A stretch of 64,000 bases of DNA from Syntrophobacterales bacterium. GTDB taxonomy: Bacteria > Desulfobacterota > Desulfobaccia > Desulfobaccales > 0-14-0-80-60-11. The translations under genes and the position numbers were made by a program. This document shows, one piece after another, positions 1-64,000 of the stretch; position 1 is the stretch's first letter, and every line of letters starts with the position of its first letter. The stretch spans positions 5,321 to 69,320 of the forward strand of contig JALNYP010000001.1 in assembly GCA_023229795.1 (NCBI GenBank), written 5' to 3'. A model generated the notes under the pieces. It was not told where the DNA came from, did not search any database, and saw only the letters and a program-made list of their open reading frames with translations.

Positions 1-440
1 AGCACAAAGCCCAGGGCAATGCAGACGATATCGATGATAGCTCGATGCTTGAGAAAAAAGGAGTAGGCCACATTGAGGAGCAGATAGGCGCCCAGGATTA
101 ATAAGAAATCCGGCCTGGGCAGCAGAGCCCCTAACAAGGCGGCCAGGATCAGGAGGACGGCCATAAACATCATGGCCCCCGGGGGCTCGATAGCCCCGCT
201 GGCCAGGGGGCGGTTCTTCTTGGTGGGATGCCGGCGATCTTCTTCGACGTCTTTCAGATCATTGAGGACATAGACGCCGCCGGCCGCGCAACAGAACGCC
301 GCAAAGGCGATCAGGGTCTGCTCCAGGGCCCCCAGGTCCGCTAATTTCGCCCCGAAAAAGATGGGCAGCCAGACAAACCCATTCTTGAAAAACTGATGAG
401 GCCGCGCCAGTTGCAGGTATAATTTAGCTTTGTTGAGCAT
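1..440 (-). CDS. UbiA-family prenyltransferase, decaprenyl-phosphate phosphoribosyltransferase-like (3' end runs off the window)
   Basis: Absent from the ORF track because there is no stop in the window. Reverse-strand translation from the ATG at 440-438 gives MLNKAKLYLQLARPHQFFKNGFVWLPIFFGAKL...GGVYVLNDLKDVEEDRRHPTKKNRPLASG... This shows the NDxxDxxxD Asp-rich motif and hydrophobic helices typical of UbiA prenyltransferases. The start overlaps the stop of the upstream HAD gene. Confidence 0.75.
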   Translation of the reverse strand, partial: MLNKAKLYLQLARPHQFFKNGFVWLPIFFGAKLADLGALEQTLIAFAAFCCAAGGVYVLNDLKDVEEDRRHPTKKNRPLASGAIEPPGAMMFMAVLLILAALLGALLPRPDFLLILGAYLLLNVAYSFFLKHRAIIDIVCIALGFV

Positions 441-1101
441 CTTTCAACCAGACGGCGAGCCCGTGCAAATGGCGGTTTTTTTGGCGCGCCGCCAGGATCA
501 GGTGGGGCATGCCGGCCCGCCGGGCGCACTCTCCGTCTTTGGCCTCCTGATCTCCGATAAATAAGCACTCCGGGGGCGGGGCGCCCAACTTGGCCGCCGC
601 CACCAGCAGGCCGGCGGGATCGGGCTTCAGCCGGCTGACCTCGGGGCAGGTGGCCGACACCACTACCTGGGCCGTTAATTCCAGGGTGCGGAGCTTGTCC
701 AGAGCCGGATAGTCGGAAAAAACGCCGATAGGGATGCCTTGCTCCTGGAACTGCGAAAATAAGGCCTGAGCGCCAGGATAGCGGCAAGACCGTAAATAGG
801 CAAGAGGTCTTTCAAACATCCAATATTTGACTACATCCCGGACCTTCTCCGGGGACACGCCCGCGGCTTGGGCGGCCCAGGCATACTGCCGGCTTTCCAG
901 ATCGGCCGCGGCCTCTGCCGCATGCTTTTCCCGCATTGTTCTGAAGAGCCAGAGGATTCTCAATTCAGCGAGGCGGGCCGGTTGACTGAGGACGCAACGA
1001 AACATCTCCCTTAACATCCAGAGGCGGAGCCTCCGTTGATCGTAAAGGGTGCCATCCACGTCAAAGATAACGGCTTGGGGAATGCCAGCGGGCGTGGTCA
1101 T
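424..1101 (-). CDS. HAD-superfamily hydrolase/phosphatase
   Basis: N-terminal DVDGTLYD (the DxDGT motif I of HAD enzymes) and a C-terminal GDQEAKDGECARRAGM motif IV-like region. 225-aa ORF. Confidence 0.8.
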   Translation of the reverse strand: MTTPAGIPQAVIFDVDGTLYDQRRLRLWMLREMFRCVLSQPARLAELRILWLFRTMREKHAAEAAADLESRQYAWAAQAAGVSPEKVRDVVKYWMFERPLAYLRSCRYPGAQALFSQFQEQGIPIGVFSDYPALDKLRTLELTAQVVVSATCPEVSRLKPDPAGLLVAAAKLGAPPPECLFIGDQEAKDGECARRAGMPHLILAARQKNRHLHGLAVWLKDAQQS

Positions 1102-1144
1102 AGTCCAGGATAAGTTAATGCGTTTCTTTTCTTATATCATGCAG

Positions 1145-1459
1145 TTAGCCAAGTATCGACCAAATTTTGCGGCATGATAGTACGCCGATGAACTCTCCCA
1201 AACCGGCCACTATCCCGATTATCGTGGCGCTGGCCTTGAGGGAACCCAAAAAGGGGCCAGTTATGCTGCGGGCTCCTTCGTAGGTCAGGTCGCTGAAGAG
1301 GCTGACCACCCCCACCAGGATGATAAATTTCCAGGCCGCGGCCCGGGGAAGGTCTTTAGGGCTGATCGAATGCAAGGATTTTTTCTCTGGATGTCGACGA
1401 TTCACCGTTTCAAAGCCAGGATAACCACGCCTGCTCCCATGAGAAAAATGCCGAACCAC
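1145..1459 (-). pseudogene. N-terminal remnant of an MFS transporter (truncated after about 1.5 TM helices)
   Basis: WKFIILVGVVSLFSDLTYEGARSITGPFLGSLKASATIIGIVAGLGEFIG matches the conserved N-terminus of a roughly 400-aa MFS family. The ORF then diverges and stops (VLSCRKIWSILG*). Its 5' part overlaps the EamA gene end. Confidence 0.45.
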
Positions 1460-1836
1460 TCCCTGGCGCCCGGTCGTTCACCGAGGAACAGGACCGCAAA
1501 AAGCGCCACGAACGGGAGGCTCAGCTTGTCGACGGGCGCGACTTTCGAGGCCTCGCCCACTTTCAAGGCCCGAAAGTAGCAGACCCAGGAGGCCCCGGTC
1601 GCCAACCCTGACAACACCAGAAAAATCCAGGTCTTCGGTTGAAGTTCGAAGGGGTTGCGGTATTTCCCGGCGAAGTAAACGAAGCCGGCGAGCACGATCA
1701 GGATCACAACAGTGCGAATAAGCGTGGCCAGGTCCGAATCGACGCCCTCCAGGCCGATCTTGGCGAAGATCGCCGTCAGCGCGGCAAAGACCGCTGATAA
1801 TAAGGCCCAACCCAACCAGCCGGTCACCGGGGTCAT
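1402..1836 (-). CDS. EamA/DMT-family small transporter (single EamA domain)
   Basis: From MTPVTGWLGWALLSAVFAALTAIFAKIGL...; 4-5 hydrophobic helices; the EamA-like GASWVCYFRALKVGEASKVAPVDKLS segment. An internal Met was chosen because the upstream ORF extension is Arg/Pro-rich. Confidence 0.7.
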   Translation of the reverse strand: MTPVTGWLGWALLSAVFAALTAIFAKIGLEGVDSDLATLIRTVVILIVLAGFVYFAGKYRNPFELQPKTWIFLVLSGLATGASWVCYFRALKVGEASKVAPVDKLSLPFVALFAVLFLGERPGAREWFGIFLMGAGVVILALKR

Positions 1837-1843
1837 GGGTGTC

Positions 1844-3124
1844 TCACGCGGTTGGGGCTGAGGTGGAGGCATATCCAGCTCGCAGCAGGGCATCACGGCT
1901 GACCAGGCCCTTGAATTTTCCCTGCGCATCGACCACAGGCAAGCGTTTAATCGCCTTTTCAAGCATCAGTCGGATGGCTTCGTTGATCGGGGCGTCTTCC
2001 CGCACCGTCACGATATTGGGGTTCATGACTTCCCCCGCGGTTTTGCCAGCCAGGTCTTCCTGAAGCGGGGTGGGCTCGGCTAAGGAAATCTTGCTCACAA
2101 AGTAATCCCAGATGCCCGGATGGCGGTCAGAAAAAGCTGCCAGGAGGTCCCGATCCGAGATCAATCCCAGGAAATTTCCTTCCCGGTCCACCACGCAAAC
2201 CCGCTGAAGGTCGTTGCAGTCGATGAGGCGAATCACTTCCGCGATCGGGGTGTCTGGGGAAACCGTGGCGGTATCGCGGCGCATGATGTCGGAGACGAAG
2301 CGCAGGTTGACGGCAATCTCCTGCTTTTGGAAAGCTTGCCAATCAGGGCACTCCCGCAAAATGGTATGAAACACGTCCAGGCGTGAGAGGATGCCGACAA
2401 GTTTGCCGCTGGCATCGATGACCGGAAGACGCTTCACCTGTTTCTTCAGCATGAGATTTACGGCATCGGTAACCGACTTATCCTGCTCAATGGTCACGGC
2501 CGGCCGAGTCATGACTTCTTTGGCCTGCCTCGGAGCGAGATCCGCAAGAATTGCGCTCGCTTTTTCAGGGCCCGATTCAGCCAGCAAACCGAGCCGCACC
2601 GGCATGCCTGCCTTATAGATTAAATCCCCCTGAGAGATGACGCCGACCGGCCGGTTTTCGCCATCGACCACGGGAACCCCGGTGAAAGTGGAAGAGAGCA
2701 GGAGGCGGGCCACTTCGGCCAGCGAGGTGAACAGGCTGACCTTTTTCGGAGCCGGGGTCATGATGTCCCGAACCCGGGTATCCTTCGGGATGAGCAGACC
2801 ATGGGTCTTATGGGAAATGACGTTCAAATCGTGGACAGCGACGATGCCGTCCGAGACCATCTGCTCCGCCCTGGCTAAAACCCTCTCGGATTCGACAGCC
2901 GGCAAGACAATAGTGATCCGCACCGGCATATTGTAGGAGAGGACCTCAAGCCTGCCGGTAGCCATCTCCCCGCTTTCATAGGAACCCTCGATCCCTTTGG
3001 CCACCAGGCAACGCGCCGCGATCTTGAGGTCATGCACAAACTGGACGATGGCATCGTAAACGGGGCTCCCTTGCCAACGGACTTCTTCACTCGTGAAGAT
3101 CTCGATTATTTTATATTGCTGCAT
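1844..3124 (-). CDS. DUF190 (PII-like, CrcB-associated) domain fused to two CBS pairs
   Basis: The N-terminus YKIIEIFTSEEVRWQGSPVYDAIVQFVHDLKIAARCLVAKGIEG...PVRITIVLP fits DUF190. Four CBS-like repeats follow (VRDIMTPAPKKV..., AKEVMTRPAVTI..., VSDIMRRDTATV..., AGEVMNPNIVTV...). It lies immediately downstream of crcB. Confidence 0.8.
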   Translation of the reverse strand: MQQYKIIEIFTSEEVRWQGSPVYDAIVQFVHDLKIAARCLVAKGIEGSYESGEMATGRLEVLSYNMPVRITIVLPAVESERVLARAEQMVSDGIVAVHDLNVISHKTHGLLIPKDTRVRDIMTPAPKKVSLFTSLAEVARLLLSSTFTGVPVVDGENRPVGVISQGDLIYKAGMPVRLGLLAESGPEKASAILADLAPRQAKEVMTRPAVTIEQDKSVTDAVNLMLKKQVKRLPVIDASGKLVGILSRLDVFHTILRECPDWQAFQKQEIAVNLRFVSDIMRRDTATVSPDTPIAEVIRLIDCNDLQRVCVVDREGNFLGLISDRDLLAAFSDRHPGIWDYFVSKISLAEPTPLQEDLAGKTAGEVMNPNIVTVREDAPINEAIRLMLEKAIKRLPVVDAQGKFKGLVSRDALLRAGYASTSAPTA

Positions 3125-3137
3125 CTCCGGCCCCACC

Positions 3138-3512
3138 TTACCGTAAGCGGCCCACCAGCATGCCCAGGAACACCAAGGCTGCGCCCATCACATTGTTGGA
3201 AAGAAAGTTGGCCACCGTGACCAGGTGGGTTCCCGCCCGCATGGAATTCACCGTCTCCAAGCCGAAGGTCGAAAAAGTGGTCAGAGCCCCGAGAAAACCC
3301 GTGATAAAAAACAGGCGGATAGAGGGATTCATGACGCCCAGGCCCCGTTCGCCCCAAGCAAACGCCAGGCCGATGAGAAAGCACCCCGAGAGGTTGACGG
3401 TGAGGGTTCCCCAGGGGAATCTGGTGCCAAAAAGCTTTGCCGCCCACAGGGACACCGCATATCGGGCCAGGGCCCCAATGCTGCCGCCGGCCATCACCAA
3501 GAGTATCTTCAT
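3138..3512 (-). CDS. crcB: Fluoride ion channel CrcB/FluC
   Basis: MKILLVMAGGSIGALARYAVS...FPWGTLTVNLSGCFLIG...GFLGALTTFSTF is the canonical CrcB signature. An internal start was chosen (124 aa, typical size). A fluoride riboswitch lies upstream. Confidence 0.9.
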   Translation of the reverse strand: MKILLVMAGGSIGALARYAVSLWAAKLFGTRFPWGTLTVNLSGCFLIGLAFAWGERGLGVMNPSIRLFFITGFLGALTTFSTFGLETVNSMRAGTHLVTVANFLSNNVMGAALVFLGMLVGRLR

Positions 3513-3701
3513 GATCCACCCATCATTTCCCAGCATCTGTCGCAGCCGATTGAAGGCGAAGCGTTTCAACTCCCCGGTTCCGTGCCAGAGATTCAAGGAA
3601 CGCCATGGGAGGGATAGGCGTTGCCGCAGCTTTAAACGCATCGATCTGTCCTCTATCCCCATAAGATTCAGATTAGGCGAACCTGCGCATGATCTTCAGG
3701 C

Positions 3702-3795
3702 AAAAAAAAACCTCTACCGGGGGCCTTTCGCCCAGTAGAAGTCATCAGCCTCGGGCCTCAAGACCCAGACGGTTCATGGCGGACTTCATCACCTC
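3702..3795 (-). promoter_or_regulatory. Fluoride riboswitch (crcB RNA motif) with intrinsic-terminator expression platform
   Basis: The minus-strand RNA reads GGUGAUGAAGUCCGCCAUGAACCGUCUGGGUCUUGAGGCCCGAGGCUGAUGACUUCUACUGGGCGAAAGGCCCCCGGUAGAGGUUUUUUUUU. The conserved GAUG, AACCG, GGCUGAUGA and CUAC blocks are present. The pseudoknot GAAGUC/GACUUC is perfect. The terminator stem CUACUGGG/CCCGGUAG plus a U9 run shares the CUAC with the aptamer. Confidence 0.9.
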
Positions 3796-3799
3796 TAAA

Positions 3800-3829
3800 A
3801 ATATAGCATCATCAACTCGGCATCTTCAA
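3800..3829 (-). promoter_or_regulatory. Putative sigma-70 promoter of the fluoride operon
   Basis: Minus strand: TTGAAG-18 nt-TATATT, ending a few nt before the first aptamer nucleotide. Confidence 0.5.
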
Positions 3830-3887
3830 TATTTTTTATGCCGGCGCAAAAACATTTTTCCGGCTGGAAGTTGGCCGCTAAACTTTT

Positions 3888-5045
3888 TTAGGCCCCCTCG
3901 GCCAGGATGCGGCGATAGTGCTGAATCAGGCGATCGGCATAATCTCTCCAGGTGAAACCCTGTTGGACCCGCTGGAGGGCTGAGGCTCCCATGGTGCGCC
4001 GGGCCTCGGGGTGTTCATAGAAATAGAGAATCTTCTCTTTCAGGGCGGCTACATCCCGAATGGGGACGATAAAGCCATCCACCCCGGGTCGGACGATATC
4101 CTCACCCCCCGTGTTGGTCGTGATAACTACCGGCAGGCCGCACGCCATGGCCTGGGCCTGCACCGTGGCCAGGCCTTCTTCGATGGAGGCCAGACAAAAG
4201 ACCGAGCCCTGGGACAGGATGCGGCTTAATTCCCTTTGGGGGAAGGCGCCCTTGGCAATAATGGCGGGAGAGGCAAACTTTTTCAGGAAGGGGGCGATCT
4301 CTTCGGCAATAGGGCCGACCAGCCATAGTTCGGCGCGGGGCAGCTTGAGCTCAAAGAAGGCCTGCAGCAGATAATGCACCCCTTTTCTGAGGCTGGCATT
4401 GCCGCAGTGGATAACCCGAAAGATTTGGTCTGCCTTGGGGACCGGATAAAATTCGGCAAGATTGACGCCGTACGGATTGTGAATGAGCTTGCTCTCGGGA
4501 ATCCCTTGTTCAAGGAAGCTTCTTTTCACATATTGGGAAGGGACCAAAATATAATCCGCTTCCCGGTATTCCGCCAGTTCTTTCTCGACCACTTGGGGAT
4601 GAACAATGACTTTCTTGAGGCCCAAGCGATCGTACTCTTCCGTGAGTAACCTTCTTTGGGAAAGCATGTGGCTCGAACCCCGCTCCAGCACGGTTAGAGC
4701 TCCCAGCTTTCGGGCCCGGCGCAAAGAATGGAGGGCCCCGCTGCTCAATCCCATGAAGATGTCCGTATCCCGGGGAATATGCCAGGCGGCATGGCGATCA
4801 AAGAACTCAAAGACCTGGTATTGAGGGTCAATCAGGGCGCGGAGGGCGTCGGGGAATTTAACGCTGATCCGGTTACTGATCTCATGGAGCACGAGGGATT
4901 TAAGGTGCTTCCGGTCAAGGCCGTATTTTACCGTTTCAAAGGCCGGATAGCTGGTGATCAGCCTCCTTAAGCAGCCCCGATCCTGTAACTGCCTGGCGAC
5001 CTGAAACAGATGGAAACGCCCTAAGACGCTCATGGTGATGTTCAT
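3888..5045 (-). CDS. Glycosyltransferase family 4 (GT-B, Glycos_transf_1 type)
   Basis: C-terminal CLASIEEGLATVQAQAMACGLPVVITTNTGGEDIV...GFIVP is the E-x7-E type GT4 signature. The start is set at MNITMSVLGRFH; the ORF extends to 5087 and a GTG or ATG alternative is possible. Confidence 0.8.
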   Translation of the reverse strand: MNITMSVLGRFHLFQVARQLQDRGCLRRLITSYPAFETVKYGLDRKHLKSLVLHEISNRISVKFPDALRALIDPQYQVFEFFDRHAAWHIPRDTDIFMGLSSGALHSLRRARKLGALTVLERGSSHMLSQRRLLTEEYDRLGLKKVIVHPQVVEKELAEYREADYILVPSQYVKRSFLEQGIPESKLIHNPYGVNLAEFYPVPKADQIFRVIHCGNASLRKGVHYLLQAFFELKLPRAELWLVGPIAEEIAPFLKKFASPAIIAKGAFPQRELSRILSQGSVFCLASIEEGLATVQAQAMACGLPVVITTNTGGEDIVRPGVDGFIVPIRDVAALKEKILYFYEHPEARRTMGASALQRVQQGFTWRDYADRLIQHYRRILAEGA

Positions 5046-5122
5046 TTGTTCGCTAGAGCCTGCCATTTGTTCTCTATCTGTAAGCACCAGCCTCCGTATG
5101 GCGGCGGGCCGGGAGGCCCGCG

Positions 5123-6466
5123 CTACTCAGTACCCCGCCGGATGGCTTCAAAGGTAAGGTCGCACAGGCTACCCAGTTCTTCCGGGGTGATGCACAAGGG
5201 CGGCAGGAGCACGATGACATCTCCCAGGGGGCGCAGGATGGCCCCCAACTGCCGGGCCGCCTGGATTACCCGGTGGCCGGTGCGCCGTTCCAGGGGGAAG
5301 GCTTCCCGGCTGGCCTTATCGGCCACCAGTTCGATCCCCACCATCAGGCCCCGCTGCCGGATATCCCCGACGTGGGGATGGGCGGCCATCCCGGCCAGGC
5401 GCGCGGTCAAGAGCTCGATCTTGGCCGGCAGCCCCTGAAGCACCCGGTCCTGGACGAAGATATCCAGGCTGGCCAGACCCACCGCGGCCCCCAGGGGATT
5501 TCCGGTATAGGTGTGACCGTGGAAAAAGGTCTTGAACTCCTCGAATTTGCCCAGGAAGGCCCCATAGACCTCGTCCGTGGCCAGGGTGGCGGCCAGGGGC
5601 AGATAGCCCCCGGTGATGCCCTTGGCCAGGCAGAGGAGATCAGGGCTCACCCCTTCGTGTTCGCAGGCGAACATCCGGCCGGTGCGCCCGAAACCCACGG
5701 CCACTTCATCGGCGATGAGGAGCACGTCGTAGCGCCGGGTGATCTCCCGGACGCGGGCCAGATAGCCGGGGGGCTGGGGGATCATGCCCGCGGCGCCCTG
5801 CATCACCGGCTCCAAGATCAGCGCTGCCAGTTCCTGGTGATGGCTGGCCACCGTTTCCTCCAGGCTCATGAGACATTGCTCCCGGCAATCGTCCCGGTGC
5901 GGGCAGCGGTAGCAGTAAGGGGACGGGGCCTCCAGGGTGTCGAACAACAGCGGCCGGTAAATTTCGTGAAATAGGGGAATGCCGCCCACGGACACCGCGC
6001 CGAGGGTATCGCCGTGGTAGGCGTTGTTGAGCTTCAGGAAGCGCTGTTTCTCTCCCTGCCCCCGGTTGCGCCAGAATTGGAAGGCTATCTTCAGGGCCAC
6101 TTCCACGGCGGTGGAGCCGTTGTCCGAAAAGAAGACTTTGTTGAGGCCCGCGGGCGCGATCGAAGCTAAGCGGCGGGCCAGGCGGATGGCGGCGGGATGG
6201 GCGATGCCCAGGAGGGTGCTGTGGGCCACCTGCGAAAGCTGGGCCACCAGGGCCTGATCCAGTTCAGGGCGCCGGTGCCCGTGGAGGTTGGCCCAGAGGG
6301 AAGAGACGCCGTCCAGGTAGCGGCGGCCCTGGAAATCGTAGAGATAAACTCCTTCCCCCCGGCTGATGATCAGGGGGTCTTCTTCCCGAAAGCCCTGCAT
6401 CTGGGTGAAGGGATGCCAGACATGCTCCCGGTCCCAGGTAACCAACGTGTCACGGTCATAATCCAT
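5123..6466 (-). CDS. bioA: Adenosylmethionine-8-amino-7-oxononanoate aminotransferase
   Basis: WHPFTQMQ..., class-III aminotransferase body, PLP-lysine context [14 protein letters not shown]. 447 aa. Confidence 0.85.
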
Positions 6467-6858
6467 GGATGTGCCTCGCTGACATGGCGGCGTGCCGGGG
6501 CGCGGCGGCAGGCGGCCGTCCCCTCCCTACTAATATATGAAAAAAACCGCCGGGAAGGAAGGAGAAGGATGGTGCGAGTGGCGCGTTCGACAGGCGCCTG
6601 CCCAGGCGAGAAGGCGGCGCCATTCCATCCACGGAGCGGTCCCCGCAAAACCCAATTCCGGCATAATCTTGAATCAGTCAAGTTAAGGATAACAGGGAAG
6701 AATTACCCCCCTTTCCTAAAGGGGGGCAGGGGGGATTAAATAACCGTCTGATAATCCCCCTAAATCCCCCTTTAGAAAAGGGGGACTTAAAAACTCCCTG
6801 CCTAATTTCTTACCGGCTGAGGGGATATTGGAAACCTCAAATTGATTTGAAATAGGTT

Positions 6859-8268
6859 CTAGGCAGAGGTCGGCCCGGCGAAGCCCTCCGGCGCCGGACG
6901 CCGGGGATCGACGAGTTGGAAGCGGCGCATCTTGTTGAACAGGGTGGTGCGGCTGATCCCCAGGCTGCGGGCGCTGAGCTGGCGGTTCCAGCTAAAGGAT
7001 TCCAGGGCATTGATGAGGATTTCCCTCTCGGCCAGGGCCAGGGCTTCCTCCAGCTTGAGGTGCTTGAGGGCCTCCCGAGGGGTGGCCGGCTTGCTTTCCC
7101 GGATATTGCCGGGCAAGGATTCGGGGACGATAAACTCCCCGGGGCTTAAAATGACCGCCCGTTCGATGACATTCTCCAACTCCCGGACATTCCCCGGCCA
7201 CGGGTATTGGAGACAGATCTGCAGGGTGCTCTTGGAGATGCCCTTGATCTCTTTATGGTGAATCTGGTTGAAATGCTTGATAAAATGCAGGGCCAGGGGT
7301 TCGATGTCGCTCAAACGGTCCCGCAGGGGCGGGATGGTGAAGGAGACCACATTGATGCGGTAATACAGGTCTTCCCGGAAGTTCTGCTTGGCCACTTCGT
7401 CCTGGAGGGAAGTATTGGTGGCGGTGATGATCCGCACATCCGTCTGATAGGGGACATTGCCGCCGACGCGTTCGATGACCTTTTCCTGGAGGACGCGCAG
7501 GAGCTTGACCTGGAGATTAGCGGAGGCGGAGTTAATGTCGTCCAGGAAGATGGTGCCGCCGTTGGCCTCCTCGAATTTGCCTTTTTTGTCCCGGATGGCC
7601 CCGGTAAAGGAGCCCCGCACATGGCCGAAAAGCTCGCTTTCCAGCAGGGTTTCGGAGAGCGAACCGCAACTGATCTTGACGAAGGGACCTTCCCGGCGGT
7701 GAGAGTGGTCGTGGATATAGCGGGCCAGCATGGACTTGCCGGTGCCCGATTCGCCGGTGATCAGGACCGTGGCCATGGTGTCGGCAATGGTGTGGACCAT
7801 TTCGAGGAGGCGGTCCATCTTGCGGTCCCCGAAGACCAGGGTCTCGTCCAGGGCCCAGGGCTTAAGGCGCTGCTTCAGGGTGTTATAGGAGGCCTGGAGC
7901 TTTTTCTGCTCCAAGGCGTGGCCGATGGTGAGCTTGAGACGCAGATCGTCGATGGGCTTGGTAATGTAGTCGTAGGCTCCCAGTTTAATGGCTTCGACCG
8001 CGCCGGCGATATGGCCGTGGCCGGTGATAAAGATGACCAGGGTGTCGGGAGCCCGCCCTTTCAGCTCCTTGAGCAGCTCGAAACCGTCAAGCCCCGGCAT
8101 TTGGATATCGGAGAGGATAAGAGAGTATTTTACCCCCCTAAGGTTCTCCAAGGCGGCTTGGCCGCTCAGCACCGCGTCCACGGTGAAGCCTTCCATCAAG
8201 AGCATCTCTTTGAGAGACTCGCAGACCAGGGAATCATCATCCACGATCAAGAGGTCTTTAGTCGCCAT
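6859..8268 (-). CDS. Sigma-54-dependent response regulator (NtrC/AtoC family)
   Basis: REC domain (LLIVDDDS...DIQMPGLDG), AAA+ Walker A GESGTGKS, the GSFTGA sigma-54 contact motif, and a C-terminal Fis-type HTH. Confidence 0.9.
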   Translation of the reverse strand: MATKDLLIVDDDSLVCESLKEMLLMEGFTVDAVLSGQAALENLRGVKYSLILSDIQMPGLDGFELLKELKGRAPDTLVIFITGHGHIAGAVEAIKLGAYDYITKPIDDLRLKLTIGHALEQKKLQASYNTLKQRLKPWALDETLVFGDRKMDRLLEMVHTIADTMATVLITGESGTGKSMLARYIHDHSHRREGPFVKISCGSLSETLLESELFGHVRGSFTGAIRDKKGKFEEANGGTIFLDDINSASANLQVKLLRVLQEKVIERVGGNVPYQTDVRIITATNTSLQDEVAKQNFREDLYYRINVVSFTIPPLRDRLSDIEPLALHFIKHFNQIHHKEIKGISKSTLQICLQYPWPGNVRELENVIERAVILSPGEFIVPESLPGNIRESKPATPREALKHLKLEEALALAEREILINALESFSWNRQLSARSLGISRTTLFNKMRRFQLVDPRRPAPEGFAGPTSA

Positions 8269-10282
8269 GCAAAACTCCCGAATCAGTATACGGCAGGATA
8301 ATCCGGATTTTGGTGCCTCGTCCCGGCTGGCTTTCGACCTTCAGGCGGCCATCGTAGCGCTCGAGGATTTTTTGGCAAATGGGCAGCCCCAATCCCAACC
8401 CCTGGGTCGCATCTTTGGTGGAATAAAAGGGCTGAAAAATATGCTCCATCTCCTCGGGCGACAGGCCGGGTCCGGTATCCTGAAAAGAAATCTCCAATTG
8501 CTTATCACTGACGGAGGCGGCCACATCCAGGCGGCCTCCCTGGGGCATGGCCTGGAGGGCGTTCTTGATGATATTGATGAAGACGTAATAGAGATCGGCT
8601 TCGGAAACGATCTTTTCAAACTCCGGGGGCGTGCTGGCACTGATCTGGACCCGCTGGTCGCTGGCCTGAAACATCATGATCTTGATGGCGTCCTGGAGGA
8701 GGTTCTGCATGGTGTCGCTGGCCCGGGGCGGCGCCTTAAAGGGATTGGCCGAGAACATCAGGGACTTGATGCTCAAAGACATTTTATTGAGGCCTTTCTG
8801 GGCCTCGCCCAGATAGCGGGTGACACTCTCGGGGTCGTCTTTCTTCAGGAGGGCCAGGGACAGGTAACGCCGGATGCCGTCCAGGGGGTTGTTCAACTCA
8901 TGGGCCACACAGAGGGTGAGCTTTCCCATGATGGCCAGGTGTTCGTAAAGCTCGAGGCGCTGCTTGAGCTGTTCGGCTTCGGTGACATCTTCGACCAGGA
9001 CCAGACCCCGGGGGGCATTGCGCTCATCCGGCACCAAGAACATCTTGATCCCCAGGTACCGGGCGGCATTATCCTTGCCGGTGGATTTAAGGGAAAAGAA
9101 TTCCCCGGGTTCCTGGGTGGCCAGAGCCTGCTTTAAGGCCTGGGTTAAATTCTCCCGGTCCGTAGAGCTGAAACCCAGGCAGGCAAAGATGTCCCGTCCC
9201 ACCAAGTCGCCTTTGGGCAATCCCACCAGGCGCTCCAAGGCCGGGTTGGCCTGGATTACCAGGGCAGCCTGGTCCAGGATGGCCATGCCCACCGGGATCT
9301 CTTTGGTGATCCAGGTGGTCAAAGACGGGATCAACGCCTCCTCGGGGGCTTCCCGGGCTTCGAGGATCTCGATCAGGAGCCGGCCCATCAGCCATCCCAG
9401 GAAAAGATCCCGGGGGGCAAAGGGCTTTCTATCGAGGCGGTCTGCCAGGTTGATCACGCCCCAAAACTTATAGCCCGTGAGGGGAATGACCATAAAGCTG
9501 TTGGTCTGGTACGAGGAGCGCCGGGGCATGAGGGCTAATTGGGAATCCCGGCTGAGATCGGGGACCAGGAGCGGCCGCCGGTGGGTGGCGACGTAGCCCA
9601 TGACCCCTTCGGCGGTGATCATGGCCCCGGTCTTGGCTTCGGAGTCGGGGCCCAGGGCCGCCAGGCCGGAGAATTGGCCCCGCACCGCGTCATAGAGGAA
9701 GATGGAACTGTTGGTCACCTGCAACAATTCCCGGGCCGCCTCCAGGAAAGAGCGCCCCACCTCCTTGAGGTCTTTTTGGGCCCAGGCCCGCTCCCGCAAG
9801 TCGGCCAGGATGACGGCCTCGGGGGTGGTGGAGACCAGGTCCAGGGCCTGCCACCCTAGCGATTCGGCGCCTTGAAAGACGGTCTCAAGATCCCGTTGGG
9901 AACGGCACAGGCGCTGGTATTCCAGAGCCCGCTCAATGGCGTGGCGCAAGATTTCGGGCTGCAGGGGCTTGGAAAGGTAATCGAAGGCCCCGAGCTTCAC
10001 GGCATCCACGGCATCCTGATAGCTGGCAAACCCGGTGAATACGATGACCAGGGTCTCGGGATGATGGAGGCGCAGGTATTGGACTAACTCCATGCCCCCC
10101 ATCTGAGGCATGATCATATCGGTGATGACCAGGTCATAGGGATGGGCCTGGATAGCCGCCAGGGCCTCCTTGCCGTTGGAGGCGGTGTTGACCAGGTAAC
10201 CGGCGGGACGCAGAATATCTTTGACCAGATCGAGAATGGTCGGCTCATCGTCCACTATCAAGATCAGCGGCTGCTTTTTCAT
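8258..10282 (-). CDS. Hybrid sensor histidine kinase (REC-GAF-PAS-HisKA-HATPase)
   Basis: N-terminal receiver (ILIVDDEPTILD...DMIMPQMGG), H-box LCVAHELNNPL, and C-terminal DTGPGL and GLGLGLPIC ATPase boxes. It overlaps the downstream regulator gene by 11 nt. Confidence 0.85.
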   Translation of the reverse strand: MKKQPLILIVDDEPTILDLVKDILRPAGYLVNTASNGKEALAAIQAHPYDLVITDMIMPQMGGMELVQYLRLHHPETLVIVFTGFASYQDAVDAVKLGAFDYLSKPLQPEILRHAIERALEYQRLCRSQRDLETVFQGAESLGWQALDLVSTTPEAVILADLRERAWAQKDLKEVGRSFLEAARELLQVTNSSIFLYDAVRGQFSGLAALGPDSEAKTGAMITAEGVMGYVATHRRPLLVPDLSRDSQLALMPRRSSYQTNSFMVIPLTGYKFWGVINLADRLDRKPFAPRDLFLGWLMGRLLIEILEAREAPEEALIPSLTTWITKEIPVGMAILDQAALVIQANPALERLVGLPKGDLVGRDIFACLGFSSTDRENLTQALKQALATQEPGEFFSLKSTGKDNAARYLGIKMFLVPDERNAPRGLVLVEDVTEAEQLKQRLELYEHLAIMGKLTLCVAHELNNPLDGIRRYLSLALLKKDDPESVTRYLGEAQKGLNKMSLSIKSLMFSANPFKAPPRASDTMQNLLQDAIKIMMFQASDQRVQISASTPPEFEKIVSEADLYYVFINIIKNALQAMPQGGRLDVAASVSDKQLEISFQDTGPGLSPEEMEHIFQPFYSTKDATQGLGLGLPICQKILERYDGRLKVESQPGRGTKIRIILPYTDSGVLHGD

Positions 10283-10493
10283 GTCTAGCCTTTGGCCGGC
10301 CACAATGCACAGGACGACCTGGCATCAGACCTCATGGTCTTGTTCGGGTGTTTCCCCGGATAACTTAATTACTATATCGTTTTCCCGACGGGTTTCTTTA
10401 ATAATCTATAATTGTAAGATAACTTTCCCCGGAGCCGCAAGCTGTCGCTGTCGCCGGGCTTTCAGGCTAACGTCTGCGGTGACAGAGAAAAAT

Positions 10494-11579
10494 TCACGGC
10501 TTTGGCCCACCTTTTCCCGTCACCCGGGCGCCATATTGTTGCTGCAGAAAGTCGCGGTACACCTGGGAGCGCACCCGGTCCAGCCAATCCTGGTGAGACA
10601 GATACCAGGCAATAGTCCGCTTCAGCCCTGCCGCCAGAGTCACCCGGGGGCGCCACCCGAGCTGGGCCTGGATTTTATCGATGTTCAGGGCATACCGCCA
10701 GTCGTGGCCGGGCCGGTCCGGCACCAGGGTAATCAGCCGGGTCAGATCGCCCAGCCCCGGCCGCAGCTCCTGAAGCGAGTCGAGCAGCAGGCGCACGACG
10801 TCCAGGTTGGCCATCTCGCTTAAGCCGCCGATATTATAGGTTTCCCCCACCCTGCCCTGCTCCAAGACCTGGGCCAGGGCCTGGCAATGATCCTCCACAA
10901 AAAGCCAGTCCCGCACGTTGGTGCCCTGGCCGTAGATGGGAATGGGCTTGCCCTCCAGGGCCTGGCAGAGGCAGAAAGGGATCAGCTTTTCCGGGAACTG
11001 GTAAGGCCCGTAATTGTTGGTGCAATTGGTGACAAGCACCGGCAAGCCATAAGTATGGAAATAGGCGCGGGCCAGGAAGTCGGCGCCGGCCTTGGACGCG
11101 GCATAGGGGCTGCGAGGGGCGTAGGGCGCGGTCTCGGTGACCGGCGGATCGCCGGGCCCGAGGGAACCGTACACCTCATCGGTGCTGACGTGCAGGAAGC
11201 GGCAAGAGGAAGCCGCGGCGGGGTCTTTCCAGGCCTGGCGGGCCGCTTCCAACAGGGTGTGAGTCCCGATGACGTTGGTGCGCACAAAGACCCCCGGGTC
11301 CAGGATGGAGCGGTCCACGTGGGATTCGGCGGCAAAGTGCACCACCCGGGTGATGGGATACCGGGTAAAGAGGTCTTCAACCAGGGCCCGGTCGGCGATG
11401 TCACCCCGGACAAAGGTATAGCGGGCGTCGTCTTGAAAACCGCTCAGGCTTTCGAGGTTGCCGGCGTACGTCAGCAGGTCCAAATTCAGGAGATGCCAGT
11501 CCGGGTGCTCCTGTCTGAGGAAGTAAAGGAAATTGGCGCCGATAAAGCCGGCGCCGCCGGTTACCAGGACACAGGTCAT
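10494..11579 (-). CDS. rfbB: dTDP-glucose 4,6-dehydratase
   Basis: MTCVLVTGGAGFIGANF..., YAASKAGADFL (YxxxK), STDEVYG. An internal start was used; the upstream ORF extension is antisense-type Arg/Pro-rich sequence. There is an ATGA overlap with rfbD. Confidence 0.9.
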   Translation of the reverse strand: MTCVLVTGGAGFIGANFLYFLRQEHPDWHLLNLDLLTYAGNLESLSGFQDDARYTFVRGDIADRALVEDLFTRYPITRVVHFAAESHVDRSILDPGVFVRTNVIGTHTLLEAARQAWKDPAAASSCRFLHVSTDEVYGSLGPGDPPVTETAPYAPRSPYAASKAGADFLARAYFHTYGLPVLVTNCTNNYGPYQFPEKLIPFCLCQALEGKPIPIYGQGTNVRDWLFVEDHCQALAQVLEQGRVGETYNIGGLSEMANLDVVRLLLDSLQELRPGLGDLTRLITLVPDRPGHDWRYALNIDKIQAQLGWRPRVTLAAGLKRTIAWYLSHQDWLDRVRSQVYRDFLQQQYGARVTGKGGPKP

Positions 11580-12436
11580 AAGCGGTCCCCGTAGGCCTTC
11601 CAGAAGTCTTGGAAGGCGGCCTGCCAGGCCGGCATGAGGTCCAGTCCGGCCACCTGGAGGAGCCGGTTGGCCAACACCGAGTTGGCCGGACGCGGGGCCG
11701 GAAGTGGATATTCCGCCGTAGTACAAGGAGTCACCCGCAATTGGATGGCGGCCGTCTTTAGGATCAGGCAGGCGAAACCATACCAGGTCGTCTCGCCCTG
11801 GCAGGTGGCATGATAGGTGCCGAAGGCCTCGGTGCCGGCCAACGCCAGGAGCTGGCGGGCCAGGGCCGGCGCGCTGGTGGGCGTGCCCCGCTGATCGCAC
11901 ACCACCTTGAGCTCTCCGGACGGCCCGAGGCTGCGGGCCCGGGCCAAAATGGCGGTGACGAAGTTGGGACCGGGAAGGCCGTAGAGCCAGGCGGTGCGCA
12001 CGATGAAGTGGTCCGGGCATTGCTGCCGCACCCATTCTTCGCCCAGGAGTTTGCTGCGGCCATAGACCGACAGGGGGCCGGTGGCGTCCCATTCCTCATA
12101 GGGGCCGGGCTTGGCGCCATCGAAGACATAGTCGCTGGAGAGATGGATTAACTTCAGGCCCAACCGCCGGCAGGCCACCGCCAGATTCCGGGGCCCGAGG
12201 CTATTGACCTTGAGCGCCAGATCGGGGTTCGACTCCAGGTCGTCCACCAGGGTGGCGGCCGCGGCGTTGATCACCACGTCCGGGCGGCGTTGGGACAAGT
12301 GTCGCCATACCGCCTGGGGGTCGGTGACGTCCAAGTCGTGCAAGTCGGTGGCCACCACCTCCCAGCCCCGACGGCCTAATTCTTCAAGCAAGGCCCTACC
12401 CAACTGGCCCGATGCGCCGGTAATCAGTATCTTCAT
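11576..12436 (-). CDS. rfbD: dTDP-4-dehydrorhamnose reductase
   Basis: MKILITGASGQLG..., SSDYVFDG, YGRSKLLGE (YxxxK). Typical RmlD length. Confidence 0.85.
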   Translation of the reverse strand: MKILITGASGQLGRALLEELGRRGWEVVATDLHDLDVTDPQAVWRHLSQRRPDVVINAAAATLVDDLESNPDLALKVNSLGPRNLAVACRRLGLKLIHLSSDYVFDGAKPGPYEEWDATGPLSVYGRSKLLGEEWVRQQCPDHFIVRTAWLYGLPGPNFVTAILARARSLGPSGELKVVCDQRGTPTSAPALARQLLALAGTEAFGTYHATCQGETTWYGFACLILKTAAIQLRVTPCTTAEYPLPAPRPANSVLANRLLQVAGLDLMPAWQAAFQDFWKAYGDRL

Positions 12437-12605
12437 AATCTTTAATCGGTCAGCTTTCCCGCCTTCATCCATGACCCCTTTCCAAAGTGGAATACGGAGA
12501 ATTAAAATACCCTCCGCCTAACAAATCCATTCTAAATCTAATTCATCGGATATATTCACTATCCACTCCCGAATGGCGAAGCTTGGCTAAAGCTAAAACA
12601 AACAG

Positions 12606-13016
12606 TTACCAAGCTACCTTATACGGAACCGTGTCTGAAGCATCATAAGTCTCAGGTGAATATTCCAGAACTTGAGAATATTTGTTGGACCTATAGGCAT
12701 GAGCTACTTTCGGGCCTATAGTTAGCCTGTCTCCAGCCTGTACCAGCACCGTCTCCTTGATGCCGCTCTCAAGGTCCTCCAAAAGTAACTCCATTTCTCC
12801 TGACAATATATAGACGTGTTCTGTCTTTCTTTTGTGGTAGTGGTGCCCTCTTTCTTGTCCAGCTTTATCTAAATCCCAATATACCAAGTGCTTGTATGCC
12901 TCATTGGCGCGGTTTAAGATTTGAACCATTTCTCCTTTGTTTGAGAAAATTCTGCGCTCTGAATCGCCATTTCCATCTGTGGGAAGCTTTTCAATGTCAA
13001 CCTTGACTATTAACAT
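12606..13016 (-). CDS. Cupin-fold protein, FdtA/WxcM-like (possible dTDP-4-keto-6-deoxyhexose isomerase/epimerase)
   Basis: ERGHHYHKRKTEHVYILSGEMELLLEDLESG resembles the RGxHxHK...Q..x.L.G....L.D.G core of sugar 3,4-ketoisomerase cupins. A strong GGAGG RBS overlaps the stop of the upstream gene. AT-rich relative to the flanks. Confidence 0.6.
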   Translation of the reverse strand: MLIVKVDIEKLPTDGNGDSERRIFSNKGEMVQILNRANEAYKHLVYWDLDKAGQERGHHYHKRKTEHVYILSGEMELLLEDLESGIKETVLVQAGDRLTIGPKVAHAYRSNKYSQVLEYSPETYDASDTVPYKVAW

Positions 13017-13026
13017 AGCTTTCCTC

Positions 13027-14613
13027 CTATTCGAAAAATGAATTTTCGACTGCTTTAGACGACCCACAGCTATGAACCAAGCTGAGAACTGCTGCCGCTA
13101 GTGCCAATGGAACATAGTCCTTAATACCAGCTTTTATCTCCTCCGCTCTTTTATTCAGAGAATGCCTTTCTTTTGCTAATTTCTCCCTGCCAACTTCTCT
13201 CAAGAACCTAACAAAATCAGATGGCGTAAAGGGGATAGCTATGAACTTCTCCGATTCAAAAGAATCCTCAATACAACCTAATATATGTCGATAGCTTCGC
13301 TTGATCCTAACTTCACCAACTAGTCCGACTTCAAAAAAATGTGTCTCTCTTACTAAGGCTAAAAATACAATATCAGCCTCACTTACTTCTAATCCGGTTT
13401 CTTGTTTAATTTCACGAATGGCTGCGGCGAAAAATGGATTTGGAATAGTAGATGATGTATCCGGCTGCATATTAACCATCCCAGCCGAACCTGCTTGCCA
13501 ACTCTGCCAACAGTGCATAACCTTGCTTTGATTACGTTTTTGGATGACTAGACGTTCTGTCCCATCAGGTTCTTGTGTAATAATATTGATTGTAACAGTC
13601 AGAGGATTTGCTAAAAGAGAATCACTAAAGTTCGTAACAGATTTTTTTTCTACTTCTATGAGACCACTTCTTTTAATATTTTCTGTGAGAGATGATTCAA
13701 GTGCATGGTTAGTAGCTAAAAAAGTATAATAATCAGTAGATTGAAGCCTTAATTCTAATCCGCGGAAACCTTCTGTATCGTCACGCATAGGTTTAAAGTC
13801 TGTCAAACGTGCAAGCCGGCCATTATATAAGACTTGCGCTTTGTCCTTAGCAATCTTGATCTTCTCTTCCAGGACCTTATTGCATAACTGGCGAAGTTCC
13901 GAAGGTAAGCTTTTTAAAGTGTAGGAGGGGCGAGGCTTCCATCTATGGGTTATCATTCCTAATTTCCCATTATGATATTCATATAAGCCATCTCCCTCCA
14001 GTATAACAATAGGGATTTTTAATCTATCAAAAAAGTATGGAGTTATTGCTATTAATTCTTTGTTAATTGGAGTGGTTTTGATAGGGGAAACAATAGCTAT
14101 CGGGGCTATAGAAAATGCGCCTGCTAAATGACAACAATGAATAACCCCTTGCCATGTTGTCTCTATCCAAATGGGGATTGATAAATCAGAAGTGTGTACC
14201 TGGACTTCAAATTCGATCGTTAGCGCTATTTCCTCTTTATTGTTCTTCGTATTTGGGAGTCCACCTTCGAAATTATAGGTAAGGTATTTATCTCGTTTTC
14301 CTTCCGATTCGCGAATAGTTTTTTTAGCACTTTTAAGACTTGCCTTCCTGCCTCCACTTAATCCAAACAAGGATACACCAAAAGAACTTTCAACTTGCTT
14401 TTCTGAGGCAAGATTAGACCAACCTGAAAGCTGAGGGTTTTTAATAGTGAATTTGTTTGGGTCAAAGACAATAGATATCTTGAAGCGCCTTCCATAGTGG
14501 GTCAATCGCCTAAAACCCCGAGGAGAAGCAAAGGCAATAGAGATTGTTAATACAATATTGCCTTTAGAATCCTGAGATGCTTTTGTGAAGAATTGAATAT
14601 TGTTTGAATTCAT
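13027..14613 (-). CDS. Orphan 528-aa protein: unknown N-terminal domain plus C-terminal Nudix-like fold with a degenerate Nudix box
   Basis: Long uninterrupted ORF in AT-rich DNA. The C-terminal half contains ...FFAAAIREIKQETGLEV..., which matches REUxEExGU with E->Q. The upstream Glu of the box is missing. I recognise no family for residues 1-230. Confidence 0.7.
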   Translation of the reverse strand: MNSNNIQFFTKASQDSKGNIVLTISIAFASPRGFRRLTHYGRRFKISIVFDPNKFTIKNPQLSGWSNLASEKQVESSFGVSLFGLSGGRKASLKSAKKTIRESEGKRDKYLTYNFEGGLPNTKNNKEEIALTIEFEVQVHTSDLSIPIWIETTWQGVIHCCHLAGAFSIAPIAIVSPIKTTPINKELIAITPYFFDRLKIPIVILEGDGLYEYHNGKLGMITHRWKPRPSYTLKSLPSELRQLCNKVLEEKIKIAKDKAQVLYNGRLARLTDFKPMRDDTEGFRGLELRLQSTDYYTFLATNHALESSLTENIKRSGLIEVEKKSVTNFSDSLLANPLTVTINIITQEPDGTERLVIQKRNQSKVMHCWQSWQAGSAGMVNMQPDTSSTIPNPFFAAAIREIKQETGLEVSEADIVFLALVRETHFFEVGLVGEVRIKRSYRHILGCIEDSFESEKFIAIPFTPSDFVRFLREVGREKLAKERHSLNKRAEEIKAGIKDYVPLALAAAVLSLVHSCGSSKAVENSFFE

Positions 14614-14858
14614 AATTATAGGTTGAGTGACATAGGTTCCTATGAAAAGATATTTTCCGCCTTATAACGTTATATTTTATTATTACATAGAATAGCTCAT
14701 AGAACTGTCATACTTTGGGGGGGTATCTCAGAGAGGGGATTTGAATTTCCGTTAATATAGCAAACCCCCATAATATTTTAGCCGCTTCCCTGCCTATGCC
14801 CCCCCTCAAGGGAATGAATAAAGGCGAGCACATTTTATTAGTACTCGCGAGAAACGAT

Positions 14859-15356
14859 CTAAGTAAGCCGGAAGGGAGAATCGGGGTCGTTCTCAAACCG
14901 GATTTCGTCCACGGGTTCCCGGCGACCGGGGCCCCGGTAGAGGCGATTGGCGAAATTACAGACCAGGCCGGGGTAACCGCTTTCATTCTTATAGCCGTGC
15001 ACCACCCCGGGAGGCACGATGATGATCCCGGGGCAGGCCTCGCCCAAGAGGAATTCCTGCCGGACCCCGTGGGTGGGACTGCCGGGCCGATTATCCCACA
15101 GGACCACGCGGAAGGTCCCCGGTCCGGGAAAGCAGAAGAGATCGGTCTGATCGCGATGGGCATGGGGTCCCCGGCCCAACCCCGGTTCGGTTACCGAGAT
15201 ATATGCCATGGCCGGGAAATGCTCAGGGGCCAGCTCATCCTGCCGGAAAATTTCGGCCAGCCAGCCGCGCTGATCGGCGAACTTGGCCAGGGCTCGGCAC
15301 AAGACCCCGGCGATTTTGACCTCCGGATTCGTTTCTGGGTTATTCACCAAATGCAC
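14859..15356 (-). CDS. dTDP-4-dehydrorhamnose 3,5-epimerase family protein (short RmlC-like cupin)
   Basis: FADQRGWLAEIFRQ..., RGPHAHRDQTDLF..., VVLWDNRPGSPTHG..., PPGVVHGY are RmlC-family blocks. Confidence 0.75.
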   Translation of the reverse strand: MHLVNNPETNPEVKIAGVLCRALAKFADQRGWLAEIFRQDELAPEHFPAMAYISVTEPGLGRGPHAHRDQTDLFCFPGPGTFRVVLWDNRPGSPTHGVRQEFLLGEACPGIIIVPPGVVHGYKNESGYPGLVCNFANRLYRGPGRREPVDEIRFENDPDSPFRLT

Positions 15357-15596
15357 CTATAAAGGGCGGCGCGCCGCCTGGTGAAAGTCAGGCGCTTAGG
15401 CCGCGGCTGATTCTTAAAACCCATTTTACCATAAGCTTGATTCCCGATGAAAGCAAGTGGGAAAAGTTCCAGGCTGCGGGCGGGAAAAGGCAGGCTTTTG
15501 CCAATCTCAGAGGCCCGCCGAAAGGCAGAGAACGGGGCCGGGGAAAAAGCCGGCTGCTCGTTAACTGCCCCCCGGCCCGAATCCGGACTGGGGCAG

Positions 15597-16253
15597 TTAT
15601 TGGCCGGTGATGAAGCCGTATACCGTCCTGACCAGGGAATCAAAATAAGGGGTGATGATGCCATGGTGGGTGACGCGCTCCAACAACACCAGGGCAATAA
15701 TGAGATACGGTCCGACCTGGTCAAAGAGCGACCTGGTTCTGACCTCATCCTCCGGGAGCAACTCGCGGACCAGGGCGCCCATGGCCAGAGGCGGTATGGG
15801 CAGGAGATTGTAGACGGCCGTGGTGATATTCACCCCCACCACCAACAAAAAGACCCGGGGGTCCCATTCCCAGCTTTTCATGACGCCGGCCAGGCTGCCG
15901 GCGATTCCCGCCAGGAGGAGATTGGCAATAGGCCCGGCAAACCGGGCGATCACCATGTAGAGGCGGGGATGGGCAAATTTACTGCGATCGAGATCCATGG
16001 TCCGGGGCCACCCGAAACCAGCCACCAGGTAGCAGATGGAGCCCAAGATACCCACATGCAGGAAGGCATTAAAATTGAACCGGTCTTTGGGTGCGATCCG
16101 GCTGTCTCCCAAAAAGGTGCCCGCAAAGGCCTGGGCCTCGGCGTTAACCATACACGCCAGGAGCACCGAGACGACAAACGCCACCGCGGAATCAATGGCC
16201 AGATTCTGGGGACCTAAAACGAACGGCACCGGCCAGGCAGTACTGGGATCCAT
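15597..16253 (-). CDS. Site-2 protease (M50) family membrane protein lacking the catalytic residues (pseudoprotease)
   Basis: Collinear with the COG1994-type S2P pattern (GFGWP...D, AGPIANLLLA, NLLPIPPL). The HExxH position reads NAEAQ and the LDG Asp reads LAMG. Confidence 0.7.
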   Translation of the reverse strand: MDPSTAWPVPFVLGPQNLAIDSAVAFVVSVLLACMVNAEAQAFAGTFLGDSRIAPKDRFNFNAFLHVGILGSICYLVAGFGWPRTMDLDRSKFAHPRLYMVIARFAGPIANLLLAGIAGSLAGVMKSWEWDPRVFLLVVGVNITTAVYNLLPIPPLAMGALVRELLPEDEVRTRSLFDQVGPYLIIALVLLERVTHHGIITPYFDSLVRTVYGFITGQ

Positions 16254-16367
16254 AGTTTAGGTTTCATCCTTATTGAACATGAAGAAGGCAGGGATTGCCT
16301 CCCTGCCTTCTCAGATTAACAGATTTTGGGGAAAAGCTAAACCGTTACGAGTTTGCTTGGCCCCTGT

Positions 16368-17660
16368 TTATCTTTCGTGCTCCAGCAACGGCCGCTTGGT
16401 GACACGGGAAATGACGACCGCGACGATCAGCACGATGGCTGAAAGGATGAAGGCCCAGGTCAGAGAGCCGGTCCAGTCTTTAATGGAACCGCCCAACCGA
16501 GTCATGAAGAAGCCGAGGCCCCACCCCAGGAACACGATACCGTAGTTCATGCCCAGGTTCTTGGGACCGAAGAAGTCCGCAGTGTAAGCGGGCATCAGGG
16601 CCAGGCCGCCGCCGTACTGCCAGTAGGCGATGCCCACGGCCACGAACAGCAGGAAGATATTGCCGCTGGCGATGATGGTCGGCAGCAGGAACAGGCAGAG
16701 GGCCGATACCAGACAGTTCAGGGTATAGGCGTTGTCCCGGCCGATCTTATCGGAGTACATACCGGTGCCTACCCGGCCGAGGGCGTTGATCAAACCGCCG
16801 TAGGAGGCCAGGATCCAGGCGTTGGCCGCGAAGAAGGCGATGCCTTTGGCCGCGGTAGCCAGGATGCCGGCCGCATTACCGATGATCAGCAGGCCGGACT
16901 GGGTGGTGCCGATGAACATCAGGATCAAGGCATAGCACTGCCAGGTCTTGATGATGTCGCTGGGCGCCCAGTCCACCAGGGTGCCCGCGGCCTTGGCCGG
17001 AGCCGCACCTGCCTTCACCGGAGCCGCCGGAGCCACATAGCCCGCAGGCGCCTTGGCCAACTGGCTGCCGGCGATGATGACCACGATAGCAAAGAAGATA
17101 CCCAGGAAAATCCAGCTGTAGGTGACCCCGCCGGCTTTAATCAGATAGGCGGCCAGAGGCGAAATATACAAGGCTGCGCCACCGTAACCACCGACCACCA
17201 AGCCCGCGACCAGACCGCGTTTGTGGGGTCCGAACCAGCTCAAAGCCGCCGGCGTAGGTGCAGCGTAACCGATGCCCATGCCGATGCCGCCCAGGACGCC
17301 AAAACCAAAGATCAGACCGCCGTAGGATTTCATCAATCCGGCGATGATGCAGCCGACTGCCAGGAAGAGGCCGCCGGTAATGGCGCCCACTTTGGGACCG
17401 TACTTATCCTGGATCCGGCCGCCGGGGATCATTAAGAGGGCAAAGATAATGACGCACAACGAAAAGGGCGTGGCCGCTTCCGCATTGGTCAGGTAGGTCC
17501 AGCCGGCCGCGGGACCTTCGGTGATGAGCTGGCCCGCTTTGGGCACGCTAATCAGGGAGCCGGTCCAAACGCTCCAGGCGTACAGGATTCCCAAACAGAG
17601 GTTGACAGCGGTGCCGCAAAATACGACTACCCACGCTTTTCCTGGAACTGTGTCTGCCAT
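16368..17660 (-). CDS. MFS transporter, oxalate/formate antiporter (OFA)-like
   Basis: 430 aa and about 12 TM helices. N-terminal VVVFCGTAVNLCLGILYAWSVW and GRIQDKYGPK motifs are typical of the OFA family. Confidence 0.8.
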   Translation of the reverse strand: MADTVPGKAWVVVFCGTAVNLCLGILYAWSVWTGSLISVPKAGQLITEGPAAGWTYLTNAEAATPFSLCVIIFALLMIPGGRIQDKYGPKVGAITGGLFLAVGCIIAGLMKSYGGLIFGFGVLGGIGMGIGYAAPTPAALSWFGPHKRGLVAGLVVGGYGGAALYISPLAAYLIKAGGVTYSWIFLGIFFAIVVIIAGSQLAKAPAGYVAPAAPVKAGAAPAKAAGTLVDWAPSDIIKTWQCYALILMFIGTTQSGLLIIGNAAGILATAAKGIAFFAANAWILASYGGLINALGRVGTGMYSDKIGRDNAYTLNCLVSALCLFLLPTIIASGNIFLLFVAVGIAYWQYGGGLALMPAYTADFFGPKNLGMNYGIVFLGWGLGFFMTRLGGSIKDWTGSLTWAFILSAIVLIVAVVISRVTKRPLLEHER

Positions 17661-17785
17661 GAGTTCCCTCCTTAAGATAAAAAATGAAATAAAGCTTGCG
17701 GGTTATGTGGTAAATAATTGCCGACTCTCCCGGCTCCTCAAGCCACACCTCCTCTCCGGGATAAATTTGATATCGTGATGAATAA

Positions 17786-17801
17786 TGCAAGGGACCTGCC
17801 A
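17786..17801 (-). promoter_or_regulatory. Sigma-54 (-24/-12) promoter upstream of the OFA transporter
   Basis: The minus strand reads TGGCAGGTCCCTTGCA. GG and GC have the exact consensus spacing of TGGCACG-N4-TTGCA. It lies about 125 nt upstream of the ATG at 17660. An inverted repeat GTCAAT-N16-ATTGAC lies further upstream at 17832-17859. Confidence 0.65.
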
Positions 17802-18121
17802 ATCCGATAATAGCCATGAATAATTTCGATAGTCAATTAAAATAGTTAAAATCATTGACATTATGAAAATTTTCTCAAGCTCCCCCTTGGAAGCCCGACC
17901 CCGAATGAGGACCTTTTTTAGGGACATTCTCCCCACGACGGGGGGTGGTTTACCCCATATCACGGGAAAAGGCGAAGGCCGGCCCGGCCGCGAAGGGTGC
18001 GGAGCGCGTCTGGCCGCTGTACTGCACAGGCCGGAGGCCGGTGCCACTAGAATTTTATTTGAGGGAAAGAGAGAGGCCGGACCTCGGGATCAGAGGCCCG
18101 ACCTGGTGGTTGGCGGGGCGG

Positions 18122-19411
18122 CTACTGCCACCGGGCCCAGAGGCGTTCGGCCGCGTCCACGGTGTCTTGCAGGTCCTGGCGGGCGTGGGCCAGGGAGACG
18201 AAAAAGGCCTCAAACTGGGAGGGCGGCAGCATGACCCCGGCCGCGAGCATCCCCTGGAAGAACTGTCGGAAGCGGTTGAGGTCGCAGCGCTTGGCGTCCT
18301 CCAGGTTGGCCACCGGACCGGGGGTGAAAAAGACGGTGAGCATAGAGCCGACCCGGTTGATGGTCAGGTCCACGCCCTGACGGACCGCGGCCCGGGCCAG
18401 TTCCCGGGCCAGCCAGGCTCCGTTGTCTTCCAGGTCCTCATAGACGCCGGGCTCTTCCAGGGCCTTGAGGGTCGCCAGGCCCGCGGCCACCGCCACCGGG
18501 TTGCCGGAGAGGGTGCCCGCCTGGTAGATGGGGCCGACGGGGGCCATCTGGCTCATCAGGTCCCGCCGGCCGCCGTAGGCGCCCACCGGCAGACCGCCGC
18601 CGATGATCTTGCCCAGGCAGGTAAGATCGGGCTTGACGCCGTATAGCGCCTGGGCCCCGCCCCGGCCCACCCGAAAGCCGGTGATCACTTCATCGAAGAT
18701 CAACAGGATGCCGGCGGCATCGCAGATCTGCCGCAAACCCGGAAGGAAGCCGGGTCGGGGCGGCACCACCCCCATGTTGCCGGCCACCGGTTCGACGATC
18801 AAGGCCGCGATCTCTCCGGCATAACGCTGCACCGCCCGGTGCACCGCGTCCAGGTCGTTGTAGGGCAGAGACATGGTCAAATCGGCGATTTCGGCCGGCA
18901 CTCCGGGACTGCCGGGGATGGCGTGGGTGAGGACGCCGCTGCCCGCGGCCACTAAAAAAGAGTCGGCATGGCCGTGGTAACAGCCGTCGAACTTGATCAC
19001 CCGGGGCCGGCCGGTGACGCCCCGGGCCAGGCGCAAGGCGCTCATGGTGGCTTCGGTGCCGGAGTTGACCAGACGCACCATCTCGAGGCCCGGTACCGCG
19101 GCGCAGAGGACTTCGGCCAGCTCGAGTTCCCCCGGGGTGGAGGCCCCGAAGCTGGTGCCCCGGGCTGCGGCGGCCTGAACCGCGGCCACCACCGGCGGCG
19201 CGGCGTGCCCCAGGATCAACGGCCCCCAGGAGGCCATATAGTCCAGATAGGAGTTGCCGTCCACGTCGAAGACCCGGGCTCCGGCTCCCTTGACGATGAG
19301 CCGGGGGGTAAGCCCCACGGCCTGCCAGGCCCGCACCGGGCTGTTCACCCCGCCGGGGATGATCTCCTGCGCGGTTTTAAAGAGTTCCTCTGATTTGGCA
19401 TACCCGGGCAT
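18122..19411 (-). CDS. hemL: Glutamate-1-semialdehyde 2,1-aminomutase
   Basis: MPGYAKSEELFKTAQEIIPGGVNSPVRAW..., DEVITGFR, CLGKIIGGGLP. Confidence 0.92.
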   Translation of the reverse strand: MPGYAKSEELFKTAQEIIPGGVNSPVRAWQAVGLTPRLIVKGAGARVFDVDGNSYLDYMASWGPLILGHAAPPVVAAVQAAAARGTSFGASTPGELELAEVLCAAVPGLEMVRLVNSGTEATMSALRLARGVTGRPRVIKFDGCYHGHADSFLVAAGSGVLTHAIPGSPGVPAEIADLTMSLPYNDLDAVHRAVQRYAGEIAALIVEPVAGNMGVVPPRPGFLPGLRQICDAAGILLIFDEVITGFRVGRGGAQALYGVKPDLTCLGKIIGGGLPVGAYGGRRDLMSQMAPVGPIYQAGTLSGNPVAVAAGLATLKALEEPGVYEDLEDNGAWLARELARAAVRQGVDLTINRVGSMLTVFFTPGPVANLEDAKRCDLNRFRQFFQGMLAAGVMLPPSQFEAFFVSLAHARQDLQDTVDAAERLWARWQ

Positions 19412-19503
19412 CGCGTGCTCCTGTCATAATATAGACGCCGCCGGGGGCGGCGGCGCCACATTCTCATAATGGATGGGCGGGCCTCAGGCCCCTGAACACC
19501 TGC

Positions 19504-20007
19504 TCACTGCTCGTCGTCTACTCCCTCACGGAAATAGCGCATCGTGGTCTTTTTCAGTTCGGTCTCGCTGAACAGCAATTCGTAGTCCTGGAGGCCGGTT
19601 TCCGCCGCCATCTGGGCGGCGATGGCCACGCACTCCTCGGAGGTGCGCCCGTGAATCATGGTATAGAGATTATAAGGCCAGGTGGGGGCCGGCCGCCGGG
19701 CATAGCAGTGGCTCACCACCCGCTGGGCCGCCAGGTGTTGGCCGATGCGCTGGAGGTCGGCTTCGGGCACCGCCCAAGCCACCAGGGCGTTGGCCTCAAA
19801 GCCCGACTGCTGATGGCGCAGAGTAGCCCCAAACCGGCGGATGTAACCCCGGGCCATGAGGCTGTCGATCACGTCCAGCAGAGCCTCTTCCGGGATTTCC
19901 AGGGACTCCGCCACTTCCTGAAAGGGGCGGGGGCAGATCTCCAGGTCCCGTTGCAGGGCCAGGATGACTTTTTGGTCCAGATCCGACAGCATCAATGACT
20001 TTCCCAA
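19504..20007 (-). CDS. Siroheme decarboxylase subunit (AhbA/AhbB, NirDLGH family, AsnC-type)
   Basis: LDQKVILALQRDLEICPRPFQEVAESLEI...GYIRRFGATLRHQQSGFEANALVAW...YNLYTMIH. Adjacent to hemL. Confidence 0.7.
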   Translation of the reverse strand: MGKSLMLSDLDQKVILALQRDLEICPRPFQEVAESLEIPEEALLDVIDSLMARGYIRRFGATLRHQQSGFEANALVAWAVPEADLQRIGQHLAAQRVVSHCYARRPAPTWPYNLYTMIHGRTSEECVAIAAQMAAETGLQDYELLFSETELKKTTMRYFREGVDDEQ

Positions 20008-20102
20008 TCCTTCAAGGAATATAGATCAATCGGCGGGGCTTGGCAAGGGCGGCGGGAGGCTCGAAAGCCGGAGGCGGCGCCTGGATAACCGCGTCAGCCT
20101 GG

Positions 20103-20588
20103 TTAGCGCCAACTCACCCGGTCCCCTACCCGGAGGCGGTACCGGTCGATAAAACCGGCAGGGACTTCGAGAATATAGTTTACCGGCTCAGGCGAAGTCA
20201 GATTCCCGGGGAAGTCCGCAGGCACGTTCCGGGTCAGGCCCGCGACGCGGCCGTGGGCGATCCAGATAAAGTCCAGGGGAAAATTCATGCCTCGCATGCA
20301 GAAGTGCTGGACCTGAAGCTCGGGCATGAAGAACAGCATACCCCGCCCGGCCGGGAGGTTGGGGCGGTGACTCAGGCCCAGATAGAGCTTAGCCGGAGTG
20401 CGCACCGCTTCGGCCTTGATTTTCACCTGGCCGACGCTTACCCAGAGATAAGGGTTGCCGTATTCGGAGAGGTCCGCTCCCGCGGCCGACGCGGTCCAAG
20501 CCAGCAGGGCGGCCAGGAGCAGGGCCGCCAGCATCAAGGGAAAGTTGGTTCGCGGGTGGTGGATGGTTACCTTGCAAGCCACCCACAC
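20103..20588 (-). CDS. DUF192 domain-containing secreted protein
   Basis: Signal-like N-terminus. GMLFFMPELQVQHFCMRGMNFPLDFIWI...YILEVPAG matches the DUF192 pattern. Confidence 0.7.
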   Translation of the reverse strand: MWVACKVTIHHPRTNFPLMLAALLLAALLAWTASAAGADLSEYGNPYLWVSVGQVKIKAEAVRTPAKLYLGLSHRPNLPAGRGMLFFMPELQVQHFCMRGMNFPLDFIWIAHGRVAGLTRNVPADFPGNLTSPEPVNYILEVPAGFIDRYRLRVGDRVSWR

Positions 20589-20831
20589 ATTTTACCGGAT
20601 GTGGTGGAGGATGTCCAGGGAGGCGCTCGGGGCGCACTGGGGCGGGAAGGGGGCGCTACTCAGGGCAAAGGGAATCGGGAGGAGCACGGAGGCCCGCCCC
20701 ACTAGACACGCCTCAAAGCCAGGCCGGCTTGATTCGGCCGGGGGGCGGGCGAAAAACGGGCGGGAATCAGCCGGTTGAGAGCTGGCGGAGAAGACTTGTA
20801 AAAATCCGAGAGACAGTGGTATCATAGCACT

Positions 20832-21785
20832 ATGGAAGAGGGCTTTACCCGCAAGGAAAAGCTGGTGGGAGTATTTCTCCTGGTGTTGGGAATCTTCACC
20901 ATGGTGACTTTGCTGGTGATTGCCCAGGGCAAGGGCTGGTTCCAGCCCCAGCGGGTCTACCTGGTAAAATTCAAACAGGGCTACAACCTGCGCCAGGGTT
21001 CCCTGGTCGAGATGTTCAACACGGAGATCGGCAAGGTCTCCAATATGCGCATCGTGCAAACGCTGGGGCTGCCCCAGGTCGAGGTCACCGTTAAAGTCTA
21101 CAAGGAATACGCCGACCTTATCCGGCAGGATTCCCTGGCGGAAGTGGTGAGCCCCACCCTCATCGGCAGCGAGTATCTCGACATCAGCCCCGGCTCCCCG
21201 GGCTATCCCAAGCTCGAAGCCTATGGCACCATCCCCTCTCGGGAGCGCAAGTCCATGACGGAACACCTGGCCGAGCTCTTTAACCAGGAAAATATCCAGA
21301 AAATCAAGACCACCCTGAACAACCTGGCCCTGTTGAGCGAGCAGTTGAAAACCGACGAGAAGGCGGTGTTGGCCGCGGTAAACCATGCCAACCAGGTGCT
21401 GGTCAGTCTCACCGAGGCCCGGGGGACCATGGGAATGTTGCTCATGCAAAAGGATCTATATAACCGGATGATCCAAAATCTGGCCCACCTGGACCAGGTC
21501 CTGGTGGAAGCCAAGACCCTGACCGGCAATCTCAATCCCATGGCCGAAAACCTGCAAGTCTTCACCAAGTCCATGACCCTGCAATTGGAAACCGTGAAGG
21601 CGATCCTGGCGGACATCAAGAGCGGCAGCCAGGACTTTCCCGGCCTGATGCAGGCGGCCACCGAGACGGCGCAGAGCAGCAAGGAAGTGATGGATGCCAT
21701 CAAGGCCAATCCCCTGATCCGCCTCACGGCGCCCAAAGCGCCTCAGAGTCAAACCATCCATGTGGAACCGCGGACCCTACCTTAG
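20832..21785 (+). CDS. MlaD/MCE-family protein with coiled-coil C-terminal extension
   Basis: An N-terminal TM helix followed by YLVKFKQGYNLRQGSLVEMFNTEIGKVSNMRIV (MCE beta-barrel core). Confidence 0.7.
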   Translation: MEEGFTRKEKLVGVFLLVLGIFTMVTLLVIAQGKGWFQPQRVYLVKFKQGYNLRQGSLVEMFNTEIGKVSNMRIVQTLGLPQVEVTVKVYKEYADLIRQDSLAEVVSPTLIGSEYLDISPGSPGYPKLEAYGTIPSRERKSMTEHLAELFNQENIQKIKTTLNNLALLSEQLKTDEKAVLAAVNHANQVLVSLTEARGTMGMLLMQKDLYNRMIQNLAHLDQVLVEAKTLTGNLNPMAENLQVFTKSMTLQLETVKAILADIKSGSQDFPGLMQAATETAQSSKEVMDAIKANPLIRLTAPKAPQSQTIHVEPRTLP

Positions 21786-22680
21786 CCGCTGGGCCCGGCT
21801 CGGGCTGGCGGTCCTGTGCCTGGCCGGCTGCGCCGGCAAACCGGAGCCGTTTGCCCAGCAGGTGCAGCGGATCAACGAGGTCTCCATCCAGGGGGACCAG
21901 AAGTTCTCCCAGGGAGACCTGAAGCGGGCCAACCGGGACTTTTCCCGGGCTCTGGCCATGAGCCGGGCGGTGGATTATCCCCAGGGTGCGGCCCAACAGC
22001 TCAATAACCTGGGGGCGGTGGCCCTGGACGACGGGGACCTGAAGCAGGCCCGGGAAAGCTTTACCCGGGCCTACGACCTGAACCGGGACCTGGGGCAGTG
22101 GGCCGCAGCCAGCATCAACCAGGCCAACCTGGCCACCGTGGCCCAGAAGGAAGGCAATCCCGGGGCAGTCTCCCAGCATCTCCTGGCGGCGCAGGAAGCG
22201 GCCCAGCAGTCCCGGAACTATCAGGCCGTGGGGAGGGTCTTCCTCCAGTGGGCCGGTTTTTATTTAGACCAGGGTGATCCGGCCGCAGCCCAGGATATGC
22301 TCAACCGGGCGGCACCGCTAGCCACCACGCCGGCCCTCAAGGGCACCCTTTTTCATCACCAGGGCCGCCTCGCTCTGGCCCGGGGGGATACGGCCCAAGC
22401 CCTGGAGAGGTTCACCCTGGCCCTCAGTACGGACCGGACCATCCTGGACCGGGCCGCCATGGCCGGAGACCTGTATTACCTGGGCGAGACGCATCGGACC
22501 CGGGGGGATTTGCCCCAGGCCTGGGAATACTACGCCCGGGCCTTTGACGTGTATGCCGGTTTGGGGCGCAAGTCTCAACTGGACCGGTGTCTGAAGCGGC
22601 TCAAGGAAGTCAATAACCAGGGGGGCCTGGGCCGCTCTCTGGAGAGATTTGAAAAGCTGACCAAACCCGGGAGTTCCTGA
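21760..22680 (+). CDS. TPR-repeat lipoprotein
   Basis: Lipobox LCLAGC|AG. Repeated A..YY/LG...G....A motifs (TPR). Overlaps the mlaD-like gene end. Confidence 0.7.
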   Translation: MWNRGPYLSRWARLGLAVLCLAGCAGKPEPFAQQVQRINEVSIQGDQKFSQGDLKRANRDFSRALAMSRAVDYPQGAAQQLNNLGAVALDDGDLKQARESFTRAYDLNRDLGQWAAASINQANLATVAQKEGNPGAVSQHLLAAQEAAQQSRNYQAVGRVFLQWAGFYLDQGDPAAAQDMLNRAAPLATTPALKGTLFHHQGRLALARGDTAQALERFTLALSTDRTILDRAAMAGDLYYLGETHRTRGDLPQAWEYYARAFDVYAGLGRKSQLDRCLKRLKEVNNQGGLGRSLERFEKLTKPGSS

Positions 22681-22963
22681 GGTTCCCGGCCAGCCGAGGG
22701 GCGAGTATCCCGGGGATTTGCAGCAAATTGATTCACCCATCTCTGTTGTGCTATTAATCTCGATAAACGGGAATTTTTGCTGACCGGGCCGGTATCTGCG
22801 GTTTAGCTGCGGAAAGGAGGTTCAGAGGAATAATTTCGGGAAGGAGGGCAAGCCGTGTAATCTCGGTCTGAATTAACCCTGAACTCGGAGCAACAAGCAT
22901 TATTAACCTTAACTTCCGGAAAATTGGGAGGCCGATTACGAATACAAGAGGATGGGGATTCAG

Positions 22964-24775
22964 ATGAATGCATTAACCCTGGTTTTCATTGCATTGTGCG
23001 TCTTTGTCCTGGGCTACCGGTTTTATGGCATGTTTATCGCCAAAAATGTCCTGCAGCTCAAAGTGGAAAGGCTGACGCCGGCCGTCAAACTGGCCGATGG
23101 TCACGATTATGTCAAAACCAATAAATACGTGCTGTTCGGGCACCATTTCGCGGCCATTGCCGCGGCCGGGCCGCTCTTAGGACCGGTCCTGGCGGCCCAG
23201 TTCGGTTACCTGCCCGGCGCGCTCTGGATTATTATCGGCTGTGTAATAGCCGGGGCCGTGCACGATATGGTCATCCTCTTCGCCTCAGTCCGGCATAAGG
23301 GGCAAAGCCTGGCCAACATCGCGTCGAAAGAAATTAATTCGACCATTGGCGGCGTGGCCTCGGTGGCCGTGCTGTTCATCCTGATTCTCACTCTGGCGGG
23401 GCTGTCCATCGCGGTGGTCAACGCCATGTTTTCCAGCCCCTGGGCTACGTTCACGGTCTTTTCCACCATGCCCATCGCCATCCTGATGGGAATTTATCTG
23501 CACGTCTGGCGGCATGATGATGTGCTGGGAGCCAGTATTATCGGGGTGGTGCTCCTGTTCGCGGCGGTAATCGCCGGCCCGTACGTCGTGGCCAATCCCA
23601 CGTTAGCCTCCTGGTTCACCTTATCCAAGAATCAAATCGCCATTATTATCCCCATATACGGGTTTGTGGCCTCGGCCTTGCCGGTCTGGCTGTTACTCTG
23701 CCCTCGCGATTACCTCTCCACCTATCTCAAGATCGGCACCATCGCCATGCTGGCCATCGGCATCGCCTTTATGCGGCCGACCTTATTGATGGAACCGATA
23801 ACCAAGTTTGTCGGCGGCGGCGGCCCCGTCATTCCCGGCGCGGTCTTTCCCTTCGTCTTCATTACCATTGCCTGCGGGGCCTTATCCGGATTCCATGCCA
23901 TTATCGGGACCGGCACCACTCCCAAGATGATCGGCAGTGAACGGGACGTCTTGTTCATCGGCTATGGAGGCATGCTGCTGGAAGGTTTTGTGGCGATCAT
24001 GGCTCTGATTGCCGCCTGCGTGTTGGTGCCCGCGGATTACTTCGCCATCAACGCGGCGCCCGCGGTATTCGCCAAGCTCGGCATGACCCCGGTAAACATT
24101 GCCCATCTCTCCAAAGAGGTCGGAGAAAACATTCAGGGGCGGCCGGGCGGCGCAGTCTCCCTGGCCGTCGGCATGGCGTACATCTTTGACAACATCCCGG
24201 TGGTGAAAGGCCTCATGGCCTACTGGTATCATTTTGCCATCATGTTCGAAGCCGTATTTATCCTCACCGCGGTGGATACCGGGACCCGGGTCGGCAGGTT
24301 CTTTCTCCAGGAAATGGTGGGCAAATACATTCCCAAGTTCGCCGAAAAGAGATGGATGCCCGGCATTATCATTACCAGCGCGGTCTTCAGCTTTTTCTGG
24401 GGCTACCTGGTCTATACCGGCAATATCTCCACCATCTGGCCCTTGTTCGGCATGAGCAACCAGCTCCTGGCTTCGAGCGCCCTCATTATCGGCACCACTA
24501 TGATCATGCGGATGGACAAGGTCAAGTATGCCTGGATAACGGCCGTGCCAGGGGTGCTCATGGCCTTCATCACCATGTACGCCGGCTACCTGAATGTGGC
24601 CAATAACTTTATCCCCAAGAAGTTGTGGCTGCTCACGGTCTTAAACATCACCATCATGGTCCTCATGGCCATTGTCTTTGTGGGAGCCATTAAGAAGTGG
24701 CTCGAACTGCTGAAGATCAAGACCACGGTGAAGGATGCGTACGGAGAAAAGGTCCTGGAAATAGTGCCGGAATAA
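22964..24775 (+). CDS. cstA: Carbon starvation protein A (peptide/pyruvate transporter)
   Basis: LGYRFYG..., VLFGHHFAAIAAAGPLLGPVLAAQFGYLPG..., GAVHD. The start is moved to the second ATG, which has an AAGAGGA RBS. Confidence 0.9.
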   Translation: MNALTLVFIALCVFVLGYRFYGMFIAKNVLQLKVERLTPAVKLADGHDYVKTNKYVLFGHHFAAIAAAGPLLGPVLAAQFGYLPGALWIIIGCVIAGAVHDMVILFASVRHKGQSLANIASKEINSTIGGVASVAVLFILILTLAGLSIAVVNAMFSSPWATFTVFSTMPIAILMGIYLHVWRHDDVLGASIIGVVLLFAAVIAGPYVVANPTLASWFTLSKNQIAIIIPIYGFVASALPVWLLLCPRDYLSTYLKIGTIAMLAIGIAFMRPTLLMEPITKFVGGGGPVIPGAVFPFVFITIACGALSGFHAIIGTGTTPKMIGSERDVLFIGYGGMLLEGFVAIMALIAACVLVPADYFAINAAPAVFAKLGMTPVNIAHLSKEVGENIQGRPGGAVSLAVGMAYIFDNIPVVKGLMAYWYHFAIMFEAVFILTAVDTGTRVGRFFLQEMVGKYIPKFAEKRWMPGIIITSAVFSFFWGYLVYTGNISTIWPLFGMSNQLLASSALIIGTTMIMRMDKVKYAWITAVPGVLMAFITMYAGYLNVANNFIPKKLWLLTVLNITIMVLMAIVFVGAIKKWLELLKIKTTVKDAYGEKVLEIVPE

Positions 24776-24839
24776 GGCGGGCGGAGCGCTTCCAGTACTC
24801 GTGAAAGCCTTTCGCACGTTCGATGAGGAGGAGAAGGTC

Positions 24840-25310
24840 ATGTTTAAGAAGGTTTTGGTGCCCTTGGATGGCTCGGAACTGGCGGCGCAAATCCTGCCCC
24901 AGGTAGAGACGCTGGCCAAGCAGGTGAAGGCTGCGGTGACCCTGCTGACCGTGGGCTCATCCAATATTTGTGAGGGCGAGGGGGCGCCGGCCGCGCCGGC
25001 GTGTCCCGAACTCCCCATAGGCAGGTATCTGGAACAAACCGCCGCCAAGCTGCGGGCCGAAGGGCTGGAGGCGAACTGGGTCTATATACAGGGGCAGCCG
25101 GCGCAGGAGATCGTCATGTATGCCGATGCCAACGATTATGACCTTATCGCCATCGCCTCCCACGGTGGGGGCGAGTTCGACTGGCTCCTGGGCAGCGTGG
25201 CCAAAAAAGTCCTGGCCCACGCCACGGTAGACGTGCTGTTGTGGCGGGTGGCGCAGTCTAAACCGCCGACCCTGAAAAGCGAGATGTTTTACTCGCTGCA
25301 GACGCCCTAA
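24840..25310 (+). CDS. Universal stress protein (UspA family)
   Basis: MFKKVLVPLDGSELA...DLIAIASHGGGEFDWLLGSVAKKVLAHATVDVLL. A GGAGGAG RBS precedes the chosen ATG. Confidence 0.85.
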   Translation: MFKKVLVPLDGSELAAQILPQVETLAKQVKAAVTLLTVGSSNICEGEGAPAAPACPELPIGRYLEQTAAKLRAEGLEANWVYIQGQPAQEIVMYADANDYDLIAIASHGGGEFDWLLGSVAKKVLAHATVDVLLWRVAQSKPPTLKSEMFYSLQTP

Positions 25311-25334
25311 ATCTCAGCGATCCGACTTCTTGGC

Positions 25335-25367
25335 GCCCCCGGAGGCTCGTTTCCGGGGGCTTTTTTT
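25335..25367 (+). terminator. Rho-independent terminator after the usp gene
   Basis: GCCCCCGG-loop-CCGGGGGC stem followed by T7. Confidence 0.75.
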
Positions 25368-25452
25368 CACAAGGGAGCGCCGCCAACAGAAAAATGATAA
25401 ATTAACCAGAAAGGGAATTTTTCCCTGGTTATCACCTTGCAAAGGACTGATC

Positions 25453-26475
25453 ATGAACTTAGCGGAGTTGCGGGAAAACGCTAAAGAAAAACTGAAGGGT
25501 TATTGCCGGGTCTGCCCGGTGTGTAACGGCCGGGCCTGCGCCGGCGAAGTGCCGGGCATGGGCGGCGCCGGGACCGGCGCGGCGTTTGCTGCCAACCTGG
25601 AGGCCTTGAGCCGCTATCGCTTCAATATGCGGACCTTGCATGACGTCAAGGCGCCCGACACCTCCTTGACGCTGTGGGGGGAGACGCTGGGTATGCCCAT
25701 CCTGGCCGCGCCCATGACGGGGGTCGCTTACAATATGGGCGGCAAAATCTCGGAAGAGGGGTTCCTCCAGGAGATTATCGCCGGCTCGCTCCTGGCCGGG
25801 ACCCTGGGCATGTCCGGCGACGGCGCCGATCCGGAGATGTATAACGGCGGCTTGAAGGCCATTGCCGCGCATCAGGGCAAAGGCATTCCCGTGGCCAAAC
25901 CCCGGGCCCAGGCGGAGGCCGTTAAATATCTGAAGGGTGCGGAAGAGGCCGGGGCTTTGGCGGTGGGCATGGATATCGACGGCGCCGGCCTGATTACCAT
26001 GGCGCTCAAAGGCCAACCCGTCGGTCCCAAGAGTTTTGACGAGATTAAGGAACTGATCGCCTCGACCCGGCTGCCGTTTATCCTCAAGGGGGTCATGACC
26101 CCGGAGGAAGCGGAGATGGGCCTGGCCGCGGGGGCCGCGGCCATCGTGGTCTCCAACCATGGGGGGCGGGTGCTCGATCACACCCCGGGAGCCGCGGAGG
26201 TCCTGCCCCGGATTGCCGCCCGGGTCGAGGGCCGAATGCTGATTTTTGCCGACGGCGGGGTGCGCTCCGGCAGCGACGTGCTCAAGCTCCTGGCCCTGGG
26301 GGCCGATGCGGTGCTGGTGGGGCGGCCGCTGGTGATCGGGGTCCTGGGCGGCGGCCGGGAAGGGGTGGCCTTTCTGCTCAACAAACTGAAAAATGAGCTG
26401 ATCCAGGCGATGCTGTTGACCGGCACCGCGTCGGTCAAAACGGTGTCCCGGGCTATTCTCTATGACGGTGATTAA
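25453..26475 (+). CDS. FMN-dependent alpha-hydroxy-acid dehydrogenase/oxidase family protein
   Basis: CRVCPVCNGRAC N-terminal Cys motif, then the TIM-barrel FMN dehydrogenase blocks (ILKGVMTPEEA, VVSNHGGR, FADGGVRSGSDVLK). Confidence 0.8.
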   Translation: MNLAELRENAKEKLKGYCRVCPVCNGRACAGEVPGMGGAGTGAAFAANLEALSRYRFNMRTLHDVKAPDTSLTLWGETLGMPILAAPMTGVAYNMGGKISEEGFLQEIIAGSLLAGTLGMSGDGADPEMYNGGLKAIAAHQGKGIPVAKPRAQAEAVKYLKGAEEAGALAVGMDIDGAGLITMALKGQPVGPKSFDEIKELIASTRLPFILKGVMTPEEAEMGLAAGAAAIVVSNHGGRVLDHTPGAAEVLPRIAARVEGRMLIFADGGVRSGSDVLKLLALGADAVLVGRPLVIGVLGGGREGVAFLLNKLKNELIQAMLLTGTASVKTVSRAILYDGD

Positions 26476-26597
26476 TACCGAGTGGTAATCAAATAGTGGT
26501 ACAGGCGTCTCGCCTATGCAGGCGCGTGCTTTCGCCTGCGGCTACAAAAATAGCCTTTGAAACGCAACTTGAGAACTCTGCGAAAGTCCCCTCACCT

Positions 26598-26677
26598 GTC
26601 ATTCTGAGGGAGCGAAGCGACCGAAGAATCTCTTAAATACAATGAAATACGAGATCCTTCGCTTCGCTCAGGATGAC
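26598..26677. repeat. Imperfect inverted repeat of the GTCATYCTGAG...CTCAGGATGAC family
   Basis: GTCATTCTGAGGGAGCGAAGCGACCGAAGAATCTC ... GAGATCCTTCGCTTCGCTCAGGATGAC. A shorter relative (TCATCCTGAG...TTCAGGATGA) lies at about 33425-33468. Confidence 0.75.
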
Positions 26678-26735
26678 AAAATGGCTTTTCGTCTCAACTC
26701 GATATAAGCAGGCCGGGAATGGCCGGGCGTGAGGA

Positions 26736-27740
26736 TCAGGGCGGGGTTATCCCCGGCCTTTTTTTTTGGCCGCGGGCCGCGAGGCAAGGCTCGGGTTCGC
26801 ACTGGGGCGGCAATTCACTCAGATCAGCGGGGTGGCTCAAGGTCCGGGTCAGATGGCCCAGGGGAATGATCAGGACGTAATAGGGAATCAGGTAGAGGGC
26901 AGCCACCACTGAAGTGAGGGGATCGTTGAAATAAGTGCCCAACACGATGACCAGGACGTTATTGATCCAACCCAAGGCCCCGGCCGCGGCGATCCGCTCG
27001 TAAGGCGGGCTGGAGCGGAACAGGAGCAACCCGGCTCCGGCCATAAACGCGGCCAGCCCGAAGCCCACCAGCACCGAAATCACCACCTTGGTATGATGCT
27101 CGATGAGGAAAGGGGCGTAAAGGCCGAAGGCCCCCAGGTTCATGGCGGCAAATAACGCCAGGGAAATGGGGTAGGACTGTTTATCCACCCACTCCGTCAG
27201 CCTGGGCAACCAGCGCCGCACCACCACCGAAGCCACCAGCGGCACAAAGATCAGGGCCATCAAAAAGCCGGTGAGGCTCAGCAGGTCGAAATGCAGTTCC
27301 CGGCCGATGAGGACTTTGATCATCAGCGGCAGGGTCAAGGGCAACGACAGCGTGGTGATCACGGTCATGGCCAGGACCAACGGGATGCTGGCACCGACGA
27401 ACCCGGAAAAAAAGGAGGCGGACAGACCGGTGGAGACCCCGGCCAGGAGGATCAGAGCCAGGGTATAGTCCGGGAGCAGGTGGATAACCACGACAAAGAC
27501 GATCAGCGGCAGCACGACCAGCTTGGTCAGGACCAGGAGGCCCATCTTAACCGGATATTGACGCACGGTGCGCCAGATATCCGGCGGGAACACCTTAAGG
27601 AAGGCCAGGAAGAGCAGGCCCATGAGGACTTCGGACAGATAGGCGCCAAAGGGGCGGCTCCAGGCGGGCCAGGCGACGCCTGCCACCATGCTGCTGGAGA
27701 CCACAACCAGAAGAACGATATCTTTCAGTCTGAGTTTCAA
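26736..27740 (-). CDS. Bile acid:sodium symporter (BASS/SBF-like) family membrane protein (tentative)
   Basis: About 10 TM helices. General similarity by eye to SBF-like transporters; no diagnostic motif verified. Confidence 0.5.
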   Translation of the reverse strand: MKLRLKDIVLLVVVSSSMVAGVAWPAWSRPFGAYLSEVLMGLLFLAFLKVFPPDIWRTVRQYPVKMGLLVLTKLVVLPLIVFVVVIHLLPDYTLALILLAGVSTGLSASFFSGFVGASIPLVLAMTVITTLSLPLTLPLMIKVLIGRELHFDLLSLTGFLMALIFVPLVASVVVRRWLPRLTEWVDKQSYPISLALFAAMNLGAFGLYAPFLIEHHTKVVISVLVGFGLAAFMAGAGLLLFRSSPPYERIAAAGALGWINNVLVIVLGTYFNDPLTSVVAALYLIPYYVLIIPLGHLTRTLSHPADLSELPPQCEPEPCLAARGQKKRPGITPP

Positions 27741-27938
27741 GGCGATGACAGTTCTGAATTATTGGCGAAAACGCCGCGGCGCAGCCGGAAAAGGCATGGC
27801 CCCCGGCCTGACCATCTTAAAAAGATATCATGTTTGAGAAAATGTTGCTTGTCTCGGGAAGGGGTGGCGGGAGGCGAGGCGGCCCGGCTCAGGCGGCGAA
27901 ATTGGTGCTTGCGGATGGGCAGGCAATAACCTCAATTT

Positions 27939-28961
27939 TTACGCTTCTCTCACCACCAGCACTGCGGCGCCATGGATCCGGCCGCGGCGGAGGTCTTCCA
28001 GGGCCTCGTTGGCCGCCTCCAGGGGGAAGGTTTGGACCTCGGTTTTGACAGGCACTTGGGGGGCGAGGGCCAGAAACTCCTCGCCGTCGGCCCGGGTGAG
28101 GTTGGCCACCGAGCGCACCACCCGTTCGCCCCAGAGGATATCGTAGGGAAAGGAAGGGATGTCGCTCATGTGGATGCCGCCGCTGACCACGACCCCGCCT
28201 TTGGCCGAGGCTCTCAGGGCCGCGGGGATGAGGGCGCCGACGGGGGCGAAGATAATCGAGGCGTCCAGTTCCTCCGGGGGCTGCTCATCGGAGCTGCCGG
28301 CCCAGACCGCGCCCAGGCGGCGGGCGAACTCCTGGGTTTCGGTATCCCCGGCCCGGGTGAAGGCATAGACCTGCTTGCCCTGGTACACCGCGATCTGGAT
28401 GGTGATATGGGCCGCGGCCCCGAAGCCGTAAATCCCCAGCCGCGGGCCGGCGTCCTGGGCCATGCGGTAGGAGCGGTAGCCGATGAGGCCGGCGCACAGG
28501 AGCGGCGCGGCTTCGGCGTCGGGGTAAGACGGGGGCAGGGGGAAACTGTAGCGCTGGTCGGCCACGGTGTATTCGGCGTAACCGCCGTCCAGGGTATAGC
28601 CGGTGAAGCGGGGGTGATCGCAGAGATTTTCCCGGCCCTGGCGGCAGTAGCGGCAGGTGCCGTCGGTGTGGCCCAGCCACGGCACCCCGATGCGGTCGCC
28701 CGCCTTGAACTGGCTAACCTGAGCACTGGGGGCCGCCACCGTGCCCACGATTTCGTGCCCCAGGATCAGGGGCAGCTTGGGGTGGGGCAGTTCTCCATCG
28801 AGGACGTGGAGGTCGGTGCGGCACACGCCACAGGCATGGACCCGGATAAGGACCTGTTCAGGGCCCGGCGCCGGTACCGGGACTTCCTGCAATTGGAGAG
28901 GCCGGCCGGGTTTTTCGAGCACCATGGCCCGCATGGTTTTTGGCGTTGTCATGGTCAGCAC
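27939..28961 (-). CDS. Zinc-dependent alcohol dehydrogenase (MDR family)
   Basis: ACGVCRTDLH, GHEIVG, structural-zinc C..C..C.......C (CRYCRQGRENLC), GFGAAAH Rossmann motif. Confidence 0.88.
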   Translation of the reverse strand: MLTMTTPKTMRAMVLEKPGRPLQLQEVPVPAPGPEQVLIRVHACGVCRTDLHVLDGELPHPKLPLILGHEIVGTVAAPSAQVSQFKAGDRIGVPWLGHTDGTCRYCRQGRENLCDHPRFTGYTLDGGYAEYTVADQRYSFPLPPSYPDAEAAPLLCAGLIGYRSYRMAQDAGPRLGIYGFGAAAHITIQIAVYQGKQVYAFTRAGDTETQEFARRLGAVWAGSSDEQPPEELDASIIFAPVGALIPAALRASAKGGVVVSGGIHMSDIPSFPYDILWGERVVRSVANLTRADGEEFLALAPQVPVKTEVQTFPLEAANEALEDLRRGRIHGAAVLVVREA

Positions 28962-29116
28962 CCCCAGGATAAAGCTTAGCTGGAATAGTTAGCGGGATAA
29001 CGCGCCTGGATCAGGCGGCATCAGGCCTATCCAAACCATAAGAATTATGGCGGACCGGTTCAAGGTGGCAAGCGGCGACTATTTGGGCAGGGGTCTCAAT
29101 CCAGCTTAAATCTTTA

Positions 29117-30115
29117 CTACCCCGGACCCATCTTGAGAAGGGCCCACTCCAGCCAGAGCCGGGGGCTGCCGGTACTGGTCTTCAGGTGAAAATCCACCTG
29201 GTGCAGGGCGTTCAGATGGGCCTTAAGCGCCCCGTCGGAAAAGCGAGCCGCCTGCTGGCCTAAGCGCTTGACCACCCCCTGGGGCACACCCAGACTCCTG
29301 GCCAATTCCGCAGGGTTGCCGCCCGCGCCTTCCTTGGCCCGGATGAGCATGCGCACCTGCCGGGCCAGCATCCCGAGGATTCTGGCGGGGGGCTCCCCCA
29401 GGTCCAGGAGGTGGCCCAGGGAGGCCAGCCGCCGCTGGAAGCCGGCTTCCCCCAGGGCGTCCACCAGGGCAAAGATGTTGTAGGTGCGGCTGTGGCTGGC
29501 CAACTGGGAGACCAGGGCCGGGGTCAGGGTGTTTTCCGGGCCGGAGAACAGGGCCAGCTTTTCCAACTCCTGGCTCAATTCCGAGAGATTATCCCCCACC
29601 ATCTCGACCAGGCGCTGGGCCGCGGCCAGGGTCAGGTTCTTCCCCAGGTTCCGGGCCTCCCGGGTCAGCCACTGGTAGAGCTCGCCCTCCCGCAGGCGAT
29701 AAAATCCCAGGGCCGCCTCGGCCTTGGCCAGGCGTCCCCAGACCGCATGTTTCTCCACGTCCCGGGCCTTCAGGCCTGCGGCCAGGAGCACCACCCAGGC
29801 CCGGGGCGCGGGGTGGTCCAGATACGCGGCCACGGCCTTGAGCTGAGCGGCGGGATAGGTCTCCACCCCCCGCAGGATGAGGAACTGCCCCGGTCCCCAC
29901 AATGTGGCCTCCCGGGCCTCGGCCAGGAACTCGGCCAGCCCCACCTCCTGGGCCTCCCGGAGCGTCTTGGCGGGGGGCTCCCCGGCCTGGTTCGTGAGGG
30001 CCGCCTCCAGGCGGTGCAAAGCCCGGTTCATCAAGAACTCCTCCTCCCCGAAAAAGAGGTAGAGGGGCTTGAGGGAGTTCCGCTCGATATGGCGTTCCAG
30101 GATGGGATGGGACAT
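29117..30115 (-). CDS. holA: DNA polymerase III delta subunit
   Basis: LKPLYLFFGEEEFLMNRAL... and the conserved leuS-lptE-holA gene order. Confidence 0.85.
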   Translation of the reverse strand: MSHPILERHIERNSLKPLYLFFGEEEFLMNRALHRLEAALTNQAGEPPAKTLREAQEVGLAEFLAEAREATLWGPGQFLILRGVETYPAAQLKAVAAYLDHPAPRAWVVLLAAGLKARDVEKHAVWGRLAKAEAALGFYRLREGELYQWLTREARNLGKNLTLAAAQRLVEMVGDNLSELSQELEKLALFSGPENTLTPALVSQLASHSRTYNIFALVDALGEAGFQRRLASLGHLLDLGEPPARILGMLARQVRMLIRAKEGAGGNPAELARSLGVPQGVVKRLGQQAARFSDGALKAHLNALHQVDFHLKTSTGSPRLWLEWALLKMGPG

Positions 30116-30117
30116 AT

Positions 30118-30187
30118 ATTAGCGGTTAGCGGTCAGCAATTAGCCGTTAGCATGTGGGGCAACTGCTAACCGCTAACTGCTGACTGC
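30118..30187. repeat. Hairpin built from TTAGCGG/CAGTCAG-type heptamer repeats between lptE and holA
   Basis: TTAGCGGTTAGC (30119-30130) pairs perfectly with GCTAACCGCTAA (30164-30175). The surrounding sequence is made of related heptamers. Confidence 0.7.
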
Positions 30188-30193
30188 TCTCTC

Positions 30194-30712
30194 CTAAATC
30201 ACCAGCAACACCTTGTCCACCACCCGGCGGGCCAGGTTGAAGGCGGCGCGGCGGATGCCTTCGGACTTGGTGGCCTCACCCGCGTGGTAATTGGGGTCCA
30301 CCACGTAATCTTCCTGCAGGACCTGGGTATCCTTCCAGAGGACCTTGTCCCCCTTTTTCTGGCGCAGGGTCAGTTCGATCCTTAAGGTTACCCGGCGCAC
30401 CGTGGAGTGCTGGACATCTTGGAAGGCCACCGAGGTATTGTCTATGGACCGGACCCTGCCTTCCAGCACCAAGTCGGCGTCCCGGTCGCCGGGCACCACC
30501 CGCACCGCCGAAGTCTGGGCAAAAGCATTGATCATAGCGTTGGCGAACACGGTCTCGAGGCCCACTTCGGTGGTGCGGTTGGCGAACAACGGCACGGCCA
30601 TGGACGGCTGCGTCTGATGATCCAGCGCCGTCGCCGTCCCCACCGGATGATAGCCGCAGCCCCACAGGCTAAGCACCAGCAACCCGATCATCCCGAACCG
30701 GCAGACGGTCAT
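30194..30712 (-). CDS. lptE: LPS-assembly lipoprotein LptE
   Basis: Lipobox LWGC|GYH; size and position between leuS and holA. Confidence 0.8.
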   Translation of the reverse strand: MTVCRFGMIGLLVLSLWGCGYHPVGTATALDHQTQPSMAVPLFANRTTEVGLETVFANAMINAFAQTSAVRVVPGDRDADLVLEGRVRSIDNTSVAFQDVQHSTVRRVTLRIELTLRQKKGDKVLWKDTQVLQEDYVVDPNYHAGEATKSEGIRRAAFNLARRVVDKVLLVI

Positions 30713-30724
30713 ACTTAAGCTCCC

Positions 30725-33211
30725 TTAGACGACGATGCTGACCAGCTTGCGCCGGGCCAGGATGACTTTTTTGGGCGGCTGGCCCTGAAGCCATTTGTCG
30801 ATGGCGGGGTCGGCCAGGGCCAGGTTTTTGATGTCTTCATCCGTCGCCGCGGCCGGTACCACCAGTTTGCTTCTGACCTTGCCGTTGACCTGAATCACCA
30901 CCGTTAAGGCGCACTCTGCCAAGGCCTCGGCCCGGGCCTGAGGCCAGGGGACCTCCAGCAGGAGGGTGTCATGGCCCAGGGCCTGCCAGAGCTCTTCGGC
31001 CAGGTGGGGCACCATGGGGCTGACCAGGAGCAGGATGGCCTCCACCGCTTCCCGGAAGACCTGCAGGGTGGCGGCATCCTTGGGCAAGTTGTCGGCCGCC
31101 AGGTAGAAGGCGTTGACCAGTTCCATCACCGCGGCGATGGCGGTGTTGAAGTGGAAGGAGTTCTCGATGTCCTCAGTCACCTTCTTGATGGTGGCGTGCA
31201 CCTTGCGGCGGAACTCTTGTAAGTCCGGAGAGAGGCCCCCGCCGGTCCCGCTGTAGGCGGACACCTGCCGCAATTCCGGCAGCAGAGAGTGCACCAGGTT
31301 AAAGAGGCGGTGCAGGAAGCGGTTGGAGCCGGCCACGCCCTGGTCGCTCCACTCCAGGTCTTTCTCCGGCGGGGCCGCAAACAGCAGGAACAGGCGGGTG
31401 GTGTCGGTGCCGTATTCGGCGATCATGTTTTCGGGATCCACCACGTTGCCCTTGGATTTGGACATCTTGGCCCCGTCTTTCACGACCATGCCCTGGGTCA
31501 GGAGACGTTGGAAGGGCTCGTCGATCTTGACCAGCCCCAGGTCCCGCAGGACCTTGGTGAAAAAACGGGCGTACAGCAGGTGCAGCACCGCGTGTTCGAT
31601 GCCGCCGATGTACTGGTCCACCGGGGCCCAGTAGTTCACCCGGGGCGGGTCCAGGACGCCGCCGGTGTAATCGGTGCAGGTGTAGCGCAGGAAGTACCAG
31701 GAGGACTCCACAAAGGTGTCCATGGTGTCCACCTCCCGCCGGGCGGGACCATTGCAGGCCGGGCAGGTCGTTTGATAAAACGACGGCGATTGCGCCAGGG
31801 GCGAGCCGCCCTCGCCGGTGATCTGGACCCCGAGGGGCAGGACTACGGGCAGGTCCTGCTCGGGCACCGGCATCAAACCGCATTTTTCGCAATAAAGCAT
31901 GGGGATGGGCGCGCCCCAATAGCGCTGCCGGGAGATGAGCCAGTCCCTGAGGCGAAAGTGCACGGTGGGCTTGCCCTGGCCTTTGTCGGCCAGGAAGGCG
32001 GCGATGGCTTCTTTGGCTGGACCGCTGCCCAGGCCGGTAAATTGGCCGGAGTCCACCAGGACGCCTTCGTCTTCATAGGCAGCGGTAAGGTCCGCGGCCT
32101 TCAGTTCCTCCCCCGGCGGCTGGATCACCACTTTAATGGGCAAATCGTACTTCCGGGCGAACTCGAAATCCCGCTGGTCATGGGCCGGCACCGCCATCAC
32201 CGCGCCGGTGCCGTACTCCATGAGCACGAAGTTAGCCACGTAAATGGGCATCTGCCGGCCGGTGACGGGGTTCGTGCAGTAGCGGCCGGTAAAAACGCCC
32301 TCTTTGGTAATTTCCTCCAGGACGCCGCGGCTGCGGTTCTGTCCCGACCAGTATTCCACAAAGCGGCCGACCGCCTCGGCCTGGCCGGTGCCCTGAGCCA
32401 GGGCCAGGGCCTGGGGGTGCTCAGGCGCCAGGCTCATGAAGGTGGCCCCGAACAGGGTGTCGGCCCGGGTGGTGAAGACCTTGATGGGCTCACTGCCCCC
32501 TTCCACGGGGAAAAGGATTTCCGCGCCCACAGACTTGCCGATCCAGTGGCGCTGCATGGTGAGGACCCGTTCGGGCCAGTCGGTCAGTTGGTCCAGGTCG
32601 GCCAGCAATTCTTCGGCGTAGGCGGTGATCTTGAAGAACCACTGGGACAGTTCCTTTAAGTGGACCGGGGAGTCGCAGCGCCAGCAGAGGCCCTCTTCCA
32701 CCTGCTCGTTGGCCAGCACCGTGGCACACTTGGGGCACCAGTTGACCGGGGCCTGCTTTTTATAGGCCAGCCCCCGGCGGAACATTTCGATGAAGACCAG
32801 TTGCTCCCAGCGGTAGTAGGCGGGATCGCAGGTGGCCAGTTCCCGGGGCCAGTCGTAGCTGTAGCCAAGTTCCTGGAGCTGGCGGCGCATGTAGGCGATA
32901 TTGTCGTACGTCCAGGCCGCGGGGTGGAGCCCCCGGGCCATGGCGGCATTCTCGGCGGGCAGGCCGAAGGCGTCCCAGCCCATGGGATGGAGCACGTTGA
33001 AGCCCCGCATCCGCTTGTAGCGGGCCACTACGTCCCCGATGGTATAGTTGCGCACGTGGCCCATGTGGATGCGTCCGGAGGGGTAGGGGAACATCTCCAG
33101 GACGTAGTATTTGGGCCGGGCGGGGTCTTCGATCGCGTTAAACAGCCGCCGCTCTTCCCAGAGGTGCTGCCATTTGGCTTCCAGGGGGCGGGGTTCGTAA
33201 CGAGGCGGCAT
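30725..33211 (-). CDS. leuS: Leucine--tRNA ligase
   Basis: [16 protein letters not shown] (HIGH) and KMSKSKGN (KMSKS). 828 aa. Confidence 0.95.
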
Positions 33212-33493
33212 GCAATACTCCTGAATGCGGATTCCTAAAATTCAAAATTTATCACAGAAATGCCTCTCCAGGCTAATGAATAATGACGGAGTGCCTATGC
33301 CGCCGGGCGGCCAGCGTTTGGGGTCAGATTACGGGATGGGAAGAGGACAACTGGAGGTGCGGCGATGAACCGGCAGCAGGTCCCCCGGGACCCGCTGCCG
33401 GTGAGATAGTGCAGAGGTAGGAGATCATCCTGAGGGTCTTGAGGCACTCCCCTCCGTTCAGGATGACAGAGAAAAGCGGTTATGCACCGGCGG

Positions 33494-33727
33494 TTAGGGT
33501 TGCCCTTGGGATTTCTGGGACTGGTCATAGAGGAAACCACCCAGAAGTCCGGCGCCGCCGCCGATCGCGGCGCCGAGACCCGGAGCGCCTGCGATGGCGC
33601 CGATCGCGGCGCCGCTGCCGGCTCCGATGGCTCCGCCGCTCAAGACCCGCTGCTGGGTGGGGCTCATGCCCGAACAACCAGCGAAGCTTAGAGCTACTGC
33701 CAAAATAACGATGATCGTGCCTTTCAT
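33494..33727 (-). CDS. Glycine-zipper small lipoprotein
   Basis: Lipobox SFAGC|SG followed by GGAIGAGSGAAIGAIAGAPGLGAAIGGGAG. Confidence 0.7.
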   Translation of the reverse strand: MKGTIIVILAVALSFAGCSGMSPTQQRVLSGGAIGAGSGAAIGAIAGAPGLGAAIGGGAGLLGGFLYDQSQKSQGQP

Positions 33728-33979
33728 TCCCGTTTCTCCTCGCTACTTAAAGGAAACCCCCGGCAACTGCCGGGGGTTTGTGAAGGATGTAAGGATTATT
33801 TCGGCCGGGGAAAGCCGATGTGTCTAACTTAATTGAGGCAAGAGAGATTGTCTATAAACGTACAGACCATTTCCGTATGGTCATTTTGACCACGCTCATT
33901 GGCCTGCCGGGGTCAGGGACGACCAGAAGGCTGAATTGGCGGCCATGCAGGCTAGGCTGCCGCAGGGAGAGAGAAAACC

Positions 33980-34030
33980 TTGACAAAGGGGAATCAGCCC
34001 CGTATATTTGGAGACCAACCGGTCGGTCTC
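33980..34030 (+). promoter_or_regulatory. Sigma-70 promoter plus palindromic operator upstream of the TetR gene
   Basis: TTGACA (33980) -17 nt- TATATT (34003), then the 20-nt palindrome GAGACCAACCGGTCGGTCTC (34011-34030, one mismatch). A related ACCGGTCGGTCT element recurs at 34685-34696 upstream of the acyl-CoA dehydrogenase gene. Confidence 0.65.
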
Positions 34031-34050
34031 TAAACCGAGGTTTAAAGATT

Positions 34051-34635
34051 ATGTCGCTCAAAGACAAAATTATCCACGAGTCCTTGCGCCAATTCTCGAC
34101 GAAAGGCTATATGAGCACGTCCATCAGCGACATTTTGCACGCCGTCGGCACGTCCAAGGGCGGGCTGTACAATCATTTCAAGAGCAAAGAGGACCTGTTT
34201 TTCGCCGCCCTGAGCGAGGCCCGGAAAATCTGGCGGCAGAGGAATCTGGCCGGTTTGGATCAACTGGACCAGCCCCTGGACAAGATCAAGAAACTCCTGG
34301 AAAACTATCGGGATCATTATCTCACGGACGCGGAAAACTTTCCCGGCGGCTGCGTCTTCGTCACCCTGGCGGTGGAACTTCATGACCAGCAACCGCACCT
34401 GGCCAAAGAGGTCAACGAAGGCTTCCAGAGATTCAAGTCCCTGGTGAAACGGCTCCTGGACCAGGCCCAGGCCGCGGGTGGCCTGAAAGACGGGGTTAAT
34501 ACGGAGGCGGTGGCCGAGATGATCTTTTCAGGTACTCTGGGGGCTTGCGTGGCCTATACTTCGGACAGATCCCCGGAGAATCTGGATCAAAATATCCGAG
34601 GTCTGATCGCCTTCCTCAATACGATCAGCAGATAA
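34051..34635 (+). CDS. TetR/AcrR-family transcriptional regulator
   Basis: MSLKDKIIHESLRQFSTKGYMSTSISDILHAVGTSKGGLYNHFKSKEDLF is the TetR HTH. An internal start was chosen. Confidence 0.88.
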   Translation: MSLKDKIIHESLRQFSTKGYMSTSISDILHAVGTSKGGLYNHFKSKEDLFFAALSEARKIWRQRNLAGLDQLDQPLDKIKKLLENYRDHYLTDAENFPGGCVFVTLAVELHDQQPHLAKEVNEGFQRFKSLVKRLLDQAQAAGGLKDGVNTEAVAEMIFSGTLGACVAYTSDRSPENLDQNIRGLIAFLNTISR

Positions 34636-34718
34636 GCGCCTTTTTCCCTGAGCTGCAGGGATAGGTGCCGCGCCAATAAGGGAGACCGGTCGGTCTTATT
34701 TTAAAGGGAGGTGTCATC

Positions 34719-35870
34719 ATGGACTTCAAGCTGACGGAAAGAGAAGAACTGCTCAGAAAATCGGTGAGAGATTTTGCGGAGAAAGAGATCACTCCCAAAA
34801 TCGAAGCCATGGAAGAGACGGGGGAGTTTCCTCTAGATCTTTTGAAGCCCATGGCTAAACTCGGGATCACGGGCATCATTGCGCCCCGGGAGTACGACGG
34901 CATCGGCTTGGGTTATCTGGCCCGCACCATCGTGCTGGAAGAGGTGGCCCGGGTCTCTGCGGCCGTGGCCATGGGCATGCAGGTCCATCACATGGCGATT
35001 GCCGCGCTCAGTGATTTCGGCACCGAGGAGCAAAAGAAAAAGTATCTTCCTCCTCTGGCCAAGGGTGAAACCATGGGGTGCGTGGCCATTACCGAACCCT
35101 CCGGCGGCTCGGATGTCTTGGGGATGCAGTCCAAGGCCGAACTCAAGGGCGATACCTGGATTTTGAACGGCAGGAAGTGCTTCATCACCAATTCCCATAC
35201 CTCCGCTTATTGGGTGGTGCTCGCCAAGACCGCGGACGGCCCCAAAGGCCTCACGGCGTTCATTGTCCCGAAGGATGCGCCCGGCGCCAAGGCGGGGCGG
35301 GTAGAGCACAAATTCGGCCTGCGCGGTTCCAATACCGGAGAACTGGTGTTGGATAATTGCCAGGTGCCCAAGGACAATCTTCTGGGTCAGGAAGGCGGCG
35401 GTCTGGCGGTGGCCCTGAAAACCGTCAGCGAAAGCGGTAGGACCGGCATGGCGGCGACGGCCCTGGGCACGCTCCAGGCCTGCTATGAGGAGGCGGCGAA
35501 ATTTGCCAATGAACGGGTCCTCTACGGCAAACCCATCGGCACCCTCCAGGCCATCAGCTTTTACATGGCGGAGATTTATACGGAACTGGATATCTGCCGG
35601 CTGCTCTGCTACCGGGCCAGTTGGATGAAGGACCAGAATCTGCGGTTTGATACGGAAAGCGCCATGGCCAAATATTATACCTGCGACGCCGCGGCGCGCT
35701 GCGCCAAACAGGCCATCGAGATTCACGGCGCGTACGGCATCCTACAAGAATACAAGGTGCAGCGGCTCTTGCGGGATGCCATGGTGACCATCTCCGCCGG
35801 CGGCACCGGCGAGATCGGCAAGGTAGTGGTGGGGAGGGCGGCTCTGGCGCCTTTCAAGAAGAAAGCTTAA
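34719..35870 (+). CDS. Acyl-CoA dehydrogenase
   Basis: CVAITEPSGGSDV, FITNS, and a C-terminal QIHGAYG/EGTGEI-type block (ISAGGTGEI). Confidence 0.9.
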   Translation: MDFKLTEREELLRKSVRDFAEKEITPKIEAMEETGEFPLDLLKPMAKLGITGIIAPREYDGIGLGYLARTIVLEEVARVSAAVAMGMQVHHMAIAALSDFGTEEQKKKYLPPLAKGETMGCVAITEPSGGSDVLGMQSKAELKGDTWILNGRKCFITNSHTSAYWVVLAKTADGPKGLTAFIVPKDAPGAKAGRVEHKFGLRGSNTGELVLDNCQVPKDNLLGQEGGGLAVALKTVSESGRTGMAATALGTLQACYEEAAKFANERVLYGKPIGTLQAISFYMAEIYTELDICRLLCYRASWMKDQNLRFDTESAMAKYYTCDAAARCAKQAIEIHGAYGILQEYKVQRLLRDAMVTISAGGTGEIGKVVVGRAALAPFKKKA

Positions 35871-35883
35871 TCGGGTGGGGGCC

Positions 35884-36680
35884 ATGGAAAGAGTGATTGT
35901 CTGCCTCAAGCCGGTTCCCGATCCCAAAGCCTGGGACCGGCTCCGGATGGATCCCGTGACCAAGACCTTGGTTCGGGATGAGATTCCTAATGTCATCAAT
36001 CCCCTGGACAAGCATGCTCTGGAGGCCGCCCTGGAAATTAAGGACGCTTACGGGGCCGAAGTGGTGCTCCTGTCCATGGCCCCCACCCCTACCCTCCCGG
36101 TGTTGCGCGAAGCTTTGGCCATGGGAGCCGACCGGGCGGTGCTGCTCTCGGACCAGTGGTTCGCGGGCTCGGACACCCTGGCGACCTCGCGCATTCTGGC
36201 CACTGCGATCCGCCGCCTGGAGCCCTTTGACCTTATTTGTTGCGGCAATTTTACCCTGGACGGCTCCACGGCCCAGGTGCCTTCCCAAATTGCCGAGCTT
36301 CTTGGGATTCTAATATCATGCACGTAAGCCACCTGGAGTTCATAGACAGCCGCCGCCTGGCGGTCACCCAAAAGATCGAGCAGGGCTATGTAAAACTGGC
36401 GGCGGAACCGCCTTTGCTGCTCTCGTTCGCCAAGGACGCCAATCAACCGCGCTACAGCACCTTCCTGGAGATCCTGGCGGCGGAAGAGCGGGAGATTGCC
36501 ATTTGGAACAATGCCGACCTGCATCTGGGCGCGGGGCTGATCGGCCTGGGGGGCTCCCCCACGCAAATGGCCGACCTGCTGGTGCGGCGCAAGACCCGCC
36601 AGGGCCTGCGGCTGGAAGGCAGCCCGGCGGAGGTGGCCCAGCGCCTGGCGGACAAAATCCACCAGATGGGCCTCATCTAA
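35884..36680 (+). pseudogene. etfB: Electron transfer flavoprotein beta subunit, interrupted by a 1-nt deletion near 36310
   Basis: Frame 1 gives MERVIVCLKPVPD...VPSQIAELLGI then stops at 36325-36327. The rest (NIMHVSHLEFID...GSP...KIHQMGLI) continues in the -1 frame. Inserting one C (ATT CCT AAT) restores AELLGIPNIMHV. Confidence 0.8.
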
Positions 36681-36689
36681 TCAAACATA

Positions 36690-37694
36690 ATGAAATCGAC
36701 ACTGATTTGGGTATTCATGGAACAGCGGGCCGGGGTCCTGCACGAGGTCGGCCTGGAACTGTTGGGCAAGGCCCGGGAACTGGCCGAGGCCTCGGGCGGC
36801 ACGGTGGCCGCGGTGCTGCTGGGAGAAAACGTGGCGCGGTGGTCCGGCCGGCTGATCGAACACGGCGCCAACCTGGTCCTGCTGGCCGAGCATCCTTTAT
36901 TGGAGCCGTATCGCTTACTGCCCTATACTTCGGTGCTGGCCCAGGCGGTCAGGCAATACCAGCCGGCCATCATGCTGTTCGGCGCCACCAGCCTGGGCAT
37001 GGAGTTGGCCCCCCGGCTGGCGGCGCGGCTCAATACCGGCCTTTCCGCGCATTGCATTGATCTGAAGCTGGATGCTAACGGCAACCTGTTGCAGATGGTG
37101 CCCGGTTGGGGGGGCGGGGTGGTCGCCACCATCAAGTGCCCGGCGCATCGGCCCCAGATGGCCACCGTGATGCCCGGCGTGATGCAGAAGTGCGAGCCGG
37201 CCGCACGGTCCGGGCAAGTTATCAAGTTACCGATTGACGCTGACCTGGACACCTCCGGGCCTCAGGTGCTGGAAGTGCACCGCGAAGAGCCCAAGGGGAG
37301 GCCTCTGGAGGCGGCTGAGGTCGTGGTCGCGGGCGGCTGGGGCATCGGCGGCCCGGAGGGCTGGCAACTGCTGGAAGAACTGGTGGGACTCCTGGGCGGC
37401 GCGGTCGGCGCCACCCGGCCGCCGGTGGATGAAGGCTGGGCTCTGGAGGCCCAAATGATCGGCCAGAGCGGCAAAACCGTCCGGCCCCGGCTCTATATCG
37501 GCGTTGGTATCTCCGGCATGTCCCACCACGTGGTGGGCATGGAGGGGTCCGAAGTAGTCGTGGCCATCAATTCGGACCCCCAGGCCCCGATCTTTGAGGT
37601 GGCGGATATCGTCATAGTCGGGGATTACCGGGAAATTCTCCCTCCCTTATTGGATGAAATGCGGAGCCGACTCCAGGGCGGCGGAAAGAAATAA
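36690..37694 (+). CDS. etfA: Electron transfer flavoprotein alpha subunit
   Basis: IWVFMEQRAG...ELLGKARELA and the C-terminal FAD-binding block PRLYIGVGISGMSHHVVGM...VVAINSDPQAPIF. Confidence 0.9.
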   Translation: MKSTLIWVFMEQRAGVLHEVGLELLGKARELAEASGGTVAAVLLGENVARWSGRLIEHGANLVLLAEHPLLEPYRLLPYTSVLAQAVRQYQPAIMLFGATSLGMELAPRLAARLNTGLSAHCIDLKLDANGNLLQMVPGWGGGVVATIKCPAHRPQMATVMPGVMQKCEPAARSGQVIKLPIDADLDTSGPQVLEVHREEPKGRPLEAAEVVVAGGWGIGGPEGWQLLEELVGLLGGAVGATRPPVDEGWALEAQMIGQSGKTVRPRLYIGVGISGMSHHVVGMEGSEVVVAINSDPQAPIFEVADIVIVGDYREILPPLLDEMRSRLQGGGKK

Positions 37695-37792
37695 TTACTA
37701 ATTCACCATAATAGGCCAGAGAAACACCTGCGTCATCGTCCAGAGATTCCCAAGGCTTGAATTTTCCTGGATTCCTGGTACCTTTCTTAAAT

Positions 37793-38722
37793 ATGGTGCC
37801 CCGGGTCAGCGTCATTATTCCCACATACAACCGCGCCGAAATGGTGCGGGAAGCCGTGGCCTCGGTCCTGGCCCAGACCTGCCGGGACTTCGAGGTCGTG
37901 GTGGTGGATGACGCCTCCACCGACGGCACTGCCGCGGCCCTGGCCGAGTACGCAGAGGTGCAGGTGCTCCGCCACCCCCGCCGCCGCGGCGTTGCCGCGG
38001 CCCGCAACACCGGCATCCAGGCGGCCCGCGGCGAGTGGCTGGCCTTTTTAGATTCCGACGACCTGTGGCTGCCCGAAAAGCTGGCCCGGCAAATGGCCTA
38101 TCTTCAGGCCCGGCCGGGACTCTGGCTGTGTCAGACGGATGAGACCTGGGTGCGCCGGGGGGCCAGGGTGAATAAACCCTGGAGCCACCGGAAAATGGCA
38201 GGGCGCATCTTTTTGCCGTCGCTGGCCCGCTGCGTGGTGAGCCCGTCGGCGGTGATCCTGCACCGGCGGCTGATCGAGGCGCACGGCGGCTTCGATGAGA
38301 CGCTCCCGGCTGCCGAAGACTATGATCTCTGGCTGCGCCTCAGTTGGCGCTATGAGGTGGGCCTGGTGGAGGAGCCCCTGGTGATCAAGCGGGGCGGCCA
38401 CGCGGACCAGCTCTCCCGGCAGTGGGGCCTGGACCGCTGGCGCATTCAGGCCCTGGTCAAGCTGCTCCAGGAGCCTGACCTGCCCGAATCTTATAAACAA
38501 GCGGCCCGGCGCACCCTGGGGGCCAAATGCGCCATCTACGCCCAGGGCTGCGACAAGCGGGGCAAAGGCGAAGAAGCCGCGGCTTACCGGAGGCTGGGGC
38601 GGCAGGCGGCAGATTTTGACACCGACTTCGGCGGCTTTACCTGGATTGGCCCCGCCGAGACGGGGCGGCATCAGCATCTTTCTATCCTAAAGCGAGGAGC
38701 CCGGCATGATAACGTGCTATAG
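37793..38722 (+). CDS. Glycosyltransferase family 2
   Basis: VSVIIPTYNRAEMV..., VVVDDASTDGT, FLDSDDLW (DxD). Confidence 0.85.
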   Translation: MVPRVSVIIPTYNRAEMVREAVASVLAQTCRDFEVVVVDDASTDGTAAALAEYAEVQVLRHPRRRGVAAARNTGIQAARGEWLAFLDSDDLWLPEKLARQMAYLQARPGLWLCQTDETWVRRGARVNKPWSHRKMAGRIFLPSLARCVVSPSAVILHRRLIEAHGGFDETLPAAEDYDLWLRLSWRYEVGLVEEPLVIKRGGHADQLSRQWGLDRWRIQALVKLLQEPDLPESYKQAARRTLGAKCAIYAQGCDKRGKGEEAAAYRRLGRQAADFDTDFGGFTWIGPAETGRHQHLSILKRGARHDNVL

Positions 38723-39089
38723 TAAAAAGGCGAATTTTGACACCTGGTTTACCAACGGCAAGCACGAAGGGCATTGCGATGGGCCGGTGGACAAGGGCGG
38801 CGCTGATGCCGCCTTTAATCCCCACGAGCTTATGGAAGCAGCCTTGGCCGGCTGTTTGAATATCTGGCTCCGGCACTATGCCGCGGGTCATAATATTCCC
38901 CTGTCCGGCCTCGTGACCGAGGTGACCCTGGATCGGCAGACGCCGGGAGAGGCCACCTTCAACTATGCGCTGGACCTGAAGGGGCCCCTGACCGCGGCCC
39001 AACGCCAGGAGTTGCACCAGGCAGCCCATGCCTGCCCCGTGCATCAAACCCTGGGCGGGAAAATCTCGTTTAGCTGCATGTCGGCCTAG
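38706..39089 (+). CDS. OsmC/Ohr-family protein
   Basis: NPHELMEAALAGCL...AHACPVHQTL, the two conserved Cys contexts of OsmC. Confidence 0.8.
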   Translation: MITCYSKKANFDTWFTNGKHEGHCDGPVDKGGADAAFNPHELMEAALAGCLNIWLRHYAAGHNIPLSGLVTEVTLDRQTPGEATFNYALDLKGPLTAAQRQELHQAAHACPVHQTLGGKISFSCMSA

Positions 39090-39110
39090 AAGAACCCTGA
39101 GGAGAACCTG

Positions 39111-39683
39111 ATGGACGTGTACGAAGCGATTCACCAGCGCCGCAGCCATCGGCTGTATAAACCCGAGCTGCCGCCCCGGGAGGTCCTAGAAAGGGTGATC
39201 GAGGCGGCTCTCTGGGCGCCGTCGGGCACCAATCTCCAGCCCTGGGAGATCACCGTCATGGCGGGCCGGGTCCGGGACGAGTTCGTGGAACTGGTCAGCC
39301 AGGCCCTGAAAAACCTGATCCCCATTATGCAAAAGGCCCAGGTGCCGGAAAAAAGCCAGGACCTGGTGATGAAGTTTTTCAAAAACCTGGGAGGCGCGCC
39401 GGCGGTCATCGCAGTGACCATCGATCAGCGGCCTGATGACCCAACCAATTTAGCCAATATCCAGAGCGGCGCCGCCCTCATGCAAAACCTGCTCCTGGCG
39501 GCCCATGCCGAGGGCCTGGGCACCTGCTGGATGACCGGGGCGCACTCCCTGGAAACCGAGATCCTGAAGTTCCTGGGCAAGGAGACCAAGCGGCTGCTGG
39601 CCATCACCCCCATCGGCTACTCCGCCAAAGAGCCGCCGGTGCCGCCCCGGAAAGATCGGGAAGTGCGCTGGCTGGGGTTTTAG
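39111..39683 (+). CDS. Nitroreductase-family protein
   Basis: AIHQRRSHRLYK..., APSGTNLQPW..., GLGTCWM. Confidence 0.85.
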   Translation: MDVYEAIHQRRSHRLYKPELPPREVLERVIEAALWAPSGTNLQPWEITVMAGRVRDEFVELVSQALKNLIPIMQKAQVPEKSQDLVMKFFKNLGGAPAVIAVTIDQRPDDPTNLANIQSGAALMQNLLLAAHAEGLGTCWMTGAHSLETEILKFLGKETKRLLAITPIGYSAKEPPVPPRKDREVRWLGF

Positions 39684-39686
39684 GGG

Positions 39687-39725
39687 CAGTTGCCAGTTGC
39701 CAGTGGTCAGTGGTCAGTGGTCAGT
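39687..39725. repeat. Tandem heptamer repeat CAGTKGY x about 5.5
   Basis: cagttgc cagttgc cagtggt cagtggt cagtggt cagt, immediately after the nitroreductase stop. Confidence 0.85.
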
Positions 39726-39833
39726 AAAAACCAAAAATTAGGGGCCTTAAGTTGATTGCTGAGGGATAGACTGCTTACTGCTCACTAATTGGGTGCCCTG
39801 GGCGCACCCGGAATCAACCCACGAGAGTTAACC

Positions 39834-40883
39834 ATGGCTGAAATCAAGGTTCCCCTGGTAGAGCAAGTCCGCGCCGCGGGCTGAGCTTCGAAAATACCTC
39901 CGGGGGTCCTGGAGGAAGTGGTGCAAAGCCTGCCCCGGCAGAAGCACCCGGATCTGTTGGTGGGCCTGGAGGCTCCCGACGACGCCGGAGTATTTCGTCT
40001 GAGCCCCGAGTTGGCGTTGATCCAGACGGTGGATTTCTTTACGCCCATCGTCAACGATCCCTATGCCTTCGGGGCCATTGCCGCGGCCAACGCCCTGTCC
40101 GACATCTACGCCATGGGGGGCAGACCCCTGACGGCCCTGAGCATCGCCTGCTTTCCCTTAAAGACCATGCCGATAGATGATTTCAAGGCCATTTTAAGGG
40201 GCGGGATGGACAAGCTCCATGAGGCCGGGGCCTTGCTGCTGGGCGGCCACAGCGTCGAGGACCCGGAACTGAAATTCGGCCTGGCAGTCACCGGCGTCAT
40301 CCATCCGGATAAGATCCTCACCAAGGGCGGGGCCCAGGTGGGCGACCTGCTCATCCTCACCAAGCCCCTGGGGACCGGGATCATCGCCACGGCCTTGAAG
40401 GGCCGCCTGGCCGCGCCCGAAGCGGAGGCGGCCATGATCGAGGTGATGAGCGGGCTCAACCGGGCCGCGGCCGAAAGCCTGGAAGGGCTCAAGGTCCATG
40501 CGGCCACCGACATCACCGGCTTCGGCCTGCTGGGCCACGGGCTGGAGATGGCCCAGGCCGGCCAGGTGGAGTTCACGATCTATGCCTCCCGGACGCCGGC
40601 CCTGCCCTGGGCCCGGGACTACGCCGACATGGGGCTGGTGCCCGCGGGCAGCCACGCCAACCGCAACTTCTGCGCCCAACACCTGGCCATCGATCCCCGG
40701 GTGGGCGCCCTTGACGTGGACCTGCTGAGCGACGCGCAGACCTCCGGGGGCTTGCTCATCGCCATCGCCCCGGACAATGCTCCCGAACTCATGGGGCGCC
40801 TTAAGGCGCGGGACGTGCGCGGCGCCGCCATCATCGGGGAGGTGACCGGGGCCGGGGTGGGGCGGATCAGGGTAGTGCCGTAG
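39834..40883 (+). CDS. selD: Selenide, water dikinase (selenophosphate synthetase), selenocysteine-containing form with in-frame UGA at 39882-39884
   Basis: The ORF track starts at 39918, but the frame is open back to the ATG at 39834 apart from one TGA: MAEIKVPLVEQVRAAG-U-ASKIPPGVLEEVVQSLP... This aligns with the SelD N-terminal GAG(C/U)GCKI.P..L motif, placing Sec at the catalytic Cys position. The remainder is a typical AIR-synthase-fold SelD. Confidence 0.85.
39897..39915 (+). promoter_or_regulatory. Candidate SECIS hairpin downstream of the selD UGA
   Basis: CCUCCGG-GGGUC-CUGGAGG stem-loop starting 13 nt after the UGA, with G/U in the apical loop as in bacterial SECIS elements. Confidence 0.55.
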
Positions 40884-41021
40884 GGCGAGTTGGAGGAATG
40901 GTGCGCAGTGCGCACCCTACGTTAAGATTGCACTTGGCAATAATTTCCGTTCCCAAGTGCAACTTGGGAACGAGGGGAAAACTGCTATTTTCATAATAAA
41001 ACGCATCGGAGAATTGCCTTC

Positions 41022-42239
41022 GTGAAACCGGTATCGGAACAACTGGCTCTGATTAAGCAGGGCTGTCATGACATTATTCGGGAAGAAGAGCTCAAGGCCC
41101 GGCTGGAGAAGGCCATCGCCACGGGGATACCCCTGCGGGTCAAGGCCGGGTTTGACCCCACCGCCCCGGACCTGCACCTGGGCCACACCGTGCTCATTCA
41201 AAAGCTCAAGAATTTCCAGGACCTGGGCCACCAGGTGATCTTTCTCATCGGCGATTTCACCGGCCTCATCGGCGACCCTTCGGGCAAGAGCGAGACCCGG
41301 CCGGCCCTGACGGAGGAACAGGTGAAGGCCAACGCCGCCACCTACGAGCGCCAGATATTCAAGGTCCTGGACCCGGCCAAGACCATCATCGACTTCAACA
41401 GCCGGTGGATGAAGCCTATGGGGGCCCAAGACCTCATCCGCCTGGCGGCCCGGCACACCGTGGCCCGGATGCTGGAGCGGGAGGATTTTCATAAGAGATA
41501 TACCACCCAGACCCCCATCAGCATCCACGAGTTTCTCTATCCCCTGATCCAGGGCTATGATTCCGTGGCCCTGAAGGCCGACGTGGAGCTGGGGGGCACC
41601 GACCAGACCTTCAACCTCCTGGTGGGCCGGGACCTGCAGCGGGAGTACGGCCAGGAGCCCCAGGTAGTGATCACCCTGCCCTTACTGGAGGGCCTGGACG
41701 GGGTGAACAAGATGAGCAAATCCCTGGGCAACTACGTGGGGATCGATGAGGCCCCGGACGCGATGTTCGGGAAGCTCATGTCCATCTCTGACACCCTGAT
41801 GCTGCGGTACTATGAGTTATTGACGGATATCACCCCTGCCGATCTCGCCGCCCTTAAAGCAGACGTGGCCGCCGGCCGCAAGCATCCCCGGCAGGTGAAA
41901 GAAGAGCTGGCGGTAACCTTGACGGCCCGCTATCACGGCCAAACCGCGGCGCAACATGCAGCCGAGGAGTTCATTCGCATCCATCGCGAGAAAGAGGCGC
42001 CGGAGGAGATTGAAGAAGTGACCGTGAAGATTGCCGAAGCCAAGCTGTGGCTGCCGAAGATAATGATGGAAGCGGCTTTGGCCTCCGGCACCTCCGAGGC
42101 CCGGCGCCTCATCACCCAGGGCGGGGTGCAGGTGGACGGAGAAAAGGTTACGGACGCCAATCTGGAATTGGCGGCAGGGAAAACTTATCTCTTGAAGGTG
42201 GGTAAACGGCGGTTCAAGCGGGTGACGCTGGCGAGTTAA
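41022..42239 (+). CDS. tyrS: Tyrosine--tRNA ligase (type 2) with C-terminal S4 domain
   Basis: [14 protein letters not shown] (HIGH-like) and [11 protein letters not shown] start. Confidence 0.92.
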
Positions 42240-42354
42240 AGAGCGCAGCGGGACGCCTGGGCCATGGGCTTAAATACGGAGGGCGGACACGCAGGTCCGC
42301 CCCTACAATTTTGGGGGATGGGGAGAGTGGTTAAGGGCCACTGACAAGTAACCC

Positions 42355-43629
42355 TTAACCCTCTTCCCCGGCTTCTTTGCCTCGGCGTCTGCCCCGGGGC
42401 CGGTGGCGGCGGGAGCGCCGGCGTTTGGGCGCGGGCATGGGAATCGGCAGGGCCTCGGGCCGGCAGAGGTCCGGCAGTTCGGCCGCGGGCGCGGTTTTAA
42501 TTTGATGCAGCAGCCAGGTGGCGGGGTAGAGGGTCAGACGGGTCAAGCGGGCCGGAACCGGCTGGTTTTTGGCCAGCAGCGGCACCACCCGCTGTTCCAG
42601 GGCCAGCATCTGGGAAACCTCGTCCTGGCGCTGCCGGGGGAACTCGATGCCCCCCAAAGCCTCTTTAATCTTCTCCTGGATAAAATCCCTAAGTTCCTTG
42701 AAGTCCCGGGGATGGAGCTGAGGCTCGAGGAAGGCGCTCAAAAATACCGCCCAGATCAGGCTGTCGGACAGAATAAAGCCGCCCTCGACCAGGAGGTCCA
42801 GCCGGTCGGCCAGCTCCAGGAGGCGGTCTTCGCCCGAGTCCCCCAGTTGTCCCACCCAGGACGGGAAAATATCGTAGAACAACCCCGAGGCCAGCATCAG
42901 GGCGAAAAAGGGCTGGGCCGCGCCGCTGCGAAAATCCTTGAGGATTTCATCCCGCACCCGGGCGGGGGGGCAGGTGCGGATCAGGTGCCCCTTGGTGCTG
43001 ATTTCCTCCCAGGCCGCGGCGTCGATGGTAAAGCCGGTGCGGGCGGCATGGCGCAGCACCCGCAACATGCGCACCGGGTCGCGCACGAAGCGCAACGCCG
43101 GGTCCCCGATGACCCGGATGCGCCCGGCTTCCAGGTCTTCCATGCCTCCCACGTAATCCACCAGGGAAAAGTCGGCGATGTTGTAGAACAGGCCGTTGAT
43201 GGTCAGGTCCCGGCGTTGGGCGTCCTCCGCCGGGGTGCCGTAGGTGGTGTCCTTAGAGGGGCTGGCTCCGTTCTCGGGAAGCTCGTCGAATTCGGAGCGG
43301 CACCTGAAGGTAGAGACCTCGACGATGTGGCCGCCCTTAAAGAAGACCTGCACCAACCGGAAGCGCCGGCCGATAATGCGGCTGTTGCGGAAAAGCTTGC
43401 GCAGCTCGCCGGGCCGGGCGTCAGTCACCACGTCGAAGTCTTTGGGCGTCTTCTCCAACAAGATATCCCGGACGCCGCCGCCTACCAGGTAGGCAATGTA
43501 ACCGGCATGGTGGAGGCGGTAGAGGACTTTAAGGGCCTCAACCTCGATGTCTTTCCGGGAAACGGTGTGTTCCGGCCGGGGGATGATGCGAGGCGGCGTC
43601 TGGTGGGGCTCTGGAGTTTCAGACCGCAT
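42355..43629 (-). CDS. pcnB: Poly(A) polymerase I / tRNA nucleotidyltransferase family
   Basis: AYLVGGGVRDILL..KDFDVVT, RIIGRRFRLVQVFF, RDLTINGLFY, and a basic C-terminal tail. Confidence 0.85.
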   Translation of the reverse strand: MRSETPEPHQTPPRIIPRPEHTVSRKDIEVEALKVLYRLHHAGYIAYLVGGGVRDILLEKTPKDFDVVTDARPGELRKLFRNSRIIGRRFRLVQVFFKGGHIVEVSTFRCRSEFDELPENGASPSKDTTYGTPAEDAQRRDLTINGLFYNIADFSLVDYVGGMEDLEAGRIRVIGDPALRFVRDPVRMLRVLRHAARTGFTIDAAAWEEISTKGHLIRTCPPARVRDEILKDFRSGAAQPFFALMLASGLFYDIFPSWVGQLGDSGEDRLLELADRLDLLVEGGFILSDSLIWAVFLSAFLEPQLHPRDFKELRDFIQEKIKEALGGIEFPRQRQDEVSQMLALEQRVVPLLAKNQPVPARLTRLTLYPATWLLHQIKTAPAAELPDLCRPEALPIPMPAPKRRRSRRHRPRGRRRGKEAGEEG

Positions 43630-43794
43630 AGCAGGATTATAGTTAAAATCTCGACATTTTTTAACCCCAAACCCTTATAATTATGAAATTACTTTTGCAA
43701 AACCCCCTTGCCCAGGAAAAAAGCGGGGGGGAGGGGGAATTATTGACAAGCGCGGTCATTCCATATATTTCTAAGCTGTTAGAGGTATAAGCCG

Positions 43795-44271
43795 GTGAGG
43801 GAAGAAAACCGGGGCTACCGCGCCTTGATCCTGGGCCTGGCCACCTGGGCCGGGGTCGGGTTCCTGCCCTGGATGCCCGGGACCTGGGGGACCCTGGCGG
43901 CCCTGCCGCTGTGGTACCATCTCGCCCGGCTGGGCCCCTGGGGTTACGGCCTGGGGCTGGCGGCCGTTTTAGTCCTGGGGCTGTGGGCCGCGGGCCCGGC
44001 CCAACGGTTTTTGGGCCGCACCGACCACCCGTCCATCGTGGTGGACGAAGTCGCGGGGCTCCTAATCACCCTGGCCGGCGTGCCGGCGACCTGGGAGAAT
44101 GCGGCCCTGGGTTTTGTCATCTTTCGGACCCTGGACATCCTGAAACCCGGGCCCATCCGCTGGTTCGGCGAAGGTACAGGCGCCCTGGAAGTCATGGCCG
44201 ACGACGTGGCCGCGGGGGTGATCGGGCGGGTGATTATAGAAGTGGTGATGGTTTTTTGGAGTAGGGGTTAA
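43795..44271 (+). CDS. pgpA: Phosphatidylglycerophosphatase A
   Basis: GVGFLPWMPGTWGTLAALPL..., DHPSIVVDEVAG..., FRTLDILKP, DDVAAGV. Confidence 0.88.
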   Translation: MREENRGYRALILGLATWAGVGFLPWMPGTWGTLAALPLWYHLARLGPWGYGLGLAAVLVLGLWAAGPAQRFLGRTDHPSIVVDEVAGLLITLAGVPATWENAALGFVIFRTLDILKPGPIRWFGEGTGALEVMADDVAAGVIGRVIIEVVMVFWSRG

Positions 44272-44312
44272 AGAGGAAGAGCCCCCCGGTTTGACTTCAC
44301 AGGAAGTGGACC

Positions 44313-45344
44313 ATGCGACTAGATTTCCACTTTTATACGATCTATGTCCTGTCAAGAGTTGTGGGTTTCAGTCCGGATAACGCCTATGTCATAGCTTATG
44401 CTTCACAATATACGGATGATGAAGCTAGTGAGAATCCCATATTGTTCGAAAACGGCGGTGAGCTTGAACCAATCATTACGGCTCATCGGATTTTTGACCC
44501 GGGGGCAGTCACAGAGAGAATCTGTAAGAAGGTGTGGATTCCATTCCATTTTGTGCCTGGGAATTTAGGAATAGGTGATGAGCAAATGCTCACCAGAGCC
44601 AATAGTTCATTGACGCAAGCAATGATTAATGAATTGTTGAGTTACGATTTATTACCTTATAGCCGCCATCTTTTAGGCATTATGCTGCATGCCTATGCAG
44701 ATACCTGGTCACATCAAAATTTCATGGGCATGGTTAATGGAATGAATGAAGCTTCACAGCTGAGGGTGAATGGAGAAGATATTTGGCTCTATAACCTCGC
44801 ACCCGCCCTCGGCCATGCGCAAACCGGGGCTACGCCGGATGAACCGAGGCTGGAATGGGAATATCTTGATTATAAGGGTGAGCTTCATCGGGTGGCCAAT
44901 TATAATCGAGCTATAGAGGCGGCGCAAAATTGTCATAAGGTGCTATCTCAGTTCATTGATAAATTTGAGGATGACTTCCGTGATTCACAGTTCATTCCCT
45001 GGGAGCAGATTGCAGGGAAGATCATGGAGTTATTTCGAACACCAACCGATTTAGCGGGGTCCGTAACTGCTTGGGGAGAGGCCATTACTGCTAGTGAATT
45101 TGGATTTCAATCGCAAGGCAAAGATATCAATTTAATCTATGATGCCAGTGAATGGTTCAATGTGGCAATTAAATCTGAATCGATTCTAAATCAAGAATCA
45201 GGTCAATTCATAGAATGTTTTTTTAAAAATGATAATTATGAATCAAGTGACCTGAAGTATTTTAATGAGGCCGCGGGTTTTTATTGGTCTACTTTATTTA
45301 ATAATAACGCGGAGAGATTTGGTTTGAATAGTGCTTTGATTTAA
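44313..45344 (+). CDS. Hypothetical protein with His/Asp motifs reminiscent of the zinc phospholipase C / P1-nuclease fold (AT-rich insertion)
   Basis: 343-aa uninterrupted ORF in AT-rich DNA. Motifs FHFYTIYV...AYASQYTDD, IPFHFVPG, LHAYADTWSHQNF, LGHAQTGATPDEP. The family assignment is tentative. Confidence 0.65.
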   Translation: MRLDFHFYTIYVLSRVVGFSPDNAYVIAYASQYTDDEASENPILFENGGELEPIITAHRIFDPGAVTERICKKVWIPFHFVPGNLGIGDEQMLTRANSSLTQAMINELLSYDLLPYSRHLLGIMLHAYADTWSHQNFMGMVNGMNEASQLRVNGEDIWLYNLAPALGHAQTGATPDEPRLEWEYLDYKGELHRVANYNRAIEAAQNCHKVLSQFIDKFEDDFRDSQFIPWEQIAGKIMELFRTPTDLAGSVTAWGEAITASEFGFQSQGKDINLIYDASEWFNVAIKSESILNQESGQFIECFFKNDNYESSDLKYFNEAAGFYWSTLFNNNAERFGLNSALI

Positions 45345-45501
45345 CAAGGCCTATTAATATTTGCAAAGGGTCGGCAGGTTATTGACCGAACTGGATGAAG
45401 ATTTATCCTTGGAATGGTTATCGAGATAATTGAAAAGGCGGATTTTCGCCCACTCTTAATGGGAAAATGGTGCTCAGTGCGCACCCTACATAGATGCTCT
45501 T

Positions 45502-46740
45502 ATGATGCAAGGTGAGATCATTGCCACCGGCACGGAGTTGATTACCGGCCAGGTGGCTGACTGTAACACCCATTATGCCGCCCGGCGGTTGTTCGAGGCC
45601 GGCTTGGAGGTGGCGCGTTTCACCACAGTGGGCGATAAAGGTCCGCTGATCCGGGAAGTCCTGGAGCAGGCCATGAGCCGGTCGCAGTTTATCATTATTA
45701 CCGGCGGCCTGGGGCCCACCGAAGACGATGTCACCCTGCCGGCCGCGGCCCTGGCTCTAGATCGGCGCCTGGTGGTCCATGACGGCCTGTTGGACCGCAT
45801 TAAACGCTGTCTGGGGGCGCGGCAGATCCCCTGGGAGGAGCGCTATGCCGGACTGGCTCTGATCCCGGAAGGCGCGCAGCTTTTGGACCCGGGCGGCATG
45901 GCCTGCGGCTTTGCCGTGAAACATGAGGAAGTCCGCCTCTATTTCCTGCCCGGGGTCCCTCAGGAAATGCGGAGTCTGTTCGACGGCTTCGTGCTTCCCA
46001 ATTTGGTGGCCTGGGCCCAGCCGGAAGAATATTGGGTCCGGCGCACCCTGCGGCTGTTCGGAATTTCCGAAGGCCAGTTGCAGGGAGTAATCTGCCGGCG
46101 GCCGGAGTTTCAGCAGGGCGTGACCGTGGGGTATTACCCCCATTTTCCTGAAACCCACTTGAGTCTGACGCTGCGGGGGAAGGACCGCGCCGTGCTCAAT
46201 GCTAGCCTGGACCGCCTCACGGCTGCTCTGGGCGCAGAGGTGGGCGAAGCGCTGCTGGGGCCGGAGGAAGCCACCCTGGAAGAGCTGGTGGGCCGCCTGC
46301 TCAGGACGGGCGGGCTCACCGTGGCGGTGGCGGAGTCCTGCACCGGCGGCCTCATCGGCGACCGGCTCACCAACGTGCCCGGGTCTTCGGATTATTTTCT
46401 GGGCGGGGTGGTGAGTTACAGCAACGAGGCCAAGCACGATTTGCTGAAGGTGCCGCCGGAGGTCCTGGCCCAAAAGGGGGCGGTGAGCCCGGAGACCGCC
46501 GGGGACATGGCCCGGGGGGTCAGAGAAGTCTTTCATGCCGATATCGGGTTGGCGGTGACGGGTATCGCGGGCCCGAGCGGCGGCAGCCCGGCCAAACCCG
46601 TGGGCACCGTGTACATCGGCCTGGCCGACACCGAAGGCGAAGACGTCTGGCACTATCAGTTTTACGGCAACCGGACGGAGATCAAGACCCTGACGGCCCA
46701 GACCGCGTTGGACCGCCTGCGCCGGAAGTTGAAAACGTAG
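45502..46740 (+). CDS. cinA: CinA: MoCF-binding domain plus nicotinamide-nucleotide amidohydrolase (PncC) domain
   Basis: EIIATGTELITGQVADCNT..., ITGGLGPTEDD, ESCTGGL..., GIAGPSGG. Confidence 0.9.
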   Translation: MMQGEIIATGTELITGQVADCNTHYAARRLFEAGLEVARFTTVGDKGPLIREVLEQAMSRSQFIIITGGLGPTEDDVTLPAAALALDRRLVVHDGLLDRIKRCLGARQIPWEERYAGLALIPEGAQLLDPGGMACGFAVKHEEVRLYFLPGVPQEMRSLFDGFVLPNLVAWAQPEEYWVRRTLRLFGISEGQLQGVICRRPEFQQGVTVGYYPHFPETHLSLTLRGKDRAVLNASLDRLTAALGAEVGEALLGPEEATLEELVGRLLRTGGLTVAVAESCTGGLIGDRLTNVPGSSDYFLGGVVSYSNEAKHDLLKVPPEVLAQKGAVSPETAGDMARGVREVFHADIGLAVTGIAGPSGGSPAKPVGTVYIGLADTEGEDVWHYQFYGNRTEIKTLTAQTALDRLRRKLKT

Positions 46741-46763
46741 GGTGGGCACGGCCCACCACCTCC

Positions 46764-46808
46764 GCTTTCACCTCGTTCCCAAGTGCAACTTGGGAACGAG
46801 GTGAAAGC
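46764..46808. repeat. Perfect 21-bp-stem hairpin (GTTCCCAAGT-GCA-ACTTGGGAAC core family)
   Basis: GCTTTCACCTCGTTCCCAAGT gca ACTTGGGAACGAGGTGAAAGC. The same core occurs at 40949-40973, with variants at 48521-48545 and 48603-48628. Confidence 0.9.
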
Positions 46809-46828
46809 GAACCGCTGAAAGCTCAAAA

Positions 46829-47395
46829 ATGATCCGTGCTTTCCTGGCCATAGAGATGCCTGACAGCTTCCGGACCGGCCTGGCCCTGGTCCAGGGGGAG
46901 CTGAAGCGCAGCCAGGCCGACGTGCGCTGGGTGGCGCCGGGCAATATTCATCTGACGTTGAAGTTCTTCGGGAACGTCCCCGATGACGAGATCGACACCC
47001 TGGCCCTGGCGGCCGGGGAGGTGGCGCAAGAAGAGGAGCCCTTTCAGCTCAAGGCGACCATTGCCGGGGCCTTTCCGTCCCCCAAGGCCCCCCGGGTGGT
47101 GTGGCTGGGGCTGGGCGGCGACGTGGTGCCCCTGAACCGGCTGTATCATAAGCTGGAGAAGGCCTTCGCGGCCCTGGGGTATCTCCCGGAAGGCCGGGCC
47201 TTCCATCCCCACCTCACGCTGGGCCGGGTCAAGTCCCCCATGAACCGGGAGAAGCTGGCCCGGATGCTGGAAAAGATGCCGCCCATGGACTGGCCGCCTT
47301 TCGCGGTGAAGGAGTTGATCCTGTTTCAGAGCGTCTTGTCGCCCCAGGGGTCGAGATATACGCCGTTGAAGGTGATTCCGTTGGGTAAAGTGTAG
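46829..47395 (+). CDS. thpR: RNA 2',3'-cyclic phosphodiesterase (2H family, LigT/ThpR)
   Basis: Two HxTx motifs (HLTLKF and HPHLTLGRV). 188 aa. Confidence 0.88.
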   Translation: MIRAFLAIEMPDSFRTGLALVQGELKRSQADVRWVAPGNIHLTLKFFGNVPDDEIDTLALAAGEVAQEEEPFQLKATIAGAFPSPKAPRVVWLGLGGDVVPLNRLYHKLEKAFAALGYLPEGRAFHPHLTLGRVKSPMNREKLARMLEKMPPMDWPPFAVKELILFQSVLSPQGSRYTPLKVIPLGKV

Positions 47396-47498
47396 GGTGG
47401 CCATTGCCCACCATTTATCTGAGCACCATATTGGCGCCGCCGCGCCGGGGGAAGAAAAGGACTTGACCAAAACCGGCCAATGTATTACATTGTAAGAC

Positions 47499-47720
47499 AT
47501 GAAGACCAACACATTGACCATCAGACTTGACGAGGAGTTGGATAAACTCCTGACCAAGGCGGCGAAGCAAGCGGGAAAGAATCGGAGTGAGATTGCCCGT
47601 GAGGCGTTGCGCCGCCAACTTCGGGTCAGTCAGTTCGAAGCCCTCCGCAGGAAGATTATGCCTTTCGCGGAGGCGCGGGGATATCTCACCGATGAGGACG
47701 TGTTCCAGGAAGTTTCATGA
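47499..47720 (+). CDS. Ribbon-helix-helix (CopG-like) antitoxin
   Basis: LTIRLDEELDKLLTKAAKQAGKNRSEIAREALRRQL. 4-nt overlap with the downstream PIN gene. Confidence 0.8.
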   Translation: MKTNTLTIRLDEELDKLLTKAAKQAGKNRSEIAREALRRQLRVSQFEALRRKIMPFAEARGYLTDEDVFQEVS

Positions 47721-48121
47721 GAGTTCTCCTGGACACCAACGTCATCGTCAGCGCGGTTGCGACCCGGGGGCTGTGCGCCGACGTCTTTCGTGCGGTTCTA
47801 GCAGCACATGAACTAGTCACCTGTCCACAGGTTCTTCAGGAGGTCCGGCGCATCTTGAGTATGAAGTTCGGGGTCCCGGAACCGTTGATCGCGGAATATC
47901 TGGAACTTATCGGGCAAGAAGCCATCGTGGCCGAGCCTGAAGACTTGCCGGACCTCCCCATCCAGGACCGGGATGACGCGCCCATCGTCGCGGCGGCCAT
48001 CGCCGCCCGGGCGCAGGTCCTGGTTACCGGCGATCACGAGCTGCAAGGCCTCAAGAACATCGAGCAACTAAGGATTATTTCCCCGAGGGCGTTCTGGGAA
48101 GAACTAACGGCCCAGGAATAA
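47717..48121 (+). CDS. PIN-domain toxin (type II TA)
   Basis: MRVLLDTNVIVSAV..., DRDDAPIVAAAI..., LVTGD are the acidic PIN residues. Confidence 0.8.
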   Translation: MRVLLDTNVIVSAVATRGLCADVFRAVLAAHELVTCPQVLQEVRRILSMKFGVPEPLIAEYLELIGQEAIVAEPEDLPDLPIQDRDDAPIVAAAIAARAQVLVTGDHELQGLKNIEQLRIISPRAFWEELTAQE

Positions 48122-48195
48122 AGGTTTGGCAGGGTGCGTCTTACGCACCATTGCAGAAGTCTCGGACATGGCGATCGCGTTATGGTGCTTCAAGC

Positions 48196-48380
48196 CGCAC
48201 CTCACCCTGGGCCGGGTGAAATCCCCGATGAACCGGGAGAAACTGGCCCGGATGCTGGAGAAGATGCCGCCGGTGGACTGGCCGCCCTTTGCGGTGAAGC
48301 AGTTGATCCTGTTTCAGAGCGTGTTGTCGCCGCAAGGGTCGAAATATACGCCGTTGAAGGCGATTCCCTTGGGGAGATAA
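48196..48380 (+). pseudogene. Orphan duplicate of the 3' end of thpR
   Basis: It encodes PHLTLGRVKSPMNREKLARMLEKMPPVDWPPFAVKQLILFQSVLSPQGSKYTPLKAIPLGR. By hand alignment it has 19 substitutions over 59 codons relative to 47208-47395, 14 of them synonymous. There is no 5' part of the gene. Confidence 0.85.
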
Positions 48381-48413
48381 TCGAGGCATGGTAGCCGCAG
48401 GCTTTAGAAAATC

Positions 48414-48628
48414 ATAGGGCGGCCCTTGGCCGCCGAAAAGAATTGGCGTGCAGGGCACGCCCTACATGGCTGTTCCGGGCACAGGCTGGAAAGCCTGTGC
48501 TACCAACAGCATTTTTTTCTGGTTCCCAAGCTGGGCTGGGAACCCTATTGAGTGCAGAGCTATGCTTTGCGAAATATTTCGGCCCGTTAGCCAAACTACG
48601 ATTTCCCAAGCAAAGCTTGGGAACGAGG
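48414..48628. repeat. Cluster of at least five REP-like hairpins from three dispersed families
   Basis: TAGGGCGGCCcttGGCCGCC, GGCGTGCagGGCACGCCCTAC, GCACAGGCTggaaAGCCTGTGC, GGTTCCCAgctgggcTGGGAACC and TTCCCAAGCaaaGCTTGGGAA, back to back. Confidence 0.8.
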
Positions 48629-48640
48629 AAAACCGATAAC

Positions 48641-48996
48641 GTGGAATTCCTTAAGACTATAGCAATAATTGTAGGAGTTATGGTTAGCGTAATAGGTATA
48701 ATGGGCGGAATTTTTTCTTTGCCAAATAGTTATAGGCGCTTTAGAAAAGGATTTTATCCACATGGTGAAAAGGGTACAGGTTCTATTGTACTATCCAAAA
48801 AAATAATAAATGAAAGACAGTTTGTAACTTTCCTTGTTATTGAAGATATTTTTCAATTTATTAAAGCATTTCTTCAACCAAAGGAATGGGGAGGGGAATT
48901 TGAATCAATAGAAAAAATTGGAGAATATTATAAAATAGTAATTTCCTATCCGAAAGAAAAAGAATTCAATTTCTATATAACCAAGGGGAACAAAAA

Positions 48997-49000
<4 letters not shown>
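48641..49000 (+). CDS. Small AT-rich membrane-anchored hypothetical protein, stop overlapping the recA start
   Basis: GTG start with a [33 protein letters not shown] (one TM helix) followed by a Lys/Glu-rich domain. The ATGA overlap with recA falls at 48997-49000. Codon composition is unlike the flanks. Confidence 0.5.
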
Positions 49001-50025
<1,025 letters not shown>

Positions 50026-50028
50026 GAC

Positions 50029-52671
50029 ATGACCAGCCGCGAGATCCGGGAGACCTTTTTACGTTTTTTCGCCTCCAAAGGCCACACCAGGGTGACCAGT
50101 TCCTCCTTGGTTCCCGCCGGAGACCCCACCCTGCTGTTTACCAACGCCGGGATGGTGCAATTTAAAAAGGTGTTCCTGGGGGAAGACCCCCGCCCCTATA
50201 CCCGGGCCGCCACCTCCCAGAAGTGCGTCCGGGCCGGCGGCAAACACAACGACCTGGAAAACGTGGGCTTTACCGCCCGCCACCACACCTTCTTTGAGAT
50301 GCTGGGGAATTTTTCCTTCGGCGACTATTTCAAGGAAGGGGTCATCGAGATGGCCTGGGAACTCCTGACCCAACATTATAAACTCCCGGCGGATAAGCTC
50401 TGGGCCACCGTGTTCCATGAAGACGAAGACGCGGCCCGCCTCTGGGAGAAGATCGCCGGGCTGCCGCCGGACCGCATCATCGGCATGGGCGAAAAAGACA
50501 ACTTTTGGGCCATGGGGGACACCGGGCCCTGCGGCCCCTGCTCCGAAATCCTCATTGATCAGGGCGAGAGCATGGCCTGCGGCCCGGAGTGCGGCATCGG
50601 CAAGTGCGAATGCGACCGCTATCTCGAGATCTGGAACCTGGTCTTCATGCAGTATAACCGGACCCCGGACGGCGTCCTGCACCCCCTGCCCAAACCCAGT
50701 ATCGACACGGGTATGGGCCTGGAGCGCCTCTGCGCGGTCATCCAGGGGGTCAAGAGCAATTTCGACTGCGACCTCTTGCGGCCGGTGATCGCGGGGGTCG
50801 AAGAGCTGGCCGGCCAGGCATACGGCGCCAGCGACACGCAGAACGTGCCCTTCCGGGTCATCGCGGATCATTCCCGGGCCACCGCTTTTCTCATTGCCGA
50901 CGGCGTGCTGCCCTCCAACGAGGGCCGGGGCTACGTGCTCAGGCGCATTATGCGCCGGGCCATCCGGTTCGGGCGGCTCCTGAACCTGCCCACCCCGTTT
51001 CTGGCCAGAGTCTGCGACCGGGTGGTGGACCTCATGGGCGAGGTCTATCCCGAACTGCACCAGATGCACCATATCATGGCCCAGGTGGTGACCAGCGAAG
51101 AAGAGCGTTTTGCCGACACCCTGGACCATGGCCTGAAGCTCCTGGGCGATGAGCTGGAGTACCTCAAGCACCACAGCCTGAAGATCCTGCCGGGAGAGGT
51201 GGCCTTCAAGCTCTACGACACCTACGGCTTCCCTCTGGACCTGGTCCAGGACACCCTGCGGGAAGAGGGGCTGGTGCTGGACCTGGAAGGCTTCGAGGCG
51301 AACATGCGGGCCCAGAAGGAGGCCTCCCGGCAGTCCTGGAAAGGCGGGCCGGGGGAAGAGCTGCCCGCGGTCTATCAGGAGCTGGCGGAATGGCCAGCCA
51401 CGCAATTCCTGGGCTATGAGGCCCTGGAGGCCGACAGCACCATCCTGGCCCTCATCGTGGAGGGCGGCCACAACTCTCAGGCCGAAGCCGGGGAGGACGT
51501 GGAGGTCATCACCGGGGCCACGCCGTTTTACGGCGAGTCCGGCGGCCAGGTGGGGGACACGGGGCTGATCTATGGCGACGGCTGGTCCATCCGCATCAGC
51601 GGCACCCAAAAACTGCCCAACGACCTCATGGTGCATGAGGGCAAGGTCGAGGCCGGCACCGTTCACGTCAATGACCCGGCGCACCTGGAAGTGGACGCGG
51701 CCCGGCGCCGCCGCATCATGGCCCACCACACCGCCACCCACCTCCTCCAGGCCGTGTTGCGGCGCCATTTGGGCGACCACGTCAAGCAGTCCGGCTCCCT
51801 GGTGGACCCGGAGCGCCTGCGCTTCGACTTTACCCACTACCAGGCCATCACCCCTGAGGAACTGGAGGCCATCGAACTGGATCTGAACGAGGCCGTGGCC
51901 GCCAACCTGCCGGTACACACGGATAAGATGTCCATGACCGAGGCCCTGGAGCAGGGAGCCACCGCCCTGTTCGAGGAAAAGTACGGCGACGAAGTGCGGG
52001 TGGTGAGCGTCCCCGAGGTCAGCCAGGAACTCTGCGGCGGCACCCATGTGGAGCGCACCGGCGATCTGGGGCTCTGTAAAATCACCACCGAGACCTCTAT
52101 TGCCGCGGGTATCCGCCGCATCGAGGCGGTGTGCGGCGTGGAAGCGGTGAAGCTCACCCAGGACCAGGCCCGGGAACTGGACCAGGCCGCGGGCCTTCTC
52201 AAGGGCGGCCGGGCCGACCTGGTGACCCGGCTGGAAAAGATGCTGGCCAACCAGAAAAAACTGGAAAAAGAAGTGGAGGCCCTCAAGGGCCGCCTGGCTT
52301 CCACCCAGGCCCGAGACCTGGTGGATCAGGTGCGCCAGGTGGAGGGGGTGCAAGTCCTGGCCCTGAAGGTGGACGCCGCGGACCCCAAGAGCCTCCGGGA
52401 CTTTGCGGTGAAATTCCAGGATAAGCTGAAAAGCGGCATCGTGGTCCTGGGCAGCGACGCGGGCGACAAGGCCATGCTCATCGCCCTGGTATCCAAAGAC
52501 CTGACCAAACGCTTCCCTGCCGGGGAGATCATCAAAGCCATCGCCCCTACCATCGGCGGCAGCGGCGGCGGCCGCCCCGATATGGCCCAGGCCGGCGGCC
52601 CGGACAAGGACAAAATCCCTGCTGCTTTGGAGATGGCGTATGAGGTGATTGGTAGGAAGGTCGAGGAATAA
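50029..52671 (+). CDS. alaS: Alanine--tRNA ligase
   Basis: FTNAGMVQFK, KHNDLENVG, editing-domain HTATHLL and the C-terminal DHHA1 GGGRPDMAQAGG. 880 aa. Confidence 0.95.
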   Translation: MTSREIRETFLRFFASKGHTRVTSSSLVPAGDPTLLFTNAGMVQFKKVFLGEDPRPYTRAATSQKCVRAGGKHNDLENVGFTARHHTFFEMLGNFSFGDYFKEGVIEMAWELLTQHYKLPADKLWATVFHEDEDAARLWEKIAGLPPDRIIGMGEKDNFWAMGDTGPCGPCSEILIDQGESMACGPECGIGKCECDRYLEIWNLVFMQYNRTPDGVLHPLPKPSIDTGMGLERLCAVIQGVKSNFDCDLLRPVIAGVEELAGQAYGASDTQNVPFRVIADHSRATAFLIADGVLPSNEGRGYVLRRIMRRAIRFGRLLNLPTPFLARVCDRVVDLMGEVYPELHQMHHIMAQVVTSEEERFADTLDHGLKLLGDELEYLKHHSLKILPGEVAFKLYDTYGFPLDLVQDTLREEGLVLDLEGFEANMRAQKEASRQSWKGGPGEELPAVYQELAEWPATQFLGYEALEADSTILALIVEGGHNSQAEAGEDVEVITGATPFYGESGGQVGDTGLIYGDGWSIRISGTQKLPNDLMVHEGKVEAGTVHVNDPAHLEVDAARRRRIMAHHTATHLLQAVLRRHLGDHVKQSGSLVDPERLRFDFTHYQAITPEELEAIELDLNEAVAANLPVHTDKMSMTEALEQGATALFEEKYGDEVRVVSVPEVSQELCGGTHVERTGDLGLCKITTETSIAAGIRRIEAVCGVEAVKLTQDQARELDQAAGLLKGGRADLVTRLEKMLANQKKLEKEVEALKGRLASTQARDLVDQVRQVEGVQVLALKVDAADPKSLRDFAVKFQDKLKSGIVVLGSDAGDKAMLIALVSKDLTKRFPAGEIIKAIAPTIGGSGGGRPDMAQAGGPDKDKIPAALEMAYEVIGRKVEE

Positions 52672-52710
52672 GAAAATATCGTCAATTTCTCAGCTTAATT
52701 GGAGATGGTT

Positions 52711-52932
52711 ATGCCTAATAAATTTACCGCGGTAATTACCAAAGAAGAAGAATGGTATGTGGCTTATTGCATGGAGTTAGGAGTGGTGAGCCAGGGGAAA
52801 ACCATCGAAGAAGCCCAAGCTAATCTGCGGGAGGCCGTTGAGCTTTACCTCGAAAGCTTTGGAGCAGAAGACCTTCCCAAAACCACCGGAGAAATGATGC
52901 TCTATCCCTTTGAGGTGGCAGTAGGTGGCTAA
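52711..52932 (+). CDS. hicB: HicB-family antitoxin
   Basis: FTAVITKEEEWYVAYCMELGVVSQGKTIEEAQANLREAVELYLE. Overlaps the downstream hicA. Confidence 0.8.
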   Translation: MPNKFTAVITKEEEWYVAYCMELGVVSQGKTIEEAQANLREAVELYLESFGAEDLPKTTGEMMLYPFEVAVGG

Positions 52933-53140
52933 AATTCCTGCCTTATCCGGTGAGAACCTGATTAAGGCTCTAAAGAAAGCAGGATTTCACCAGGTGCGCA
53001 CAAGGGGTAGCCATGTAAGCTTGGAGAATGGCCCTTATCGAACCGTGGTGCCGCTTCACGATGAGCTTTCCCGAGGAACCCTCTTGGCAATTTTGAAGCA
53101 GTGCGGTTTATCAAAGGAAGAGCTTTTAAAGTTACTCTAG
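52925..53140 (+). CDS. hicA: HicA-family mRNA-interferase toxin
   Basis: LSGENLIKALKKAGFHQVRTRGSHVSL...VVPLH.ELSRGTLLAILKQCGLSKEE. GTG start. Confidence 0.8.
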   Translation: MAKIPALSGENLIKALKKAGFHQVRTRGSHVSLENGPYRTVVPLHDELSRGTLLAILKQCGLSKEELLKLL

Positions 53141-53172
53141 ATGACACGGGATTACAAGCTGACCAGAGGCGG

Positions 53173-53271
53173 CGCCCCGACATGGCCCAGGCCGGGGGCC
53201 TGGATAAGGACAAAATCCCCGCTGCCCTGGAGATGGCGTATGAGGTGATCGCTAAGAAGGCGAAGGGGTAA
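53173..53271 (+). pseudogene. Orphan duplicate of the 3' end of alaS
   Basis: It encodes RPDMAQAGGLDKDKIPAALEMAYEVIAKKAKG*, against RPDMAQAGGPDKDKIPAALEMAYEVIGRKVEE* at 52573-52671. The offset is exactly 600 nt and I counted 15 nucleotide differences in 99 nt by hand. Confidence 0.85.
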
Positions 53272-53345
53272 AGATTGGGGGGAGGGGCTAAGGTCGGGAG
53301 CTTTTTAACCCCTCCCACAATCCCGTAAGTAATGTGGGGTGTTCC

Positions 53346-53558
53346 ATGAAAAAGCATAGATTCACCGTATTGATCGAACGGGATGATGATGGTTACTTAG
53401 TGGCCATGGTTCCGGCTCTCAAGAGCTGCTATACGCAAGCGAAGACTATGGAAGAACTCATGCCCCGGATCAAAGAAGTCATAGAACTGTGCTTGCAGGA
53501 AGAAGAACCGGTGATTATGAGTTTTGAGGGAGTTCAGCAGATAGAGATTGTGGCATGA
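53346..53558 (+). CDS. hicB: HicB-family antitoxin (second copy)
   Basis: FTVLIERDDDGYLVAMVPALKSCYTQAKTMEELMPRIKEVIELCLQEE. Confidence 0.75.
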   Translation: MKKHRFTVLIERDDDGYLVAMVPALKSCYTQAKTMEELMPRIKEVIELCLQEEEPVIMSFEGVQQIEIVA

Positions 53559-53790
53559 GCCGTCTGCCACCATCAGTCCTGGCCTGATGGTAAAATTTCT
53601 TCTGGAAATAGGATTTGAGAAGAGCCCCCAACATGGGAGCCATATCTTTTTCCGCCATCCTGATGGCCGCACCGCCACAGTTCCATTCCATAAAGGGGAA
53701 GATTTGGGTCGCGGTTTGACCAGCAAAATTCTCCACGATATAGATGTCTCGCGCGACTTTTTCTTGGCCTGGCTGGCAAAAAATCCATGA
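53555..53790 (+). pseudogene. hicA: HicA-family toxin with an early frameshift
   Basis: The ATG at 53555 overlaps the hicB stop (ATGA) and reads MSRLPPSVLA* (stop 53585). The HicA body (ISPGLMVKFLLEIGFEKSPQHGSHIFFRHPDGRTATVPFH...) is in the -1 frame. One missing base in CCA CCn restores MSRLPPISPGL. Confidence 0.65.
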
Positions 53791-53972
53791 GATGGTGCGA
53801 CCTCTCCTGTGAATACGCCTCTTTTCCCCGGGTCCAGGCCGTGGATGGGGCCGGGTCGTGCCGCAGCTTTGCGGCTCTGTATTGCGCCAAGCTCGGTCGG
53901 CTGGTGCACAAGAACGCCCCGTGTCCCTGCGATGAGAAAGCCGATCTTGGAGACCAGGGGCAGAAGACCTGA
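53787..53972 (+). CDS. Small Cys-rich hypothetical protein
   Basis: MRWCDLSCEYASFPRVQAVDGAGSCRSFAALYCAKLGRLVHKNAPCPC has six Cys. Host-like G+C. The ATG overlaps the hicA-2 stop. No family recognised. Confidence 0.35.
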   Translation: MRWCDLSCEYASFPRVQAVDGAGSCRSFAALYCAKLGRLVHKNAPCPCDEKADLGDQGQKT

Positions 53973-54125
53973 AGGATAGAGGGGCGGGCACAGAGGCCCG
54001 CCCCACCGCTGAAATTGCCATACGGTAGGGTGGGCACCGCCCACCAGATGGCGGGCAATCCCGCCAAAGACACCAAGGCGGGACGCCCGTGCCGCTGGAG
54101 CTGCAAAGAACCGAGGAGGTTCTCA

Positions 54126-54683
54126 ATGACTGGACTCTACATTATCCTGGGCGTGGTGGTGCTCCTGTTAGTCGGGGCGGTGACGATTTACAACCGGCTG
54201 GTGACCAACAAGAATATGGTGGCCGAGGGCTGGAGCGGCATCGACGTGCAGCTCAAGCGGCGGGCTGATCTGATTCCCAATCTCATCGAGGCGGTGAAGG
54301 GCTACATGGGCCACGAACGGGGCGTCCTGGACCAGGTGACCGAGCTTAGGGCGAAGAGCCTCAAGGCCGAGGGCGTGGGCGACAAGGCCAAGGTGGAAGG
54401 GGCCCTGGGCGCGGCGTTGGGTAACCTCTTCGCGGTGGCCGAAAATTATCCCGACCTCAAGGCTTCGGCCAACTTTATCCAGTTGCAGCAGTCCCTGGCC
54501 GACATCGAGGATCAGATCCAGCTATCCCGGCGTTATTACAACGGCGCGGCCCGGAACTTCAATATCCTGATCCAGTCTTTCCCCAGCAATCTGGTGGCGA
54601 ACACCTTCCACTTCACCGCGGTGGAATACTTCGAAATCGAGGCGGCCGCCGACCGGGAAGTGCCCAAGGTGTCCTTTCCTTAA
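54126..54683 (+). CDS. lemA: LemA-family protein
   Basis: N-terminal TM helix then YNRLV...WSGIDVQLKRRADLIPNLIEAVKGY..., ENYPDLKA..., RRYYNGAARNFN. Confidence 0.88.
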   Translation: MTGLYIILGVVVLLLVGAVTIYNRLVTNKNMVAEGWSGIDVQLKRRADLIPNLIEAVKGYMGHERGVLDQVTELRAKSLKAEGVGDKAKVEGALGAALGNLFAVAENYPDLKASANFIQLQQSLADIEDQIQLSRRYYNGAARNFNILIQSFPSNLVANTFHFTAVEYFEIEAAADREVPKVSFP

Positions 54684-54853
54684 AGGGGTGCCCAAGGGGA
54701 TGGCCTGCTCCCTCACTCCAACCCTTCTCCTATCGGGGGAGGGGGGGACTTCTCGCCGGTGCGGCGCAGGCTGAAGCCTGCGGCTACCTTGGTTTCATGG
54801 CCCAAGAACCTTCTTAGAATCAGGCTCGATTATATAAATCGCAGGATCAATCT

Positions 54854-56773
54854 ATGAAACTCCGTGCCCTTCTTCTGATTTGGTTGGCCGTCGCGGTCCT
54901 TGGCCTGCTAGCCGGGGCCGGTGTGGCTGCGGCCCAGTCCGAGCGCATCCTTAATTTTAGAAGCGTCATCGCGGTGCAGACCGACGCCTCCCTGACCGTC
55001 ACCGAGAACATCACGGTTAGGGCCACCGGCCGGGAGATCAAGCGGGGCCTGGTGCGGGATTTTCCCACCACCTATAAGGACCGGCTGGGGAACACCGTTA
55101 TGGTGGGCTTCGAAGTGCAGGAGGTCTTGCGGGATGGGCGGCCCGAGCCCTACCACACTCAGTCCGCCGCCAACGGGGTGAAGATCTACATCGGCCAGAA
55201 AGACGTGCTCCTGCGGCCCGGGGTCTATACCTATACCATCACTTATCGGGTTGACCGGGAACTGGGGTTTTTCAAGGATTTTGACGAGCTTTACTGGAAC
55301 GTCACCGGCAACGGCTGGACCTTCCCCATCGACCAAGCCGAAGCCGTCATCCAGTTGCCGGCCGGGGCCAAAATCCTGCGCTATGCCGCGTACACCGGTT
55401 ATCAGGGGGAGCGGGGCCATGACTTTACCGCGCAACCCGGAGACCGCGACATCCTGTTCAAGACCACCCGGGGCCTGGCCCCCCGGGAGGGTCTGACCGT
55501 GGCGGTGGCCTGGCCCAAGGGCGTGGTGCACGAGCCCACGAGCCAGGAGCGGATGGGCTTTTTTTTCCGGGACAACGTGGCGGTGGCCGTCGGCTTCATC
55601 TGGCTGGGCGTGCTGCTGGCTTTCTACCTTTGGGCCTGGTATCGGGTGGGCCGGGACCCGGCCAAAGGCACCATTATTCCCTTATACTCGCCGCCGGCGG
55701 GCTTTTCCCCGGCGGGAGTGCGCTTCGTCAGCCGCATGGGCTTTGATGACAAGGCCTTTGCCGCGGCGGTGGTGGACATGGCGGTGAAAGGCGCGGTGCT
55801 GATCCGGGAAGACGACGGCGATTACACCCTGGTCCGCAAAGACGCGGCCAAGAGAGCCCTGGACCGGAGCGAACAGTTGATCGTGGACCAACTCTTCGCC
55901 AGCGGGGGCGGCGAAATCAAGCTGGAAAACACCAACCATACCCGGATCAAGGCCGCCATCGACACCTTGAAGAAAAATCTGAAAACCGAGTTCGAGAAGA
56001 TCTACTTCGTCACCAACTCGGGCTATTTATGGCCCGGAATTGCCATCACCCTCCTGGGGGCGGCCCTGGTGATCCTGACGGCCCGGGAACGGGCGGCGGC
56101 CGCGGGGGGCTCCCTGTGGCTCCTCATCTGGACAATGGGCTGCTACTTTCTGGCGGTCACGGTGTATAAGAAGTGGCGGGCGGTTCGGGGCGGGGGCCTG
56201 GGAAGCCTGGGGGGAGCCCTGCTCACCACGCTGTTTGCCCTGCCCTTTTTTGCGGGCGAGATTTTTGGGGCGGTCATGGTCAGCGCGGCCGTATCCATCC
56301 CCGCGGCCGCGACCCTGGGCGTCATGGCCTTCCTGAACGCCCTGTTCTACCACCTGCTCAAGGCCCCTACCCTGTCGGGCCGGAAAATCATGGACCAGAT
56401 CGAGGGCTTCAAGCTCTATCTGTCGGTGGCGGAAAAAGAGCGCCTCAACCTGCTAAATCCGCCGGAAAAGACCCCGGAGCTCTTCGAGAAATACCTGCCC
56501 TACGCCCTGGCCCTGGACGTGGAGAACCAGTGGAGCGAACAGTTCGCCGAAGTGCTGGCCCACGCCGGGACCGAAGCCCAGCCCTACTCCCCGGTCTGGT
56601 ATTCCGGCCGGTCCTGGGACAGCTTCCACACCTCCCGGTTCACCGATTCCCTGGGCGGGGCCTTTGCCGGGGCCATCGCCTCGTCGTCCACGGCCCCGGG
56701 GTCGTCATCGGGGAGCGGCGGCGGCGGGTCCTCCGGCGGCGGGGGCGGGGGTGGCGGGGGGAGCGGCTGGTAG
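54854..56773 (+). CDS. DUF2207 domain-containing membrane protein with C-terminal poly-Gly/Ser tail
   Basis: Signal peptide, ERILNFRSVIAVQTDASLTVTENITV, internal TM cluster, and a tail SSGSGGGGSSGGGGGGGGGSGW. This is the usual partner of LemA. Confidence 0.8.
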   Translation: MKLRALLLIWLAVAVLGLLAGAGVAAAQSERILNFRSVIAVQTDASLTVTENITVRATGREIKRGLVRDFPTTYKDRLGNTVMVGFEVQEVLRDGRPEPYHTQSAANGVKIYIGQKDVLLRPGVYTYTITYRVDRELGFFKDFDELYWNVTGNGWTFPIDQAEAVIQLPAGAKILRYAAYTGYQGERGHDFTAQPGDRDILFKTTRGLAPREGLTVAVAWPKGVVHEPTSQERMGFFFRDNVAVAVGFIWLGVLLAFYLWAWYRVGRDPAKGTIIPLYSPPAGFSPAGVRFVSRMGFDDKAFAAAVVDMAVKGAVLIREDDGDYTLVRKDAAKRALDRSEQLIVDQLFASGGGEIKLENTNHTRIKAAIDTLKKNLKTEFEKIYFVTNSGYLWPGIAITLLGAALVILTARERAAAAGGSLWLLIWTMGCYFLAVTVYKKWRAVRGGGLGSLGGALLTTLFALPFFAGEIFGAVMVSAAVSIPAAATLGVMAFLNALFYHLLKAPTLSGRKIMDQIEGFKLYLSVAEKERLNLLNPPEKTPELFEKYLPYALALDVENQWSEQFAEVLAHAGTEAQPYSPVWYSGRSWDSFHTSRFTDSLGGAFAGAIASSSTAPGSSSGSGGGGSSGGGGGGGGGSGW

Positions 56774-57047
56774 TTTCGTCAGGAACGAGAAGGCGGGAAG
56801 AGCGGTAGCCATACGAAAGTGCAGTCAAAGGACATTTTTATCCCGCAGATTTCAGTCTTGGCCTGCACAGGCTGGAAAGCCTGTGCCACCGGTTGACTGC
56901 CAAATGGTATCATACCAAGTTGCACCCATAGAAGTCAGGAAACCCTTGACCTGTGGGGGCGCACCTGAGTGTGCGCCCTCAATCCAGGGCGGACACATAG
57001 GTCCGCCCCTACGAGAGATAAATTACCGGTTCGATCGCATCTTGGTA

Positions 57048-58016
57048 TCAGTTGCCGGGCTCAGGCAGGGTCAGGTGCCAATCCCGGCAGAGGGGGACTT
57101 TGAGGACAAAGGCGGTGCCGAGGCCGGACGGCGAACGCACCTCCAAGGTCCCGCCGAGCCGATCCAGGCGCTCCCGGACGCTGAACAGGGCAAACCCGGG
57201 AGGATCATCGCCGATATCCCGGATGGCCAGGCCGTCATGCTCCACCAGGATATGCACCAGGTCCTGCTCCTGCCGCAGGGCGATCTGCACCCGTTGCGCC
57301 CGAGACTGCCGGGCCACGCAGGTCAATAAGTCCCGGATCACAATGAACAGCAGGATCTGGCTGTCATCGCAGGGCGGCCACGCCACCTGCCGCTGCTGGA
57401 CTTCCACCTTGATTCCATACTGCTCCCCAAATTCTCGGGCCAGCCATTGCAACGCGGCCGCAAAGCCAAGCTCATAGAGCACCGGGGGACTGAGCTCGCC
57501 GGTCAGAGTGCGGATGAACCTGATGCACTTATCCACCTGGTTTCTGGCCTCGCAGAGATCCTGGAGCGTGGAACTCTCGAGGGGAGGGTCGGTCTGGGTG
57601 GTCAGGAGACCCAATTTGACCTGGGTCATGGCCAGGATCTGGCCGACCTGCTCATGGAGTTCGGTGGCCAGGCGATGGCGTTCTTTTTCCTCGACCAGCG
57701 ACATTTCCGCCACCAAGGCCCGCAACCGGGCCTGATAGAGGAGGCGATGCTCTTCCAGGCGCTGGTGAAGGCGGCCCAAGGCCGCGCCCACCAGACCGCC
57801 GGTGAGGATAAAAAACAGGGACAGGGGCCAGGCATGGAGACTGAAGCTGTGGAGGATGGTGCCGGTGACCGCCAGGGGAGTCTGATGGCCAAAATATTCA
57901 TGGAGGTGGTGGGCCACCATGAAGAGCGGATGCCCGGCCAGGGCGCCCACCGCGGCCCCGATCAATAAGCCCTTAAGGAGGTGCCGGGAAACCGGCCTTA
58001 CCGGCTGATCAGGCAT
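57048..58016 (-). CDS. Membrane sensor histidine kinase (HisKA_3 / NarX-like class), orphan
   Basis: H-box ERHRLATELHEQVGQIL, a C-terminal HATPase (DDPPGFALFSVRERLDRLGG), and N-terminal TM helices. Confidence 0.8.
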   Translation of the reverse strand: MPDQPVRPVSRHLLKGLLIGAAVGALAGHPLFMVAHHLHEYFGHQTPLAVTGTILHSFSLHAWPLSLFFILTGGLVGAALGRLHQRLEEHRLLYQARLRALVAEMSLVEEKERHRLATELHEQVGQILAMTQVKLGLLTTQTDPPLESSTLQDLCEARNQVDKCIRFIRTLTGELSPPVLYELGFAAALQWLAREFGEQYGIKVEVQQRQVAWPPCDDSQILLFIVIRDLLTCVARQSRAQRVQIALRQEQDLVHILVEHDGLAIRDIGDDPPGFALFSVRERLDRLGGTLEVRSPSGLGTAFVLKVPLCRDWHLTLPEPGN

Positions 58017-58064
58017 CGGTCAGCCTGCGTCCCGGGGCTTGGAGGGCGCCGTCAAGTGTGTCCC

Positions 58065-58958
58065 CTACCGTAACTCTTCTCCGGTGAGGGTCTGGAGCGC
58101 CTGCAGATAGCGGGCCCGGGTGTTGGCCAGGACGTCGGCGGGCAAGGGCGGCGGCGGAGGTTGCTTGTTCCAGCCCAGGGATTCCAGGTAGTCCCGGAGG
58201 TATTGCTTGTCATAACTCTTTTGGGGGCCGCCGGGGCGGTAGTCCTCCTGGGGCCAGAAGCGGGAAGAGTCGGGGGTCAGGACTTCGTCGATGAGGAGCA
58301 GCTCACCGTTGGCCAGTCCGAACTCGAACTTGGTGTCGGCAATGATGATGCCTCGGGGTTCGGCCCACGCCAGGGCCCTGATGTAGATGGCCAGGCTCAG
58401 GTCTCTGACCTTGGCCGCCAGCTCCGCCCCGATCCGCCCGGCCATGGTCTCAAAGGAGATATTCTCGTCGTGGGTGCCCAACTCGGCCTTGGTGGAGGGG
58501 GTAAAGATGGGCGCCGGCAATTTCTGGGACTCCACCAGCCCCGGGGGCAGGGAAAGGCCGCCGATAGCGCCGCTCTGACGGTATTCGGCCCAACCGGAGC
58601 CGGAGAGGTAGCCCCGGACGATGCACTCCACCGGCAGGGGCAGGCACTTGCGCACCAGCATGGTGCGGCCCTGCAACATCTCTTTATACGGCCGGCAGGC
58701 CGGGGGAAAATCTTCCACCTGCAGGGAAACCAGGTGGTTGGGGGTCAAATCCGCCAGGTGCCGGAACCAGAAGGCGGACAATTGGGTGAGGATGCGGCCC
58801 TTGTCGGGGATGGGTTCGGCCATCACCACGTCAAAGGCGGAGATGCGGTCCGTGGCCACCAGGAGCAGTTTATCCCCCAGATCGTAAATGTCCCGGACTT
58901 TGCCCTGGTGCCGGGGACCCAGGTCGGGAAAGGCAGTGGTCATGACCGGGGTATTCAT
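58065..58958 (-). CDS. purC: Phosphoribosylaminoimidazole-succinocarboxamide synthase
   Basis: [25 protein letters not shown]..., [22 protein letters not shown]. Confidence 0.93.
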
Positions 58959-60472
58959 CGGGTTGGCCTCCTGGATGGCTGGTTATTGGCGGTCTTGGAC
59001 GGCAGTTTCACTACCTTGGCGGTGATCTTTTCCTGGGTTTTAATGCGGCCGGCGGCGTCCTCCGCGGCCTTGGCCCCGGTGAGGGGGCCCACCTGGACCA
59101 CATACAGTTTCTTATTCCCGGTCTTCCGCGCGATGACCACGGCCTTCAGGTTCTTGGCCCGCAGGCGCTGCTGCAGGGTTTGGGCCTGCTTCAGGTTGCC
59201 GTAAGTGGCAACCACCACCAGGTAGCGCTCATTTTGGGCCTCGCGGCTGACTTCGGCCGGGTGACCCGGAGCGGAGGGCTGGCCGGCTGCCGCCGGTTGC
59301 GGGGAGGGGCCGAACTCGCCGGTCTCCACCAGGGGCGGCCCGCCGCCCATCGGCGGCAGACCAGCCGGCAAGGCTACTTTGGCCGGCGGCGGTAAGGGCG
59401 CCGGCTGGCGGCGCATTTTCGTCCCGGCAATAATGAGGGCCACGACCAGGACGGCCAGGCCCAGGCCCCACCAGAGGCGCCGGGGCAACTGCTTCAGGGC
59501 GTTCACCTGGGGGGCGGCCAGTTCCTTGGCTTTTTGGATATAAGGCAAACCCGATTCCCAGACCTTCTTCAGCCAGGGCCCGGCTTGAGCCAGGGGCTGC
59601 CAGCCGGCCCCGGATTTTTCCGACCGCCGGGAGGGAAGGCGCTTTTTGCCGCCGCCGTGAATGAGTTCCCGGGCCTGGCGCAACTGGCTGACAAAGGCGC
59701 CGGCATGAGGCAGGCGCTCCTCGGGGTCCTCCGACAGGCAGCGCAACAGCACGTTCTGCAGGGAGAGAGGGATCTCTTCCAGGTCCACCGGGGGATATTC
59801 CAGGCGATAAGGAAAGGGCTCGTCAAAGGTCAGGGCATAAGGCAGGCTGCCGGCCACCAGCCGGAACCCCAGAACCCCCAGGGAAAATACATTGCCGGCG
59901 GGAGTGACATTATCTCCCTGGATGACCTCGGGGGGCACATACGCCTTGAGCTCCAGGTGCAGCGGCTGATCTTCGTAGGCCGGGGCGAAGGCAAAATTGG
60001 CCAGGCGGAGGTCTTCCCCGTGCAGCAGGATGTTATCGGGGCTGAGGGACTGGTGCACTTCTCCCTGTTGATGGGCATAGGCCAGGGTCTGCCCCAGGAG
60101 TTCGAGCAAGTCCAGGGCCTGCCCCATGCTGAACCGCACCGGCCGGGCCAACTGGGTCATCAGGCTCTCGCCTAAGAAGGGTTCCTCCACCAGGTAGAGA
60201 AATTTCTCGGCCTTGTCCACGTGAAAGACCCCCAGGATCTGGGGGTGGCGCAGCTTCCGTCCCAAGACGGCCTGGCGTTCAAACATGTCCCGGGCCGCAG
60301 CCCACTCCGGGGCATCCCGGGCCAGAAGCTTCAAACCAACCTCGGTTCTGAGGAGATTATCCTGGGCCAGCCATACCCCTCCCCAAGGTTCGTCCCGGAG
60401 GGAGCGCACGATGAGATACCTCTGCCCGACCAGTTCGTGGCCTTCGGGATGCTCGGACCGGTTTTGGCTCAT
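58955..60472 (-). CDS. Ser/Thr-kinase-like pseudokinase, TM segment, C-terminal SPOR domain
   Basis: The kinase fold is recognisable ([30 protein letters not shown]). HRD reads HQS, KPxN reads SPDN, DFG reads NFA and there is no GxGxxG. The C-terminus [47 protein letters not shown] is SPOR-like. Confidence 0.75.
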
Positions 60473-60745
60473 GTCTGCCTCGGCTGGGTGAATTGGCCTG
60501 ATGATCAGCCCGATTCACCATAACACAAATCCGGCCGGCAAAAAAGTCCTTTCGGCCCGGGAGCCCCCAGGGTTGCGGCAAGGACGCCACGGACACGGGT
60601 CATGATTGAGGCCCATGACCGGCAGGAGCGAGGCGCGGGAGCATCGCCAACCGCTGCCTTTTTCCCGGCCATGGTTGAATTCATCCGGAGCCGCGTTACA
60701 TTGATAAGGAAAGGATTTTTTCCGAGAGGCGCCTGGTGGGAAACC

Positions 60746-61366
60746 ATGGCGGCGGGATTCTTCATGTCTTTGGCTAACCTTATTACCCTGGCCCGGTTGC
60801 CGCTGTTGTTGACGGTGGTGGCTTTGCTGTTCGTGCCCAATTTCGCAGTGCGGCTGGCGGGCCTAGGGCTGTTGATCATCCTGTTTCTCCTGGATTGGTT
60901 TGACGGCTACGTGGCCCGGCTGCGGGACGAAGTCACCGAACTGGGCGCGGTGTTGGATATCGCCCTGGACCGGTCGGTGGAAAATATCCTCTGGATCACC
61001 TTCATGTATCTGGGGCTGGTGCCCCTGTGGGTGCCCATCGTCTTTTTGCTCCGCTCTTTTGTGATCGACGGGATTCGGGGGGTGGCGCTCGTCCGGGGAC
61101 ACTCCGGTTTCGGGATGATGCACTCGGCCCTGGGGCGTTTCCTGGTGGCCTCACGCTTCATGCGGGCCCTCTACGGCCTGGCCAAAAGTGTGATCTTCGG
61201 CCTCCTTTACCTCACCTGGGCCCTGGCCCTTAAAGACCCCGATATTCTGATCACCTTGCATCCGCTCAACCAAGCTCTTATATTTTTTACAACAGGACTG
61301 TGCATCATTCGAGGCATCCCGGTAATCCAGGATGGCCGCATCTTTTTTAGATCCGGGAAAGCCTAA
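60746..61366 (+). CDS. CDP-alcohol phosphatidyltransferase family protein
   Basis: DWFDGYVARLRDEVTELGAVLDIALDR fits DGx2ARx8Gx3Dx3D. The start is uncertain (60746 or 60764). Confidence 0.8.
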   Translation: MAAGFFMSLANLITLARLPLLLTVVALLFVPNFAVRLAGLGLLIILFLLDWFDGYVARLRDEVTELGAVLDIALDRSVENILWITFMYLGLVPLWVPIVFLLRSFVIDGIRGVALVRGHSGFGMMHSALGRFLVASRFMRALYGLAKSVIFGLLYLTWALALKDPDILITLHPLNQALIFFTTGLCIIRGIPVIQDGRIFFRSGKA

Positions 61367-61407
61367 CCTCGAGGCACGCCGCGGGCACCTTGCCGCCGGA
61401 GGACACT

Positions 61408-62040
61408 ATGAGCCGGGTGGTGGCCATATTCGATGTAGATCAGACCCTGGTTCAGGGCTATACGGAACGACTCTTTTTTCGATATCTGGTGCGCCGGGGC
61501 CTGCTCCGCATGCCCCAGGCCCTGGCTTACCTCGGCCAACTGGCCTGCAATCCCCAGGAGCGGTTCCAGGACAAGCGTTACCTGGAGGGGCTGGAGGTGG
61601 AGGAAGTGATCCACCTGGCCCGGCGGTGCTACCAGGAAGACATCTCCCCGCGGGTGAGTACCACCGGCCTGGCCTGTGTGGTGGAACACCAGACCCGGGG
61701 CCATGCCATTGCGCTCTTGAGCGGCTCCCTGTCCCTGCTCCTGACGCCGTTGCAGGAGGAACTGGGGGCGGACTGGCTCATCGCCACGGAATTGCACCGG
61801 ACGAACGGCAGATTTACCGGGGAGATCGCCGGCCTGCACCCTCGAGGGCCCAACAAATTGTCCCTGTTGCAGGAGTTGTCCCGGATCAACGGCCTGGATC
61901 TAGCCCGGTCTTACGCCTACGGCGACCATATCCAGGATTCCCATTTGTTCCGGACTATCGGGAATCCCGTCGCGGTCAATCCGTCCTGGCGCTTGAAACG
62001 CCAGGCCCGCAAAAACCACTGGCCGATCCGGTATTTTTAA
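61408..62040 (+). CDS. HAD-IB family hydrolase (SerB-like)
   Basis: VAIFDVDQTLVQG..., LLSGSL..., AYGDHIQDSHLF. Confidence 0.8.
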   Translation: MSRVVAIFDVDQTLVQGYTERLFFRYLVRRGLLRMPQALAYLGQLACNPQERFQDKRYLEGLEVEEVIHLARRCYQEDISPRVSTTGLACVVEHQTRGHAIALLSGSLSLLLTPLQEELGADWLIATELHRTNGRFTGEIAGLHPRGPNKLSLLQELSRINGLDLARSYAYGDHIQDSHLFRTIGNPVAVNPSWRLKRQARKNHWPIRYF

Positions 62041-62192
62041 GTTTTCTTCCCCGCCATCCGAACCCGCCATCCGAGGATGCCTAGAGAGAATCAGGGCCGA
62101 GTCGCGCCTGGACCCCAAATTATTTTTCCTGTACAATCTACCCATTAAATTGACAGGGCAAATCTTTTAGAGTAGTCAATAATAGGGGTGCT

Positions 62193-62402
62193 ATGGACGA
62201 AGCTCTGATCCGACAACTGAAAAACCGCGTAGAGGAAGAACTGCAGCAGCGGGAAGCGGCGCTCCTGGAGTTTTGGCTGCAGGAAATGAAGAATATCCTG
62301 GTCAAGCGTCACCACGAGTTGGCGGGATTACAAAGCGACATGAAAAACATGGTCGCCCGCATGGAGACTCGGCTCCGCACCCTTAAGGGGAGTTCCAGAT
62401 AA
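62193..62402 (+). CDS. Small coiled-coil hypothetical protein
   Basis: 69 aa with a heptad-like charged pattern. Its stop lies 1 nt before the queD start. No family recognised. Confidence 0.4.
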   Translation: MDEALIRQLKNRVEEELQQREAALLEFWLQEMKNILVKRHHELAGLQSDMKNMVARMETRLRTLKGSSR

Positions 62403-62403
62403 C

Positions 62404-62775
62404 ATGTATGAAGTTAAAATCGTCACGCAGTTTGCCGCAGCCCATCGGCTGGAAAATTTTTATGGGAAATGTGAATCACTCCACGGCCATAATTGGAAGG
62501 TGGAGGTTTTCCTGGCAGGGAAGAGTCTCGATGAGGCCGGGCTGCTGATGGATTTCGGCGTGCTCAAGGCCCGTGCCAAAGAGGTGCTGGAAGAGATCGA
62601 CCATAAATACCTGAATGAACTGCCGGCCTTTCAGGACCGCAATCCTTCGTCGGAAAATCTGGCCCGTTACCTGTTCGAACGCCTCGGGGCCATTTTAAAT
62701 CGGGAGGGGGCGAAAATCCAACGGGTCAACGTCTGGGAATCCGATACCTCCTGCGCCTCCTATTATCCGGGCTGA
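62404..62775 (+). CDS. queD: 6-carboxy-5,6,7,8-tetrahydropterin synthase
   Basis: FAAAHRL...CESLHGHNWKVEV...DFGVLK, the PTPS/QueD signature. Confidence 0.88.
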   Translation: MYEVKIVTQFAAAHRLENFYGKCESLHGHNWKVEVFLAGKSLDEAGLLMDFGVLKARAKEVLEEIDHKYLNELPAFQDRNPSSENLARYLFERLGAILNREGAKIQRVNVWESDTSCASYYPG

Positions 62776-62782
62776 AGGGACT

Positions 62783-63193
62783 TTGAACAAAGTCTGTCTT
62801 TTAGCCTGCCTGGCGGGACTTATCCTGGGGACGGTAAGCTGGTTGGGGGCGCAAACCGGCTCTCTGACCGAAGCCCCGGCTACCATGATCCTGAGAATTT
62901 CCGGCCCGGGTTTCGGCCGCAAGCCGCCGGTGGCGTTCAGCCACCGGGAGCACGAAGCCGGACGGGTGGCCTGCACCCAGTGCCATCACGACTACCGGGG
63001 GCGGCGCAACGTCTGGCGCCAGGGGCTGCCGGTGGAAAAATGCCAGGCCTGCCATGGCCTCAGGCCCGAGCCGCGCCGCCTGGATTTGAAGAACGCCTTC
63101 CATCGCCAATGTAAAGGGTGCCCCCTGAGGCTGCAGCAGCAGGGCCGACGGGCCGGACCCATTGATTGCCGGGACTGCCACCGCCGAAGTTGA
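62783..63193 (+). CDS. Cytochrome c3-family multihaem protein (three CxxCH plus one CxxCP)
   Basis: Signal peptide, FSHREHE, CTQCH, CQACH, CKGCP, CRDCH. TTG start. Confidence 0.7.
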   Translation: MNKVCLLACLAGLILGTVSWLGAQTGSLTEAPATMILRISGPGFGRKPPVAFSHREHEAGRVACTQCHHDYRGRRNVWRQGLPVEKCQACHGLRPEPRRLDLKNAFHRQCKGCPLRLQQQGRRAGPIDCRDCHRRS

Positions 63194-63277
63194 AACCTGG
63201 AAGCCGCAAGAACCCCGGCCCGACATATGGTCGCCAAGACTTGAGAGACATGCAGATAGACTCTCCAGCAGGGAGTT

Positions 63278-64000
63278 GTGATTAAAGAGTCGATCACCTC
63301 CTTAATCCGGACACTGCACCGGGAACGGGTCTTCGCCCTGATCCTGACCCTGGCGGTGATCCTGCTGTTGGGGGCCCTCGGCTTCAGCCTGGTCGAACCC
63401 TCCGAAGGGCCGTGGTGGGCTCGGTTCGCCCGGGCCTTGTGGTGGGGTATGGTCACCCTGACCACCGTGGGCTATGGGGACGTGGTTCCCGTCACCTTCC
63501 TGGGCCGTCTGGTGGGCGTCGGCCTCATGGTGATCGGGGTTATCAGCCTGTCCCTGGTTACCGCCACGGTGGCCTCGGTATTCATTGAACGCAAGTTTCG
63601 CCGGGAGAAAGGCTTGGAAGCGATCAAAGCTGCGCAGCACATCCTGATCCTGGGTTGGCCGGAAGATGCCGAGACCCTGCTGGACCAGTTGCTCAAACGG
63701 CTGCCCATGAACATCCCCGTGGTCCTGGTCAACAAGGCCACCCCGGAAGAGATGGACGCCCTCAAAGAAAAATACCCCCATCAGACGATATTCTATCTCC
63801 GGGGAGATTATTCCCGGGAAGAAATCCTCCTGAAGGCCAATGTCAAAGGGGCCATCAAGGCCATCATCCTGGCCGACCGGCAGGCGGGAGAGACCGCGCT
63901 CCAGGTGGATCAACGCACCCTGTTCACCGCGCTCACCTTAAAGGCCATCCATACCAAGATTCGCATCATGGCCGAGCTGCTGCGGGCGGAGAACCGCTCC
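63278..64000 (+). CDS. Potassium channel with RCK/TrkA-N domain (3' end runs off the window)
   Basis: Not in the ORF track. Translation from the GTG at 63278 gives two TM helices flanking the TLTTVGYGD selectivity filter, then HILILGWPEDAETLL... (Rossmann-like RCK). Confidence 0.85.
   Translation, partial: MIKESITSLIRTLHRERVFALILTLAVILLLGALGFSLVEPSEGPWWARFARALWWGMVTLTTVGYGDVVPVTFLGRLVGVGLMVIGVISLSLVTATVASVFIERKFRREKGLEAIKAAQHILILGWPEDAETLLDQLLKRLPMNIPVVLVNKATPEEMDALKEKYPHQTIFYLRGDYSREEILLKANVKGAIKAIILADRQAGETALQVDQRTLFTALTLKAIHTKIRIMAELLRAENRS

Follow-up and report, generated by a model that had tools for sequence, protein, structure and literature searches.

An AT-rich gene pair within an rfb operon

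The window, the 64-kb stretch of DNA that was analysed, contains a 528-aa open reading frame and a small cupin gene between an rfbC-like gene and rfbD (Table 1). We observed a G+C content of 0.396 for the island formed by this pair and its spacers (12473-14858), compared to 0.607 ± 0.031 in all other 2386-nt segments (z = −6.9). The minimum of those segments was 0.515, and the island is the lowest stretch of the 64 kb. Third-codon-position G+C was 0.31 in the 528-aa gene and 0.44 in the cupin gene, against 0.74-0.87 in rfbB, rfbD, the rfbC-like gene, the MFS transporter gene and hemL. Both genes are thus compositionally foreign. The TIGR01221 score of the rfbC-like protein was 17.7 (cut-off 155.75).

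The two genes are co-oriented. The stop codon of the 528-aa ORF (TAG, 13029-13027) lies 10 nt from the cupin gene, whose ribosome-binding site GGAGGA overlaps this stop (TAGGAGGAAAGCTATG). No ribosome-binding site was visible before the ATG of the 528-aa gene, and its strand showed no promoter-like site. Promoter-like or terminator-like sites in 14614-14858 were not above chance. Rfam gave no match at E ≤ 1 in the AT-rich spacers, and a structured RNA in them was therefore rejected.

The original prediction had described an AT-rich island of two co-oriented genes in a variable polysaccharide locus. Base composition, third-codon-position G+C and the gene spacing bear out the island. The setting is different: a four-gene rfb mini-operon surrounded by housekeeping genes (two-component sigma-54 regulators, an MFS transporter and hemL), with no defence island in the neighbourhood. 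The rfb operon of the window contains no DegT-type aminotransferase, acyltransferase or rfbA, and the RfbB gene is adjacent. We found no direct or inverted repeats beyond chance around the island, no tRNA gene in the whole 64-kb window and no integrase among the neighbouring genes. Site-specific insertion was therefore rejected, and homologous exchange there is a better fit.

Table 1. Positions of the operon's genes, spacers and protein segments in the window.
Feature	Position	Strand	Basis or remark
rfbB	10494-11555	−	Pfam GDP_Man_Dehyd/Epimerase 3e-78; rfbB/rfbD G+C 0.64-0.66, host-like
rfbD	11576-12436	−	Pfam RmlD_sub_bind 3e-96; rfbB/rfbD G+C 0.64-0.66, host-like
Cupin-rfbD intergenic	12437-12605	−	G+C 0.406 for 12473-12605
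Cupin gene, 136 aa	12606-13016	−	ORF list
10-nt intergenic spacer, 528-aa gene to cupin	13017-13026	−	Direct reading of sequence
528-aa ORF	13027-14613	−	Intact ORF; G+C 0.386
Predicted NUDT22-like core, aa 190-528: beta-rich subdomain, Nudix domain, C-terminal helical part	13030-14046	−	AlphaFold2, Foldseek
3′ end of 528-aa ORF (…KAVENSFFE), counterpart of the putative relic in relatives	13032-13066	−	Ungapped comparison
Nudix-box helix R400-E401-I-K-Q404-E405-T-G407-L	13390-13416	−	Aligns with NUDT22 QEICDEVN
Hydrophobic segment, aa 156-178 (VIHCCHLAGAFSIAPIAIV)	14080-14148	−	Kyte-Doolittle 19-residue mean 1.9, borderline
Orphan N-terminal domain, ~aa 1-150, predicted beta-strand-rich	14164-14613	−	No family match
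AT-rich 245-nt intergenic, upstream of 528-aa gene, downstream of rfbC-like gene	14614-14858	−	G+C 0.388
rfbC-like gene: short, divergent RmlC-like cupin, 165 aa	14859-15356	−	Pfam dTDP_sugar_isom 1.1e-10; G+C 0.62, host-like

Domains of the 528-aa protein and its family

A 528-codon open frame would arise by chance in 39% G+C DNA with a probability of ~5e-16 (estimated from base frequencies), and an identical copy of the gene is present in L002. AlphaFold2 predicted residues 190-528 with pLDDT > 90. The best Foldseek matches of this core were structures of human NUDT22 (E 1e-11; TM 0.65-0.69 normalised to target), with alignments of 321-332 columns to NUDT22 chains of 282-301 residues in which both subdomains were matched. 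Many Nudix structures were matched at probability 1.00, and GDP-mannose mannosyl hydrolase ranked 10th. The family profile matched NUDT22 with E 6e-8 over chain residues 72-308. The Pfam NUDIX match of the 528-aa protein itself was weak (E 0.022), and 40 of 149 family representatives matched this model (E ≤ 0.01 in one run, E ≤ 0.001 in the other). Judged by its predicted alpha/beta/alpha Nudix fold, the core belongs to the Nudix hydrolase superfamily. The model also indicates the NUDT22-type extra beta-rich domain before the Nudix domain, the two forming one unit.

The Nudix box has the consensus GX5EX7REUXEEXGU with catalytic glutamates. We observed that E401, E405 and G407 are kept in the 528-aa protein, that Q404 replaces the leading E of the EE pair, and that the upstream G and E are not alignable. 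Two Nudix-helix glutamates align between NUDT22 (QEICDE) and the 528-aa protein (REIKQE). Conservation was assessed among 150 family representatives: E405 was found in 148 of 148, E401 in 112, R400 in 118 and E453 in 140 of 145. At position 404, 124 representatives have E and 17 of 148, including the 528-aa protein, have Q. NUDT22 is itself without a conventional Nudix box (PMC5688067), and it hydrolyses UDP-glucose to UMP and glucose-1-phosphate (PMC10101856). The aligned glutamates are conserved, and the core is a putative NDP-sugar hydrolase.

The protein was first described as an orphan. This description was rejected for its C-terminal 340 residues, which have homologs and match the NUDT22 profile and structures, and sequence comparison upholds it for residues 1-185. 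The N-terminal domain had no match in Pfam, NCBIfam or PADLOC, and its AlphaFold2 pLDDT was < 50. Its sole homolog was a 104-aa fragment (P0046; 35% identity over aa 1-98); a separate homology search with aa 1-185 gave no matches. The hydrophobic segment may span a membrane as a helix or serve as a helical linker. In its place, P0002 and P0003, both close relatives, show two clear transmembrane helices at the N-terminus.

Close relatives of the 528-aa protein are P0002-P0005 only, and the N-termini of the five closest homologs are 2TM, 2TM, TIR, TIR and orphan. The family is rare and patchy, with 174 representatives among 1.84 billion sequences. About 170 distant relatives share the Nudix core and exchange the N-terminus. 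Fusions across the family include TIR, ThsB-type TIR, TIR-like domains of the CBASS-effector type, SIR2, PNP and CHAT; PRTase-CE, HD-CE, DUF4062, kinase, Xre HTH and transmembrane helices also occur, as do methyltransferase domains in some members. Stand-alone distant members from Bacillaceae lie in ordinary metabolic contexts, beside teichoic-acid, phosphonate and nucleobase-transport genes. IMG/VR contained no relative, and a viral structure library gave generic Nudix-domain matches only; a phage origin was rejected on these grounds.

PADLOC (PADLOC-DB v2) matched neither the 528-aa protein nor its core nor the cupin, and a known defence system was rejected for the window proteins. Among homologs, PADLOC matches were to fused TIR or TIR-like N-termini, and three homologs matched the candidate model PDC-S66 at the protein level. 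Neighbours of homologs included PIN toxin-antitoxin genes (L001, L010) and an Xre HTH gene (L004), too few loci for statistics. The homolog in L005 adjoins a transposase gene and a ParB-like gene, the latter assigned by reading of the sequence.

The cupin and the history of the gene pair

The cupin matched Pfam Cupin_2 (4.9e-8) and gave weak full-length matches to Pfam FdtA (2e-5) and PDB 2PA7 (1.5e-4). Its AlphaFold2 model had a pLDDT of 91. The best Foldseek matches were QdtA, FdtA, FdtD and WlaRA/RB (TM 0.63-0.74), and 3,4-ketoisomerases made up almost all of the top 30. The model indicates a small single-domain barrel, as in FdtA/QdtA ketoisomerases (~135-140 residues), in agreement with the FdtA/WxcM-like cupin that had been predicted. 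Comparison of homologs showed that H60, H62 and H107 are invariant and that position 67 is E or D. The metal motif HxH-x4-E…H (His/His/Glu/His) is complete and aligns with the metal ligands of quercetinase QueD. The catalytic His pair of FdtA is His49/His51, in a metal-free active site, and FdtA-type ketoisomerases are not known to use a metal. Because the window's cupin has the full metal-ligand set, its sugar-isomerase function is putative. There are at least 88 cupin homologs with 50-88% identity, and some of the more distant ones lie in contexts without sugar genes.

Five syntenic relatives lack the 528-aa gene and have the order rfbC-like–cupin–rfbD–rfbB, and the rfbC-like gene is syntenic in L013, L017, L034 and L035. 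The spacer between the rfbC-like gene and the cupin is ~150 nt in relatives, in place of the window's 245-nt region, and the length of the cupin-rfbD intergenic region varies. The cupin is kept at the same position with an intermediate G+C (0.46-0.52), and the 528-aa gene is absent.

We performed an ungapped comparison of the 3′ end of the 528-aa ORF with the relatives over 35 nt, anchored on the cupin ATG, with 100,000 shuffles. Identity was 24/35 in L034, 19/35 in L035, 16/35 in L013 and 14/35 in L017; these values were reached by 0, 14, 691 and 4368 shuffles, respectively. The in-frame peptides were KVIENAFIDW, KVIKNPCID* and KGIEDTLID*. These data indicate that four relatives have, ahead of the cupin, an in-register relic of the last ~10 codons of the Nudix gene. 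The relic suggests that the cassette was ancestrally a pair, is exchanged horizontally and tends to lose its Nudix gene. On this evidence we rejected the alternative that one gene was inserted de novo into an ancestral rfbC-like–cupin operon. Sister lineages appear to have deleted the Nudix gene and retained the cupin, which indicates that the Nudix gene is dispensable. Third-codon-position identity between the window and the relatives was 61-73% in the cupin and 47-57% in the flanks. This high cupin identity and the intermediate cupin G+C both point to an exchange later than host divergence. At least five relatives have retained the cupin in the operon without the Nudix gene, so the cupin needs no 528-aa partner; in the L013 lineage it has an in-frame stop at codon 11.

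We observed that four of the five closest homologs of the 528-aa protein adjoin a cupin (RmlC-like or cupin neighbours). In L001, P0002 is directly followed by a cupin (61% identical) and then by a PIN toxin-antitoxin pair; this 3.2-kb contig shows no rfb gene. In L004, an HTH-TIR-Nudix gene converges on genes for a cupin homolog (30% identity, E 2e-18) and an RmlC-like homolog. The cupin next to P0005 is in divergent orientation. These data support a linked pair. Distant family members had no cupin nearby in the loci examined, and the cupin was accordingly rejected as an obligate partner family-wide. Retention of the cupin without the Nudix gene, and distant cupins outside sugar contexts, also argue that the pairing is not obligatory.

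Readings of the locus and known systems

Our preferred reading, with a probability of roughly 45%, is a Nudix module of the conflict-system type that cleaves or senses an NDP-sugar and carries an exchangeable output domain. The island would be a two-gene cassette that circulates horizontally. The constant part of gene 1 (aa 190-528) would be a NUDT22-type pyrophosphatase that converts a pyrimidine NDP-sugar to NMP and sugar-1-phosphate, and its likely substrate would be the dTDP-4-keto-6-deoxyhexose made by RfbB, or an isomer made by the cupin. The variable N-terminus would be an exchangeable output or localisation module: in the window, the orphan beta-rich domain with the hydrophobic helix; in the closest relatives, 2TM or TIR; further out, SIR2, PNP, CHAT, kinase and others. 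Such an architecture would be that of nucleotide-sensing immune effectors. Gene 2, a cupin with a predicted 3,4-ketoisomerase fold and metal site, would supply or share the NDP-ketosugar ligand. We propose that the chemistry of the rfbC-like/rfbD/rfbB operon is used by the cassette, which would explain its position there, and that the cassette is exchanged between lineages at the rfb locus, the Nudix gene being dispensable. Several observations count against the preferred reading: the lack of a PADLOC match, the housekeeping surroundings, the survival of the cupin alone, the distant members without a cupin, Q404 in the Nudix box, the metal-ligand set of the cupin and the pLDDT < 50 of the N-terminal domain.

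The original prediction is partly supported. Diversion of the rhamnose pathway to another deoxysugar, with the orphan as a partner, is not supported in the form proposed: the core is predicted to be Nudix, the cupin persists alone, and a NUDT22-type enzyme would cleave an NDP-sugar and so be of no help in building a new deoxysugar. An acquired defence-type module gains real, if indirect, support from the TIR, SIR2, PNP and CHAT fusions in the family. Calling it an unrelated module that arrived at this site by chance would not describe it best, because the link to a sugar-type cupin recurs in four of the five closest homologs.

A purely metabolic role, the chief rival reading, is somewhat unlikely. 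A membrane-associated NDP-sugar pyrophosphatase would trim or proofread the dTDP-sugar pool, perhaps clearing a dead-end keto-sugar or throttling rhamnose supply, and would resemble Gmm/WcaH; the N-terminus would anchor or regulate it, with no conflict role. The homology to NUDT22 with conserved catalytic residues, the co-oriented position 10 nt from a sugar-isomerase-like cupin within a dTDP-sugar operon, and the RmlC-like or cupin neighbours of the closest homologs are all consistent with this role. So are the metabolic neighbours of stand-alone distant members, the GDP-mannose mannosyl hydrolase match and the methyltransferase fusions. It leaves unexplained the replacement by TIR or paired transmembrane helices in the closest homologs and the SIR2, PNP and CHAT fusions. 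The extreme rarity and patchiness of the gene, its foreign composition, its dispensability in sister lineages and the L001 pair beside a toxin-antitoxin module also argue against it.

We regard as doubtful the bolder proposal that NUDT22-like modules form an undescribed immune or conflict class that reads or destroys a nucleotide-sugar in place of a cyclic nucleotide, its constant NDP-sugar-binding enzyme being wired to interchangeable killing domains, with a metal-cupin partner in one clade. If it were true, TIR, SIR2, PNP, CHAT, 2TM and the orphan domain would be the killing domains, the cupin would make or edit an NDP-ketosugar ligand, and the window's orphan N-terminal domain would be a new effector fold.

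It is improbable that the 528-aa gene is a functionless passenger that came with the cupin via homologous recombination and is heading for deletion. Relatives that retain only the relic, the lack of a visible ribosome-binding site or promoter-like site, the Gln in place of one Nudix-box Glu and the in-frame stop in the L013 cupin would fit such decay. However, the frame stays open over 1587 nt of AT-rich DNA, in which stops are frequent, and all other conserved core residues are retained. The independent fragment P0046 is consistent with the start codon and N-terminus, and the translational-coupling spacing to the cupin is preserved. A toxin-immunity pair, in which the 528-aa protein would be a toxin (through a membrane-active N-terminus or NDP-sugar depletion) and the cupin its antidote (for example by removing an activating ligand), is very improbable: the tight two-gene arrangement, the effector-type N-termini and the toxin-antitoxin and Xre HTH genes beside homologs are set against a cupin that is far commoner than the putative toxin and persists alone, cupins on the opposite strand in L004 and next to P0005, and most family members having no nearby cupin.

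NUDT22 is treated as an odd outlier among human Nudix enzymes. The bacterial family described here, with the two-domain core of NUDT22, is rare, mobile and repeatedly fused to immune-effector domains, and the 528-aa protein may connect the chemistry of sugar nucleotides with bacterial conflict systems. Should the core prove to sense or cleave a nucleotide-sugar, the small molecules of conflict or immunity in bacteria would come to include sugar nucleotides, and NUDT22 would have a plausible evolutionary origin in this family. On an ordinary reading, too, the locus offers a clean natural experiment (one operon with the Nudix gene, without it, or with a relic only), and the pairing of a Nudix pyrophosphatase with a metal cupin on dTDP-ketosugars is testable. 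A literature search found no specific bacterial NUDT22-like or TIR-Nudix-cupin system; most subscription journals were outside its coverage, which leaves absence unproven.

We compared the pair with known systems. The cupin resembles FdtA, QdtA, WlaRA/RB and FdtD in its full-length model and in an HxH pair on the same strand. The RfbB product is the substrate of FdtA/QdtA-type 3,4-ketoisomerases, and the cupin gene is close to the RfbB gene. In contrast to these enzymes, it has only 16-21% identity, a complete His/His/Glu/His motif and some homologs outside sugar contexts. Typical Fdt/Qdt clusters contain RmlA/RmlB, a sugar aminotransferase and an acyltransferase; no aminotransferase or acyltransferase follows the cupin here. 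Gmm/WcaH/NudD is a Nudix enzyme in the colanic-acid cluster that hydrolyses the pathway's own NDP-sugar. Like the 528-aa protein, it is a Nudix protein in a sugar-nucleotide operon, and it is among the structural matches of the core. Unlike it, Gmm/WcaH has a single small Nudix domain without an N-terminal module, acts on a GDP-sugar, and is neither NUDT22-like nor mobile.

Human NUDT22, a pyrophosphatase of UDP-glucose and UDP-galactose (PDB 5LF9, 5LOR, 5LOU), shares the two-domain fold, the profile match and the aligned Nudix-helix glutamates, at 16-18% identity. NUDT22 works in cytosolic salvage as a stand-alone enzyme (PMC10101856), whereas the 528-aa protein is bacterial and apparently horizontally mobile, has a presumptive substrate, and has an additional 190 residues at the N-terminus and a longer helical part at the C-terminus. 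2TM-NUDIX defence effectors occur with SMODS/CBASS and UG23 reverse transcriptases (PMC9226505). They have two N-terminal transmembrane helices and a C-terminal NUDIX domain, as in P0002 and P0003, a likeness of architecture and superfamily. However, no cyclase (SMODS) or reverse transcriptase lies beside the 528-aa gene or the examined homologs, and the core, a larger NUDT22-type Nudix, matches no PADLOC CBASS model. ThsA (SIR2/TM-SLOG), TIR-SAVED and Pycsar (TIR/TM-cNMP-binding) proteins similarly combine a constant nucleotide-binding module with swappable TIR, SIR2 or TM effectors. The 528-aa family differs in having no signal-producing cyclase or TIR partner; a cupin recurs instead. Because its constant module keeps the catalytic residues, it resembles an enzyme and not a passive sensor.

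An AT-rich gene pair in the rfb mini-operon

The island (12473-14858) has a G+C content of 39.6% vs a mean of 60.7% (SD 3.1, minimum 51.5) for 2386-nt windows across the rest of the 64 kb (z = −6.9). This was the lowest G+C stretch in the window, which bears out the sharp compositional drop seen by eye in the original prediction. Codon usage agreed: third-position G+C was 0.31 in the 528-aa gene and 0.44 in the cupin gene vs 0.74-0.87 in neighbouring genes. The proposed tight coupling of the two genes also held. The cupin ATG lies 10 nt past the stop of the 528-aa ORF, with GGAGGA overlapping that stop, and all five genes are co-oriented. The start of the 528-aa ORF is probably correct: P0046, a 104-aa fragment homolog, matches it at the N-terminus. 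We discerned no Shine-Dalgarno sequence ahead of its ATG (14614-14640); a TATAAT hexamer lies one base 5' of it.

Coordinates of features in the window and on homolog-carrying contigs (L-numbers)
Feature	Location	Strand	Remarks
rfbB	10494-11555	minus	
rfbD	11576-12436	minus	
Cupin	12606-13016	minus	
528-aa ORF	13027-14613	minus	
Short RmlC-like (rfbC-like) gene	14859-15356	minus	165 aa
Second G+C dip	44313-46740		G+C ~0.50 vs 0.60; DUF6765 protein (343 aa, E 3e-70) and CinA-family gene
Low-G+C stretch	48001-49000		G+C ~0.47
185-aa ORF	48443-49000		No Pfam match; stop codon overlaps recA start
recA	48997-50025		
L004 RmlC-like gene	within L004:2365-3923		188 aa; 32% identical to window RmlC-like protein
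L004 weak cupin	within L004:2365-3923		109 aa
L004 cupin	within L004:2365-3923		159 aa; window cupin homolog, 30% identity, E 2e-18
L005 region	L005:5000-14000		Desulfatiglandales MAG; low-G+C stretch with TIR-like-NUDT22-like gene (507 aa)
L013 cupin frame	L013:3195-3608		Also L014-L016; stop at codon 11 (AMLTTKVTIE*L)
L037 cupin homolog	L037:6001-6417		66% identity; low-G+C organism
L038 cupin homolog	L038:6001-6420		53% identity; 72%-G+C organism

The setting had been taken for a variable polysaccharide locus. Instead of a large locus of that kind, we found an rfb mini-operon whose neighbours are genes for sigma-54 two-component regulators, an M50-like membrane protein, a siroheme-decarboxylase-type regulator and an MFS transporter, together with hemL. 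No repeats or integrase were found at the island borders, and no tRNA in the window; homologous recombination is therefore the likely route of exchange at the rfb locus.

Contigs with close cupin homologs were syntenic with the window. The gene order on L017 is hemL-MFS-218aa-rfbC-like-cupin-rfbD-rfbB-histidine kinase-sigma-54 regulator; L013, L034, L035 and L036 cover portions of it, and the 528-aa gene is absent from each of these contigs. Four relatives form one clade (85-93% mutual amino acid identity) with the window as outgroup (67-75%). Between the window and the relatives, the flanks were 68-76% identical as DNA, and the cupin gene 76-83% (74-88% at the protein level). Identity at third codon positions was 61-73% for the cupin and 47-57% for rfbC-like and rfbD. 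Because the cupin is the more similar, third positions included, it probably has a younger common ancestor than its flanks. In the relatives its G+C is 0.46-0.52 vs 0.62-0.67 in adjacent genes. The gene caller gives only a 107-aa product (P0158, on 12 contigs) for the interrupted L013-lineage cupin, which may be decaying or using a downstream start.

When aligned ungapped and anchored at the cupin ATG, the relatives' spacers matched the 3' end of the window 528-aa ORF at positions −50 to −16. Identity was 24/35 in L034 (reached by 0 of 100000 shuffles), 19/35 in L035 (14 of 100000), 16/35 in L013 (691 of 100000) and 14/35 in L017 (4368 of 100000). Read in the ORF frame, the relics encode KVIENAFIDW, KVIKNPCID* and KGIEDTLID*, the window sequence being KAVENSFFE* and the C-terminal motif of the family (V/I)E-x-AF. 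The relic stop codon of both L035 and L013 falls at the stop position of the window ORF. This in-register relic indicates that the clade ancestor probably carried a NUDT22-like gene before the cupin, with the spacing seen in the window, and then deleted it. Repeated exchange of the Nudix-cupin pair at the rfb locus, followed by Nudix gene loss, fits these data, because third-position G+C of the window copy is very low, the cupin is younger than the flanks and the pair is also found elsewhere (contig L001).

A NUDT22-like core with varied N-termini

A word-based search of 5.8 billion proteins returned a single relative of the 528-aa protein, P0002. Exhaustive phmmer against 1.84 billion representatives (E <= 1e-3) returned 174, with alignments confined to residues ~190-475 except for the fragment P0046. 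In the PDB, a 34-member family profile matched human NUDT22 (E 6e-8). The AlphaFold2 model, built from the family alignment, had pLDDT > 90 for residues 190-528 and < 50 for 1-184. Five NUDT22 chains ranked first in Foldseek (E 1e-11, TM 0.65-0.69 NUDT22-normalised, ~320 aligned columns), and single-domain Nudix enzymes ranked far below. The label of orphan is thus lost for the core (190-528) but stands for residues 1-185, which matched nothing in Pfam, NCBIfam or PADLOC and for which P0046 was the only homolog found.

NUDT22 splits UDP-glucose into UMP and glucose-1-phosphate (PMC10101856) and lacks a conventional Nudix box (PMC5688067). The profile alignment pairs its QEICDE with R400-E401-I-K-Q404-E405. 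Across 150 family representatives, E405 was kept in 148/148, R360 in 145/148 and E453 in 140/145; E401 was kept in 112. Position 404 is E in 124 representatives and Q in 17, the window protein having Q. Because these residues are kept, the predicted Nudix module looks like an active hydrolase and not a dead sensor.

The cores of the five closest members are 49-63% identical. Two transmembrane helices form the N-termini of P0002 and P0003 and a TIR domain those of P0004 and P0005, whereas the window protein carries the orphan domain (moderately hydrophobic at aa 156-178). Pfam fusions in more distant members include TIR, TIR_2, ThsB_TIR, SIR2_2, PNP_UDP_1, PRTase-CE, HD-CE, CHAT, DUF4062, protein kinases, Xre-type HTH, methyltransferases and a nucleoside-deoxyribosyltransferase-like domain matching a PADLOC TIR effector model. 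Characterised defence systems use TIR, SIR2, PNP, CHAT and paired transmembrane helices as effector modules. Some family members appear joined to non-immune enzymes: P0035 carries putative methyltransferase domains at either end, and P0053 has a long C-terminal region that by eye resembles an adenylate-forming enzyme of the CapK / coenzyme F390 synthetase type.

The cupin and its neighbourhoods

The cupin (model pLDDT 91; at least 88 homolog clusters at 50-88% identity) had been called FdtA/WxcM-like. This was right at the level of fold: over its full length the model matched the dTDP-sugar 3,4-ketoisomerases QdtA, FdtA, FdtD, WlaRA/RB and HCAN_0198 (TM 0.63-0.74). The sequence, in contrast, holds a complete metal motif, H60-x-H62-x4-E67…H107, that aligns with the ligands of quercetinase QueD; all three histidines are strictly conserved, with E or D at position 67. 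Ketoisomerase activity is therefore putative. The RmlC-like protein is also atypical (TIGR01221 score 17.7 vs a cut-off of 155.75; Pfam dTDP_sugar_isom 1e-10), and rfbA (glucose-1-phosphate thymidylyltransferase) is not in the rfb operon. The pathway may not yield ordinary dTDP-L-rhamnose.

Linkage of the 528-aa family to cupin genes, raised in the original prediction, was seen among close members only: 4/5 of the closest, counting the window protein, and none of ~20 more distant loci, whose contexts were heterogeneous. A 61%-identical cupin directly follows P0002 on L001, with a VapBC-like PIN pair coming next; this 3.2-kb contig shows no rfb gene. L004 carries an Xre HTH that runs into the start of TIR-P0004; on the opposite strand lie three cupin-type genes in a row, with 11 nt between convergent stops. 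A divergent cupin lies 0.5 kb from P0005; P0003 has no cupin neighbour. Distant cupin homologs also exist without any Nudix gene, outside sugar operons. Away from sugar genes on L037 and L038, one homolog adjoins histidine-kinase and response-regulator genes; a UvrD-type helicase gene ends 46 nt before the other, whose surrounding proteins have no Pfam match.

A candidate role for the Nudix-cupin pair

The evidence shows a putative mobile pair lodged in a dTDP-sugar operon, with a predicted NUDT22-type pyrophosphatase of swappable N-terminus and a sugar-isomerase-like metal-cupin. We tentatively propose (probability roughly 0.45) that the Nudix module would bind and cleave a pyrimidine NDP-(keto)sugar linked to RfbB and the cupin, and that the N-terminal domain would serve output or localisation, like modules known from immune effectors. 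Diversion of the pathway to a new deoxysugar, as first suggested, is unlikely because the 528-aa protein is of the pyrophosphatase type. The other suggestion, an unrelated defence-type module, survives in part, but the module is not unrelated to sugar genes.

A purely metabolic hydrolase controlling the pathway is less likely, given the effector-type N-termini, but is the strongest rival. Bacillaceae stand-alone members adjoin teichoic-acid, phosphonate and nucleobase-permease genes; these contexts count against a defence role, as do the lack of any PADLOC match shown to the core and of any relative of the 528-aa protein on IMG/VR contigs. The candidate defence model PDC-S66 (PADLOC) matched 3/34 family members (best E 3.7e-14); should that match fall on the NUDT22-like core, PADLOC would already count the family among its defence candidates. 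Around the L005 TIR-like-NUDT22-like gene we read by eye a ParB-like protein, an IS200/Y1-type transposase-like protein, a Gfo/Idh/MocA-like oxidoreductase and a eukaryote-type UDP-glucose pyrophosphorylase-like gene, near a radical-SAM protein (Pfam). The proximity of this apparent UDP-glucose-forming enzyme is suggestive. A decaying hitch-hiker would accord with the gene loss in the relatives but sits poorly with the conserved Nudix residues, and we consider it improbable. A toxin-immunity pair, despite the adjacent genes, is more improbable still, with cupins also occurring without any Nudix partner.

In the searchable literature, Pfam, NCBIfam and PADLOC we found no description of a bacterial NUDT22-like family, its immune-effector fusions or its cupin pairing. 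Every part of the cassette belongs to a known superfamily, and with the Nudix-cupin pair a link between sugar nucleotides and conflict systems can be tested. Among known systems, a 2TM-NUDIX protein has been described as an effector associated with CBASS and UG23 (PMC9226505).

Follow-up and report, generated by a model that had tools for sequence, protein, structure and literature searches.

The 528-residue protein P0001, encoded within a 64-kb window (the 64,000 nucleotides analysed here) of a Syntrophobacterales bacterium genome, ends in a complete two-domain module of the NUDT22 type (residues 190-528) and not in a Nudix-like remnant. Taken as a whole, P0001 would be a horizontally acquired chimera in which this module, a predicted Nudix pyrophosphatase, follows an orphan N-terminal region. 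We tentatively conclude that P0001 and the cupin encoded beside it form a pyrimidine NDP-hexose pyrophosphatase cassette, with an immune sensor-effector role as a serious rival.

The open reading frame described previously was present and uninterrupted in an ORF check of the window; it lies on the minus strand, which the preliminary description had left unstated, and all peptides quoted there were found in the translation. No purine-rich Shine-Dalgarno sequence was seen 5' of the ATG, as had also been reported. The start codon is supported because the sole relative of the N-terminal region, P0046, aligns with P0001 from Met1 (MRSTNIEF versus MNSNNIQF). Promoter and terminator scans at the locus returned nothing above chance, and Rfam gave no match in the low-GC insert. 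The coordinates of all features are collected in Table 1.

Table 1. Features of the P0001 locus, in positions of the 64-kb window
Feature	Position	Strand	Basis or remark
Host rmlD, flank of insert	11576-12472	-	
Low-GC insert with P0001 and cupin genes, 2.4 kb	12473-14858	.	GC profile; empty site in related genomes
Partner gene, 136-aa FdtA/WxcM-like cupin	12606-13016	-	Pfam Cupin_2 33 bits, FdtA 24.9 bits (cut-off 23)
AGGAGG Shine-Dalgarno sequence of cupin gene	13023-13028	-	Overlaps P0001 TAG stop; 6 nt ahead of cupin ATG
P0001, full ORF, 528 aa	13027-14613	-	ATG 14613-14611, TAG 13029-13027; start backed by P0046 N-terminal alignment
C-terminal helical extension, residues 476-528, ending in family motif K-A-V-E-N-S-F	13030-13188	-	Alignment, AF2
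Stretch missing from cupin-keeping syntenic contigs L051, L052 and L054	13058-14786	.	P0001 minus last ~10 codons, plus ~170 nt upstream
Nudix fold domain, residues 336-475 (about), with R360, G378, D385, E453	13189-13608	-	AF2, Foldseek, family profile, alignment
Nudix box core R400-E401-I-K-Q404-E405-T-G407-L408	13390-13416	-	Translation, family alignment
NUDT22-type N-domain, residues 190-335	13609-14046	-	pLDDT >90; Foldseek and family profile match NUDT22 over both domains
Orphan N-terminal region, residues 1-189	14047-14613	-	Strands predicted, fold not resolved; one relative; AF2 pLDDT <50; no family match
Moderately hydrophobic segment, residues 156-178 (GVIHCCHLAGAFSIAPIAIVSPI)	14080-14148	-	Kyte-Doolittle 19-residue maximum 1.89
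Host rmlC-like gene, flank of insert	14859-15356	-	

Residues 190-528 were modelled by AF2 with pLDDT above 90, and the structure prediction and fold search that had been proposed earlier gave human NUDT22 as the best Foldseek match over about 330 columns (5r50, E 1.8e-12; 5lf9, E 3.5e-11; target TM-score 0.68-0.71 over 329-335 columns). A profile of 115 relatives searched against PDB sequences also matched NUDT22 (E 1.2e-17, profile positions 124-364 on chain residues 66-308), with the next best match at E 6e-4. Dozens of solved Nudix enzymes matched residues ~336-475 in Foldseek, while a viral fold library returned generic Nudix matches only. A Nudix-like domain had been proposed from about residue 255; the Nudix fold is indeed there, at about 336-475, but the conserved module begins near residue 190 and includes a NUDT22-type N-domain. 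The C-terminal two thirds of the protein are thereby placed in the characterised NUDT22 family and the N-terminal third is left unplaced; the term orphan does not hold for the whole protein, as 174 representatives matched the C-terminal module at E <=1e-3.

P0001 alone fell below the cut-off of the Pfam NUDIX model (PF00293; 15.2 versus 21.1 bits, E 0.022), and as a lone query it gave nothing useful against PADLOC, PHROGs, NCBIfam or PDB sequences. Among the 115 relatives, 29 matched the NUDIX model at E <=1e-3 and P0003 passed its cut-off (24.7 bits), and the Nudix assignment of P0001 is secure once its relatives are included. Neither Pfam nor NCBIfam nor PADLOC offers a model specific to this bacterial NUDT22-type branch.

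The core of the Nudix box reads REIKQETGL, as first described (nt 13416-13390), and departs from the canonical G-x5-E-x7-R-E-U-x-E-E-x-G-U in that the EE pair begins with Gln in place of Glu and the upstream part runs G378-x6-D385-x14-R400 instead of G-x5-E-x7. The long insert noted in place of Gx5E exists, between G378/D385 and R400, but it is a trait of the whole family and not a local degeneration; human NUDT22 has a long insert at the same site. Position 404 is Glu in 124 of 150 family members and Gln in 17, drawn from several branches. All 148 members with a residue at position 405 have Glu there, and R360 and E453 are kept in 145 and 140 of the 150, respectively; P0001 has all three, together with R400, E401 and D385, while P0002 has His at the R400 position. 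[quoted passage not shown] The earlier word crippled, from which binding without hydrolysis had been deduced, was thus an overstatement, because Gln404 recurs in 17 of 150 members and the near-invariant residues are intact. P0001 would be expected to be catalytically competent, and Gln404, in place of a metal-ligand Glu, could lower its activity, possibly slowing or retuning it.

The resemblance to human NUDT22 (5lf9, 5lor, 5lou, 5r50) includes the N-domain joined to a Nudix fold and the non-canonical box with its long insert before an R/Q-E-x-x-E/D-E helix, and E401, E405 and E453 of P0001 all align with Glu in the human enzyme. In contrast, identity is only about 16-17%, R400 and Gln404 stand opposite Gln and Asp of NUDT22, and P0001 adds the 189-residue orphan N-terminus and a C-terminal helical extension of about 50 residues. 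P0001 is also bacterial, mobile and paired with a cupin.

P0001 and the cupin are the only genes of an insert of 35-45% GC in a genome of 60-65% GC, which bears out the horizontally acquired island proposed earlier. The insertion point falls precisely at the junction of the host rmlC-like gene with rmlD. The same site is empty in three genomes of the same genus and in one of the same family, and no flanking direct or inverted repeats of the island were found. In syntenic contigs a cupin of the same family occupies the equivalent rml position, and the stretch carrying nearly all of P0001 is missing from three of them (Table 1); in the spacer of L051 the motif K-A-V-E-N-S-F can be read, and this contig probably retains a piece of the Nudix gene from its 3' end. 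Since the Nudix gene has no visible Shine-Dalgarno sequence and is absent from three syntenic contigs, one with a probable remnant, it is possibly dispensable or costly.

The AGGAGG of the cupin gene overlaps the stop codon of P0001 6 nt from the cupin ATG, so translational coupling is implied. The closest PDB entry of the cupin is FdtA (2pa7, E 2.8e-5), and H59, H61 and H106 stand opposite FdtA histidines. It shares size and fold with the FdtA/QdtA dTDP-6-deoxy-3,4-keto-hexulose isomerases, its RG-H-x-H-K motif and third His align with theirs, and the Pfam FdtA score lies above the cut-off; the similarity is nevertheless weak, and no FdtB/FdtC-type aminotransferase or acetyltransferase adjoins. 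A cupin homologue of 61% identity adjoins P0002, another (30-35%) lies near P0004, which also has an RmlC-like gene beside it, and a cupin near P0005 was recognised by Pfam labels only. In total, cupins were found near four of the five close relatives (three homologous by BLAST, one by Pfam labels) and near none of 19 other loci (Fisher p = 4.7e-4). About 89 cupin clusters were found at >=51% identity versus only five close Nudix partners, and therefore the cupin mostly works without a Nudix gene. In L056 the gene upstream of the cupin relative is unrelated, and rml genes are absent; this upstream gene, of 291 aa, was considered as a hidden NUDT22-like gene and ruled out.

Considering the NUDT22 homology (PMC10101856), the FdtA-like partner and the insertion into the rml operon, the nucleotide-sugar link suggested in the preliminary description gains support, and we propose a tentative model. 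P0001 would cleave a pyrimidine NDP-hexose (a dTDP- or UDP-sugar) into NMP and sugar-1-phosphate. It would be co-translated with the FdtA-like cupin, which probably isomerises NDP-4-keto-6-deoxyhexoses, and the cassette may act on dTDP-6-deoxyhexose intermediates supplied by the host RmlB, which it would divert or recycle to dTMP. The cassette contains no aminotransferase or reductase for a 3-keto sugar, and the pathway logic is in this respect incomplete.

A Nudix protein thought to trim an NDP-sugar pool is known from the colanic acid cluster of Escherichia coli, namely the GDP-mannose mannosyl hydrolase Gmm/WcaH (NudD). Like P0001, it is a Nudix protein within a polysaccharide-precursor operon. 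It is, however, small, single-domain, of another Nudix subfamily and native to its cluster, whereas P0001 is of the NUDT22 type, carries a foreign head and entered by a secondary insertion.

The orphan character of the N-terminal region was confirmed, although it makes up 189 residues (36%) and not half of the protein. An exhaustive phmmer search of 1.84 billion representative proteins returned one relative, the 104-aa P0046, over about 100 aa at 38% identity, and nothing was found in Pfam, NCBIfam, PHROGs, PADLOC or PDB sequences. The label beta-rich agrees with strands predicted by AF2 but finds weak support, as the isolated N-terminus was modelled at a pLDDT of only 39 with no usable fold; its middle is of low complexity and rich in Lys and Ser. 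A CBASS Cap-type beta-barrel or 2-TM effector was considered as the identity of this region and dropped, with no model match and no cyclase. Residues 156-178 may form a weak membrane anchor directly ahead of the conserved module; their hydropathy maximum (1.89) compares with a value of 2.9 in P0002 and P0003, where two TM helices are clear. In our model the N-terminal 189 residues with this weak hydrophobic segment would serve as a localisation or output module, in place of a 2-TM anchor or TIR domain.

The closest relatives of P0001 (49-63% identical) have two TM helices or a TIR domain where P0001 has its orphan front end; P0002 carries a 2TM head and P0004 a TIR head, and the identity of P0003 to P0001 is 47-53%, varying with the alignment. 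More distant fused relatives have deoxyribosyltransferase-like, PNP, CHAT, HD and kinase heads. A word-indexed homologue search, also with the alignment as query, gave P0002 as its sole match, and a contig profile scan with a 13-sequence alignment returned five loci.

Such heads make the effector reading of the preliminary description reasonable, given the TIR, 2TM and PNP domains in relatives. In an immune or conflict version of it, the NUDT22-like module would sense, and possibly degrade, a nucleotide or sugar-nucleotide whose level responds to infection, and the swappable N-terminal module would give a toxic output, as a TIR NADase, a 2-TM membrane disruptor or, in P0001, an orphan beta-rich and possibly membrane-active domain. 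The cupin would produce, modify or consume the ligand, or serve as an immunity or antidote partner. We consider this possible but rather unlikely. Across the family, heads of effector type precede the constant C-terminal module, as identified by Pfam (TIR_2 in 7 members, TIR in 5 and ThsB_TIR in 4, and further PNP_UDP_1, Nuc_deoxyrib_tr, CHAT, HD-CE, PRTase-CE and DUF4062), and three different heads are exchanged at one point within the closest clade, by alignment at about residues 186-191 (PYFFDRL). The TIR, PNP, CHAT, HD-CE and PRTase-CE heads are hard to fit to sugar metabolism alone. The distribution is sporadic: across about 400 other sampled genomes of the phylum, all matches fell in the variable N-terminal columns of the family model, and no true member, with a match to the conserved module, was found; congeners have none either. 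The low-GC island, the PIN toxin-antitoxin pairs near the L001 and L010 loci and the overlapping XRE-type HTH gene that precedes P0004 also agree with a conflict role, and where the Nudix gene was apparently deleted, the downstream cupin that stayed behind resembles an orphaned immunity gene.

On the other hand, P0001 matched no PADLOC family at E <=10 and no PHROGs family, and the island encodes no signal-producing enzyme (cyclase, separate TIR, ThsB-type TIR or CD-NTase). The near-invariant catalytic residues fit an enzyme and not a pure receptor, and with an unrecognisable head the toxicity of P0001 is pure conjecture. Distant stand-alone members lie in ordinary metabolic neighbourhoods, beside genes for a TagF-like transferase, an LtaS-like sulfatase and a uracil/xanthine permease (envelope-polymer and pyrimidine functions). 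No phage sequence and only one plasmid, weakly, matched, and literature searches turned up neither bacterial NUDT22-like fusions nor a defence system that pairs a Nudix protein with a cupin. Thoeris ThsA (SLOG/Macro), CBASS (SAVED/STING) and Pycsar effectors likewise join a constant nucleotide-binding module to interchangeable heads of the TIR or 2-TM type; the P0001 locus differs in having no signal synthase, a blank PADLOC result, a full catalytic set and a head that is no recognised effector.

A more specific version, which we regard as quite unlikely, would place the Nudix-cupin pair at the centre of a so far undescribed immune or conflict module, one that responds to a sugar nucleotide and not to a cyclic nucleotide. 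The cupin would convert a common NDP-4-keto-hexose to or from a rare isomer, the NUDT22-like module would bind and then destroy this isomer, and its occupancy would switch the N-terminal output, be it a TIR NADase, a 2-TM disruptor or the orphan beta-rich domain. Where relatives lost the Nudix gene but kept the cupin, this would then be a familiar course of events, in which a toxic effector is discarded and its antidote persists.

That P0001 is a catalytically dead Nudix fold, binding a nucleotide or nucleotide sugar to regulate as NrtR does, appears improbable. The NrtR Nudix domain binds ADP-ribose (PMC9503650). NrtR (3gz8) was among the fold matches and likewise has a Nudix fold with an altered box fused to a second functional domain, and some family members have HTH heads that recall it (HTH_3 in 4, HTH_31 in 3 and GerE in 2); Gln404 and the His of P0002 at the R400 position point the same way. 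However, in NrtR a single-domain Nudix is followed by a C-terminal DNA-binding domain (winged helix) and the catalytic residues are degenerate, while P0001 has no HTH or other DNA-binding domain and retains R360, D385, E401, E405 and E453. Gln404 occurs in several branches beside intact residues and resembles a functional variant, not a product of decay, and NUDT22 is active despite a still less canonical box (PMC5688067, PMC10101856).

Finally, a functionless passenger, that is a decaying or poorly expressed foreign gene with a meaningless leftover as its front end, would agree with the ATG lacking a Shine-Dalgarno sequence, the N-terminus that could not be folded and its Lys/Ser-rich middle, and the absence of the gene from cupin-keeping contigs, one with a probable remnant, but is very improbable given a 528-codon frame at 38% GC that is unlikely to survive by chance, the intact family residues, the 38%-identical relative aligned from Met1, and the equal GC of the N- and C-terminal parts (38.1% and 38.9%), so that the gene is no recent scramble with host DNA.

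NUDT22 has so far been viewed as a peculiar pyrimidine-salvage enzyme of animals, and this locus reveals a bacterial branch with the same two-domain fold. This branch is repeatedly fused to interchangeable heads, including classic immune effectors, and in its closest clade it goes together with a sugar-nucleotide cupin and with dTDP-sugar operons. If the enzyme cassette that we favour is real, it would be a mobile element that rewires how surface-sugar precursors are supplied; if the immune interpretation is true, bacterial immunity would read sugar nucleotides in addition to cyclic nucleotides and ADP-ribose derivatives. In either case the family merits a profile model, which would end the annotation of such genes as hypothetical.

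P0001 is encoded by a single uninterrupted frame of 528 codons on the minus strand, according to the ORF listing and translation, and the plus strand of the same interval carries stops throughout. All peptides quoted in the preliminary description were present in this product, and its observation was largely right, except that the strand and the domain boundary, which falls near residue 190, were misplaced. Its placement of the gene in an acquired island agreed with our results: the gene lies in a patch of 35–45% GC in a genome of 60–65% GC. Also as described, no purine-rich ribosome-binding site was seen upstream of the ATG; this start remains plausible, since in the one N-terminal relative listed the alignment opens at that protein's own Met1.

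P0001 alone reached 15.2 bits against Pfam NUDIX (E 0.022; cut-off 21.1) and had no matches in NCBIfam, PADLOC, PHROGs or PDB sequences. When 1.84 billion representative proteins were searched exhaustively with phmmer, 174 relatives scored at E ≤ 1e-3, and all but one of the best 150 matched residues ~190–475 or beyond. Pfam NUDIX was matched by 29 of 115 relatives (best E 3e-11), and the close relative P0003, with 47–53% identity to P0001 depending on the alignment, exceeded its cut-off. AlphaFold2, with the relatives as alignment, gave pLDDT >90 for residues 190–528, and Foldseek against the PDB ranked human NUDT22 first (5r50, E 1.8e-12; 5lf9, E 3.5e-11), superposing 329–335 columns over both NUDT22 domains with target TM-scores of 0.68–0.71. 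Single-domain Nudix enzymes ranked below it, at E ≥ 7e-5 and over ~130 columns only. The family profile also retrieved NUDT22 among PDB sequences (E 1.2e-17; runner-up E 6e-4). The domains of P0001 were therefore delimited from these matches (see table), and by predicted fold and profile the protein is a member of the NUDT22 family. NUDT22 converts UDP-glucose to UMP and glucose-1-phosphate (PMC10101856) and is notable for having no conventional Nudix box (PMC5688067).

Coordinates of P0001, its partner and associated features
Feature	Position	Strand or context	Basis or remark
P0001 gene	window 13027–14613	-	ORF listing and translation
NUDT22-type N-domain	residues 190–335 of P0001	-	fold and profile match to NUDT22
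Nudix fold	residues 336–475 of P0001	-	fold and profile match to NUDT22
Helical extension	residues 476–528 of P0001	-	predicted model
Nudix box R400-E-I-K-Q404-E405-T-G-L	window 13416–13390	-	P0001 translation
Partner cupin	window 12606–13016	-	136 aa
Interval filled by P0001 and cupin	window 12473–14858		
Host "rmlC"	window 14859–15356	-	165 aa
218-aa protein	window 15597–16253	-	marginal Peptidase_M50 match
Nudix-gene remnant candidate	L051:888–929; also L052:4720–4800, L054:3150–3285	spacer rmlC-like/cupin	homology into last ~10 P0001 codons
XRE-type HTH gene	L009:576–875	+	HTH_3/HTH_31
291-aa Lys/Glu-rich protein	L056:3891–4766	+	no family match
Deoxyribosyltransferase-like + NUDT22-like fusions	L003:6948–8150; L016:3–554	-; +	
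PIN-domain (VapC-like) toxin genes	L001:2396–3105; L010:4457–5061		

Residue counts at key positions were taken across 150 relatives. E405 was found in all 148 relatives having a residue there, R360 in 145 of 150 and E453 in 140; R400 was kept in 118, D385 in 115, E401 in 112 (Gly in 27) and G378 in 106. All near-invariant family residues are present in P0001. At position 404, 124 relatives have Glu, 17 have Gln and 4 have Ala; P0002 and P0003 share the Gln404 of P0001, which turns up again in branches unrelated to them (P0042, P0048, P0049). The same helix of human NUDT22 reads Q-E-x-x-D-E, with Asp where P0001 has Gln404, the one catalytic position at which membership in the NUDT22 family is equivocal. 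The long insert noted upstream of the box does exist, and the long spacer from G378/D385 to R400 is a trait of the whole family instead of a local degeneration. The view of a nucleotide-sugar protein with a "crippled" box was half right: the nucleotide-sugar link holds, and the crippling does not. Taken together, the intact residues, the recurrent Gln404, the NUDT22 box and the family-wide spacer indicate that the module is probably active, perhaps retuned, rather than a dead binder.

The N-terminal orphan part indeed matched no family, and it comprises residues 1–189, one third of the protein and not about half. Its one relative among the best 150 of 174 is a 104-aa metagenomic protein with 38% identity to the first ~100 residues. 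AlphaFold2 predicted strands here, with pLDDT of 30–55 when the whole protein was modelled and 39 when this part was modelled alone, values so low that a fold search is not meaningful. Residues 156–178 are moderately hydrophobic (Kyte–Doolittle maximum 1.89, against 2.9 for the N-terminal helices of P0002 and P0003) and could form a membrane tether. The closest relatives among the same 150 share 49–63% identity over the module and differ in their heads, which are exchanged at a common junction, P-Y-F-F-x-R-L, near residue 190. The heads of P0002 and P0003 are two transmembrane helices, and those of P0004 and P0005 are TIR domains by Pfam match alone (TIR_2, E 4e-27 and 1.6e-26). In the next clade the head is nucleoside-deoxyribosyltransferase-like, with the motif DTTGNRPNxYFELGYA; PNP_UDP_1, CHAT, HD-CE, PRTase-CE, DUF4062, protein kinase, methyltransferase and HTH heads also occur, and numerous more distant members are stand-alone, NUDT22-sized proteins of ~300 aa. 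Two deoxyribosyltransferase-like fusions (52% identical) each adjoin a putative radical-SAM-like protein recognized by eye (47% identical between loci, orientations differing), possibly a further conserved partner that belongs to a different clade of the family.

The partner cupin begins ten bases past the P0001 TAG, and its AGGAGG overlaps the P0001 stop codon. It matches Pfam Cupin_2 and FdtA, the latter above cut-off, and its best PDB relative is FdtA, a dTDP-6-deoxy-3,4-keto-hexulose isomerase (2pa7, E 2.8e-5), whose three histidines align. A cupin with 61% identity to it lies directly 3′ of P0002, a cupin recognized from Pfam labels only is divergently upstream of P0005, and none was found at the P0003 locus. 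At the P0004 locus, a cupin of 30–35% identity lies ~1 kb away on the opposite strand, as part of a gene series that also includes an RmlC-like gene and a 109-aa ORF; an XRE-type HTH gene overlaps the P0004 start by 4 nt. Overall, a cupin occurred at 4 of 5 closest-relative loci versus 0 of 19 loci from more distantly related members (Fisher p = 4.7e-4). The cupin greatly outnumbers its Nudix partner, forming 89 clusters at ≥51% identity, and the cupin family evidently also pairs with other uncharacterized genes. One such cupin, 66% identical to the window's, follows an unrelated Lys/Glu-rich protein amid response-regulator genes, outside any rml context.

The pair sits exactly between the host rmlC-like gene and rmlD-rmlB. 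In three genomes from the same genus and one from the same family, rmlD follows the rmlC-like gene within ~230 nt or less with neither inserted gene between, and a sample of 400 further genomes of the phylum yielded no true family member (match to the conserved module) to add to P0001. The host "rmlC" itself encodes a short, divergent dTDP_sugar_isom protein (17.7 bits against the NCBIfam rmlC equivalog, cut-off 155.75; 72–76% identity in relatives), and the operon genes inspected included no rmlA. Syntenic metagenomic contigs have the order rmlC-like, cupin, rmlD, rmlB, with the NUDT22-like gene absent and cupin GC below that of the flanks (46–52% versus 62–66%). One of them, L052, keeps the same neighbours from aminotransferase through sigma-54 regulator; the 218-aa protein with the marginal peptidase match (21 bits, below cut-off) is conserved there. 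Nucleotide homology between the window and the syntenic contig L051 starts 42 nt before the cupin ATG, within the final ~10 codons of P0001, with identity at 33 of 45 nt. Translated in the P0001 frame, the spacer of L051 gives F-P-K-V-I-E-N-A-F-I-D, compared with S-S-K-A-V-E-N-S-F-F-E in P0001 and V-Q-P-V-E-N-A-F in P0002, so that both the spacer and the P0001 C-terminus carry the family C-terminal motif; on the other flank, a G-rich motif just past the rmlC-like stop is common to the window and L051. The spacer is probably a vestige left when a NUDT22-like gene was deleted. This is suggestive of Nudix and cupin having arrived as one unit, the Nudix gene being later lost in some lineages and the cupin kept, a reading that is the simplest one yet unproven because the remnant is short.

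Considering the established fold, family, conserved residues, cupin coupling, insertion site and absence from relatives, we tentatively favour, at somewhat less than even probability, a model in which the P0001 module would be an NDP-hexose pyrophosphatase that joins a ketoisomerase-like cupin in processing dTDP-6-deoxyhexose intermediates from the interrupted operon, and the orphan head would serve as tether or output. Genes near distant stand-alone members include those for a uracil/xanthine permease, for a TagF-like glycerophosphotransferase alongside a GT1, and for an LtaS-like sulfatase with an acyltransferase; such surroundings fit an enzyme active in nucleotide-sugar or pyrimidine metabolism. 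The main rival, somewhat less probable, is an immune-type sensor-effector: the heads in the family are effector-like and rapidly exchanged, the distribution is sporadic, the Nudix gene has probably been shed in some lineages, an XRE gene overlaps P0004, and PIN toxin genes, each after a small ORF (candidate antitoxin), lie within 1–1.5 kb of P0002 and the family member P0006. Against it stand the near-invariant catalytic residues and the lack of phage copies, meaningful plasmid copies and PADLOC matches; compared with Thoeris, CBASS and Pycsar, P0001 lacks all three features tested (curated defence model, adjacent signal synthase, recognized effector domain). A dead binder is improbable given the residue pattern and the likewise non-canonical NUDT22 box, and a functionless passenger more improbable still, given the intact conserved residues, the N-terminal relative aligning from Met1 and the equal GC of the N-terminal (38.1%) and C-terminal (38.9%) coding parts.

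Our literature searches found no description of bacterial NUDT22-like fusions or of a Nudix–cupin module. P0001 represents a mobile bacterial Nudix protein of the NUDT22 type, from a family that swaps heads; its own head is an orphan, a cupin is its partner, and its interest would rise to high if the sugar-nucleotide immune reading were true.

Follow-up and report, generated by a model that had tools for sequence, protein, structure and literature searches.

Junctions of a compact pgpA-cinA-thpR-recA-alaS operon as probable, repeatedly refilled accessory slots in a genus of Syntrophobacterales

Described systems and the operon

Hotspots of horizontal transfer that are flanked by core genes, lack mobile-element genes and exchange their contents by recombination in the flanks have been described as a general model (Oliveira, Touchon, Cury and Rocha, 2017; PMC5635113). 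The locus presented here, part of a 64,000-nucleotide window (the whole stretch analysed) of a Syntrophobacterales bacterium, resembles this model in its core flanks, in the many alternative gene families per interval, in their rapid turnover, in the lack of recognisable mobile-element genes and in that exchange plausibly takes place by recombination in the flanks. It differs in that the variation extends over a number of neighbouring intervals of a single co-oriented operon, and in that two of its genes (DUF6765 and AT119, see below) appear old and are fixed in position instead of turning over. The cDHS of Pseudomonas aeruginosa (PMC10250203) is comparable through the relatives of our genome, whose junctions hold genes known or suspected to act in defence (HEC-01A/B, GmrSD and a TIR protein similar to ThsB/PDC-S66). 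However, the cargo of the window itself consists of toxin-antitoxin (TA) pairs and unknown genes, with no PADLOC match among the five proteins scanned, and defence islands are typically much larger than these slots of 1-2.8 kb.

Cis-mobilizable and decayed integrative elements at the 3′ ends of housekeeping genes are familiar from streptococcal ICE/IME biology, and PMC7563491 makes mention of the cis-mobilizable kind. As in such elements, cargo lies here between duplicated 3′ ends of target genes, with the target intact and no integrase inside, and the right-hand copy of each direct repeat (186 and 99 nt) runs into native downstream sequence. However, the units measure only 600 and 988 nt, they have long repeats (99-186 nt) that have diverged to 85-89% identity, and no helper element was identified. 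Since no recombinase was found among the scanned ORFs, the block is at most cis-mobilizable-like.

A GTAG tetranucleotide heads the REPs that are recognised by RAYTs. The hairpin that we call REP1 is likewise a GTAG followed by an imperfect GC-rich palindrome, present after stop codons in many intergenic copies, in a genome that also carries ORFs for a Y1 (HUH) transposase. A difference is that the REPs are by no means confined to this locus.

The window belongs to a sulfate-reducer-type metagenome genome (G000; 231 contigs, 7.4% estimated contamination, G+C 0.587), and the genomes compared with it are also MAGs. All features described below are on the plus strand unless stated. The core genes are pgpA (43795-44271; Pfam PgpA, E 8e-39; syntenic in all relatives), cinA (45502-46740; CinA, MoCF_biosynth and CinA_KH), thpR (46829-47395; 2′,5′ RNA ligase/LigT family, LigT_PEase), recA (48997-50025; RecA, E 2e-136) and alaS (50029-52671; tRNA-synt_2c). 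Within the genus, lemA (54126-54683; LemA, E 2e-58) is the right-hand core flank of the last slot, and homology with relatives begins on its side at 54125. An earlier note, made from the sequence alone, had listed five co-oriented core genes together with a series of inserts, and the Pfam gene calls agree with it on both. All plus-strand coding ORFs of 43.8-54.1 kb are accounted for (the minus-strand ORFs were judged shadows of GC-rich genes and left unscanned); no integrase or transposase was found by Pfam among those scanned. The note also remarked on the absence of recX. This is confirmed at the operon and goes further: a search of 31 genomes of the order gave no match, although control genomes did match, so the absence is a lineage trait rather than a local deletion.

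Anatomy of the filled junctions

Boundaries of the inserts were mapped against G015, a genome with empty sites. Between pgpA and cinA, homology to G015 ends at 44281 and restarts at 45499, with 1217 nt in place of 77 nt. This low-G+C slot (44282-45498) holds a 343-aa gene (44313-45344) and, at 45469-45488, a reverse-oriented REP1. At the cinA-thpR junction (88 nt) only two hairpins are present (46737-46809), REP1, which supplies the cinA stop codon, and REP2, a perfect 22-nt palindrome; the claim that every junction except recA-alaS is occupied thus stands for the others but not for this one, which has no gene. REP1 (GTAGGGTGGGCAnnGCCCACC) is present at 46737, at 47391 and upstream of lemA (54024-54046), as well as in reverse orientation at 45469; the copy after thpR (REP1 at 47393-47412) overlaps the thpR stop codon. 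REP-like hairpins had been noted at most junctions. They form a genome-wide family with about 131 and about 43 copies (the larger count is REP1 under a looser pattern), placed after stop codons throughout the genome and specific neither to cassette boundaries nor to the block. Y1_Tnp has seven matches in G000, and in G007 one Y1_Tnp ORF sits between thpR and recA.

Downstream of thpR lies an RHH-PIN cassette (47396-48187). The RHH gene (47499-47720; RHH_1, E 4e-9) precedes and overlaps by 4 nt (47717-47720) the PIN gene (47717-48121; PIN_3, E 2e-16), both above the Pfam cut-off; a promoter scan placed a promoter-like site with a near-palindrome ahead of RHH (47463-47491), and a REP1-like hairpin follows (48129-48152). 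Gene order with the antitoxin upstream, overlap, domains and predicted promoter all fit a putative VapBC-like type II TA system. The segment behind the cassette (48188-48464) corresponds to a displaced native 3′ end of thpR, its frame still open (48188-48373), followed by the native thpR-recA intergenic hairpins. Positions 47200-47385 and 48188-48373 are a duplication of 186 nt, 89% identical, whose codon differences are 15 synonymous and 8 non-synonymous, and the sequence 3′ of the remnant matches the intergenic region after the intact thpR of G015 and G003. The last ~190 nt of thpR therefore probably belong to an incoming copy. Across genomes, the remnants make up a nested series (186, 121, about 83, 62 and 0 nt) with a common 3′ end. 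That of G000 has an open frame and is 82-90% identical to intact thpR ends of other genomes. Such good preservation is surprising in a scar that dates back to the origin of the genus; the remnant may have been inserted anew at a later time, undergone gene conversion or been under selection.

The third slot (48465-48986), without homology to G015, contains three more REP hairpins and most of a low-G+C gene of 119 aa, AT119 (48641-49000). AT119 begins with GTG, its product has a TM helix at the N terminus, and its stop overlaps the recA ATG as ATGA.

After alaS comes HicBA-1 (52672-53167), made of a HicB-like gene (HicB1, 52699-52932) and HicA1 (52925-53140; HicA_toxin, E 3e-17). HicBA-2 (53334-53790) follows further downstream. 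In the two pairs HicA_toxin scores 62.9 and 57.2 bits against a cut-off of 27, while the partners match HicB_lk_antitox and UPF0150 only below cut-off; the putative antitoxin comes first. Between them (53168-53332) we find what appears to be the displaced native alaS 3′ end (53173-53271) and a native terminator-like hairpin. The duplication (52573-52671 and 53173-53271) is 99 nt long and 85% identical, and the remnant stretch matches the alaS end and downstream sequence of G015 and G003, so that here too the last ~100 nt of alaS are probably those of an incoming copy. With these two duplications, the 3′-end remnants of thpR and alaS that had been read from the sequence are borne out. In HicBA-2, 82% identical (nt) to the copy of G003, HicB2 (53334-53558) is intact and HicA2 (53548-53790) has an N-terminal 1-nt frameshift near 53570. 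The frameshift removes the first 13 codons of the intact 79-aa form found in G003 (MSRLPTISPSLMVKF...), and the toxin was indeed described as broken, but a reading from the internal ATG at 53587 still spans positions 4-57 of the 58 of Pfam HicA. The Cys-rich orf61 (61 aa, 53787-53972), whose ATG overlaps the HicA2 stop, had no match in Pfam or PADLOC; it is conserved in G016 (identity 88% in nt, 79% in aa), but there the overlap is with the stop codon of a HEPN gene.

Turnover of cargo across relatives

About 30 relatives were compared overall, with 20 loci of relatives at this operon. The order and orientation pgpA-cinA-thpR-recA-alaS are kept in all 15 loci in which the block is complete (two families), and the five loci truncated by contig ends retain that order for whichever core genes they contain. 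The core operon is compact across the order, including the sister genus and sister family, while within the genus all gaps are variably filled except recA-alaS (6 nt in 11 of the 13 genus genomes, 15 nt in G010 and 45 nt in G012). In about 13 genus genomes and metagenome contigs, at least 8 states were found between thpR and recA and at least 9 between alaS and lemA. The cargo families of the relatives include TIR_2 (in G003), AAA_21+DUF4276, identified as HEC-01A/B (E 7.5e-191 and 4.3e-79; in G004), GmrSD (in G027), MNT-HEPN, an amidohydrolase and a Y1 transposase. Without exception, the cargo runs in the direction of the operon. Of the window's own proteins, five were scanned with PADLOC (DUF6765, AT119, orf61, PIN and HicA1), with no match. 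The turnover is fast with respect to the divergence of the core: G005, G011 and G004 have near-identical cores (recA+alaS 95.5% identical between G005 and G011, G004 being closer still to G011) and entirely different cargo between alaS and lemA. The locus thus combines conserved syntenic flanks, many alternative families per interval and cargo that changes on near-identical cores, and the earlier proposal of an insertion hotspot, extended here to turnover, finds support in these comparisons. Indel density alone does not make the block exceptional: of nine indels of at least 250 nt relative to G015, four fall in it (10.3 of 35 syntenic kb, 29% of the length), only about twice the density of the flanks (binomial p ~0.26, 35-kb neighbourhood).

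The individual cassettes are shared more widely than their combination. RHH-PIN is common to G005, G011, G001, G006 and G012, 88-90% identical (nt) to the window copy and 87.6-94% among themselves, and the pairwise identities in the six genomes track those of recA+alaS (for example 89.9 versus 88.5, 92.3 versus 95.5, 94.0 versus 91.2). Sister pairs in the core tree (G012/G010 and G006/G007) are unlike in its presence. HicBA-1 is common to G006, G010, G012 and G016, and its alaS remnant starts at nearly one point in four genomes. The 343-aa gene had been taken for an orphan, which it is not, since it matches DUF6765 (E 3e-70). It lies between pgpA and cinA in all four related contigs examined (L083, L084, L086 and L087; 61-80% identity), tracks its flanking genes in identity and has a G+C of 0.40-0.44 against 0.62-0.68 in the flanks of these four independent contigs. 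The 119-aa ORF is no orphan either, with conserved homologues upstream of recA.

Origin of the cargo and the position-fixed genes

We propose, with a probability of roughly 0.7, that an ancient compact operon provides junctions that serve in this genus as long-lived, repeatedly refilled accessory slots. RHH-PIN and HicBA-1 would have integrated long ago into thpR and alaS at their 3′ ends, a mode of entry inferred from the scars; no recombinase remains in the block. The target genes would have stayed intact because the incoming DNA brought its own copy of the 3′ end, the native end and its downstream hairpins being pushed downstream as a remnant. As both cassettes diverged in step with recA and alaS, they were probably inherited afterwards along with their neighbours on either side, disappeared from several lineages and had other cargo added on top; vertical descent with loss and transfer together with the flanks are inseparable on present data. 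The thpR/PIN-recA and alaS-lemA junctions would keep turning over with TA and defence-type genes, most likely by homologous recombination in the flanking core genes, and the co-orientation of the cargo may reflect selection against disruption of operon transcription.

The earlier note saw the five segments as recent, compositionally foreign insertions piled up around recA in this genome. The G+C troughs behind this idea are real (0.33-0.50 over 44.2-45.5 kb, 0.29-0.37 over 48.55-49.0 kb and 0.46-0.55 over 52.6-53.8 kb, with block flanks of ~0.62-0.68); none of the 20 loci compared in relatives showed DUF6765 or AT119 at this operon, a profile search of 83 genomes of the order found the AT119 family in just two, and the full combination is in no relative. 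Nevertheless, other species or genera have each cassette at the corresponding site, as diverged as the core genes are, and low G+C persists in lineages whose RecA is only 78% identical, so G+C does not date an insertion. The DUF6765 contexts and the co-divergence of RHH-PIN already largely refute recency, which we regard as very improbable. The note had expected that gene content and order conserved across distant relatives would speak against it, and this is partly what we find, because single cassettes hold the same sites in relatives with identities tracking the flanks, while the arrangement as a whole does not recur and the sister family is without any of these cassettes.

It is less improbable, though still unlikely, that the TA cassettes are active integrase-free mobile units, in which a circle of target 3′ end plus cargo is excised between the direct repeats and re-enters by a RecA-dependent single crossover (Campbell type) or by a recombinase in trans, comparable to the streptococcal elements. 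Target 3′ ends do bracket the cargo as direct repeats with no recombinase between them, the same architecture surrounds small inserts on four other contigs of G000 (C143, C78, C15 and C139; in one the only cargo is a DUF2442-type ORF), and the G000 thpR remnant looks younger than its cassette. On the other hand, the cassettes have diverged as far as the core has, the remnants represent a single event eroded to nested lengths, and neither cassette had a second copy elsewhere in the stretches examined. A further possibility, that there is no hotspot and the family ancestor had a longer operon with DUF6765, AT119 and TA pairs subject to differential loss, would agree with the co-divergence of DUF6765, AT119 and RHH-PIN with their flanks and with the ease of precise loss between direct repeats. 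We consider it the least probable of all: the thpR and alaS remnants prove insertion, with at least two gains, the cargo at the same two junctions comprises at least 8-9 unrelated sets, also in near-identical core backgrounds, and the sister family, compact otherwise, has a single insert at the same junction, an unrelated GmrSD.

Under the refilled-slot reading, DUF6765 and AT119 would be older, position-fixed accessory genes that kept their low G+C and are patchily distributed across at least two genera; the locus would thereby be a new example of a core-gene-flanked accessory hotspot that includes two such unexplained genes. For AT119, the position directly upstream of recA in 6 of 6 contexts, spread over two genera, and the stop/start overlap in 5 of 6 are the grounds on which this undescribed family, which would have been captured as a recA-coupled gene, may have RecA or the SOS response as partner or target, an unlikely proposal at this point. 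One possibility would be a membrane effector that is expressed with recA and triggered by infection or damage, and another a modulator of RecA in an order where RecX was found in 0 of 31 genomes searched. Of the six homologues (59-86% identity), five were traced to contigs (L051-L055), and each of these directly precedes recA; their G+C is 0.29-0.30 and the host RecA is 78-90% identical to that of the window. The family comprises ~29 sequence clusters, with distant members in prophage or mobile contexts.

Gene content, insert boundaries and 3'-end scars

Pfam scans of the block recovered every gene named by the earlier note: pgpA (43795-44271), a gene for a DUF6765 protein (44313-45344), cinA (45502-46740), thpR (46829-47395), RHH and PIN genes (47499-47720 and 47717-48121), a LigT-like fragment (within 48126-48380), recA (48997-50025), alaS (50029-52671) and two HicB-like/HicA pairs (52699-53140 and 53334-53790), the second being followed by lemA. 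The source MAG (G000) has 4.3 Mb in 231 contigs, the window being contig C175, and a mean G+C of 0.587. The windowed G+C has troughs of 0.33-0.50 (44.2-45.5 kb), 0.29-0.37 (48.55-49.0 kb) and 0.46-0.55 (52.6-53.8 kb), and the flanks of the block are at ca. 0.62-0.68. An assembly artefact was ruled out for the low-G+C segments, since the same junctions recur in contigs of independent origin (JGI, ENA, Logan and NCBI). Outside the block there is a further low-G+C stretch (0.40) at 13000-15000. The selD region (39918-40883), just upstream of the block and of normal G+C, is absent at the syntenic site of four relatives: G015, G005, G011 and G001 have just 73-278 nt where the window has 39729-40992.

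The two 3'-end duplications that had been proposed were also confirmed by a repeat search. The end of thpR (47200-47385) is repeated at 48188-48373 (186 nt, 89%) and that of alaS (52573-52671) at 53173-53271 (99 nt, 85%). In order to set the limits of the inserts we have used blastn against the empty-site reference G015, plus the relatives G003 and G016. The segments delimited in this way are the insert between pgpA and cinA that carries the DUF6765 gene (44282-45498), a new thpR end together with RHH-PIN (47390-48187), hairpins with a gene for a 119-aa membrane protein (48465-48986), and a new alaS end together with HicBA-1 (52632-53167). HicBA-2 (53346-53784) is common to G003, and the region from 53787 on, with a small ORF (orf61) and the sequence upstream of lemA, is common to G016. 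Identity to relatives was tried as a way to tell which thpR copy is native, but the sequences are too short, and the flanking intergenic sequence decided instead. The stretch 48374-48464 matches the hairpins found after the intact thpR of G015 and G003, and 53272-53332 matches their post-alaS sequence. Native context thus lies downstream of each remnant and, therefore, the downstream copies are the originals, now displaced, and the 3' ends now attached to the genes came with the cassettes. The thpR remnant of the window is an oddity: its frame is open, its differing codons are 15 synonymous vs. 8 non-synonymous, and it is at least as close to the intact thpR ends of other species as the intact end of the window itself.

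Similar scars, in which a second copy of a gene's 3' end lies 0.5-2.2 kb downstream of the first and an insert separates the two, appear elsewhere in the same MAG. One (C143:1779-2398; 137 nt, 83%) encloses a single ORF, DUF2442-like by eye; another, at the end of a gene that by eye is dxs-like (C78:42423-44726; 66 nt, 91%), encloses 2.2 kb with a G+C of 0.34; and two more duplicated 3' ends are found at C15:54150-55411 and C139:3858-5685. This scar type is integrase-free and recurrent in the genome, which suggests that this mode of insertion is general in this organism. The scars suggest how small toxin-antitoxin (TA) cassettes can enter at the extreme end of essential or housekeeping genes and leave them unbroken, by bringing a replacement 3' end. 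They would fit the integration of a circular element carrying a copy of the target 3' end, whether through a single homologous crossover or through site-specific recombination, its recombinase being either lost later or active in trans. Later turnover would probably proceed by exchange via recombination in the flanking core genes, as described for hotspots without mobile-element genes (PMC5635113); turnover amid near-identical core backgrounds fits such an exchange.

Junction states and age of the cassettes

RecA was found in 28 of the 31 related genomes, and the core genes were mapped by tblastn, and the gaps between them compared, in 20 loci, each of at most 18 kb. The core operon is compact in the sister family (cinA-thpR gap of -2 to 96 nt, pgpA-cinA gap of 17-71 nt) and likewise in the sister genus. 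Within the genus of the window, five genomes have a pgpA-cinA gap of 76-121 nt, two have larger ones (292 and 537 nt) and the window has 1233 nt; the thpR-recA gap goes from 90 nt (G015) up to 2387 nt. The alaS-lemA gap is 1183-2775 nt, with no empty case. Between recA and alaS, 11 of the 13 genus genomes have 6 nt, the exceptions being G010 (15 nt) and G012 (45 nt).

ORF listing and family scans revealed that the cargo at the operon junctions differs from genome to genome: a low-G+C 252-aa protein in G015, a TIR protein plus HicBA-2 in G003, MNT-HEPN in G005 and G016, a second HicBA-like pair in G005 and G006, an amidohydrolase in G011, and HEC-01A/B in G004 (PADLOC E 7.5e-191 and 4.3e-79). 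G007 has a Y1 transposase between thpR and recA and two small ORFs between pgpA and cinA (a DUF4160/DUF2442-like pair by eye), G012 a PIN fused to a HEPN-like tail and G027, of the sister family, a GmrSD nuclease between thpR and recA with a G+C of 0.28. In G012 (locus L048, thpR-recA junction 356-1483) the PIN ORF runs on as a low-G+C extension of 240 aa whose RiboL-PSP HEPN-like match is weak (E 4e-4); this could be either a fused toxin or the product of a lost stop codon. All recognised cargo genes are co-oriented with the operon. It is unlikely that the co-orientation of ca. 20 distinct cargo types arose by chance, and it would be best explained by selection against disrupted operon transcription.

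The block had been described as an insertion hotspot, and this interpretation is supported by how many alternative states are seen at two of the junctions, rather than by the density of indels in a single genome. Over the 35 kb aligned with G015 there are nine indels of at least 250 nt, four of them inside the 10.3-kb block; this density is only ca. twice that of the flanks, with a binomial p of ca. 0.26 by our own estimate for this neighbourhood and this one genome pair. The block adds a further example to a known class of systems and is otherwise ordinary hotspot biology. The two junctions flanking recA-alaS could be a source of new defence or TA genes in poorly studied Thermodesulfobacteriota MAGs.

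The idea that the foreign segments are recent was not supported. RHH and PIN are 87-94% identical at the nucleotide level to their copies in five other species, the range for recA being 87-91%, and RHH-PIN identity tracks that of recA+alaS over all 15 genome pairs. In the recA+alaS tree RHH-PIN is found both in deep branches (G000 and G001) and in the crown, with sisters of carriers lacking it (G010 beside G012, G007 beside G006). The thpR remnants are nested (186, 121, ca. 83, 62 and 0 nt) and share one common 3' end point, and the alaS remnant starts within ca. 12 nt of one position in G000, G006, G010 and G012; in G016 a subsequent insertion of a REP plus MNT-HEPN has removed it. These patterns agree with a single old insertion of RHH-PIN and of HicBA-1, followed by erosion and loss, and disagree with recent acquisition.

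Two position-fixed low-G+C genes

The locus has two position-fixed genes of low G+C. The DUF6765 protein has 146 homologues at E ≤ 1e-10. The four that we traced (80, 79, 65 and 61% identity) all occupy the pgpA-cinA junction of the same operon, with a G+C of 0.40-0.44 vs. 0.62-0.68 for the flanking genes. Compared with the window copy, they have diverged in parallel with Cca, PgpA, CinA and ThpR. The gene is absent from seven genus genomes in which the pgpA-cinA junction is assembled. By sequence comparison, then, it is a position-fixed and patchily retained operon member. The protein had no match in PADLOC, nothing meaningful among PDB sequences (best E 0.44) and no mention in the literature searched.

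The second is the 119-aa membrane protein gene, whose GTG start is at 48641. Six homologues (59-86% identity) were found, of which three also have 119 aa. In four of the five that were placed on contigs (L052-L055), the gene adjoins recA on its upstream side and, as in the window, its stop and the recA start overlap as ATGA; the fifth is in L051, a MAG of another genus with a RecA of 78% identity, and is situated 270 nt before recA in the thpR-recA interval. Its G+C is 0.29-0.30 in all contexts. An exhaustive profile search yielded only 29 clusters for the family, which was detected in 2 of the order's 83 genomes and in none of 400 genomes sampled from the phylum; a search of genome contigs with an alignment of the closer members found a single MAG, already known, as a carrier. 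Distant members (20-27% identity) appear in a prophage-like region of Gimesia maris, next to a phage capsid gene and HTH_17, and on a contig from wastewater, where the neighbours are a large AAA/SMC ATPase and a ParB-methyltransferase. The protein had no family match in Pfam or PADLOC. The AlphaFold2 pLDDT rose from 55.8 with 7 sequences to 71.3 with 11, and the best model (pLDDT 71) predicts a long N-terminal transmembrane helix followed by a small beta-beta-alpha-beta-beta domain. Foldseek gave no match at E ≤ 0.001 in the PDB or BFVD, the best non-significant matches being the GspL/XcpY periplasmic domain (E 0.06) and PilO-like folds. The most economical reading is that of a putative phage-derived membrane protein captured at recA.

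Both genes have diverged in step with their neighbours. Low G+C does not date insertions here: with values of 0.30 and 0.42, each gene has kept its junction in an operon of 0.63-0.68. Both families deserve experiment. Other very low-G+C membrane-protein ORFs without a family match lie upstream of recA: a 147-aa multi-transmembrane ORF (G+C 0.28) that adjoins recA in G001 (L035), and ORFs of 195 and 147 aa just 5' of the 119-aa gene homologue in L055.

Hairpins, recX, RecA and orf61

The REP-like hairpins had been taken as markers of the junctions, and we considered them as cassette-specific boundaries. They are instead general features of the genus, found genome-wide and after most junction stop codons in all relatives. 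The genome has ca. 131 copies of REP1 (GTAG plus a palindrome, loose pattern), ca. 43 REP2 palindromes and seven Y1-transposase hits. In the window, the stop codons of cinA and thpR are part of, or adjoin, a REP1 copy; in relatives REP1 abuts that of alaS and lies a few nucleotides past that of hicA1.

recX was detected in none of the 31 genomes of the order that were searched, with hits in positive controls; LexA is encoded in G000, on contig C112. At 49420-49434 the RecA of the window departs from the motif D(V/A/I/M)(A/V/I)V(V/I)DSVAAL read in all 20 relatives compared, with the Walker B Asp changed to His and a conserved Val to Gly, which could be an error of the MAG consensus or a real RecA-inactivating change. 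The Cys-rich, 61-aa orf61 (53787-53972) had no family match in Pfam or PADLOC and has a counterpart with 79% amino acid identity in G016 (L039). Its ATG overlaps the stop of an upstream toxin gene that differs between the two genomes, HicA2 in the window and HEPN in G016.
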